Source: an uncultured Acidobacteriota bacterium
GTDB taxonomy: Bacteria; Acidobacteriota; Terriglobia; Terriglobales; Acidobacteriaceae
Assembly: GCA_963838905.1 (NCBI GenBank)
Contig: CAWITE010000012.1
Span: forward strand, 133,650 to 173,649
Reading direction: 5' to 3'
DNA: 40,000 nucleotides
The position numbers and the translations under genes were made by a program. Under the pieces are notes generated by a model. That model did no database searches and had not been told where the DNA came from. It was given only the letters and a program-made list of their open reading frames with translations. This document shows positions 1 through 40,000 of the stretch, one piece after another. Position 1 is the first letter of the stretch; each line of letters opens with the position of its first letter.

Positions 1-514
1 GGGCCGGGTAGTAGTCCTGGCAACCGGTGGGAACAGCGATGATTTGCGCCTCGACGTTCTGCGCAATCACCCGCATTTGTTCGAGGGTGAGATTGCGCTC
101 GGTGAAACGCGCTAGCGCTGAGGTTGCGGCGATCATCAAAGCGGAAGATCCGGAGATGCCGGCGCCGGCGGGAGACTCGGAATCGGTTTCGATCAACAAT
201 CCTTCTCTTGGGGCGAAGAATTGCAGCAGGCGCGCTGCCAGGGGAAGCCGAAAACGTCGCGCAACACGCAAGGCATCGAAGCTGGGGAAGAATTCTTCTT
301 TTCTGGTGTCGAGCGATCGAAGATGAATGCGTTTTCCTTTAAGGGGCGTGATGCGGCAGGTGGTCTGGATGTTGAGAGCAAAATTCAAAGTCAGTGCGCC
401 GGGATGAAACAGGTAGAGCGGCCACAGGTCGAGAGTTCCGCCCGCCAAGTCGGCCCGGCAGGGCGCCTGGGCGACAATGGTTCGGCTGCTGCTAATGTCG
501 GGTGGTTTTGGCAT
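1..514 (-). CDS. GHMP-family (sugar) kinase, N-terminal part; the gene continues past the window start
   Basis: Absent from the ORF track because it runs off the edge. My translation from the ATG (complement of 512-514) gives MPKPPDISSSRTIVAQAPCRADLAGGTLDLWPLYLF...ETDSESPAGAGISGSSALMIAATSALA...VPTGCQDYYPA. PxGxGxxSS is the GHMP kinase ATP-binding motif, and GGTLDLWP and QDYYPA are typical of heptose/fucose-type GHMP kinases. Confidence 0.7.
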   Translation of the reverse strand, partial: MPKPPDISSSRTIVAQAPCRADLAGGTLDLWPLYLFHPGALTLNFALNIQTTCRITPLKGKRIHLRSLDTRKEEFFPSFDALRVARRFRLPLAARLLQFFAPREGLLIETDSESPAGAGISGSSALMIAATSALARFTERNLTLEQMRVIAQNVEAQIIAVPTGCQDYYPA

Positions 515-621
515 GCAGTGTTTGTATCACAGAGATGGCGGCTGTCCCGAGGGCGTTTTCGCTGCATGGAAGCCGGGCGTCCTCGCCGGGCTGGACGGAC
601 GAGGACGCTCTTCCTCCATAG

Positions 622-2043
622 TTATCGCAGCGAAAGGTCTTTTGCCGCCGTCAGGACCTCAGGGATCACGCTGTCGACATCCGCTTCTGTGGTGCGGTGG
701 TTTACGATGCAGGCCCGCAGGCAGAATTTGCCGCGCAAGGTTGCGTTGGACAGATAGACGTGGCCGCGCTGCACGACGCGCTTGAGGATGTCGGCGTTTT
801 GGCGATTGAGTTCGTCTTCTATTAACGGGTTCACGCCGACGTGGCGAAAGCAGATTGCACTGAGTTCTACTGGCGCCATCAACTCCAGCTTTGGTTGATT
901 CGCAATGGCGCTGGCCAGGCGTTGCGCAAGATCCAAGTCCTTTTGGATGGCCGCGCGAAATGCCTTTAGTCCGTGATAGCGAAGCGAGATCCAAAGTCTC
1001 AGGGCGCGGAAGCGGCGCGAGAGTTCCAGAGATTCTTCAAAGAAAGCGAATCCCTCAACTGGATCGTTGGTCAGCGTCTTGGCATATTCCCCTGTGAGTG
1101 CGAATGCGGCATGTGCAGCATTCACGTCGCGATACAGCAGACAGCCACAGTCCAGCGGCTGATAAAGCCATTTATGCGGATCGAGGGAAAGTGAATCGGC
1201 GAGTTCGATGCTCGCGAATTTGCCCGGCGAAGCGATCGCGGCTAGTGTACCGTAGGCACCATCGATGTGCATCCAGAGGCTGTGACGGCGGGCGATCGCC
1301 GCAATTTCCGGAAGCGGGTCGATCGCTCCCGTGTTGACCGTGCCGGCAGATGCGATTACGGCGATTGGGATCTTCCCTTCTTTTTTGTCTTGCTCGATGG
1401 CCTGCTCTAGTTCTGCTGGGATGAGGCGGAAGTCGTGGTCCGTTGGAATGAGTTTGAGGTTTTTCCTGCCAATTCCGAGGAGCGCGATGCTCTTCGGGAT
1501 CGACATGTGAACTTCTTCCGAAGCGTAGACCACGACCTGGGGGGCGCTGCGAAGGCCGGTTTCATTCGCAGGGATTTTCGCTTCGCGGGCCATGGCGAGG
1601 GCCATCAGGTTGGCGGAGGAGCCTCCGCCGGTTAGGCTGCCGCGGAAGCCGGGGCAGCCGATTGCCTGCGCGAGCCAACCGACAACCGTACGCTCGATAG
1701 TGACGGCTGCGGGGCCGGAGCGCCACGCCGTGACGTTCTGATTCAAGACGCTTGCCAGCAGGTCGGCGACCGCCGCCACGGGTTCGCCGGAGCCGAGGAC
1801 GTATCCGAAGAAGCGGGCGTTTTGGGCGCGAGAGTGGGTGATCACTTGTTGCAGGGGAGTGAGGGCTTCTTCGCCTATTCCCTCTTCACTGAGAGGCGTG
1901 TGGAACAAACGCTGCGACTGTTCGCCACTCGTCGAGGGAAATATTGGACGCGAGTCCAGCTCGCGAAGATAATCGGCGGTGAGCTGTGTGACCTTTTCTG
2001 CCAGGTGGCGAAACTCATCCGGCGAAATCTCCAGGGATTTCAT
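622..2043 (-). CDS. PLP-dependent (group II) amino-acid decarboxylase, aromatic-L-amino-acid/tyrosine decarboxylase-like
   Basis: 473-aa ORF with a SLDPHKWLYQPLDCG block (PLP-lysine HK motif) and GGSSANLMALAMAR. Length and layout are typical of the family. Confidence 0.85.
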   Translation of the reverse strand: MKSLEISPDEFRHLAEKVTQLTADYLRELDSRPIFPSTSGEQSQRLFHTPLSEEGIGEEALTPLQQVITHSRAQNARFFGYVLGSGEPVAAVADLLASVLNQNVTAWRSGPAAVTIERTVVGWLAQAIGCPGFRGSLTGGGSSANLMALAMAREAKIPANETGLRSAPQVVVYASEEVHMSIPKSIALLGIGRKNLKLIPTDHDFRLIPAELEQAIEQDKKEGKIPIAVIASAGTVNTGAIDPLPEIAAIARRHSLWMHIDGAYGTLAAIASPGKFASIELADSLSLDPHKWLYQPLDCGCLLYRDVNAAHAAFALTGEYAKTLTNDPVEGFAFFEESLELSRRFRALRLWISLRYHGLKAFRAAIQKDLDLAQRLASAIANQPKLELMAPVELSAICFRHVGVNPLIEDELNRQNADILKRVVQRGHVYLSNATLRGKFCLRACIVNHRTTEADVDSVIPEVLTAAKDLSLR

Positions 2044-2184
2044 GATAAGGGATTGTATTTCAAAGCAGTGTAGGCGCGGGCCTCCTCGCCGTGCCTGCGA
2101 ATCAGAATCCTCAGGGAAACTGCTGTCGAGCTTCGCTCGACTGGACAGCCGGGGGCGGCGGTCCCCACGTGTGCTGCGTTGATA

Positions 2185-2745
2185 TCAGGAGAGATTCAGC
2201 GCGCGTTTGATGGTGCCGCGCTCTTTCTGAATTTTTTCTTGCAGAAGAGTGATGGCGTAAATCAACTGCTCTGGTCGCGGTGGGCAGCCGGGAACATATA
2301 CATCGACGGGAATGACCTGGTTCACGCTTTGCACCAGAGCGTAATTGTTGAAAACGCCGCCCGAGGTTGCGCACGCCCCCATTGAGATCACCCACTTGGG
2401 TTCGGGCATCTGCTCCCAAAGCTGACGGATGACTGGCGCCATTTTGTTGGAGACGCGGCCGGCGATGATGATGAGGTCGGATTGCCGCGGCGAGGGCCGA
2501 AACACTTCAGCGCCGAAGCGCGCAATGTCGAAGCGCGACGCGCCCATGGACATCATTTCGATCGCGCAGCACGCCAGACCGAAGGTCATCGGCCAAATGG
2601 AATTCTTGCGCATCCAGTTGACCGCATTGTCCATCGTGGTCAGCACCACCCCTTCGGGTGTGGGATTTCCGTAAGTAAGGTCTTTGACGACGCGTTTGCC
2701 GTCTTCAATCGTGACGTAGGGGCCGAAGTTGAGATCGTCGGACAT
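2185..2745 (-). CDS. nuoB: NADH-quinone oxidoreductase subunit B (20-kDa/PSST subunit)
   Basis: Motifs [24 protein letters not shown] and VPGCPPRPE (the N2 cluster cysteines). I trimmed the 286-aa track ORF to the internal ATG at 2745 ([10 protein letters not shown]...), because the upstream 100 aa has no NuoB-like sequence. Confidence 0.85.
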
Positions 2746-2938
2746 TGTTTGTATTTTACCTGCCGGTGTCAGCGGTGTCCAAACGCGAGACTGGCGTAAA
2801 GCCACAGTTGCGTCAGGACCCGCATTGCTTCGAAATGCACTTGACAAAGCGAATCCATGGGGTAAGACTTGCCCCGTATTTCCCCTCGGATTTTGGGTCC
2901 CCGTCAGCGTCTTGCAATTACACCGTGAAGGCCAAGGA

Positions 2939-4324
2939 ATGCCCGCACTCGTCACGGTGGAACCACTTGCGGGCGCCGATTTGAGGAGGTATATCGTGCG
3001 GATAAAGCTACCCAAAACGAGAGCGAGGCTGGCTGGTCCCGGCACTCGGCTCTATGCTGAACCGAAGCCCAGCCCGGATGAGACTTCTTTCCAGATAGAC
3101 AACACCAGTTCCCAATATTACAACTCGCCGTACTACTCAGCGCATAAAGACCAGGTGCAAACTGTCCCGGCTCCGCAAAGCGGCGTGCCGCCCTATCTTG
3201 ATCTGCAGGATTTTATCCCCAGCGAAGTTCTCGACGCCATCAATGCGACCAAGAAGATTACATTTCACGCTGTAGGCGACACGGGCGCGGCCAAGGGAGT
3301 ACCCGCAACCGCCATCGCGCATGAGGGAGGAGTTGCGGACGCCATGGTAGCCGATGTGCAGTCTGGAGGCGTGAATGGCCCGGCATTCTTCTTCAACCTG
3401 GGCGACGTAATCTACAACTTCGGCGAAGCGCAATATTATTACGACCAATTCTACGAACCCTTCCGCGATTACGACCGTCCCATCTTCGCCATTCCCGGCA
3501 ATCACGATGGCATGGTTTTTGGCTCGACTTCGGCTACTCCGCAAGTTCCCACGCTCGAGGCTTTCCTCAGAAATTTTTGTGCCGACGCTCCCGGACCTTC
3601 GCCAAATTCCGGCGGCCTGGTACGCACCGTCATGACGCAGCCGGGAGTTTATTTCACGCTGGACGCTCCGTACGTCTCGATCATCGGAGTCTATAGCAAC
3701 GTGCTGGATTCGGGAGCGGGAGTCATTTCTTCTCAAGGTGGCAAGTTCCCTGTGGTTGGAAACGCCCAACTGGCTTTCCTGCAAAGCGAACTCAAGCGCC
3801 TGAAGGCGGACCGCCAAGCCGGGAATCGGGCCATCATTATCGCGGTTCACCATCCGCCAGCTTCGGTGGACGCCAAGCACGGCGGCTCCGTCGGCATCGA
3901 GAAAGATCTCGATAGCTGCTGTCAGGCCGCGGGGTTGTGGCCGGATGTAGTCCTTTCCGGACATGCGCACCTGTACCAGCGCTTCACTCGCGTGGTGAAC
4001 GGCAAGCAGGTTCCCTATATAGTTTCCGGTTCTGGAGGTTACGCAGCCACGCCGCCGCAAGGAGCGGCTCCCAAAGCGCCGTACACGATTGGCGATACCA
4101 CACTCGAGGTCGACCCTATTGTGGAATTTGGTTATCTGACAATCACAACCGATGCCAAAACGCTCTCAGTGACGTTTAAGACTGCGGCGAAGGGCGTCGT
4201 GATGGTGAGAGATTCCGTGAACCTGGACCTGACACAAGGACAGATCCTCTCTGGAAGTCACGCACCCAGTGGAGGAGGCAGCAAACCGAGACCGGTTCCT
4301 TCGAAGAAGGGAAAGAAGAAATAG
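2939..4324 (+). CDS. Calcineurin-like metallophosphoesterase
   Basis: Ordered metallophosphoesterase motifs: [30 protein letters not shown]. Start chosen at ATG 2939, which is preceded by AAGGA. The track ORF start at 2729 would overlap the nuoB start, so the start remains uncertain. Confidence 0.75.
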
Positions 4325-4330
4325 GTAGAG

Positions 4331-5353
4331 TTACGGATTCAGCACGATTTTGCCAAACATCTGACTCGTTTCCATATACTCGTGGGCCGCCCGAGCATCT
4401 TGTAACCGGAACGTACGGTCCACGACTGGTTTCAAGCGACCGGCAAAGACGTGGTTCAGCACGTCGTGCAATTCACTCATCGTGCCCATATAAGAGCCCA
4501 GGAAATTGAGTTGGCGGGAAAACAGAAAACGTAAGTCGAATGCCGCATTGTGACCAGTAGTCGCGCCGCAGGTAACAATCGTTCCTCCTGGCTTGAGCGA
4601 TTTCATACTGTCATCCCAGGTCGCGGCGCCAACGTGTTCGACCACAACGTCCACACCCTCTTTGTCGGTAATCTTCCGCACTTCCTGCGAGATCTTCTGC
4701 TTGTAATGATCAATGCCATAATCCGCGCCCAGCGTCCGGGCTTTCTCCAGCTTCTTTTCGCCGCCTGCAGTGGTGATCACGCGGGCGTGAAAAAGCTTCG
4801 CAATCTGAATCGCGGCGATGCCAACGCCAGAACCAGCGCCGAGAACCAGCACGGTCTGGCCGAGACGAATGCCTGCGCGGCCGACCAGCATGTGCCAGGC
4901 GGTGAGGAATACCAAGGGGACGCTGGCGGCATGGTTGAAATCCAGACTGTCAGGGATCGGAATCACGTTCACTGCAGGGATTTCGATCAATTCGCAGTAT
5001 CCGCCATCGACTCCGTTGCCCAGCGCCGTAAACTCGCGGCACTGATTCTGAAGTCCGGCAACGCACTTGGCACAATGATTGCAGAAATGCATCGGAGCCA
5101 AGAGCACCCGCTGCCCGGGTTTGAAGCCAGTAAGATAATCGCCCACTGCCACGATCTCGCCCGCGATGTCGCTGCCCAGAATGTGCGGCAGGTTTACTCC
5201 GGGAAGTCCTTTGCGCACCCAGATATCGAGATGGTTCATGGCGCAAGCTTTGACCCGGACCAAAACCTGGTCCTTGCGGGGCTGCGGGTCGGGAACGTCC
5301 TCGTAGCGAAGAACCTCCGGACCTCCGAATTCGTGGATGCGAACGGCTTTCAT
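4331..5353 (-). CDS. Zinc-type alcohol dehydrogenase / quinone oxidoreductase (MDR superfamily)
   Basis: MKAVRIHEFGGPEVLRYEDVPDP start, GSDIAGEIVAVG, CNHCAKCVAG (structural zinc loop) and VLGAGSGVGIAAIQIAK (Rossmann fold). Trimmed to ATG 5353. Confidence 0.85.
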   Translation of the reverse strand: MKAVRIHEFGGPEVLRYEDVPDPQPRKDQVLVRVKACAMNHLDIWVRKGLPGVNLPHILGSDIAGEIVAVGDYLTGFKPGQRVLLAPMHFCNHCAKCVAGLQNQCREFTALGNGVDGGYCELIEIPAVNVIPIPDSLDFNHAASVPLVFLTAWHMLVGRAGIRLGQTVLVLGAGSGVGIAAIQIAKLFHARVITTAGGEKKLEKARTLGADYGIDHYKQKISQEVRKITDKEGVDVVVEHVGAATWDDSMKSLKPGGTIVTCGATTGHNAAFDLRFLFSRQLNFLGSYMGTMSELHDVLNHVFAGRLKPVVDRTFRLQDARAAHEYMETSQMFGKIVLNP

Positions 5354-5470
5354 GCGAGTCGGCTCCTTGCGAGTCAAACCTAACATAAATCCTAGATTCA
5401 ATTCCCCGTTTTTGACGCGTATGTTGCCTCCATTGACTTGTTCCGACGACCCACGAATAATCAAGCTTGG

Positions 5471-6343
5471 ATGGACATCTACGAGGAAATCGTTAAGCTT
5501 CGGCAGGAGGGCCGCCGTGGCGCCGTGGCCACCATCGTCAACGTGCGCGGGTCGATCCCCTCTTTCGAGACCGCGAAAATGCTGGTGCGAGACGATGGCT
5601 CCATTGCCGGCACAATCGGCGGGGGCTGTGTCGAGGCCGACGTCTGGCAAGCCGCCCGCGAGGTCATGGAGAGTGAGAAGCCGCGCAGTCTGACCTTCAA
5701 TCTCAATCAGGATCCCAAGTACGATACCGGCCTCGTTTGCGGCGGAACACTAGACATTTTCATCGAGCCCGTATTACCTCCAGCGTTACTTTATATTTTC
5801 GGCGCAGGCCATGTCTCTGTTAGCCTTTACAAGGTTGCGAGAGGGGCAGGTTTTGATGTCACAGTCGTCGACGACCGGGAAGCCTATGCCAGTCGGGAAC
5901 GCTTCCCCGAGGCGAAGGAAGTAATTGCGGAAGACTTCGAGCAGGCCATGATCCGGCTCACACCGAATGAGTCGTCATATATCGTGATCGTCACTCGCGG
6001 GCACCGCGACGATATGCGCGTCCTTCGCTGGGCCGTGCAATCCCAAGCGAGGTACATTGGCATGATCGGTTCCAGGCGCAAGACGATTACAATCTTCCGC
6101 GAACTGACGAAGGAAGGCATTTCCGCGCAACTTTTCGAGCGTGTCCACGCGCCCGTTGGCTTGGACATCGGCGCCATTACCCCAGAAGAGATTGCAGTAG
6201 CCATCACTGCGGAACTGATTGCCGTCCGCCGCCGCGCCGAGGGAGCCTTGCCGCACATGAGCTGGTTCAAGGGCCGTGCAAGTGAACCGGACACGGACGA
6301 TGCTGCAACCGCGGCTCACGAAGAAAACGAGAGCCGTCGCTGA
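5471..6343 (+). CDS. XdhC/CoxI-family molybdoenzyme maturation protein
   Basis: MDIYEEIVKLRQEGRRGAVATIVNVRGSIP..., GGCVEADV, LYIFGAGHVS and GLDIGAITPEEIAVAI are characteristic of XdhC. Start trimmed to ATG 5471. Confidence 0.8.
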   Translation: MDIYEEIVKLRQEGRRGAVATIVNVRGSIPSFETAKMLVRDDGSIAGTIGGGCVEADVWQAAREVMESEKPRSLTFNLNQDPKYDTGLVCGGTLDIFIEPVLPPALLYIFGAGHVSVSLYKVARGAGFDVTVVDDREAYASRERFPEAKEVIAEDFEQAMIRLTPNESSYIVIVTRGHRDDMRVLRWAVQSQARYIGMIGSRRKTITIFRELTKEGISAQLFERVHAPVGLDIGAITPEEIAVAITAELIAVRRRAEGALPHMSWFKGRASEPDTDDAATAAHEENESRR

Positions 6344-6429
6344 CTTCTTGCTTCTGCTTTGGGTTGGCCTTTCAATCGCCAATCGGAAATTGACAATCGA
6401 AGTCCCTTCCTTTCTGCTATCTTCGGCTC

Positions 6430-7056
6430 ATGCCTCGCGCGCCTGACCTCTACGCTGTGATCCTTGCCGCTGGCGAGTCCACGCGCATGGGCACGGACAA
6501 GGCGCTGCTGCCTTGGCCGCCGGCTACGCCCGGCTCTCTGGCTGCCGGCCAAACTTTTCTTTCTGCCGCCATCCAGGCTCTCTATCCTTTTAGCGACAAG
6601 GTAATTGTGGTGGTCGGCAAGAACGAGAACAACCTGGGCCCAGTGGTATATGCCAACGGGGCATCGCTAGTACGCAATCCCGACGCCGAACGGGGACAGT
6701 TCAGTTCACTTCAAGTTGGCCTGCAGGAAGTCCTGAATGACGGTCGCGACGCCGCCATGGTCACCTTAGTAGATCGGCCGCCGGCGAGGGCAGCAACATT
6801 GCAGACTCTGTGCTCCGCCTTCGCCGATGCTGGGAACGATGTGTGGGCGGTTGTCCCGGAATACAACCGAAAACATGGACACCCTTTTCTGGTGGCGAGA
6901 GAGATGATCGAAGCTTTTTTGAAGGCTCCCCCGAGTGCAAACGCACGGGACATCGAACACCAGAACCTGCGGCACATTTCTTATGTTGTCGTGGACGATC
7001 CGCTGGTCACCTTGAATGTCGACACGCCCCAGGAGTATGCGGCATTATCTCAGTAG
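6430..7056 (+). CDS. MobA-like NTP transferase, probable molybdenum cofactor cytidylyltransferase (MocA-like)
   Basis: AVILAAGESTRMGTDKALLPW nucleotide-binding motif. About 200 aa, directly downstream of XdhC, which is a common pairing. Confidence 0.75.
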   Translation: MPRAPDLYAVILAAGESTRMGTDKALLPWPPATPGSLAAGQTFLSAAIQALYPFSDKVIVVVGKNENNLGPVVYANGASLVRNPDAERGQFSSLQVGLQEVLNDGRDAAMVTLVDRPPARAATLQTLCSAFADAGNDVWAVVPEYNRKHGHPFLVAREMIEAFLKAPPSANARDIEHQNLRHISYVVVDDPLVTLNVDTPQEYAALSQ

Positions 7057-7074
7057 CCCACGCATTCCTTAGAC

Positions 7075-7833
7075 ATGGACAAAACACACGTGACCCCGAC
7101 GACAACGCTCAAGTCCGCTGATTTTCTTGATTCGGTTCTTCGTCTTCAACCTCAACTTGCCGTCTTCGATTGCGATGGCACGCTGTGGGCAGGCGATGCC
7201 GGCGAGCACTTTTTCGACTGGGAGCTCAGGCGAGGCCTGCTTCCCGATGACGTCGCTCGCTGGGCGCGCGCGCGTTACGCCGACTACAAAGCAGGAAAGG
7301 TCAGCGAAGACCAGATGTGCGGCGAAATGGTGACTATTCACAGCGGGCTTGCCGAGTCCGAAGTGTTAGGTGCTGCTAAACAATTCTTTGATGAGAACTT
7401 CGTGAACCAGATCTTTCCCGAGATGCGAGAACTGATTCGCCGGCTGCAGAGCTCGGGTTGCGAAGTGTGGGCCGTCTCGTCCACCAATGAGTGGGTGATT
7501 CGAGCAGCCATGAAGTATTTTGGGATCGATGAGAAAAAGATTCTAGCCGCCTCGGTAGAGATCGACGCCGGACGCGTCACCGACCACTTGATTCGCATAC
7601 CGTCCGGAGAAGGCAAGCCGCGAGCGATACGCGACGTGATCGGAAAACACCCCGACGCGGCGTTCGGCAACTCCCGCTGGGATGCCGACATGCTTGCGAT
7701 TGCCCGCCACGGGTTCGCCGTGAATCCGAACCCCGACCTGGAGAAGAGAGCGCGCGAAAGCGGATGGACCATTTATTGGCCCGTTTTAGAGAACCAGGTT
7801 GACCGGAAAGAAGATAACCACAAAGGACACTAA
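7075..7833 (+). CDS. HAD-IB family hydrolase (phosphoserine-phosphatase-like)
   Basis: HAD motif I AVFDCDGTLW, motif II VSSTN and a distal GNSRWDADML acidic motif. Confidence 0.75.
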   Translation: MDKTHVTPTTTLKSADFLDSVLRLQPQLAVFDCDGTLWAGDAGEHFFDWELRRGLLPDDVARWARARYADYKAGKVSEDQMCGEMVTIHSGLAESEVLGAAKQFFDENFVNQIFPEMRELIRRLQSSGCEVWAVSSTNEWVIRAAMKYFGIDEKKILAASVEIDAGRVTDHLIRIPSGEGKPRAIRDVIGKHPDAAFGNSRWDADMLAIARHGFAVNPNPDLEKRARESGWTIYWPVLENQVDRKEDNHKGH

Positions 7834-7880
7834 GTAACACGAAGGGATTAAGCATCGGTGGTCATCCGAGAAATCCGTGG

Positions 7881-8240
7881 TTAACTCTTGAATTGCTTCA
7901 GCACCGCCGCAAGCGCATCCATGGCCAGATGGCTGGCGTGCGCAGAGGCTTCTGGCAGACCGCCGACGGCCTGCACAATTTCTTCGCGTCTCAAACCGCG
8001 GGCTGCCTCCAGCGTTATGCCGCAAACCAACTCCGTAAGCGCGGACCCGCAAGCCATGGCAGGAACGCATCCTTTCGCAAGAAAGCGGATTTCGGCGATG
8101 TGACCTTTGGCAACCTTCAAGCTCAATTGTAAAATGTCGCCGCAAGCGGGATTCACCACTTGCGCGGTTGCGTCGGCGTGGGCTACTTCGCCCGGGTTGC
8201 GGGGATGCTCGAAGTGATCGAGAAGCTGCCGAGAATACAT
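7881..8240 (-). CDS. Iron-sulfur cluster assembly scaffold, NifU N-terminal/IscU-like
   Basis: MYSRQLLDHFEHPRNPGEV..., NPACGD, GCVPAMACGSAL; three conserved scaffold cysteines; 119 aa. Confidence 0.8.
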   Translation of the reverse strand: MYSRQLLDHFEHPRNPGEVAHADATAQVVNPACGDILQLSLKVAKGHIAEIRFLAKGCVPAMACGSALTELVCGITLEAARGLRREEIVQAVGGLPEASAHASHLAMDALAAVLKQFKS

Positions 8241-8427
8241 CTAAAGAATTGTAACGTGCTGCGCTGGAAATCAACGATCAGGCTATCGACCATTCATCTC
8301 CAGGATTTTCCACAACCTCCCGGGCTAAGATGCATTAGCCAGAGTCATCTCTCTTGGAAACTTATGTCGCAGTGAACATTTCGAATCGTTGCGCCTTCAT
8401 CGTTCCTCTCAGAACGTTGGCCCGCCC

Positions 8428-8820
8428 ATGAAGCGTGTCGTCGCAGCGTTAATCTTCAAGGACGGAAAAGTGTTGGTGTGCCAGCGCACCCGTCATCAGA
8501 CCATGCCTTTGAAATGGGAGTTCCCAGGCGGCAAGATTGAAGAAGGAGAACAGCCACGGGCTGCGCTTCACCGCGAATTGGATGAAGAACTTGGAATCGA
8601 CGCCAAGATAGGCGAAGAGGTGTCGCGCATCGTCCACGAGTATCCGGGCGGAGGTTCGGTCGAGCTGCGCTTCTTCGTTGTGCACGAATACCATGGAAAA
8701 ATTGAAAACAGGATCTTTCGCGATGTTCGGTGGTCCCTGCGGTCGGAATTGCCGTCATACGATTTCCTCGAAGCAGATCTTAAGTTAGTCCGGGATCTGG
8801 CCGACGGGAAGATCGTGTAG
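8428..8820 (+). CDS. NUDIX hydrolase, MutT-like (8-oxo-dGTP diphosphatase type)
   Basis: Nudix box WEFPGGKIEEGEQPRAALHRELDEELGI. Start trimmed to ATG 8428 (MKRVVAALIF). Confidence 0.85.
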   Translation: MKRVVAALIFKDGKVLVCQRTRHQTMPLKWEFPGGKIEEGEQPRAALHRELDEELGIDAKIGEEVSRIVHEYPGGGSVELRFFVVHEYHGKIENRIFRDVRWSLRSELPSYDFLEADLKLVRDLADGKIV

Positions 8821-8825
8821 CGCAT

Positions 8826-9944
8826 TTACTCTTTCTTTTCGCTCCCCGTTTCTTGCGCGCGAAGGCACGCGCGAAGATACGCCTCAACTTCTCTCCTACC
8901 CGCGTGTTTTGCCCAATCGGCCGGAGTAGCATGCCAGAGGATGTCCTTCAAATCCAATCTTGCACCGCGCTCTACAAACAGGCGGACTAGTTCTTCACGG
9001 CCGGCCCCGGCAGCCTGGTGCAACAGTGTCGTATGCGAATGGCCCCCGACCGGGTTGTATCGGTTTGGATCTTCGCCCGCGTCAAGCAACAATCGAACAA
9101 TCTCTACGTGACCAAATTGCGATGCCAAGGTAAGTGCCTGATGGCGGTCCTCACCGCCGGCAGTTGGAAGTAATCGGCTGGCATCCTCGATCCGTCCCAG
9201 AGCTGCTGCTACAGGCAAATCGATCCCAGCGCCGCGCCCTAACAGAGCGCTGACCGCTTCGAGCTCGCCGTGCAGGGCTGCTGCTTGTATGGCAGCGTTG
9301 GGGTTCGCTCGGCGATCACACAGGAGATCGATTAACGGACGTTGCACGCGACATTCACGCGCCACACTGCCAGTGCAAACGAGCATCAGTGTTTCGTTCA
9401 GCGCGCACTGTTCCACGCCAGCATCGAGAATGACCATGGCCACCTCAACAATGTTGTCAGGCAGCCTCCCGTAGCGAACCGGATTCTCCGCCACAAACTC
9501 CAACAGCGTCGGATTCCGAAAATAGTTCCCGCCTTCGAATACGACGTGCTGATGCACCAGATTCGGGTGCTGGTGTAGGTAGGCACGCAACCCTGCTACT
9601 TCGCCTGCATCGAGAAGATCCACGGCGCGCCGAAACATGGCGTCTTCAATGCGTTCATGGTGAGGCAAATTCAATTGGTCAGACAGCGTTGGTCTTTCGA
9701 TATGCTTTTTCAGTCTCGTCCAGCTCGGAAATCCATACTCGCGAGCGATTGTGAGCTGCGCGTCACTGAGGCGCGGCTGGGCCTCGAAGATTTCAGCGTC
9801 CGTGGCCTGACGAAAGCGCGGATGAAATTCCCTGATCCGCTGCGCCACTCCTGGATTGCGGGCAGCATGTCCCTTTAGCAAGTCTTTCGCTTGATATCTC
9901 AAATGCTCGAGGTTGGGATTCGATGGGAAGCGTTTTACCGGCAT
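8826..9944 (-). CDS. Ankyrin-repeat protein
   Basis: Several ANK-like units (LHGELEAVSALLGRGAGIDL, GHVEIVRLLLDAGEDPN, TLLHQAAGAGREELVRLFVERGARLDLKD). Confidence 0.75.
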   Translation of the reverse strand: MPVKRFPSNPNLEHLRYQAKDLLKGHAARNPGVAQRIREFHPRFRQATDAEIFEAQPRLSDAQLTIAREYGFPSWTRLKKHIERPTLSDQLNLPHHERIEDAMFRRAVDLLDAGEVAGLRAYLHQHPNLVHQHVVFEGGNYFRNPTLLEFVAENPVRYGRLPDNIVEVAMVILDAGVEQCALNETLMLVCTGSVARECRVQRPLIDLLCDRRANPNAAIQAAALHGELEAVSALLGRGAGIDLPVAAALGRIEDASRLLPTAGGEDRHQALTLASQFGHVEIVRLLLDAGEDPNRYNPVGGHSHTTLLHQAAGAGREELVRLFVERGARLDLKDILWHATPADWAKHAGRREVEAYLRACLRAQETGSEKKE

Positions 9945-10140
9945 GATGAACTTCCTTTCATACGCCCGAGGTCCGCATTTACGGGCAGAAAGTCAGTTCG
10001 TGAAAACGAATTGTTGCGATCAGGTGGACTTCTGTCCTTTCCGCGGACCGGATGCGCCCTTTACGCTCCGCCGATCTTATCACGACGTTAGCCGATAGGC
10101 TTTGGGTTGTTTAAACGTCCGCATGCCAGGCTGCTCAACG

Positions 10141-10175
10141 AAAAGCCCTGACTCTGCGTGGCAGGATCAGGGCTG
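10141..10175 (-). terminator. Rho-independent terminator candidate downstream of the 10194-10520 gene
   Basis: On the minus strand, AGCCCTGA (10167-10174) pairs with TCAGGGCT (10144-10151) around a 15-nt loop, followed by TTTT (complement of 10141-10144). Confidence 0.55.
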
Positions 10176-10193
10176 GTTGGTTTGCGATTTCGT

Positions 10194-10520
10194 TTAGTAG
10201 CAGCCGGTGTGCGGTGTGAAGCTTTGCCGGTAGCTCAAGTTGTCGATGTCACGGAACAATGGCGTTCCTGGCGGCAGGTGTGGCTGCCTGAAGAGAGATC
10301 GAAGATGTAGTTTCGGAGCCGGGGGATCGTAGGTAGTGTTGCCGTCGTTTTTGTCCCTTCCCGTAGAGTAAGTGGAGTAGTACAGGCTGGCCATAGATCC
10401 CTTGTAATTGAGGGTCTGACCGTCCCAAATCGTGAGCAGGCCAATGGCAATGCCTGACATCAGCAACAGCATCAGCGTTGCAATCAGAGTGAATCCTCGA
10501 GTTTTTCGCGTCGGAAGCAT
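10194..10520 (-). CDS. Small membrane-anchored protein with a prepilin-like N-terminus
   Basis: MLPTRKTRGFTLIATLMLLLMSGIAIGLL resembles the type IV pilin/pseudopilin leader (G/FTLI + hydrophobic helix), but the usual Glu+5 is Ala. Followed by a terminator. The rest has no recognisable family. Confidence 0.4.
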   Translation of the reverse strand: MLPTRKTRGFTLIATLMLLLMSGIAIGLLTIWDGQTLNYKGSMASLYYSTYSTGRDKNDGNTTYDPPAPKLHLRSLFRQPHLPPGTPLFRDIDNLSYRQSFTPHTGCY

Positions 10521-10991
10521 AATCTTTTCCCTCCTTCTTCGGGGAGTCGACCCTTGCCCGGACCTTGACCTTCGATCTTCTTCCCAAGTGCTATTTCGGG
10601 ATTGAGCCGTCTAGCAACGCCGCATGTTACTCTCAGAAGAAAGGGAATTTCTTCGTCAGCGGCGCACAGGCGCTAACCCGCATACAAACTCTGGTTAGGG
10701 GGGAGGGGAGAGCCGGGGAGAGCGTCAAAGCACCAAAGCTGGTGGGGGACTTGTTAGACTTACGTAACGTAACTTGGCGAGATAACTCTAGTCCTTTTGG
10801 CACTCCGCCAGCTGGGATCGCGTCTGAAGTTGCGTTGACAGATATCCTTGACGGATAGTTCTAATGGATTCATGCCGGAATCCGATAGAAGTTACACAAA
10901 AAGCGGCGGTTATTATCTGAGCTACAACTCGACTGGGGAAGCGTCGCATCTTAGAACCTAATTCGAGGTTTCTACATCTTTATACCTAGCA

Positions 10992-11025
10992 GTTCAGAAC
11001 TCCTCATAAAAGTGGTGTTCAGAAC
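10992..11025. promoter_or_regulatory. Two copies of the near-palindrome GTTCAGAAC upstream of the radical SAM gene (candidate operator)
   Basis: GTTCAGAAC occurs at 10992-11000 and 11017-11025, 25 bp centre to centre and 27 bp upstream of the AGGAG/ATG at 11042/11052. Confidence 0.3.
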
Positions 11026-11051
11026 GGGCCGCCGTCGTGGCAGGAGAGTTC

Positions 11052-12167
11052 ATGTTGAAAAATGCAGCGGTCGTGTCTGTCGGCAAAACCCCTCCCAGTC
11101 TTACTCCTCGCGATTTAGTCCGAGCCGGGTGGCGGGTGCTCAATGGTTACACGCCGATGCTTTCCATTGAGATCACTCGTGAGTGTCCTCTGAGCTGCCC
11201 CGGCTGTTACGCCTATGGCGAAAGCCACCTGGGAGGAGAAACCACGCTGCGCGACCTTAGCGACTTTCGCGGTGATGATTTGGTCGAGAATGTCGTCAAC
11301 CTGGTCCGCCGGCACCGGCCGATGCACGTTTCCCTGGTCGGAGGCGAGCCGATGATTCGTCATCGGGAACTGGATCGCATTCTCCCAGCCCTCAGCGACA
11401 TGGGTGTCTTCACCATGGTCGTGACCAGCGCAGTTATTCCCATCCCGGCGCACTGGATGAAAATCCCTCGCTTGCGCGTCGCGGTTTCCGTTGACGGCCT
11501 TCCGGAGCATCACGATCCGCGCCGCAAGCCTGCAACCTACGAACGCATCCTCAAGAATGTCGCCGGACGATCGATCAACGTGCACTGGGTGATCACCCGG
11601 CCGATGCTGGAGAGGGCTTCTTATCTCGAGGAGTATGTCGCTTTCTGGAATGCGCGGCCTGAGGTCGATCATATTTGGGTGAGCCTGTACAGTCCGCAAA
11701 TGAATGAGGAAAGCCCGGAGCGGTTGAGCGCGGAAGACCGCGAATTCGTGGCGCGGACGCTCCCTCCCCTGCGTCATAGCTATGCAAAGCTGCAGATGCC
11801 GGAGGGAATGGCACAGGCGTTCGTGAAGCCGCCAACATCTCCGAAGGATTGCCTGTTCTCGAAGGTGTCGATGAACTATTCCGCGGATCTGCGCACTCGC
11901 GTCGAGCCCTGTGTTTTCGGTGGAAATCCCGATTGCAGCCAGTGCGGCTGCAGCATCAGCAGCGCGCTGCACTGGGTTCGCGAGGTGAAACTGGCAGGGC
12001 CATTGAAGGTTGGTCATCTGGTGCAATCTGCATTGAGCGTAGGATCCACCATGAGCAAATTACGCACCGAATTCCGGCCGCCGAACCGCTGGCAAGCGGG
12101 AGCGCACTCCTCTGATGAGACCAGTCCACTGGTTCAGATTCAAGCTCAGGTTCCCAAGGAGATTTAG
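11052..12167 (+). CDS. Radical SAM protein with a Cys-rich C-terminal (SPASM/twitch-like) region
   Basis: CPLSCPGCY (CxxxCxxC) after ITRE, GGEPM, and a C-terminal CVFGGNPDCSQCGC. ATG 11052 is preceded by AGGAG with a 5-nt spacer. The track start, GTG 11037, is also possible. Confidence 0.8.
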   Translation: MLKNAAVVSVGKTPPSLTPRDLVRAGWRVLNGYTPMLSIEITRECPLSCPGCYAYGESHLGGETTLRDLSDFRGDDLVENVVNLVRRHRPMHVSLVGGEPMIRHRELDRILPALSDMGVFTMVVTSAVIPIPAHWMKIPRLRVAVSVDGLPEHHDPRRKPATYERILKNVAGRSINVHWVITRPMLERASYLEEYVAFWNARPEVDHIWVSLYSPQMNEESPERLSAEDREFVARTLPPLRHSYAKLQMPEGMAQAFVKPPTSPKDCLFSKVSMNYSADLRTRVEPCVFGGNPDCSQCGCSISSALHWVREVKLAGPLKVGHLVQSALSVGSTMSKLRTEFRPPNRWQAGAHSSDETSPLVQIQAQVPKEI

Positions 12168-12355
12168 CACAGGCCTCGACACGCTGCCGGCTAAAGCATC
12201 TACACATTCCTCAGTCTTTCGACAATCGGCCGCAGAACGCCGTCCTGATTCCGTCCTCACCCCGTGATAGGTTGAGCATAACGGCCACTCTCATGAAGAA
12301 TGGAGAGGCTCCTCTGCCGTACGACGGGTAGCATGGCTAGCGTGAGGGAGACTTT

Positions 12356-13335
12356 ATGGCTCACCTGAACGCCGAATGGCAAGCGAGGCTTGTAGCTTTT
12401 GCCTGGTTGCTTGCGGCGGTGGCGGTATCGCATATTGCCCATTACGTTCTCCACGCGCTTTTTCGCCGTCTCTCGTTGCGGCGGCACAGCATTGTTGCGG
12501 AAGAGATCGTCACGCACACCCAGCAGGTCTCGCGATTGATGTTTCTTTTGATCGCGGTTTCGATGGTCCTTCCAAAATTCGATGTTCCTGACTGGCTGGC
12601 GGATCCCCTGGAGCACGGCTTCGAAATTGGTTACATCATCGTGATCGCATGGCTGGCGATCGGAGTCATCGAAGTCTTCAATGCTCTGGTAAACCACAAT
12701 CTGCCGCAAGACCTCGCGGACAATGTGAGGGCGCGGCGCAGACACACCCGGACGCACCTTCTCCGGCAAATCGGGGTCGGACTCATTGCCTGTAGCGCGC
12801 TGGCCGCCGTCCTGATGACCTTCCCAAGCATCCGCAACGTCGGTGCCGGACTGTTCGCGTCGGCCGGACTTGCGGGTCTGGTGCTGGCATGGCGGCGCGC
12901 CCAACCCTCGGCGATCTGATCGCTGGCATTCAGATCGCGCTGACCGAGCCGATCCGCATCGAGGACGCGGTGGTGGTCGAAGGAGAATTAGGCCGTGTGG
13001 TGGAGGTAAATACGACCTATGTTATCGTCCACCTCAGGGACCTGAGACATCTGGTCGTTCCGCTGTCCTACTTCATCGAGAAGCCATTTCAAAACTGGAC
13101 GCGCTATTCTTCCGACTTGATCGGCGTGGTTCTTCTGTACACGGATTACACGGTGCCAGTTGACAAGCTTCGGGAAGAGTACCGGCAAATTCTGGAGAGC
13201 TCGCCGCTCTGGGATCGAAAAGTGATGGCCGTGCAAGGAACCGATGCGAAGGAACGCAGCGTAGAACTGCGCTTCCTGATGAGCGCCGGCAATCCCACTA
13301 CTACCTTCGACTTCCGAGTAGAGGAGTCCCGGTGA
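12356..13335 (+). pseudogene. MscS-family mechanosensitive channel, split by a frameshift near 12885-12895 (or a sequencing error)
   Basis: ORF 12356-12919 carries TM helices and ends ...SAGLAGLVLAWRRAQPSAI*. ORF 12889-13335, in another frame, continues MAARPTLGDLIAGIQIALTEPIRIEDAVVVEGELGRVVEV..., the conserved MscS pore and beta-domain junction. One extra base in CTGGCATGG would fuse them as ...AGLVLGMAARPTLGDLIAG. Confidence 0.65.
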
Positions 13336-13424
13336 GCTGTAGGCTTCCTTTGGCTGTATCCGCCGTTTCCAGCTTCGTGCCCGCTTAAGTCCACCATGGC
13401 TCATCGGGGATCTCCCCCCTCACG

Positions 13425-13457
13425 GACCCCACCGTGCAGATTTCCCGCAGTGGGTTC
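13425..13457 (-). ncRNA. Candidate group II intron domain V
   Basis: GAACCCACUGCGGGAAAUCUGCACGGUGGGGUC folds as a 9-position lower helix (one A x G mismatch), an AC bulge, a 4-bp upper helix and a GAAA(U) loop. This is the canonical DV architecture. The usual AGC triad reads AAC here. Confidence 0.6.
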
Positions 13458-13458
13458 T

Positions 13459-14769
13459 TCAGGCGCGACTCCCCGCCCCCGCCCGGGCCTGTGTGATCCG
13501 AGGTAGCAGCAGCGGGTACTGACGTAGGATTTCTGCAAACCTTTCCCACGTCAGCTGCTTTCCACGTGTCCGGCGGCTCAGCCATTCCCGCCAGATGCAA
13601 CGGACTCTCTGATAGAACTGCCGAATAGCGCGGTAGTTCGTGCGTCGTCCGTAGTACTGGTAATGGCCGCGGAGCTTGGCGTTCAGGGTTTTCTGCTGCT
13701 CGTTCACCGCATCGTGCCGGTGCTGTTTGCACCATTCCCAGATTGCCTTCAGCCCTCTACCAAGCCGCTTGGCAATGGTCTTCACGTGCACTGTGAACCT
13801 CCCCTGTCGGCTGCGGGTGCATATGTGCACAAAGCCCAAGAAATTGAAGGTTGCAGGTTTCTTTCCCTGCTTCCTCGCGTTCTTGGCTGCATATCGCCCG
13901 AATTCAATCAGCCGCGTCTTCTCCGGGTGCAGTGTCAAACCGTATTTCTCGAATCGCTTCGGCAAGACAGCCAGCACCTTTTCTGCGTCCTCCTTGTGCT
14001 GAAAGCACAAGATGGCATCATCAGCAAAGCGGATCTCGTAGGCTTCCCCTTTTAGCCGGGGCTTCACTTCGTTCTCGAACCATTCGTCGAGAATGTAGTG
14101 CAGGAATATATTGGCCAGGAGCGGACTGATGGGTTGCCCCTGTCCTGTACCTGTTTCGCTCACGAGTAGTCTGCCGTCTTCGATGACCCCGACCTTGATC
14201 CACTTTCCGATCAGTCGGAGCACGCTGCCGTCGGTTACCCGCTTCTCTATCATCTCAACCAGAGCCGATCTCACTATCGAGTCAAAGTATGAGCGGATGT
14301 CAATCTCCAGAATCCACCCTATGGGCCGGGTACAGATCATCCGTCCCACCTCATCCAGTGCTTGGTGTTGCCCGCGTCCGGGTCGAAACCCATACGAGCA
14401 ATCGAGAAAATCCTGCTCATAGATGGCGTTTAATAGGCCAACCGCCGCTTTCTGCACGATCTTATCCTCGAGGACGGGAATCGAGATCGGCCTCTGTTTC
14501 CCGTCTTCTTTGGGAATATAGACACGTCGCAGTGGTTGGGCCCGATACTTGCCTTCTTTGAGCCGCTGGTGGAGCTGTCGGATATTCTCTTCAGCGTTCG
14601 TCTCGTATTGTTGGTACGTGACGCCGTCGATCCCAGCACTGGCATCCTTTCGCAGACTCCGGAACGCCTCATACAACTTCTCGCCTGTGATCAGGTGAGC
14701 CATAGAGTAGAACTGCCGTTTCGGATCTTCCTTGGCGAGTTCAGCTATTCTGTTGATGTCTGTGAACAT
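13459..14769 (-). CDS. Group II intron reverse transcriptase/maturase (no endonuclease domain)
   Basis: RT motifs RRVYIPKEDGKQRPISIPVLEDKIVQ, YGFRPGRGQHQAL, DIRSYFDSI, QGQPISPLLANIFL, RFADDAILCF and FLGF, plus the maturase X motif LNAKLRGHYQYYG. 436 aa. Confidence 0.9.
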   Translation of the reverse strand: MFTDINRIAELAKEDPKRQFYSMAHLITGEKLYEAFRSLRKDASAGIDGVTYQQYETNAEENIRQLHQRLKEGKYRAQPLRRVYIPKEDGKQRPISIPVLEDKIVQKAAVGLLNAIYEQDFLDCSYGFRPGRGQHQALDEVGRMICTRPIGWILEIDIRSYFDSIVRSALVEMIEKRVTDGSVLRLIGKWIKVGVIEDGRLLVSETGTGQGQPISPLLANIFLHYILDEWFENEVKPRLKGEAYEIRFADDAILCFQHKEDAEKVLAVLPKRFEKYGLTLHPEKTRLIEFGRYAAKNARKQGKKPATFNFLGFVHICTRSRQGRFTVHVKTIAKRLGRGLKAIWEWCKQHRHDAVNEQQKTLNAKLRGHYQYYGRRTNYRAIRQFYQRVRCIWREWLSRRTRGKQLTWERFAEILRQYPLLLPRITQARAGAGSRA

Positions 14770-15575
14770 ATCGTTTCGAGTTCAGGGCCTCGTTATGTTT
14801 CCTTTCAGCAGATTCGTGCGCTTGCTTCCCCCTTCCCTCCAGTGGGTTCCGTGGCCGCCCGTTTCCGGAGCCCTGCGGTTCCCCACCTTCGTCGGTACTA
14901 TAAGGTTGTAAGACTGCTCCAGCATCCGTCCGTGCTTCCTCCGGTCGACCCTTGGTTGCACGTACCTCTCGATCCATTTCCAGAGGCGGTCCTCCTGGTA
15001 TGAGAGGAGATGGAGAGCTCTCTTCGGTTCCTGGGCCATCCCTGTGGAGCATGCCTTGGGCTAGAGACCCCGGCGAGTCGGCGCGACCTCGCGTTAACGG
15101 TCGCCGCCAGATACTGCCTTCCGCTGGCGCAAACACGTCGGCCTCGCAACGATACATGATTTCGGGGCTGAATCCTCACGGCCTGCTACCTTGTTGTCTA
15201 CGCTTCGCACCCACCAGTCGCCCGGTGAATGGCAAGACTCACTACTGGCCTGTCTGCTCGACTTTGGTCAGGCGGGATTTGCACCCGCTGGATGACAATA
15301 AGAGGTTTCGCTTATCTCACTAACAGTTCCTCCTCTTCCAAGCTTTTCCGAACGCGATGCGCTGTTATGTTCGCGAGGGTTGATCCAATATCTTCAGGAG
15401 CACTATCCACAGGCACTTCCGCGAATTCGTTCCGAGGTCTCGCTGGTTGATGCAAGTTCGAAAGGGATCGCGCACTCGGCTAGTCAGCGACCGGATGCGT
15501 AATCTAATGTTATGTAACTAACTGCCCTCAGCAGTCGAGCGCTGGCACTCGCTCTTGTGAGAGAGGACGAGCCTG

Positions 15576-17510
15576 CTATGCCGTCAACACCTGGTCGAGT
15601 AGCTGTCCCACAGCTCGTTGCGCTTCCAGGATCGAATAGCGATGGTCCATCGCGCCAGCCAGATCAGTGTTGGCAAACGCAATCCGGCCGAACGGTGCAT
15701 TCCGCAAAATCTCGCGAGGGGCAGGTTGACCACCTCGGCCAAAAAAGAATCCGGGCTGCGGACTCAGATAAGCGTGGCCCCAACGGTTCAGGATAATGCC
15801 GGCGATGTCCCGCTGCGCGCTGAAACCGGCGCTCCCGAACATCTCAGTGAACTGTTCACGGATTTGTCTTTCATAGTCTCTGAAGGATGTTCCGATCAAC
15901 TCCCCGCGACCCCGATTTCCCTGCTCTTCAGTTGAATACCCGGGATACGAGTACAGAATCTTCAGGCTGAGAACGATGGGCGAGTCTGGACCGATGGTGG
16001 AATCCTCTACGCCGGTCAGGGCCAGTTTGCGAACTTCCATGTAATTGCCGATCCCTTCAAACCAACGGCAACCGCTCATTCCCATCCGGTACAAGAAGCG
16101 CCAGTTTCTCACGGCAACGTTGGCCATCATGCAGGGAGAACGGTAGAACTCCGCATACGCCTTGCGGTGGGTTTCCGGAAGGTCCTTCACGATGTGTTTG
16201 GTAGTCCAACATCCGCCCGCCATCAGAGCAGAGAGGGTCTTGACTCGGTACAGCTTGCCTTCTTTCAGGTATGCGATGGTAACGGAGTTGGCTTTGCTCG
16301 CTTCCCCATCGTGCTGGACGTGAATAACAGTTGAGGATAGGCGAATTCTCGCCGTGGTTCCCGAAAGGTCAAGAGCGGAAAAGTTTACCTTATTGCCGCT
16401 AACGCCTTCCACATGATCCGGACCGTTAATAGCGCTGGGGATCAAACTTTTCAACATCAGTCTCGCAATCGTCGTGTTGCCGCCCGGAAACATCTGATCC
16501 GAGCCCCCGTTTTCCTCTGGCAACGGGTGCAGCATTTCAAACGCGTAGTCTGAATAGGCAGACAAAGCATCGGGGCCCAGACCCGAGCCTCCACCTTCCA
16601 CCGGGGAAAGAAAAGTTCGAACGGTTTCGCGGCTGAGACCGAACCGCTCCATATAATGCTGTTCGAGAGTGATCGAGTCGAGGTACCGGGAAATCGCATC
16701 CCCTTCCACCTGGGGACGCTCGAACTTCGTCTTTTCCACCGGCTCGCCTTTCAACCAGCGCAGCCATTCGAGCCGAGTTTCTTTGAGAACTGGAGCGCCT
16801 TTCAGATTCTTCCCAGCAGGATCGATCAACCACATTCCCGGTGCCTGTCCGAATTTCGCGCCAAACCAGAATCCGTATTGTCCATGCTGCAAACCCGCTG
16901 CTTCATACGGAGTTTTGGAAAGGGGAAACTCTGGCTCAGGTCCAGCCCATTTCTGATACGTCAGTTGAGGGACTTTCAAACCGATGGAATCGTAGAACCC
17001 CGCGAGAAAACTATGCGGGTACTGAATCTGATAGATCGCCGAGCCTTGGTGTGCGATCAGCCGCTTGCCATCCACGAGAAACTCATTTTGCTTGGCCTCT
17101 CCACCGAAAATGGGGTGGTTCTCAAGAATCAGGCACTTCATACCCGGACCGGCTTGGCGCTGGAAGAACAGGGCAGCGGCAAGCCCGCTGATCCCGCCAC
17201 CGATGATCACGCAATCATAACTCTCCCCGGTATCAACGATGTCCTTCGGAAGTGGCTCGTAGAGGCCGTCGCGGATTGCATGGCCTGCCTCGAGAACATC
17301 CAGAGTGTTGCCGTTTGAGGCGCTGTATTCGCCGACACCACCGTAGCCCGTAAATTCATCCCGTCCGCCGAGCAGTTCTGCGGGAGTGATTGGTCCGAGC
17401 AACACGGCTCCGGACGCTAATAGAGCAGAGCCGAGGAAGTCGCGTCGCGTAATTGGAGCTTCCATGCCAAGGCCCGCGTCGCGTGACAAACGGGATTTGC
17501 GATTAGGCAT
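15576..17510 (-). CDS. Tat-exported FAD-dependent oxidoreductase (amine oxidase / spermidine-dehydrogenase-like)
   Basis: Twin-arginine leader ITRRDFLGSALLASGAVLL. Dinucleotide-binding YDCVIIGGGISGLAAALFF. 644 aa. The substrate assignment is only a family-level guess. Confidence 0.7.
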   Translation of the reverse strand: MPNRKSRLSRDAGLGMEAPITRRDFLGSALLASGAVLLGPITPAELLGGRDEFTGYGGVGEYSASNGNTLDVLEAGHAIRDGLYEPLPKDIVDTGESYDCVIIGGGISGLAAALFFQRQAGPGMKCLILENHPIFGGEAKQNEFLVDGKRLIAHQGSAIYQIQYPHSFLAGFYDSIGLKVPQLTYQKWAGPEPEFPLSKTPYEAAGLQHGQYGFWFGAKFGQAPGMWLIDPAGKNLKGAPVLKETRLEWLRWLKGEPVEKTKFERPQVEGDAISRYLDSITLEQHYMERFGLSRETVRTFLSPVEGGGSGLGPDALSAYSDYAFEMLHPLPEENGGSDQMFPGGNTTIARLMLKSLIPSAINGPDHVEGVSGNKVNFSALDLSGTTARIRLSSTVIHVQHDGEASKANSVTIAYLKEGKLYRVKTLSALMAGGCWTTKHIVKDLPETHRKAYAEFYRSPCMMANVAVRNWRFLYRMGMSGCRWFEGIGNYMEVRKLALTGVEDSTIGPDSPIVLSLKILYSYPGYSTEEQGNRGRGELIGTSFRDYERQIREQFTEMFGSAGFSAQRDIAGIILNRWGHAYLSPQPGFFFGRGGQPAPREILRNAPFGRIAFANTDLAGAMDHRYSILEAQRAVGQLLDQVLTA

Positions 17511-17611
17511 GGTGACCGCTCCGCTCTTCGAGGCATCATCTCACGAGCCTAAGGGGACAAAGAAGGGGTGCGGAACCACTTGGTCATTCCCTTGGTGTTA
17601 GAATTCTCACC

Positions 17612-18142
17612 GTGATCGCAAAATTTCTGCAAACTGCCGTTTTGACCGGAGTTGTTACACTCGCAAATGAACAGGGGATTCCACGCCCCGATGTAGCCGA
17701 CAAGATTAAAGCGCCTGCCGGCGAGGAAGTTGTCTTGCAGGTTCACGCTTCGGGATCGCAGATCTACACCTGTCAGCAGGGAGCGGACGGCAAGTACGGT
17801 TGGACCCTGAAGGCTCCGGAAGCTGATCTTCACGATCAGCAAGGAGCGGTCGTCGGCCGACACTATGCTGGTCCTACCTGGAAGGACAACGATGGGAGTG
17901 AAGTCACCGGGAAAGCCGTAGCTCGGATCGATTCGCCCGATTCGGATTCGATTCCCTGGTTGCTCGTGACCGCCACTGGTCATTCCGGAAAGGGCGTCCT
18001 CAGCCGGGTCACCAGCATCCAGCGCATTCACACCCACGGCGGTCAGCCGCCACCAGCAACCACCTGCGATGCCTCAAAGCAGAACGTTGAAGTGAAGAGC
18101 AGCTACACTGCTGACTACTACTTCTACGCACCACCGAAATAA
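17612..18142 (+). CDS. DUF3455-family secreted protein
   Basis: Signal-like N-terminus, then GSQIYTC...GWTLKAPEADL...GRHYAGPTWKDNDGS...IPWLLV...RIHTHGG...ADYYFY, the DUF3455 pattern. GTG start. Confidence 0.7.
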   Translation: MIAKFLQTAVLTGVVTLANEQGIPRPDVADKIKAPAGEEVVLQVHASGSQIYTCQQGADGKYGWTLKAPEADLHDQQGAVVGRHYAGPTWKDNDGSEVTGKAVARIDSPDSDSIPWLLVTATGHSGKGVLSRVTSIQRIHTHGGQPPPATTCDASKQNVEVKSSYTADYYFYAPPK

Positions 18143-18193
18143 TTCAGTCGTTCTTGCGACGCAAACGACCAAGGACGGAGATTCGCCTTCTTG

Positions 18194-19258
18194 CTATTGC
18201 AGGTTCGCGTACTCCACCTTGGCTTCCTTCAGGATGGGAATGTCGGGGTCAGCGTCTTTCCACTCGGTGAAAAAGTCCTGATAGGCAATGCGAGCCTTTG
18301 CAGAGTCGCCCGACATAGCATACCCACGCGCCAGACCGAGTTGAACCAGGGACACATACGGGGACGGCCCAAAGGCAGTCTTGTGATCAAGATACTTCTT
18401 GGAACTCTGCCACTGCCTGCGGACCTTGCTTGGTCTGAAGATAGGCCAGACCACGCAAGTTTCGCTGACGCGATCCCTCAATTCGTAGGCCTTGCGGATG
18501 TATTCTTTTCCCGCTTCCGATTCGCCCTGGTTGTTGCAAATCGTAGCCATGCGTGCGTAGACCCAGGCGAAGTTCGGATCGAGTTCGACGGCTCGACGAT
18601 AAAACGGTAGCGCTGCCATTTCGCGGCCGTAATCGAACTCAGCATTCCCCAGCGCGAAGGCCTTGAGCGCATCGAGTGACGCCGTGGTTAGCTGCTCGAT
18701 GGGCACGTCGAACTTTTGCACCGAGGCCAGCGACTCGCCGAGCGTGCCACGCAATTTCGAAACGGAACTTCCGAGCGTCGACAGCACTTGTTCCTTGCTC
18801 GAGGCCTCCACCTGCTGCTGAGCAAGCGAGTCGCCGCTCTGGCAATTGACGGCGGTCAACGTAATGATGTATTGCGTGCGCAGGCTAGCGATGGACCCGG
18901 AAAGCATCGCCTTGCTGCCTACGCGTAGACACAAGTCACGGGCCAAATCGGTGGTGAGGCGCTCGTCCGGGGAGCGTCCCATACAAGTGAGCGTCTTCTG
19001 GACTTGGGCTTGTGCGCGCAAGGGCGATTGGTTGAGGTCCACGGCGAGAGCTTGCTTCAACGTACCGTCGAACACTGGGTCGCCGGTGGTGTTGGAGAAG
19101 TCGGCAAGCACCACGGTGTCTTTCTCAGTCAGTTTTGCAGGACGAGTAGATCGAAAATAAAGAACTCCGCCGATCAACAGGATTACCATGCCGGCGGGGA
19201 GCAAGATTTTCCAAAGCGTCTTGCCAGGTGCAACGGTACCCACGCTCGCTGCCGACAC
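18194..19258 (-). CDS. Membrane-anchored TPR-repeat protein (sensor-type module usually seen C-terminal to Ser/Thr kinases)
   Basis: N-terminal TM segment (ILLPAGMVILLIGGVLYF), VVLADFSNTTGDPVFDGTLKQALAVDLNQSP, TPR-like ALPFYRRAVELDPNFAWVY, and a C-terminal KARIAYQDFFTEWKDADPDIPILKEAK. Confidence 0.7.
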   Translation of the reverse strand: MSAASVGTVAPGKTLWKILLPAGMVILLIGGVLYFRSTRPAKLTEKDTVVLADFSNTTGDPVFDGTLKQALAVDLNQSPLRAQAQVQKTLTCMGRSPDERLTTDLARDLCLRVGSKAMLSGSIASLRTQYIITLTAVNCQSGDSLAQQQVEASSKEQVLSTLGSSVSKLRGTLGESLASVQKFDVPIEQLTTASLDALKAFALGNAEFDYGREMAALPFYRRAVELDPNFAWVYARMATICNNQGESEAGKEYIRKAYELRDRVSETCVVWPIFRPSKVRRQWQSSKKYLDHKTAFGPSPYVSLVQLGLARGYAMSGDSAKARIAYQDFFTEWKDADPDIPILKEAKVEYANLQ

Positions 19259-19322
19259 GGATGATCCCGAGCCGGGGGCTGCTGAAACTGGAGCGGGGAA
19301 TTCTCCGTTGACACCGCTGTAT

Positions 19323-20396
19323 TTACGGCAATCCCAAACTCCCGTATGACCTAGGGTATGTCACGATGCCCCACGGTAGCTTGAATCCTTCGATTGTCCC
19401 GACCAGTTTGTATGAACTCGCATCGATCACAACTACATTGTTTGATCGTCCACAGGCCAATAAAATCCTGGAATCGTCGGGTGTAAATGTGAAATGCCAG
19501 CACCTCGTGCCGGTGGACACTTCTGCTAGGAGTTGCAGAGAATCCGCCGAAAACACTTGGAGTTTACCTGCCAGCGCGGCTGAAACCAAAATGCGCTTAC
19601 CAGCGCGGTCGAACGCGACTCCGTAGGGCTTCGCTGCTGTTGGCACAGATTTGATTGCTTTGAAGTTTGGGTCCATTGTCAGTAACGTTCCCGAGCTTTC
19701 CATCGTCACCGCGTACTGTTTGCCCTGCGGAGACACTTTGACGGCGCGCGGGCGCATTCCGTAGGGTCTCAGATCGACATCTCGCAGATGCCGCCCGGTG
19801 GCTTCGTCGAATACTCCGATGGTTTCCTGCGATTCATTGGCTACCAGCATTAACTTTCCATCGCCTGAAAATTCGATGCCTTCCGTCTCCTGGCCGGCGG
19901 TGGAAGTTGGGCCCGGCACCCAGTCTCCTACGTGGAATGAGGCGATCTGAGCGGGCGGCCCGTTTTCGTCATGGCTGTCATTCTTGGCTTTCGGAGCTCC
20001 GGGAGGTCCGCCCTCCGAACTGGGTTCGAAAGTCGCGAAAAGCCGGTCGCCAGCGGGATTGATCTTGATGAACTCGGGGCTCTCGCCGATATGGATTCGT
20101 CTAAGCAAGCTCAGGTCCGGCGTACTGAAGACCGCACCATCGCTTGTGTTTTTGTTCGATGTGATGACGTATTTTCCGTCGAATGTAACCGCCAGTCCTC
20201 GTGGCGCGAGATCGCCCGGTTCGACCCGGCGGATTACCTTTAGCGTGCTTAGGTCGATCTCGCTGATCCCGCCATCCTCTTCGCTCACATAGGCAACGTT
20301 GGTCGGAACTTTCGGGGAGTCCGTCCCGAGGATTCTCCCTGCGGGGGCGATTATGATAACCGCCAACAACCAAGGGCGGATTGTCCTTGATCCCAT
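19323..20396 (-). CDS. Secreted YVTN/YncE-like beta-propeller repeat protein
   Basis: Signal peptide from MGSRTIRPWLLAVIIIAPAG (start trimmed to ATG 20396). Repeated ~40-aa blades (PRGLAVTFDGKYVITSN, PEFIKINPAGDRLFAT, PRAVKVSPQGKQYAVT, PYGVAFDRAGKRILVS). Confidence 0.7.
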   Translation of the reverse strand: MGSRTIRPWLLAVIIIAPAGRILGTDSPKVPTNVAYVSEEDGGISEIDLSTLKVIRRVEPGDLAPRGLAVTFDGKYVITSNKNTSDGAVFSTPDLSLLRRIHIGESPEFIKINPAGDRLFATFEPSSEGGPPGAPKAKNDSHDENGPPAQIASFHVGDWVPGPTSTAGQETEGIEFSGDGKLMLVANESQETIGVFDEATGRHLRDVDLRPYGMRPRAVKVSPQGKQYAVTMESSGTLLTMDPNFKAIKSVPTAAKPYGVAFDRAGKRILVSAALAGKLQVFSADSLQLLAEVSTGTRCWHFTFTPDDSRILLACGRSNNVVVIDASSYKLVGTIEGFKLPWGIVTYPRSYGSLGLP

Positions 20397-20478
20397 CACG
20401 CATCCTTTCTCAATATCAACTATAAGCCAATGCTCGGCATCCGGCACTCGATGAATCGCTCCGGGTTCTAGAATGTCG

Positions 20479-20787
20479 TTACAACGCGAAAGGTATATTG
20501 CCGCGAGGGGCCGAGTGCGTTGCCGGAGAACAGGCCTCCGAGTCGATTACTTCGAGCGTATTGCTCAGGTTCGTAGCGTCGGCCTGCAAGCGCACCGAAC
20601 GCTTTTCCCGCTGGTAGAGATCGGCGCCCACCGAAGCATTCTGCGTGAAATAAGGATGGATGCGGTCGCGAACGAAATTGAGGTGATTAATCATTACCTG
20701 ACCGTATTGGAGGGCATATTGTTGAGGGGATAAATCCGGTTCAAACGGCAGTCCGCTGTTGTAATCGGCGCCCACAGCGATCCACAA
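20479..20787 (-). pseudogene. Orphan 3' fragment of a TonB-dependent receptor-type outer-membrane barrel
   Basis: The ~100 aa ...GADYNSGLPFEPD...VRLQADATNLSNTLEVIDSEA...APRGNIPFAL* look like the last beta strands and C-terminal aromatic tail of a TonB-dependent receptor. There is no upstream continuation, because the preceding sequence is the 3' end of the PQQ-propeller gene. Confidence 0.5.
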
Positions 20788-20949
20788 GCGCGGGGGCGTT
20801 GTTACGTCAAAGGCATCGGCGAAAGATCCTGACTAATTCGGCGGGGCAGCCTGCTATTGCTATAAATGGCAGACTGCCCCGATATTGTCACATCGAACAT
20901 CGTCGACGTGAGCGATCCATTCAAACGCAAGCCCTCACTCTTGCTCGCC

Positions 20950-22554
20950 TCAATTCTTGCCGCCCAGAGTAAATGCGTACACTTTGTTATTTCCGGTTCC
21001 GATAGTGTAACCAGAACCCCAATAGACGGCGCCGTCCACGATGGATGGCCCATCGATTACGGAACCGCCGCTGGCGAAGTTCCAGAGGATTTTCCCGCTT
21101 GCCGTGTTCAGCGCGTACATCTGCCCCGACAAAGAGGGTGCATACAGGACGCCATTCGCAACACTCACCGAGCCAATATCGAAGGTGCCTTTAGTGGGGT
21201 CTGCTGTCTGCCAAAGGATCTTCCCAGTGGCGACGTCAAGTGCGCCCCACGATCCCCACGTAATCTTCCGTCCCGAAGGCACCAAGGTATATTCGATTTT
21301 GTCGGCATCCGAGATAGCGACATAAACGCTCTTATCATCGGTTGCGGTGCCCCACTCGATGCCTCCTAGGTCACTGCCCGGCCCAACCTGTGTGGCCCAA
21401 ACGAGGTCGCCGCTATCGGGATTTAATGCCCAATAGATGCCGCTCTTTTGGCCAAAACCGACAATATCGCCCACCAGATTGGGCCCCGACCCTCCAAAGT
21501 CGAAATCTGGGCTGGCGGGTACTTCACAATTCTTGTTTGGAGCTTTCTTAGTTAAACAGGCGACTGTCCAAGTGTCAAACTCTCGCGCCTTTCTCGCCCA
21601 CTTGATCTGCCCGGTCTTCAAATCCAATGCAAGAACGCTGTCGAAGTAATCGTCCAGAGCGGTGCAGTCATCGTTTGGAAATTTGTTTTGGCAGGCTTCC
21701 ACATCTGCAGGTGCGGTGTAGTTATCACCGGTGCCGACGTAGAGCGAACCGCGCTTTTTATCAATCGCGGGTGGTTGCCAAACCACTGCGCCGCTGTATC
21801 CGCCCGGCACACCGCCGTTGTCCGGCACAGTGAAGGTCTGCCACAGCACCTTACCGGTCTTTGCATCGAGCGCCACTACGCTGCCACGAAATGTACAACA
21901 ACGATATGTTTTGAATTCCGATGCAGCAAGACTCTCCTCGAACGAAGACACCCCAATGTAAACCACCCCGTCGAAGATAACCGGAGATCCCGTAATGATT
22001 GATGCCGGATGTTTCGACACCTTAGTAATCCACCGGAGCAATCCTGTTCCCTGATCTACTGCGATCACGTTCGCGCCCACCATTTTCAGATTGCCGGGGG
22101 TGAGCATGGCAGGATTGGCGCGAATCGCGCCGCCTTCGCCAGCGATGGGGTTGTCCCCGAAAATCAACTGATTATTAGCGATGTCGACGGCAGGACTAAC
22201 GCGTGAGATAGATCCTTTGGCGCCATCGTAGTCCGAGATCAGGTGAGTCCAGATGAGATTGCCTGTCTCCTTGTTCACTGCGTAGAGATTGCCACCCCAA
22301 TCGGGAAAGTAGACGGCGTTTTTGTAAACGGTAGGAGTAGCAGAAACATCGTTGCTAGTTGTAAACACCCACTTTTTGCTCAGGGTGTGCACGTTGGCGC
22401 GAGTGATTAAGTGCTCTGCCGGCTGGCTGCGGCTGTTGTTGAGATTCTGACCGGCTATTGGCCATTGTGCTTGGCCTTGCGCGGTCAGTGCCGAGACTAA
22501 CAAAAGGACGCTGATCGATGCCGTCATGGGCAATGACACGTTGCGTGCGTTCAT
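20950..22554 (-). CDS. Secreted PQQ-binding-like beta-propeller repeat protein (quinoprotein dehydrogenase-like)
   Basis: Signal peptide (SVLLLVSALTAQGQA). Repeated PQQ-propeller blades (VYFPDWGGNLYAVNKETGNLIW, GSVVALDAKTGKVLWQ, VLALDLKTGQIKW, WALNPDSGDLVWA, GALDVATGKILWQ, GQMYALNTASGKILW). Confidence 0.8.
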   Translation of the reverse strand: MNARNVSLPMTASISVLLLVSALTAQGQAQWPIAGQNLNNSRSQPAEHLITRANVHTLSKKWVFTTSNDVSATPTVYKNAVYFPDWGGNLYAVNKETGNLIWTHLISDYDGAKGSISRVSPAVDIANNQLIFGDNPIAGEGGAIRANPAMLTPGNLKMVGANVIAVDQGTGLLRWITKVSKHPASIITGSPVIFDGVVYIGVSSFEESLAASEFKTYRCCTFRGSVVALDAKTGKVLWQTFTVPDNGGVPGGYSGAVVWQPPAIDKKRGSLYVGTGDNYTAPADVEACQNKFPNDDCTALDDYFDSVLALDLKTGQIKWARKAREFDTWTVACLTKKAPNKNCEVPASPDFDFGGSGPNLVGDIVGFGQKSGIYWALNPDSGDLVWATQVGPGSDLGGIEWGTATDDKSVYVAISDADKIEYTLVPSGRKITWGSWGALDVATGKILWQTADPTKGTFDIGSVSVANGVLYAPSLSGQMYALNTASGKILWNFASGGSVIDGPSIVDGAVYWGSGYTIGTGNNKVYAFTLGGKN

Positions 22555-22624
22555 GGACTTCTCCTTACTCTTAAGCGGAACTAGGTTTGTAATTTAGGCT
22601 CATCCGCTGCAGGAAACCGCCCTA

Positions 22625-22640
22625 CCTGGGCGAGCCCAGG
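22625..22640 (-). promoter_or_regulatory. GC hairpin between the pqqA-like ORF and the PQQ-propeller gene
   Basis: CCTGGGC(22625-22631)/GCCCAGG(22634-22640). No clear U-tract follows in the minus orientation. It could be a processing or stability element like those described between pqqA and pqqB. Confidence 0.35.
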
Positions 22641-22664
22641 ATTTTGGTGCTTCTCTGGCGAGGA

Positions 22665-22742
22665 TTACAGCGCAGCGCTGGCGTAAGAGTTGATCTCACA
22701 GTTCAGCGCGACTTCTTCGAACTTCGGTGCGGTCCACTCCAT
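22665..22742 (-). CDS. pqqA: PqqA-like precursor peptide (25 aa)
   Basis: Absent from the ORF track because it is too short. My translation is MEWTAPKFEEVALNCEINSYASAAL*. It matches the PqqA pattern (W-x-x-P near the N-terminus, then E-x-x-x-Y; here E16...Y20). A perfect AAGGAG lies 6 nt upstream of the ATG. Confidence 0.7.
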   Translation of the reverse strand: MEWTAPKFEEVALNCEINSYASAAL

Positions 22743-22894
22743 GATCTTTCTCCTTTCCGAGAACAGCCTTAACTGTGCATTGTTCCCGTTGAATTGAGCT
22801 GCTTTAGGCTGCATGCACGGGAGGTGCCACTGTCGAATCATCCTCCCGAAATCTTGCTTGTCAAGAAATTTCGTCTCTTAGCCAAAGCGTCTTT

Positions 22895-22926
22895 GTTTAC
22901 ATGAATCAGGGTTTACATGAATCAGG
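22895..22926. repeat. Perfect 16-bp tandem direct repeat (GTTTACATGAATCAGG x2)
   Basis: Read directly: 22895-22910 and 22911-22926 are identical. Confidence 0.95.
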
Positions 22927-23140
22927 ATTCTCGTTTTTGGACAAACGCCACGCCGGGGCCTGTCTCCAAGGTATATCGAAATGCTGGTCTGTCAATGGGC
23001 AACCAATTCGGAATGGGTGCCGGGTATCCATTGAATATTGTAATCACATGCTCTTTCACGGCGGAAGTTGTCAATGGATTGTCATTTTTCTGTAAACATC
23101 CAAAGCGTTAGCGCCCCCACGGCTGGTTGAGACGATTTAT

Positions 23141-24424
23141 TCAGGACGGTTGTTTTGCGGGATTCCAAGCAGCCTTCGCTTGCGCGTGCTTACGGTGTGT
23201 TGCTGCTTCCTTGGCAATCGCTTCAGGGGTATGTCCCGCCACACGTCCGGCCCTCGCGACTTCCGCCAGACGCTTGGTTGCAATCTTAACGTCGCACTCT
23301 GTACAATTCTTTGAATCACCTTGAACCGCTTTGCCGCATCCACGGCAGAGGCGCTCTGGTTTTGGGGCTTTGACTTCCGAAAACGACGGACGACCCTTTG
23401 CGACGCGGCGATGCTGCTGAGTAAGCGGAGTTGAAAGTTTGCCCTCACTTTTTGGTGGAGATGTCGTAGCCCACAAAGTCCGCGCCACGTACTCAGCCCA
23501 GGGCGCAATAAGCTTTCCCCGAGTGGGCGCTGTCTCGGATAGCCAGGCGCAGAGATGAGTCATAAGCCTGCAATTGCCAGTCGCAGTCTCGAAGAAGTCA
23601 GCCCGGCGTAATGGCTCCGTACTCCGCCACTGATGCAACCAGTGCTCTACCTCTGGGCGTACAGGCTTCATAATGTCGCAGGCCAATGAGTCGCGGTTTG
23701 CCCGTGGAAGACGTAGAAAGCCGATTTTTGGATCAAGACCAAGAATGGAGAGGGCTAAACGCTCTTCCGACTCACAAACGGCAAAGATGAAATTCAAAAG
23801 TGCGCTTGCAGGATTCACGGCGAGCCGGGGGCCGCCCGTAAGCGGACTTGCTCGGGTGCCGAACGTGCGCCAGTGGTCGGGAACTCTGCGTAGATCAGAC
23901 CTTGGCCAGAGTAGCGGAACGTCGCGCCATGCATTCCAATATGCGATTGCTGCATGTGCTTCGAGGGTACGGACGCTATCCAAATTGTCAGCGTTGTCCA
24001 GTCTCACCCGGAATCCGGTTATCGCATCCGCGGCCGCTGAGTTTTTCAATTTATCGCGAACCAGGGTTTCCTGCCCGCGCAATTTTGCCGAGATTAATTC
24101 TTTAGAGATCGCGAGCGCAGTTCCATTGCTGAGAGCGCGTGCCTGTGCAAGTCTGAGCCGGGCGTCGGACGGCGCGGTTGGCCCGGTTACGAACACAACT
24201 TTTCCGATACGATCCAGCATCACGGGAGAAGCGCCGATATCGCTTAACCACTTCAGTGCCGAGAGTGTGACGAAGCCATCATCCGAAATACAAACCAATC
24301 GACGCAGATTGTGATTCACGCGGCCAAGCCTGATCGTGCGGCGCTCGTTGCCCACGCCATCTTCGATGTCAAGATGACCGGACTGCATACGCACGCGCAC
24401 GCCAAAGCCGTGGATCGCGAGCAC
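23141..24424 (-). CDS. Stand-alone Cas1-like protein with a C-terminal zinc-ribbon extension
   Basis: Cas1-like blocks occur in order: an N-terminal beta domain (GFGVRVRMQSGHLDIEDG...RRLVCISDDGFVTLSALKWLSDIGASPVMLD), LEAHAAIAYW (Glu155), NPASALLNFIFAV, GLDPKIGFLR and SLACDIMKPVRP. The tail carries C360-x2-C363...C374-x2-C377. GTG start with an in-frame TAG two codons upstream. Family assignment is by eye only. Confidence 0.65.
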   Translation of the reverse strand: MLAIHGFGVRVRMQSGHLDIEDGVGNERRTIRLGRVNHNLRRLVCISDDGFVTLSALKWLSDIGASPVMLDRIGKVVFVTGPTAPSDARLRLAQARALSNGTALAISKELISAKLRGQETLVRDKLKNSAAADAITGFRVRLDNADNLDSVRTLEAHAAIAYWNAWRDVPLLWPRSDLRRVPDHWRTFGTRASPLTGGPRLAVNPASALLNFIFAVCESEERLALSILGLDPKIGFLRLPRANRDSLACDIMKPVRPEVEHWLHQWRSTEPLRRADFFETATGNCRLMTHLCAWLSETAPTRGKLIAPWAEYVARTLWATTSPPKSEGKLSTPLTQQHRRVAKGRPSFSEVKAPKPERLCRGCGKAVQGDSKNCTECDVKIATKRLAEVARAGRVAGHTPEAIAKEAATHRKHAQAKAAWNPAKQPS

Positions 24425-24541
24425 ACCCTAGGAGGTGTCCGGAGTTTCACGGCCTCTATAGCTATCCCCGTCAACGAAAGCCGCGAAGTTGGCGGTCTTG
24501 GACCATTGGATCGGTGTATTGTTGTCTAAGTTTCTATGGAG

Positions 24542-24595
24542 CACGGGCGTCCCGGCCCGTGTTTTCGGCAAAGCGGGACGGGCGAGACGCCCGTC
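24542..24595. promoter_or_regulatory. Two adjacent GC-rich hairpins sharing an ACGGGCG core in a divergent intergenic region
   Basis: Hairpin 1: CACGGGC(24542-48)/GCCCGTG(24555-61), followed by TTTTCGG on the plus strand. Hairpin 2: GACGGGCG(24577-84)/CGCCCGTC(24588-95) with an AGA loop. Arms of the two hairpins are also cross-complementary (ACGGGCGTC with GACGCCCGT). Confidence 0.5.
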
Positions 24596-24670
24596 GCTCC
24601 AACGAAGATCGTGCCGGTGGGTCGTGTGCGAAAAATGTGCTGCCAAGACGAACCTGAGGGGCGGAAAGGC

Positions 24671-26263
24671 ATGCGCAGATTCCTGATCGGCTGGGGCTGC
24701 GCGCTCGTGGTGATCACTCTCAGCCTGGCGGAAACCGGCACTAATTCGCAAAAGGAAACCCTGACCTTCGGTCCTGAGAGTCGCACTTACTACCTGTTCA
24801 CTCCAGGCGGACGGTCAGGGCCCGCGCCGTTGCTCCTGTTGCTTCATGGTTCAGGGCAAGACGGCAAGTCTCTCATCGACCCATGGCAGGAGCTCGCCCA
24901 GAGGGAAGGAATCATTTTGGTGGCGCCGGATTCGAGCGATCCAGCCGAGTGGGATTATCGCAAGGACACGCCGGATTTTTTGCATGCGGTGATTACAGAG
25001 GTCGAATCCAAACACGCCGTCGACCGTCGGCGGGTGTACCTGTTCGGCGATTCGGCAGGTGCTGTGTACGCGCTTTACCTCTCGATTGTGGAATCGGAGT
25101 ACTTCGCAGCGACCGCGGTTCGTGACGGGTTCTTGCCGGAGAGCAATTTCAAACTCGTCGACTCCTCAGAGCGTAGAATTCCGATTTCCATCTGGGCGGG
25201 CACAGACGATGCGGCCTTTCCTCTTCCGCAAGTGAAAGGGACACGGGATGCCTTCAACGCGCGTGGTTTCGCCGTAGAACTTCACGAAATCTCGGGCCAT
25301 GACCAGACCTACGATGCTATCGCTGACGAGGTGAACGAACCGGCATGGCAATTCCTGGCGACAAACAAATTGGGAAAAGATCCCGACTTCCACGCCTTAG
25401 CCCAATTGTTACGTCCCTTCTCAAAGGTCGACTCTGGGACAAAGGTCCCTTCCGACGTGGAGCTCACACCCCAGTCTTTCGACCGGTCAGTCTGGGCGAG
25501 CGCGAAGCCGTATCTGGACGATCCCTTGCCGCAATTGACTGCTGCGATTCCCGAGTTGCACGGATTGGATCCGGCTCCAGACCAGCAGCTGTTGGCGGAA
25601 ATTCTCAAGAAGACTGGCGATAAGAGTCTGGACCTGCTGAGAAAAATGCCGAACGTAATTTCTCACGAGAGTGTGGTCACCAAGATCGAGCCGCGAGGTC
25701 CGACCTGGCGCCAGCAGTTCGAGTATCTGGTTTTGCGTCATGAGGGAACTTGTGAGGTCATGCTGGAAGAGTATCGAACCGATAAGGCGAAGACTGGCAC
25801 CGCCCCACTATCGCAAGGTACGGCTAACGCCTGGGTGCTGTTTCATCCGGGCAACCTGTTTGAGTCGCGGTTTCGTTATCTGGGCCGCCAGCGCATGGAT
25901 GGACACGCCACGATCGTTCTGGCCTTCGCGCAAATCCCCGACAAAGTGAAATTCCCTGGGGAAGTGGCCCTCCCGGGAACATCGGTTCCCGTGCTCTTCC
26001 AGGGGATCGCATGGATCGACGCGTCCGACTTCCGCATCGTTCGCTTGCGAAAGGATCTGCTGGCACCTCGCCCCGATATTTCCCTGCGAACCCTCACATC
26101 GGAAGTTCTCTTCTCTCAGGTTCGCATGCCAGAAGTGGCGGACACGCTTTGGCTTCCACAGGAAGCAACCATTACTTGGGATTTCAAGGGACAGGTGGTG
26201 CAACAACTCCACCGCTACTCTGGCTTCCATCTCTACCGGAGCAAGACGAAGATCGTGATGTGA
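24671..26263 (+). CDS. Secreted alpha/beta-hydrolase (esterase/PHB-depolymerase-like) fused to a ~300-aa C-terminal domain of unknown function
   Basis: Signal peptide MRRFLIGWGCALVVITLSLA after GGAAAGG. LLLLHGSGQDG and the nucleophile elbow GDSAG. I did not recognise the C-terminal half. Start trimmed from 24536 to ATG 24671. Confidence 0.7.
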   Translation: MRRFLIGWGCALVVITLSLAETGTNSQKETLTFGPESRTYYLFTPGGRSGPAPLLLLLHGSGQDGKSLIDPWQELAQREGIILVAPDSSDPAEWDYRKDTPDFLHAVITEVESKHAVDRRRVYLFGDSAGAVYALYLSIVESEYFAATAVRDGFLPESNFKLVDSSERRIPISIWAGTDDAAFPLPQVKGTRDAFNARGFAVELHEISGHDQTYDAIADEVNEPAWQFLATNKLGKDPDFHALAQLLRPFSKVDSGTKVPSDVELTPQSFDRSVWASAKPYLDDPLPQLTAAIPELHGLDPAPDQQLLAEILKKTGDKSLDLLRKMPNVISHESVVTKIEPRGPTWRQQFEYLVLRHEGTCEVMLEEYRTDKAKTGTAPLSQGTANAWVLFHPGNLFESRFRYLGRQRMDGHATIVLAFAQIPDKVKFPGEVALPGTSVPVLFQGIAWIDASDFRIVRLRKDLLAPRPDISLRTLTSEVLFSQVRMPEVADTLWLPQEATITWDFKGQVVQQLHRYSGFHLYRSKTKIVM

Positions 26264-26539
26264 ACCCAACTTAGCAGGCAGGTCACCTCGTCACGTTTTC
26301 GGTTGCGGAACGCGCCGTATCCTCTCCTTCCCTTCACTCTAGCGTTTGGGGAAGTCGATCGGGATTTTAGGACAGCGATTGAAGGGAGCCACGGGCGGTT
26401 TCCCCCATGGAAAGAGTTCATGCTGAGCGCTGCTCTGCCCGGAGTAATTCAGGGCCAACCAACGCGGATTGTCGACAGCGCGCCACCGACAGTCAGTGGC
26501 GTCGCCGTCTCAAATCTTCTGTTTATTTATTACCGTGTA

Positions 26540-27235
26540 CTAGTTCAGGCCATCGACCGGATAGAGGTCGAATAGGATGCGCTTGTAGTTGTACGCGTAA
26601 GCCTTGCCGTCGGCGGAGATGTGGGGCGTGCGGATGAAGTTGATCCCGGCCGGGTCGGGTGGGTTGAGTTCTTTCCAGAGCTGCCTGTGTCCCGTGTTCA
26701 GTTCGACGCGATATACCAGGGCAGGCACGGCCGGGCGATAGACATAAACGCTCTTGCCATCCCCCGGCCAGCCGAAAGCAAATTTCTGCAGGATTTAAGC
26801 CCGGCACCGGCTTGCCTTCGCCAGACTGAACCGAATAGGCGACAGAATTTCTCTCAGAATCCAAGCCCAGGAACGACTGGCCATCCGGGGAAACAAAGTG
26901 AGTGTAATTGACCACCTCGACTCCCTCCGCAGTAACGGGGCGAGGGCGGGCCTGCGGAAAATCCATCAAGTAGATGCGGCTACCATAGCCCGGTTCGTTC
27001 CCCAGGAACAGAATCTGGTGATCGTTGGCAGCCAGTTACCCCAATGATAACCGAGCGTTCCCAGATTTATGGTTTGTGCCGGTCCGGTACCCGGGGGCGA
27101 AAATATCAAATTGTGGAGGTTAAAGCCGGTGAGACCCATCACCCACTTGGAATCCGCCGACAGCGAATTTGAGTTTCCGTCGGAAGCCGCACCGCAGCAG
27201 AACCATCTCCGAAAGTTCGGGTCGCGAAGATTTCC
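26540..27235 (-). pseudogene. Decayed TolB-like (PD40/WD40-like) beta-propeller gene remnant, multiple frameshifts, 5' end missing
   Basis: Homologous pieces lie in three frames: ...SADSKWVMGLTGFNLHNLIFSPPGTGPAQTINLGTLGYHWG / HQILFLGNEPGYGSRIYLMDFPQARPRPVTAEGVEVVNYTHFVSPDGQSFLGLD / PALVYRVELNTGHRQLWKELNPPDPAGINFIRTPHISADGKAYAYNYKRILFDLYPVDGLN*. Confidence 0.6.
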
Positions 27236-27320
27236 ACATTACGGACACAGAAAATTCATTAGCGTTTAACCTGACTGCCACATTTCATCGCTACAGTTTT
27301 CTGTTCAGGAGGATTTTTCC

Positions 27321-29060
27321 ATGAAAACTAAGAGGGCTTCAGCGGCTTTTGTCGCGATTCTCTTTCTGGCTGCGGCTTCGGTACAGGCCGTGGTTGCGCA
27401 AGACTCAGGAAAACGGAACAAAATTAGCCACGTCTTGCTCGTGAGCATTGACGGCATGCATGTCGTGGACTATCTCAACTGTTCGAAGGGAGTCAAAGGA
27501 ATAAACGGCGGACAACCCTACTGCACGAACCTGGCGAAACTGGGCGCAACAGCCGTGAACTATCTGGATACCAGCACGTCGCGGCCCTCCGATTCATTCC
27601 CCGGCTTGATGGCAATTGTAACCGGGGGCACACCGCGTACCTTTGGCGCGTTCTACGATGTCGCCTACGACCGGGTTCTCGCTCCTCCGTTGAAAACCAC
27701 GGGCAACGGCCTCAAGGGCGGATCCTGTACTCTCAACCGGGCTAATGGCACCTCGACCGAGTATGAAGAGGGCATCGACATCAACCAACAATTCTTGAAC
27801 GGCATCGATGGCATAAGTACCAGGAACGGGGATGGCGGAATCAACTCGATTGATCCGGCCAGGCTGGAGCGCGATCCGTTTAACAACTGTCTTCCGGTGT
27901 ACCCGTGGAACTTCATCCGGACGAACACAATTTTCGGCGTGATTCACGCCGCTGGCGGTTACACCGCCTGGTCCGACAAGCACCCAGCTTACTCCTCGGT
28001 TTCCGGCCCCGGTGACGGCACGAACCTGGACGACTTCTATGCACCAGAAATCAATTCCATGGTGGTTGCTCTGAAGGGTGTCACGACGCCGCTTGGGCTG
28101 GCCTGCGATCCCATTCCGGACCCGACGGCCGATCTTAGCGCCTGGACCAACAGCTTTGAAAACATCCAGTGCTACGACACACTCAAGGTGAACGCCATCC
28201 TCAACGAAATCGATGGCTTCAGCCACAACCGTAAGAAGAAGGCCCAGGTGCCCACGATCTTCGGCATGAATTTCCAAGCCGTGAGCGTAGGGCAAAAGCT
28301 GATCGAAGCCAACGTAGGCAGCGGTGGTTACCTAAACGGAATGGGCACCCCGAGCGCCTTATTGCTGCAGGAGATTCAGTTTGTTGACGCGGCGATCGGA
28401 AAATGGACTGCGGAGCTCCGAAAGCAGGGTTTATCCGACTCGACGCTCGTCATCATCACTGCAAAGCACGGTCAGAGTCCAATTGATTCCCCACGCTACG
28501 TTGGCATTACCTCGTCCGGGCCAGTGACGACCTCGCCGAGCAGACTGATCGACGACTGCTTGCCGCCCTCCGAGTCAAACTCAGGTGGCCAAATCGGCCC
28601 CACAGAGGACGACGTTTCGCTTTTGTGGTTGAAACGCTCTTGCAACACGGCGACCGAGGTCGGGATTCTGGAAACCCAATCCCCGACATCGAATAACATT
28701 GCAGGCATTGGCGAAATCTTCTTCGGGCAATCGATCAATCAACTGTTTAATCCGCCAGGCATCCCGCCAAACGGCGATCCGCGAAGCCCGGACATCATTG
28801 TTACTCCCAATGTGGGCGTGACTTACTCCGGGAGCACCGCGAAGCAGGCGGAACATGGCGGCTTCTCGCATGACGACACCAACGTGATGATTCTGGTCTC
28901 GAACCCGAGTTTCGCGCCCAAGACCCTGACCACTCCGGTACAAACGGCTCAAGTTGCTCCGACAATTCTGAAGGCTCTCGGGCTCAACCCTGGGAGATTG
29001 CAGGCAGTTCAGATACAAGGCACGGAAGTGCTGCCCGGAGTCTTTTCCGGGAAGAAATAG
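27321..29060 (+). CDS. Secreted alkaline-phosphatase-superfamily protein (type I phosphodiesterase/nucleotide pyrophosphatase-like)
   Basis: Signal peptide (AILFLAAASVQAVVA), metal-site block VLLVSIDGMH, SFPGLMAIVTG and a distal AEHGGFSHDD motif. Confidence 0.8.
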   Translation: MKTKRASAAFVAILFLAAASVQAVVAQDSGKRNKISHVLLVSIDGMHVVDYLNCSKGVKGINGGQPYCTNLAKLGATAVNYLDTSTSRPSDSFPGLMAIVTGGTPRTFGAFYDVAYDRVLAPPLKTTGNGLKGGSCTLNRANGTSTEYEEGIDINQQFLNGIDGISTRNGDGGINSIDPARLERDPFNNCLPVYPWNFIRTNTIFGVIHAAGGYTAWSDKHPAYSSVSGPGDGTNLDDFYAPEINSMVVALKGVTTPLGLACDPIPDPTADLSAWTNSFENIQCYDTLKVNAILNEIDGFSHNRKKKAQVPTIFGMNFQAVSVGQKLIEANVGSGGYLNGMGTPSALLLQEIQFVDAAIGKWTAELRKQGLSDSTLVIITAKHGQSPIDSPRYVGITSSGPVTTSPSRLIDDCLPPSESNSGGQIGPTEDDVSLLWLKRSCNTATEVGILETQSPTSNNIAGIGEIFFGQSINQLFNPPGIPPNGDPRSPDIIVTPNVGVTYSGSTAKQAEHGGFSHDDTNVMILVSNPSFAPKTLTTPVQTAQVAPTILKALGLNPGRLQAVQIQGTEVLPGVFSGKK

Positions 29061-29089
29061 CCTGGACAACCAGCGCGCGTTAAATTCTC

Positions 29090-29120
29090 GGCGGGCATCG
29101 CGCAGGTGCCCGCCTTTTTA
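29090..29120 (+). terminator. Rho-independent terminator
   Basis: GGCGGGCA(29090-97)/TGCCCGCC(29107-14) with a 9-nt loop, followed by TTTTTAT. It lies 30 nt after the stop at 29060. Confidence 0.8.
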
Positions 29121-29414
29121 TGCGCCAACAGAGGTACTACAGGAAGCCGCACCTTGTGCGTTCTGAAATAGCGTTCCCCGGAAACCTCGCTCAGGCCCAA
29201 CCAAAGTGATCACGGAGCTGCCCCAGGAGCGGACAAAGTGGCACCATTCCTAGGGAATGAGCGTATCGCCCAAACGCAACTTCTGCCTAGTGCTCCGCCA
29301 TAACTGCAATCGACCGCAGCATCCTGCTGAAAATCCAGCGATGAATGAGATAAAGCGCATACCAATAAACAAGGCCTGCCAATCCGGCAAGATCGAAAAT
29401 CGCAGTTTCCCTGA

Positions 29415-29878
29415 TCACTGAGCCTTGGATATTTGGTTCCACCTCGAATTGAAGCCACGCACGGCCGGGGACTTTTCATCCTCACCTACGACGAATTTGG
29501 AGGGATTTACGACCATGTGTCGCCACAGAAAACAGTGAACCCGGATGGCATTAAGCCTAAGGATCTTTTGCCAGGTGATATTTGCAACAAGGGCGTTACT
29601 GATCACCTGTAACTTTGTGTACACCGGCTATTGGGTTCCACTTATTGTGGTGTCGCCCTATACGAAGAAGCATTAGGTTTCGCACACGGTGGACGGACAC
29701 CACGGCGATTCTGAAATTGATTGAGACTCGGTTCCATCTGGCAGCGTTGACCAAGCGGGATGCGGCGCAAATGGATATGACCGAGTGCTTCGATTTCACA
29801 CATCCATCGTGGCTGACTCCGCCAACGCCTCCGGTGCAGAACACGAGCGATCCGTGCGATTTGAATAAATTGCCTTGA
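29415..29878 (+). pseudogene. 3' fragment of a phosphoesterase-family (phospholipase C / AcpA-like) gene, with frameshifts and an in-frame stop
   Basis: GRGLFILTYDEFGGIYDHVSPQ... is the conserved TYDE-GG-DHV block. The frame breaks at TAA 29610-12, then CNFVYTGYWVPLIVVSPYTKKH, then TAG 29674-76, then another shift, then TDTTAILKLIETRFHLAALTKRDAAQMDMTECFDF. The N-terminal ~400 aa of the family is absent. Confidence 0.65.
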
Positions 29879-29935
29879 GCGATCGCTGAGCAGCGGGTGA
29901 TGGCTTGTTCAGTTAATTCCTCAAGGATTTCGATG

Positions 29936-30679
29936 CTAGTCTCGGCTGCGGAGCTTGGCGAGCAGTCGCAATATTTCGAAGTAAAGCCAAATGAGAGTGA
30001 CCATCAAAGCGAAGCCGCCATACCATTCCATGTACTTCGGAACGCCGGCGCGGGCTCCACTCTCGATAAGATCGAAATCCAGCACCAGGTTGAGTGCGGC
30101 AACGATCACCACCACCACGCTGAAACCGATACCGATCATGCCCGAGCCGTTGATGGCTGCGAAGTGAATGCCGAAGAACCCGAGCACAAACTCGATCAGA
30201 TAGAAGACAGCAATTCCGCCGGTCGCCGCCACAATCCCTATCTTGAATTTCTCGGTGGCGCGGATCATCCCGGACCGGTAGGCGAGCAGTAATGCCACCA
30301 ACGTCCCAAACGTCAAGCCAACTGCCTGCATAGCAATTCCGGGAAAACGCATCTCCAACATGGCGGAGGCGCTGCCCAATACCAGACCTTCCAGCAGCGC
30401 ATACATCGGCGCGGTCACCGGAGACCACGCCTTCTTGAAAATAGTTACCAGTGCGACAATGAAACCTCCAATGCCTCCGACGGCGAGAAGCGGCAGCGCA
30501 GCTTGGGGAGACCGTGTGAACAAGTTCCAACTCCAGGCAGCGGTAGCCACCACGCAGATCAACAAAATGCCAGTCTTGTTCACCGTGCCGGAGACGGTCA
30601 TGCTGTCGCCGAGCACGGCACCGCCCACACGAAACGCGTCACCGGACAACGCTGGATTGGAAGTCTTTAGTAGAGCCAT
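29936..30679 (-). CDS. Bax inhibitor-1/YccA-family membrane protein
   Basis: MALLKTSNPALSGDAF start and seven hydrophobic segments over 247 aa, with a charged C-terminal tail after the last hydrophobic segment (...YFEILRLLAKLRSRD). Confidence 0.8.
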   Translation of the reverse strand: MALLKTSNPALSGDAFRVGGAVLGDSMTVSGTVNKTGILLICVVATAAWSWNLFTRSPQAALPLLAVGGIGGFIVALVTIFKKAWSPVTAPMYALLEGLVLGSASAMLEMRFPGIAMQAVGLTFGTLVALLLAYRSGMIRATEKFKIGIVAATGGIAVFYLIEFVLGFFGIHFAAINGSGMIGIGFSVVVVIVAALNLVLDFDLIESGARAGVPKYMEWYGGFALMVTLIWLYFEILRLLAKLRSRD

Positions 30680-31119
30680 CGAACGTCTCCTAAAGTGATT
30701 AGTTTACAACGCATCTCATTTCCTCTCGACTTTCTGCTTAACCTCTTCCTTGGCATCTCGCGAGCGTTGTGCCACCAGGTTGCACAGTCGAAGATCTGCC
30801 GGTCGCTTTTCGCAGTACTGTCTCGTACGCACCTCGCACAACTAACAACGAACCCGGAGTCAGCGCTCTGACCGCCCTACAGAGCATCTCATAATCCCTA
30901 AAACAAATCTTGACAGGGTCCGGCGACAGAGGTGGAAAAGTGCAGATCGCCGATAGGCTGGAGGACTGGCACCATCCCGGACTGGCTTCCGACTCGACGG
31001 ACGATTTGGGCCGAAAGCCGTTCCGGTTGGGAGATTGATGTGATTGAGATAGAACTGCTGTGCTGATAATTCCGATTAGCTGGTCTTGCCTCCGTCACCG
31101 TTTTTGAACATTCGTGCGT

Positions 31120-32640
31120 TTATTGCAAGCTACCCGTGGTTACATTAGCCGGGTTGCCGATGGCGTCTCCGGATACAAGAAGTTCAACTCTCCGGTTCTG
31201 CTGGCGCCCGGCAGAGCTATCGTTTGAAGCCACCGGCAGAGTGTTGCCGAAACCTCTGGCGCTGACCGAGTTGGTGGTTACACCTTGTTGCACGAGATAG
31301 GCGCGCACGGAATCGGCACGATTCTCGGACAGCTTCTGGTTCATGTCGTCGCCGCCGACATTATCCGTGTAGCCGCCGACTTCAATGTTGAGTCCCGGAT
31401 ACGCCAGCAGGATACCGGCAACCTTCGCCAGCTTCTCCCGTGCTCCTGGCTTCAAGGAATACTGTCCGGTGTCAAACAATACGTCGGACATGCTAACGAT
31501 GAGCCCACGTGCGCTGTCGCGAGTCTGAAGAATGGAATTCAATTGTTCTGACAAACGTGCCCGCATGGCGGCTTTGTCGGTGTCCGCTTGCCGTGCCGCT
31601 AGGCGAGACCGGTCGGCATCGGCCTGAGCGGCGGTAACCGCTGCTGCAGATACTGCCTGATTTGCGGCCATGTCCGATTTCGCTTGCGCTGTGTCAGACT
31701 GGGCTTGCTCCTTCTGCCGGTTCGCATCGTCGGCTTGGGTTTGCGCTTGAGCCTGGGCGTCCGTTGAGGCTTGGCGTTCACTGGCTAGACGTTGGTCGTC
31801 CATCTTCGTGACTGCGATGGCGCGAGCATCTTCGGCAGTTTGAACCGTCTCTCGGGCGACTGCGATCAGCGGCTTTCTCGGAACGTTCTTTCTGGTAGCA
31901 TATTCGTCCGTGTTGTTCATCAACTGAACCGCATGCTGGTAGCTGTCGCTGGCGTACTGCTCGGCGCCTTCGGATTGCGCGATACGTAACGCGTTGCGTG
32001 CCTCGAAGAATTCTAAGGGCAACTTGGCATTCAGGACCACCGGGTCGAACTTGTAGCCGGTTGGAATGTAGCCGCCTCGCTCCGTAAGCTCGTACTTTGC
32101 CTCGACCGTCTCGATGGTTCCTTTCGTGTCCTTGCGAATAACATTTTCGAGCACGACTACGTTACTGGGTTGCCGGACTGCGTAATAAGGTTCCGCGGTG
32201 ACAATCAACGCGAATGCCTGCAGGTCGGTAGTGACGTGCAACTTGCTGCGGTCGTTGCCTCCGACTAAGACTTCACCCAGGTTCACGGCGCGGCCTTCGG
32301 GCGAAATCGCCCACAGGATGTAAGTCAAATATTCGTTGCCGAAAGTCGTGGGCTTCTGCAGGTTACCGAATTCGGCTTCGATCTCAAGCGCTCCACGCTT
32401 GCTGTTTACTTCGGCCTCACCGTTCGCGGATGGCATGAGCTCCGTGCCCGCGAGATCCACCTTCGTAGACCCGCTGTGATGTCTGTAGTTGACCGCGGGC
32501 GTCGTGCGGCTGATTACGACTACCCGGAACGTGGGCGTCTGCGCCATGCGCTCGACGGCGACCGCCGCTTGTGGATGGGTTTGAGCCAGTGCGCTCAGGC
32601 TCAGTGCGAGTCCCGCTGCTAACAACAGTTTCATCTTCAT
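31120..32640 (-). CDS. OmpA-family protein (signal peptide, Gln/Ala-rich coiled region, C-terminal OmpA/MotB peptidoglycan-binding domain)
   Basis: The C-terminus has NIEVGGYTDNVGGDDMNQKLSENRADSVRAYLVQQGV...GRQQNRRVELLVSG. Start trimmed to MKMKLLLAAGLALSLSALA (ATG 32640), preceded by AAGGAG. Confidence 0.8.
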   Translation of the reverse strand: MKMKLLLAAGLALSLSALAQTHPQAAVAVERMAQTPTFRVVVISRTTPAVNYRHHSGSTKVDLAGTELMPSANGEAEVNSKRGALEIEAEFGNLQKPTTFGNEYLTYILWAISPEGRAVNLGEVLVGGNDRSKLHVTTDLQAFALIVTAEPYYAVRQPSNVVVLENVIRKDTKGTIETVEAKYELTERGGYIPTGYKFDPVVLNAKLPLEFFEARNALRIAQSEGAEQYASDSYQHAVQLMNNTDEYATRKNVPRKPLIAVARETVQTAEDARAIAVTKMDDQRLASERQASTDAQAQAQTQADDANRQKEQAQSDTAQAKSDMAANQAVSAAAVTAAQADADRSRLAARQADTDKAAMRARLSEQLNSILQTRDSARGLIVSMSDVLFDTGQYSLKPGAREKLAKVAGILLAYPGLNIEVGGYTDNVGGDDMNQKLSENRADSVRAYLVQQGVTTNSVSARGFGNTLPVASNDSSAGRQQNRRVELLVSGDAIGNPANVTTGSLQ

Positions 32641-32727
32641 TTGCTCTCCTTGGCAGATGTCTGCCGGGTTACGCAATCTCGTCGTGTCCGTCGACAAAGC
32701 GTCCTATTTGTGCATCTTGCCAGTCCG

Positions 32728-32922
32728 TCACCCTTTTCCTATGCGAATCGCCGAAAGTGAGTGGAAGAGTCCAAATACATTCAGCAGCCACAGCACCACG
32801 GCGATGACCACCACGCCATTCAAGATTGACTTGATGGACGACTGCATCGGAATGAACCGGTTGACCAGCCACAACAGAACACCCACCACGATGAGAACTT
32901 CCAGAAGTTGAATTAACGGCAT
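32728..32922 (-). CDS. Small two-TM membrane protein (Thivi_2564-like family)
   Basis: MPLIQLLEVLIVVGVLLWLVNRFIPMQSSIKSILNGVVVIAVVLWLLNVFGLF closely matches a widespread ~60-aa family as I remember it. Confidence 0.6.
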   Translation of the reverse strand: MPLIQLLEVLIVVGVLLWLVNRFIPMQSSIKSILNGVVVIAVVLWLLNVFGLFHSLSAIRIGKG

Positions 32923-33478
32923 AATCTTTGACCTTTCTTACTTCGAGGGCTAACGCCTCGCATCCGCGCCAAGGTGTCGCCTGAATCCGTTCTGCAAAAG
33001 CTTTTAGGGTCGAATCGTGTTCGCCGGAGGTTCCACGGCATACACACGGATTACGAATGCCAATCGGCTGGATGTGGCCGCTTCGATGTGGATGGTTGGG
33101 ACCTTACCCATAGCGGCTAAGAGTGAGAGCTAAGAATTGGCGGTCGTCGCTCTCCCGACACACTCAGGAGAATAAAGAATGACAGATGTAGACCTGCGCG
33201 TCTGAGCTAGATTGCTCACATGTGAAGAATTAGGAGTGTGAGGCCCGTGCCGCGATGGGCTCAAATCGTGGAAATCTCGGCTTATTCCTCGTGATCTAGT
33301 GGCGTACAGCCGTTGGCGGCAGCACTCGACCGTACTGGGTGCATTGATGCCCAGAAATACTCGAATTCCTGCCCACATTAGAAGCAGACGCGGTAGGTTC
33401 GTTTCTTGATCGTGAACACGCTATTCTTCTGCCCGTGATGGCACCCAAACGCCGAATGAAAGATCCAACGCAGTGGTT

Positions 33479-34462
33479 TCATAAGTCCTCCGCTCGTCTG
33501 CGCTCGGAACTTCCATTGGCATCCAGCCAATCGACTAAAGAGCGAACGCTACTTCGAGCCAGGGCAATCGAGCAGTCCGCAGCTCCGTAATAAATGTTGA
33601 GGCCGTCGCCATCGGAGTCCATCGTATATCCGCAGGGGAACACAACATCATCGACGTCGCCGTGACGCTCGTAGTCGGCTTCTGGCGCAAAGATCCACGA
33701 ATCCCCTCGCACTAAACACTTCGCCGGATTCTCAAGGTCAAACAGCGCCAAGCCCAACCGATACAGACAGCCCGAAGGCGTGTGCCGTACTCCGTGATAG
33801 AACACGAGCCAGCCTCTGGAAGTCTCGATGGGTGGTGGCGACAAACCAATCTTGTTCGCGTCCCACCAGGCGCCGCGGCGCGCCTCCAGCATGAGCCGGT
33901 GCCTGCCCCAATAGCGCAGGTCGGGAGAGTAGGAAATCCACATATGCGACCCCAACGGCGTCATCGGACGATGAATAAGCGCCCAGCATCCATCGATTCT
34001 CCGAGGCAGCAGCGCGGAGTCTTTATCATCTGGCGGCATAATGACGCCATAGCGCTCGAAGCTGCGGAAGTCTTTGGTCAGAGCCAGGGACACTCCGGGG
34101 CCGCCGCGTGAATAGGAGGTGTAGGTGACTACGTATTGCTGCAACTCGGGCACGAAAGTGATGCGCGGATCCTCGATGCCCCAGATTTCCTCGGGATACT
34201 CCCTGGGGCTTGGCATCAAGGTCGGTTCCTTATCAATTTGCCAATCATCCACTCCATTGCGCGAACGAGCAGCGCAAAGATGGGACAAGCCCCGTCGATC
34301 CTCGACCCGGCAGAGCAGCAAGGTCGATCCATCCGCTAGCAGTGTGGCGCCCGCATTGAACACACTATTAATGGAGTATGGCCAATCCTTGGCCGTCAAG
34401 ATTGGGTTGGCAGGATGCCGAAGAAGCAGTGGTTCGTGGCGAATCGTTGTGGCAACGCTCAT
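33479..34462 (-). CDS. Glycoside hydrolase family 130-like glycosidase/phosphorylase (DUF377 fold)
   Basis: NPILTAKDWPYSINSVFNAGA, GIEDPRITFV, WISYSPDLRYW and WDANKIGLSPPPIET are typical GH130 five-bladed propeller blocks. Confidence 0.8.
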   Translation of the reverse strand: MSVATTIRHEPLLLRHPANPILTAKDWPYSINSVFNAGATLLADGSTLLLCRVEDRRGLSHLCAARSRNGVDDWQIDKEPTLMPSPREYPEEIWGIEDPRITFVPELQQYVVTYTSYSRGGPGVSLALTKDFRSFERYGVIMPPDDKDSALLPRRIDGCWALIHRPMTPLGSHMWISYSPDLRYWGRHRLMLEARRGAWWDANKIGLSPPPIETSRGWLVFYHGVRHTPSGCLYRLGLALFDLENPAKCLVRGDSWIFAPEADYERHGDVDDVVFPCGYTMDSDGDGLNIYYGAADCSIALARSSVRSLVDWLDANGSSERRRAEDL

Positions 34463-36963
34463 AGGTCTTCACTCCGCGGCCCTGATCCAAGTCTAGTTGT
34501 GGAAGCACCAAATAACTCACCGCTGGTTCCGAAGCTGTCAGGTGCTGGCAGCGAGCTCATTTCGAGCAGGGCCATCAAGAACGATAGGGTGGATTCTGCT
34601 CCCTGGTTCTCGTTGGCGCGGTCGGGGTGCAGGCCGTCCCGGCAGCCGCCGGTGACGGAATCATAAAGAGGAAGTTGCAGGTCGTTATCGCCAAGGAACC
34701 AGTTGAAGGCCGACCAAGCCTGGCTGCGCCAACGGCTATCCCCGGTTACGCGGTAGGCTTGCAAGCACGCGGAAACCGCCCCACCGGCCTCGAGTGGCTG
34801 TTGATCGAAGCGCGCCTTTGCGCCACCCTTGCGATAGAAACCTTGCGATCCGATCGGTACGAAGTGGCCGTTGGTTTCGCAATGCTGCGTTTTCAGCAGC
34901 CAGTCCAGCGCTTCGAGACCGCTCGAAACCATCCGGTCATCCGCGCAAGCGGAGCCCACGAGCAACATGGCCTGGGGCAATCTCGCGTTTCCATAGGCCA
35001 GAACGTTCTCGAACCATTTCCAATCTGAGGTGCGGACCGACTCGTACATTTCCAGCAATCGCGTGCTGAGGACGGATCTTATTTTCTGTGCGTCCCGGTC
35101 TCCAGCATATGAATCGAGGTATTCCTGAATTCCGAGCAAAGCGTAGGCCCAGGCACGAGGACTGTTGAAGTCCATAACTGTCGGAAGTGACACCTCGAAC
35201 AAACGCCCAGCGGCGCACTTCAGTCCTTCGTCCCCGGACCGGCCTAGAACCGTTCCAAGTCCCCACAGTGCACGCCCATGACAATCCTCGGAGCCCTCAG
35301 CTTCGTTCCACCGGCGATCATAGCCGAGAAAGTTTCTGAATCTGCCCTTCTCTGGATTGAACCCGTGCTGCAAAAACGCCAAATACCGAAAGGACGAATC
35401 GTGGGCAGGTTCACGGTCCTGCCCCTTGTCCATTTGCCCCAGCAGTACCGTGAAAACGAGTGCGCGAGCATTGTCGTCGGTGGTGTATCCCTCTGCGTAG
35501 TTGGGGATGGTGAAGATCGCGTGCTGCAGCATTCCAGTGTCATCGGTTAGCCTGTTGAAGTGCTTCAGGTTCAGTCCCGGCAGCTGATTCAATGTCTTTT
35601 GTGCAACACGGGTGGAAAACCGCACTTGTGGAGTCTCCATGCGGTCGCTACGAACGTGTATAAAACTTTCCATGTAGCCCTGCGCTACTCTTTTCCAGAC
35701 CATCTCGCGCGCGAACAAGTAAGCACGCTTACGCATGGCGTGGCGTATCGCCGGGGTGTGCAAAAGCTCGACCGTCTTTCTTGCGATAGCATCAGGATCC
35801 TGGAAGGGAACAAGCGCGCCGCGGCGGTCGTCCAGCAACTCGATCGCATGCCAGTACGGGGTTGAAATGATAGCCTTGCCCGCACCTAGGGCATACGCAA
35901 GCGTCCCGGAAACTACCTGGGCTTCATGTCTGTAAGGAGTGATGTAAATGTCCGCAGCGCCAATGAACTCAACCATCTCCTCCGGGCTGACGAAGCGGTC
36001 GTGGAAGATTACATTCGCCTCCACTCCCACTTCCTTCGCCAACGCTTGCAAGTGGTTTCGGTAGCTGTCGCCCTCCCGACGGAGGACGTGAGGGTGGGTC
36101 GCGCCCGCGACCATGTATACAACATTCTTGTGTTTGGACAAAATTTGCGGCAACGCTTGAATGACGTTTTCGATTCCCTTGTTTGGCGAGAGCAGACCGA
36201 ATGTAAGTAATACGGCCTTTCCTTCCACACCGAAGCGATCCTTGTAGAAATTGGGATCGAGGAATGGAAGGTCCGGAACCCCGTGAGGAACCATGTCGAT
36301 CTTGCTGCCGGGCACCTTGAAGATTTCTTGCAAGAACTGGGATGAAAGCTGGCTCATGACGATGAGCCGATCCGAGAGCTCTGCGATCTCCTCCATCACT
36401 ACGAGTTGGTCAGGATTCGGCTCGCGGAGGACGGTGTGCAGAGTGGTCACCACGGGCATCTTCAGGCCGCGCAATAGCTGCAAGACATGGCTTCCAGCGG
36501 GTCCGCCGAAGATTCCATACTCGTGCTGCAGGCAGACCATGTCGATATTGTTGAAGTTCAAGAACTCAGCGGCTTCCTGAAAGGATTTCAAGTCGTCCTG
36601 AGCGAGCGACCATCTCACTCTTGCCGGATAGTCATATCCTTGTTCCGTATCGTTTACGGGCAGCGCCAACAATCGAGCGGTCCCATACTCGGCGGATATG
36701 GCCGCGCACAGGTCGGTGGTAAACGTAGCAATCCCACACTGTCGGGGCAGATAATTTCCGATCACCGCGATCCGGCTGGGCAGCGATGGCTTTGATTGCG
36801 ATCGCGGTCGAGCCGCTGAAACTTCTTCCCGCACCAGGGGGCGCAGGCCGACGATTTCTAACTTCTCCCTGGGGAGCACCGTGTTTGGTAGCGACATGAG
36901 CTCCTGGTTTGCCAAGAATGGCTGCAGATACACGTCAGAGTTCCCATAAACGCGACGCGTCAT
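34459..36963 (-). CDS. GT4-family glycosyltransferase fused to a large C-terminal (alpha/alpha)-barrel-like domain
   Basis: The N-terminal half has RIAVIGNYLPRQCGIATFTTDL, GATHP..., YITPYRHEAQVVSGTLAYALGAGKAIISTP (GT-B/GT4 signature). The C-terminal ~400 aa has YTTDDNARAL, CHGRALWGLG and AWAYALLG helix-pair repeats. Its stop overlaps the GH130 start (ATGA at 34459-34462). The start may be 36963 or ATG 36897. Confidence 0.8.
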   Translation of the reverse strand: MTRRVYGNSDVYLQPFLANQELMSLPNTVLPREKLEIVGLRPLVREEVSAARPRSQSKPSLPSRIAVIGNYLPRQCGIATFTTDLCAAISAEYGTARLLALPVNDTEQGYDYPARVRWSLAQDDLKSFQEAAEFLNFNNIDMVCLQHEYGIFGGPAGSHVLQLLRGLKMPVVTTLHTVLREPNPDQLVVMEEIAELSDRLIVMSQLSSQFLQEIFKVPGSKIDMVPHGVPDLPFLDPNFYKDRFGVEGKAVLLTFGLLSPNKGIENVIQALPQILSKHKNVVYMVAGATHPHVLRREGDSYRNHLQALAKEVGVEANVIFHDRFVSPEEMVEFIGAADIYITPYRHEAQVVSGTLAYALGAGKAIISTPYWHAIELLDDRRGALVPFQDPDAIARKTVELLHTPAIRHAMRKRAYLFAREMVWKRVAQGYMESFIHVRSDRMETPQVRFSTRVAQKTLNQLPGLNLKHFNRLTDDTGMLQHAIFTIPNYAEGYTTDDNARALVFTVLLGQMDKGQDREPAHDSSFRYLAFLQHGFNPEKGRFRNFLGYDRRWNEAEGSEDCHGRALWGLGTVLGRSGDEGLKCAAGRLFEVSLPTVMDFNSPRAWAYALLGIQEYLDSYAGDRDAQKIRSVLSTRLLEMYESVRTSDWKWFENVLAYGNARLPQAMLLVGSACADDRMVSSGLEALDWLLKTQHCETNGHFVPIGSQGFYRKGGAKARFDQQPLEAGGAVSACLQAYRVTGDSRWRSQAWSAFNWFLGDNDLQLPLYDSVTGGCRDGLHPDRANENQGAESTLSFLMALLEMSSLPAPDSFGTSGELFGASTTRLGSGPRSEDL

Positions 36964-37245
36964 CCGACTTGGTCGGAGGTCATCGGTTACCGGCGCGTGG
37001 TTTGGTCCATCAGTAGAGTTCGCCTCTCTTAGTATTCAACGGAAGTGGAGTTGCGAACTGGTCAAAATTGACCACAAATGCCTCGAGTGCGGAATCCGGG
37101 CACTCTGGAGATCCGAAATGACCATCGATGCAAAAAACGATTACCGCCGTAACCACGCTGGTATTGTGACGAACACTCTTTCTTGGGGAGGAAACCCTAA
37201 ACTAGAGTCAGGTGTGTTCTGGCTGACCAAGAATCTGCGGTCCAA

Positions 37246-38823
37246 ATGGAAACTCGCTGGGGTAGGCGTTTCGGACGATACGAGGTCATCGCTGAGGTTG
37301 GCCGCGGCGCCATGGGAGTGGTGTACAAGGCTCGTGATCCCAAAATCGACCGTTTTGTTGCTGTCAAAACGATCTCGCTCTCCGGCCAGAATCCAGGGGA
37401 GGAGCGCGAATACCGGGAGCGGTTCTTTCACGAAGCTCAGGCAGCCGGTCGTTTGTTACATCCCGGCATTGTCACCATCTTCGACACCGGCGAGGACCCA
37501 GAGAGCCACATTGCCTTCATCGTTATGGAGTTCATTGCGGGCCAATCGCTGGACCGACTCCTTTCAGAAAAACCCAAGAAGCTACCGCTCGACACCGCTC
37601 TTCGGTTGTCGGAGGAACTGGCGGAAGCGCTGGATCACGCCCACGGCCAAGGCGTGGTCCATCGTGACATGAAACCTGCCAACGTCTTGGTGACGCCCGA
37701 AGGGCATGCCAAGATCGCAGATTTCGGCATTGCGAAAGTGAACCTGGTGCACCTGACGCTCCCCGGCCGGGCGCTGGGCACACCGGCCTACATGTCGCCG
37801 GAACAGTTGGAGGGTGAGCCGGTGGACAAACGCTCCGACCTATTTTCGTTGGGTACGATTCTCTACCACATGGTTACTGGCTACGGCCCTTTCCAAGGTA
37901 ACAGTACTACCACCGTTTGCTTCAAGGTCGCCAACCGCGATCCCTTGCGGGCAACCGCGTTTGACCCTGACCTTCCCCCTGAACTGGATTCCGTAATCGC
38001 CCGCGCCATGGCAAAAGATCCCGCGCAACGTTATCAGCGTGGATTGGAGTTTGCTCTCGACCTGCGTGAACTTCGCGAGCGCGGCCAGACAATCTCAAAA
38101 GGTGCCAACGGTGCGTCGCGGTTCCCGGGAGCGAAAGAAGTCCTCGCTCGGTCACTCGGCGAGGTTACCACTCACGTTCCTTCAGCGAACCTTGCACTGG
38201 TTGGTTTCTTCCAAATCTTAGGACTCGCGGCGAGACAAGCAGTCACATTCGTTTGGCTACAGGTCTTGTCCTGGTGTCGGCGGCCAGCGGTACGCATAGG
38301 GCTGGTGTTCTCGATTGCGACGATCATGGTCGGCTTCTTTGCGTATCACAAAAGGCTCCCGTCGCGAAATTCCGGTCAGACCGGTCCATCGGCAATCGTC
38401 GGCGCGAGTGGGGCACCGGCCCCGGTGGTGAGTGAGCCGAATGTCATCGACCACAGCTCAGAGACATTGTCCAATTCCAAGGAAGCCTCGAAAGCCATTG
38501 CAGACACCACGCTGAGCATACGCATTGAACATCGTTTCTCAGCGGTGGAGCTTTCGCTGTGGATCGACGACAAGTTAGCTTACGATCGTCCATTGCGCGG
38601 TCAGATCAAGAAGCACTGGAATCCATTTCGTACGGATGTCCGGGAAACTCACACGGTCCAACTACCAGCAGGCACCCACCGCATCCTTGTTCGGGTGCGT
38701 TCCACCCCTGACAACTACGAACAGTCAGCGGCTATCTTGGGGAGTTTGACCAAAAACCATCCGGCAGTCTTGCAGATCAACTTTGAGCGCCAGGGAAAAG
38801 CGATGCGCCTGGCACTGCGCTAA
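37246..38823 (+). CDS. Hanks-type serine/threonine protein kinase with TM segments and a C-terminal extracytoplasmic domain
   Basis: GRGAMGVVYKA, VAVK, HRDMKPANVLV, DFGIAK and GTPAYMSPEQ, followed by hydrophobic segments (VGFFQILGLAA, LVFSIATIMVGFFAY). Confidence 0.9.
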   Translation: METRWGRRFGRYEVIAEVGRGAMGVVYKARDPKIDRFVAVKTISLSGQNPGEEREYRERFFHEAQAAGRLLHPGIVTIFDTGEDPESHIAFIVMEFIAGQSLDRLLSEKPKKLPLDTALRLSEELAEALDHAHGQGVVHRDMKPANVLVTPEGHAKIADFGIAKVNLVHLTLPGRALGTPAYMSPEQLEGEPVDKRSDLFSLGTILYHMVTGYGPFQGNSTTTVCFKVANRDPLRATAFDPDLPPELDSVIARAMAKDPAQRYQRGLEFALDLRELRERGQTISKGANGASRFPGAKEVLARSLGEVTTHVPSANLALVGFFQILGLAARQAVTFVWLQVLSWCRRPAVRIGLVFSIATIMVGFFAYHKRLPSRNSGQTGPSAIVGASGAPAPVVSEPNVIDHSSETLSNSKEASKAIADTTLSIRIEHRFSAVELSLWIDDKLAYDRPLRGQIKKHWNPFRTDVRETHTVQLPAGTHRILVRVRSTPDNYEQSAAILGSLTKNHPAVLQINFERQGKAMRLALR

Positions 38824-38873
38824 TTGTGGGAAGCTGAACTCAGGGTCAACGCCACGATCCAGATTGCAAAAGA

Positions 38874-38901
38874 GCGGCTCGCACCATTTGCTGCGAGCCG
38901 T
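38874..38901 (-). terminator. Hairpin terminator between convergent genes (better in the minus orientation)
   Basis: GCGGCTCGCA(38874-83)/TGCGAGCCGT(38892-901), a 10-bp stem including one G-U pair with an 8-nt loop. The minus strand then reads CTCTTTTGCAAT. Confidence 0.6.
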
Positions 38902-38921
38902 CTCCTTGAAGCAGTCGGGTA

Positions 38922-40000
38922 TTACTGCTGTTGTCGCCGTTCTTCGGGAGCAGCTTCTTTTTCTGGCTTAGGAGCATTCTCTGGACGGGCTTCAGCCCGG
39001 GGAGCAGCCTCGGGATGAGGCTGGGTTTCAGCATGGGGCGCATTCTCGGGTTTGGCCGCTGCTTCTGGATGTGGAGCATTCTCAGGACGCGAAGCAGTCT
39101 CTGCGCGAGGGGCGGCTTCCGGGTGTGGAGCGCTTTGCGGTTGAGACTTGCTTTCGGTCCGAGAGGCGTTCTCTACCGGACGCGGCGTACTCTCAGGACG
39201 CGGCACACTCGCCTTCTCCGGTGCAGCCGGTGGACGGGGCACATCGTTGCGCGCTGCTGGAGTGCTACGCTCCGCGGCGCCAGGTCGAGGAGCGTTGTTC
39301 GCCGGCTGAGCAGGTGGCGTTTCGACTGGGGGCTGAGTTGCCGCACTCTTGCCTTCAGGTTTATAAGATGCTCCTGCTTGTTTGGCTGGCACACCGGCAT
39401 TAAATGCTCCCGGTTTCGGAGTAGCTGCGACTGCCGGCTTGCCCTGGTTCACAGAAACCCGTTGCTGCGGGTTCGCGCGGGCAGCCTGCGCATGTTGAGT
39501 TTGAACCGCGACCGGCGCGATATGTTTCTCGTGCGCAGCAGCCTCTTGTTGAGAGTTTGGACGGGCAGTTAGTCCACCGTTGCCGCCGTTGTAGCTGACC
39601 CGGTTCACGGTCGTATTGTTGATCACCGTGGTGTTATAGGTATTGTGAATGTTGGTCACGTTTATGTTATTCACCGCACGGTTGTAGGCGAATTGCCCAT
39701 TGTCCCAGCGCCCGCCTTGGTAACCTTCACCGGTGTAGCCGTAGCCATAGTTGATTCCGCCATAGAAACCTACGTGGGGGCCCCAGTAGCCTTCATTGAA
39801 AACATACATGCCGTTGCCCCAACCCCAATAGCCCGGAGTCCAGAGAAAACCCACTTGCGGCGCCATCACCCACGTGCCTGGCACCCAGTAGTAATCGCCC
39901 TCACTGTAAGCCCAGTACCCCGGTGTCCAGATATAGCCTTGGGCGGGGAGGGGTGGCTGCTCATACACGGGCAGCGCTGGAGGGGCGACGGTAATGGATA
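38922..40000 (-). CDS. YXWGXW-repeat protein with a Pro/Ala/Glu-rich repetitive C-terminus; the 5' end probably lies beyond the window end
   Basis: YIWTPGYWAY, YYWVPGTWV and FLWTPGYWGW repeats. The frame stays open upstream of the track GTG (39968) to position 40000. The C-terminal ~120 aa is PEAAPRAE/ENAPHPE-type low complexity. Confidence 0.65.
   Translation of the reverse strand, partial: SITVAPPALPVYEQPPLPAQGYIWTPGYWAYSEGDYYWVPGTWVMAPQVGFLWTPGYWGWGNGMYVFNEGYWGPHVGFYGGINYGYGYTGEGYQGGRWDNGQFAYNRAVNNINVTNIHNTYNTTVINNTTVNRVSYNGGNGGLTARPNSQQEAAAHEKHIAPVAVQTQHAQAARANPQQRVSVNQGKPAVAATPKPGAFNAGVPAKQAGASYKPEGKSAATQPPVETPPAQPANNAPRPGAAERSTPAARNDVPRPPAAPEKASVPRPESTPRPVENASRTESKSQPQSAPHPEAAPRAETASRPENAPHPEAAAKPENAPHAETQPHPEAAPRAEARPENAPKPEKEAAPEERRQQQ
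38925..39330. repeat. Imperfect coding tandem repeats (Pro/Glu/Ala-rich units)
   Basis: Recurring GGAGCATTCTC(T/A)GGAC..., GCTTC(A/T)G..., GGGGC(G)GC... units on the plus strand encode ENAPxPEAAxRxE-like units on the minus strand. Confidence 0.6.

Follow-up and report, generated by a model that had tools for sequence, protein, structure and literature searches.

A second, operon-detached pqqA gene kept beside a secreted quinoprotein-like propeller gene in an uncultured acidobacterium

In the canonical pqqABCDE operons, e.g. those of Klebsiella pneumoniae and Methylorubrum extorquens, the gene for the PQQ precursor peptide PqqA is followed by a stem-loop, and the processing of PqqA takes place in the cytoplasm. 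The operon is not the sole setting of this gene. M. extorquens AM1 carries two orphan genes, pqqA2 and pqqA3, that are regulated apart from the operon (PMC11317620). Methylovorus sp. MP688 is reported to have five pqqA copies and a supply of PqqA that is rate-determining (PMC11317620, PMC6520949), and members of the Methylophilaceae harbor from 3 to 12 copies (PMC4109929). Methylosinus trichosporium OB3b has a pqqA that was left unannotated, is uncoupled from the remaining genes, and is expressed far above pqqBCDE (PMC3615186). A place next to pqqB is typical of pqqA but not obligatory, as the orphan copies on record show (PMC11317620, PMC4109929). The orphan copies of methylotrophs are under separate regulation, and are thought to raise or tune the supply of PQQ.

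Here we describe an operon-detached pqqA from an uncultured member of the Acidobacteriaceae (genome G000), found in a 40,000-nt stretch of DNA (C12:133650-173649), hereafter the window; positions given without a contig or locus name are those of the window. On the minus strand, 22665-22742 translates to MEWTAPKFEEVALNCEINSYASAAL followed by a stop, i.e. 25 codons, with the ATG at 22740-22742 and a Shine-Dalgarno sequence, AAGGAG, read from the sequence 7 nt 5' of it (22750-22755, minus). An earlier note on this DNA, written from the letters without database searches, had matched this ORF and its AAGGAG to the PqqA pattern, and had singled out E16 and Y20 as the Glu-x3-Tyr pair that is cross-linked. 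Both readings are borne out: the pair is Glu16-Ile-Asn-Ser-Tyr20, invariant in all copies compared, and the peptide passes both PqqA models, with 26.8 bits against TIGR02107, the model that the note had proposed (cut-off 20), and 25.8 bits against PF08042 (cut-off 21.1). A six-frame search with TIGR02107 of the entire 7.95-Mb genome returned exactly two matches, this ORF and the copy before pqqB, and the same model gave nothing above its cut-off on 14 control genomes; given these counts, the match is not one of chance. The ORF is a genuine pqqA, which we call pqqA2, a second PQQ precursor gene detached from the operon. A longer, 58-codon frame over it in the ORF list adds merely a non-conserved upstream extension. 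The description of the gene as unannotated holds indirectly, in that the exact peptide is on record from JGI contigs and not from NCBI, which is the source of the record for the neighboring propeller protein of this genome. Both pqqA copies of G000 seem to escape gene callers, and the capacity for PQQ synthesis of such genomes can therefore be under-called.

The second match belongs to a complete pathway elsewhere in the genome. On contig C1, pqqA (165317-165394), pqqB, pqqC, pqqD and pqqE stand consecutively on one strand, and the products of the latter four (C1:162026-165304) exceed their NCBIfam cut-offs (PqqB 360.9 bits against 245, PqqC 326.7 against 240, PqqD 57.6 against 46, PqqE 519 against 381). 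The genome-wide search proposed earlier for pqqB/C/D/E and further pqqA copies is thereby answered with one full pqqABCDE set and one other pqqA. A profile search of the window found no pqqB, pqqC, pqqD or pqqE, as had been stated from inspection, and the one radical SAM gene in the window (11037-12167, plus), which had been judged not to be PqqE-like, reaches ~27 bits against the PqqE cut-off of 381. Nor is pqqA2 directly upstream of pqqB, the next elements being a decayed 5' remnant of pqqB and a gene for a beta-propeller protein.

The origin of pqqA2 can be read from a comparison with the operon copy. The two peptides are identical, and the genes differ at 10 nt in 9 codons, with 10 synonymous and 0 non-synonymous differences, one of them an AGC/TCC serine switch. 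Random single-base changes in this ORF are synonymous in ~25% of cases, so that 10 of 10 would have P ~1e-6 under neutrality. Beyond the stop codon, 22603-22645 (minus) is a decayed 43-nt piece of the 5' end of pqqB (~codons 3-17), its frame broken by four single-base indels, which scores 37 in a local alignment to the C1 pqqB versus 14.5 +/- 2.2 (maximum 26) in 2000 shuffles. Upstream of pqqA2, ~14 nt (CAGTTAAGGCTGTT) resemble the leader of the operon copy, a likeness that is not significant alone. The identity of the peptides, the synonymous nature of the differences and the broken pqqB piece next door lead us to conclude that pqqA2 arose by duplication of pqqA together with the start of pqqB. 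The duplicated segment would have been ~180 nt long, beginning ~35 nt 5' of pqqA and reaching into pqqB as far as codon ~17, and the pqqB piece would then have decayed as pqqA was held intact. The decayed remnant is an internal neutral control beside pqqA2, and the substitution pattern indicates that pqqA2 itself is under strong purifying selection. The earlier suggestion of a decoy pqqA was rejected, because a decoy fits neither a peptide identical to that of the operon copy nor selection of this strength.

The linkage of pqqA to the propeller gene is conserved among relatives. A search of the genus recovered propeller orthologues in three other species (96, 90 and 77% identity), with pqqA ~110 nt upstream on the same strand. 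A metagenome contig whose propeller is 76% identical shows the same layout, as do 7 of 8 metagenome contigs with propeller identities of 88-95%. Three close relatives (82, 83 and 90%) carry a more divergent pqqA, 150-185 nt downstream of the propeller gene. At all examined loci with a propeller identity of at least 75%, a pqqA stands no more than 200 nt away, either upstream (G082, G087, G069, L077/78 and L160-L167 except L162) or downstream (L074, L075/76 and L162). The earlier note had asked whether the small ORF is absent from orthologous loci, and it is conserved at every one examined. The note had listed this absence, a genome lacking pqqBCDE and a failure against the PqqA model as outcomes that would speak against its reading, and none of the three was seen.

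Five orthologous modules of the upstream type (G000, G082, G087, G069 and L077) were aligned. Within the module, conservation is highest in the pqqA ORF, with 9% variable columns (7 of 78, no gaps), as against 43% in the leader, 35% with indels in the spacer, and 22% in the 150 nt that open the propeller gene; the Shine-Dalgarno sequence is AAGGAG or AAGGAC throughout. The DNA of the whole module is highly conserved among congeners, and ORF conservation among orthologues is for that reason, on its own, weaker evidence than the comparison of paralogues. The propeller-linked pqqA genes lie 1-4 nt apart from each other and 7-18 nt from operon copies, and therefore share one origin. In G069, an 84%-complete assembly in which no second pqqA was detected, one contig carries, in order, pqqA, the pqqB remnant, the propeller gene, a piece of a 102-codon ORF, and pqqB-C-D-E. 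The remnant in this species is closer to the pqqB of G000 than to its own pqqB, and the pqqA-propeller module therefore seems to have been acquired there as a unit.

At greater distance, ~150 members of the propeller family (46-72% identity; from Acidobacteriota, Steroidobacteraceae, Sorangium, Nostoc and Actinomycetota) have no pqqA nearby, the exceptions being L170 and L149, so that the linkage is largely clade-specific. Sampling of one genome per genus returned distant propeller homologues only, without pqqA. The L149 locus (4001-8908) is from the actinomycete Goodfellowiella coeruleoviolacea DSM 43935, in which a 47%-identical propeller gene directly precedes pqqA-pqqC-pqqE-pqqB, the pqqA being of a long-leader form of 47 codons (...WQRPEIEDFETAMEVTAYVARR).

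The surroundings of the module show synteny as well. The 102-codon ORF (20479-20787, minus), 3' of the propeller gene, keeps its position in relatives at 51-97% identity, although searches of Pfam and NCBIfam assigned it to no family, even with E relaxed to 10. A gene for a YVTN/YncE-type beta-propeller (19323-20447, minus) is syntenic with the module and 88-97% identical in metagenome contigs; its best NCBIfam match is TIGR03866, named 'PQQ-dependent catabolism-associated beta-propeller protein', at 113.5 bits, below the cut-off of 287. A Cas1-like gene upstream of pqqA (23141-24424, minus) is likewise syntenic in metagenome contigs, with 80% identity in three of them (L164, L166 and L167:2-928), and has a 58%-identical counterpart, a 509-aa ORF, in L077:530-2059. 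The block made up of the Cas1-like gene, pqqA, the propeller gene, the 102-codon ORF and the YVTN propeller gene moves together. A reverse-transcriptase ORF is also present in the window (13459-14769, minus).

Congeners carry, in addition, a second class of orphan pqqA, MEWTTPQFEE[IV]SLNCEINSYANAEL and variants, in up to five copies per genome, each located downstream of an unrelated gene, whose 3' end is ~50-250 nt away and which is of BNR-repeat, FG-GAP-repeat, AcrB-type or unknown kind. Copies of this class were recorded at L064, L053, L054 and L055 (G064), L065 and L057 (G076), L066 (G074), L060 (G089), L061 (G081) and L063 (G061). One further copy, L077:5325-5400, is decayed, with an ACG start and a lost stop, and is followed, after ~500 nt, by the intact propeller-linked pqqA; in this lineage, orphan copies are accordingly lost as well as gained. 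Since these other orphans adjoin genes that have nothing to do with PQQ, adjacency alone need not mean functional coupling.

With regard to expression, the 5' leader of pqqA2 (22743-22800, minus) is kept in all five modules, and divergence is complete further upstream. A sigma-54-type promoter-like site, TGGCAC-N5-GTGCA (22814-22829, minus; 72 nt before the ATG), is taken as a lead only: the window holds 2 such sites versus 0.09 expected by chance (the second, TGGCACAATGATTGCA, at 5068-5083, plus), the genome encodes a sigma-54 (rpoN), and the site before pqqA is present in G000 and G087 and absent in G082, G069 and L077. A sigma-70-like site at 22864-22837 was discarded, being not conserved in orthologues and having a count no better than shuffles. 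On the minus strand between pqqA2 and the propeller gene, no terminator-like site was found. Inside the pqqB remnant lies a 6-bp GC-rich stem-loop, CCUGGG-CUCG-CCCAGG (22625-22640, minus), without a U-tract, a T-run following on the other strand only; a stem of 5-6 bp is retained in four of the five modules, with differing loops. The pqqA-propeller spacer folds no better than its shuffles (z = -0.59), and an Rfam search of 22300-23200 returned no family. A 29-nt stretch of the spacer (22596-22624, minus; TAGGGCGGTTTCCTGCAGCGGATGAGCCT), which overlaps the pqqB remnant in part, is nearly invariant in the five modules, other parts of the spacer varying with indels, and it may have gained a regulatory role. 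On C1, the stretch beyond pqqE (G000 C1:159249-162029) encodes an OmpR-type response regulator and a histidine kinase, and homologues of this regulator, with 62% and 57% identity, adjoin the propeller gene at L074:2256-2933 and L107:55-744, respectively, which hints at shared two-component control of the pqq operon and the propeller gene.

The propeller gene (20950-22554, minus) starts 110 nt 3' of pqqA2 on the same strand, and is the probable downstream gene of an operon. Its 534-aa product had been described as a secreted, PQQ-binding-like propeller, and matches to the PQQ repeat families (PQQ_2; PF13360, 109 bits; PF01011, 71.6 bits, cut-off 26.7), together with a signal-peptide-like N-terminus, agree with a secreted eight-bladed PQQ-type beta-propeller protein. 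Against the alcohol dehydrogenase family TIGR03075 it scores 78.7 bits, far under the cut-off of 480, which three other proteins of G000 pass. Nor does it qualify, by score, for the 'empty quinoprotein' family TIGR04528 (76.3 bits against 650, C-terminal blades only). An hhalign comparison with a genuine PQQ-ADH of G000 is end to end (residues 27-531) at 99.9% probability and E = 1.5e-31. An AlphaFold model (pLDDT 72.7) has 1kv9, 1kb0 and PedH 6zcv as its top Foldseek matches, at TM 0.57-0.60, with BamB and tetrathionate hydrolase matching too. JGI labels relatives of the protein 'polyvinyl alcohol dehydrogenase (cytochrome)'; no cytochrome domain was found in the protein itself.

Designed propellers and BamB repeats made up most of what sequence and profile searches of the PDB returned, and the active site was mapped via hhalign to the PQQ-ADHs of G000. 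E206, W259 and D277/N278 align with the corresponding residues of the true PQQ-ADH; position 277 is Asp here and Asn in most relatives, and N278 is invariant. We assign their roles by taking MDH Glu177, Trp243 and Asn261 to be the metal-ligand Glu, the PQQ-stacking Trp and the metal-ligand Asn. The earlier proposal to look for the ligand residues of quinoprotein dehydrogenases is thus answered in part: the Glu, Trp and Asn are in place by alignment, with roles assigned after MDH, and the canonical vicinal Cys-Cys pair is absent where the ADH_C6a of G000 has one. This absence is not decisive, because two of the three TIGR03075-passing proteins of G000 also lack any Cys-Cys. A nearly invariant pair, C219-C220, is located in an insertion after E206. 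Opposite the catalytic Asp, hhalign places T330 with low confidence, beside a 20-residue insertion of low pLDDT. A likelier counterpart of the catalytic Asp is the invariant D350-F-D352-F-G-G motif, which stands after a Cys-bracketed insertion and immediately ahead of the next strand. PQQ dependence of the protein is probable, mainly in view of the conserved ligands and the genetic linkage. As for the three TIGR03075-passing proteins (C6:126709-128208, C1:46348-47847 and C6:712613-714094; one with a Cys-Cys pair), an Asp-x-Asp motif (DWD, DYD) occurs in the first two and did not turn up in the third; we take this pattern to be that of lanthanide-dependent enzymes. More widely, the secreted PVADH-like propellers form a large, uncharacterized family that is very common in soil metagenomes, and their repeated linkage to pqqA or pqq operons in two phyla flags them as probable PQQ enzymes.

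We consider it likely that pqqA2 is a functional extra precursor gene, probably co-transcribed with the gene of a PVADH-like quinoprotein, in such a way that cofactor supply would track apoenzyme synthesis. One alternative raised in the earlier note, an uncoupled precursor gene placed by a PQQ-using enzyme, fits the data, with PQQ use by the propeller as the conditional part. The two genes most likely form one transcript, because they are 110 nt apart with no intrinsic terminator between them, and precursor supply would then go up when the apoenzyme is made. Once translated, the pqqA2 peptide would pass to the proteins encoded on C1, with PqqD binding it, PqqE cross-linking Glu16 and Tyr20, and PqqB and PqqC completing the synthesis; the same proteins would handle it because the precursor is identical to that of the operon copy. 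Each PQQ made consumes one PqqA molecule, and a second pqqA with its own promoter should for this reason raise precursor supply, from which a benefit of dosage would come. The stem-loop in the spacer may make the pqqA message exceed the propeller message.

Other explanations make different use of the same observations. The duplication scar shows that pqqA2 began as a passenger fragment, and decayed orphan copies exist in relatives (e.g. L077:5325-5400), as would suit a silent relic, a by-product of duplication that landed before the propeller gene, still intact, unused, and bound to decay like the pqqB piece. We regard this as improbable, however, in light of differences from the operon copy that are synonymous in 10 of 10 cases (P ~1e-6), a Shine-Dalgarno sequence and start codon that have been kept, and an ORF that is the most conserved element of the module next to a remnant with indels; moreover, the propeller-linked pqqA of G069 is the only one found there and heads pqqBCDE. 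A regulatory leader ORF, in which the propeller gene would be controlled by the act of translating pqqA2 or by the RNA structure that follows, and the peptide would be unneeded as a PQQ precursor, agrees with the position of pqqA2 at the 5' end of the presumed operon, and with the stem-loop and the near-invariant 29-nt stretch (22596-22624) in the spacer. A leader has no need, however, of the preservation of every PqqA residue, Glu16 and Tyr20 included, the spacer has neither a fold better than that of its shuffles nor an Rfam match, and in three relatives pqqA cannot act as a leader because it lies downstream of the propeller gene, all of which makes a leader function very improbable.

The propeller protein might also serve in the biogenesis or handling of PQQ, e.g. 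as a periplasmic PQQ-binding or maturation protein, and not as a dehydrogenase, the pair then being a biosynthetic sub-operon. Its gene does stand between pqqA and pqqB in G069, and directly before pqqA-pqqC-E-B in the actinomycete, and the protein scores under the cut-off of the alcohol dehydrogenase family and is without the canonical Cys-Cys pair. Most pqq operons, including that on C1, have no such propeller gene, however, most members of the propeller family are not near pqq genes, the protein keeps the metal-ligand Glu, stacking Trp and Asn known from quinoprotein dehydrogenases, and it is secreted whereas PqqA is processed in the cytoplasm; a biogenesis role is, in our view, unlikely. 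It is possible, and we offer it tentatively, that pqqA, the pqqB scar and the propeller gene make up a transferable cassette, an uncharacterized quinoprotein with its own precursor supply. The propeller clade would have picked up pqqA at least twice (the upstream and downstream forms), and the cassette would have moved between species, as the scar of G069 resembles the pqqB of another lineage, and in one species would have replaced the native pqqA heading pqqBCDE. If this is true, the activity of the propeller enzyme in soil acidobacteria is limited by precursor supply, and that supply is under local management, one gene at a time.

Extra and orphan pqqA genes are already known; new here are the host phylum, the fixed quinoprotein-like partner in several arrangements, and the visible scar of duplication. 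Acidobacteria join the bacteria in which extra pqqA genes outside the operon are on record, and the pqqB scar is an unusually clear record of how such copies arise, whereas knowledge of PQQ biosynthesis itself is unchanged by the finding. As in the canonical pqqABCDE operons, pqqA2 encodes a peptide of the same family with the Glu-X3-Tyr pair, and a hairpin after pqqA could favor the pqqA message; unlike in those operons, a secreted propeller gene is downstream in place of pqqB, of which a 43-nt decayed remnant is left. The propeller protein resembles the PQQ-dependent PVADH and the type I/II quinoprotein ADHs (1kv9, 1kb0, PedH 6zcv) in being eight-bladed and secreted with the Glu, Trp and Asn conserved. 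It differs from these enzymes in that a cytochrome c domain is missing, as is the canonical vicinal disulfide, C219-C220 being in an insertion instead; its identity to solved quinoprotein structures is ~17-20%, and it stays far under the TIGR03075 cut-off.

The closest parallels remain the detached pqqA genes of methylotrophs. Like the pqqA of OB3b, pqqA2 was missed by gene callers, is located away from pqqBCDE, and was found by manual inspection, but the OB3b gene is the sole pqqA of its genome and has measured expression, whereas pqqA2 is a second copy known from its sequence. It shares with the orphan pqqA genes of methylotrophs the presence of extra precursor genes off a single pqqBCDE set, encoding near-identical peptides. 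In contrast to these, the host is an acidobacterium and not a methylotrophic proteobacterium, a recognizable fragment of pqqB is still attached to pqqA2, and pqqA2 is fixed before one quinoprotein-like gene across species.
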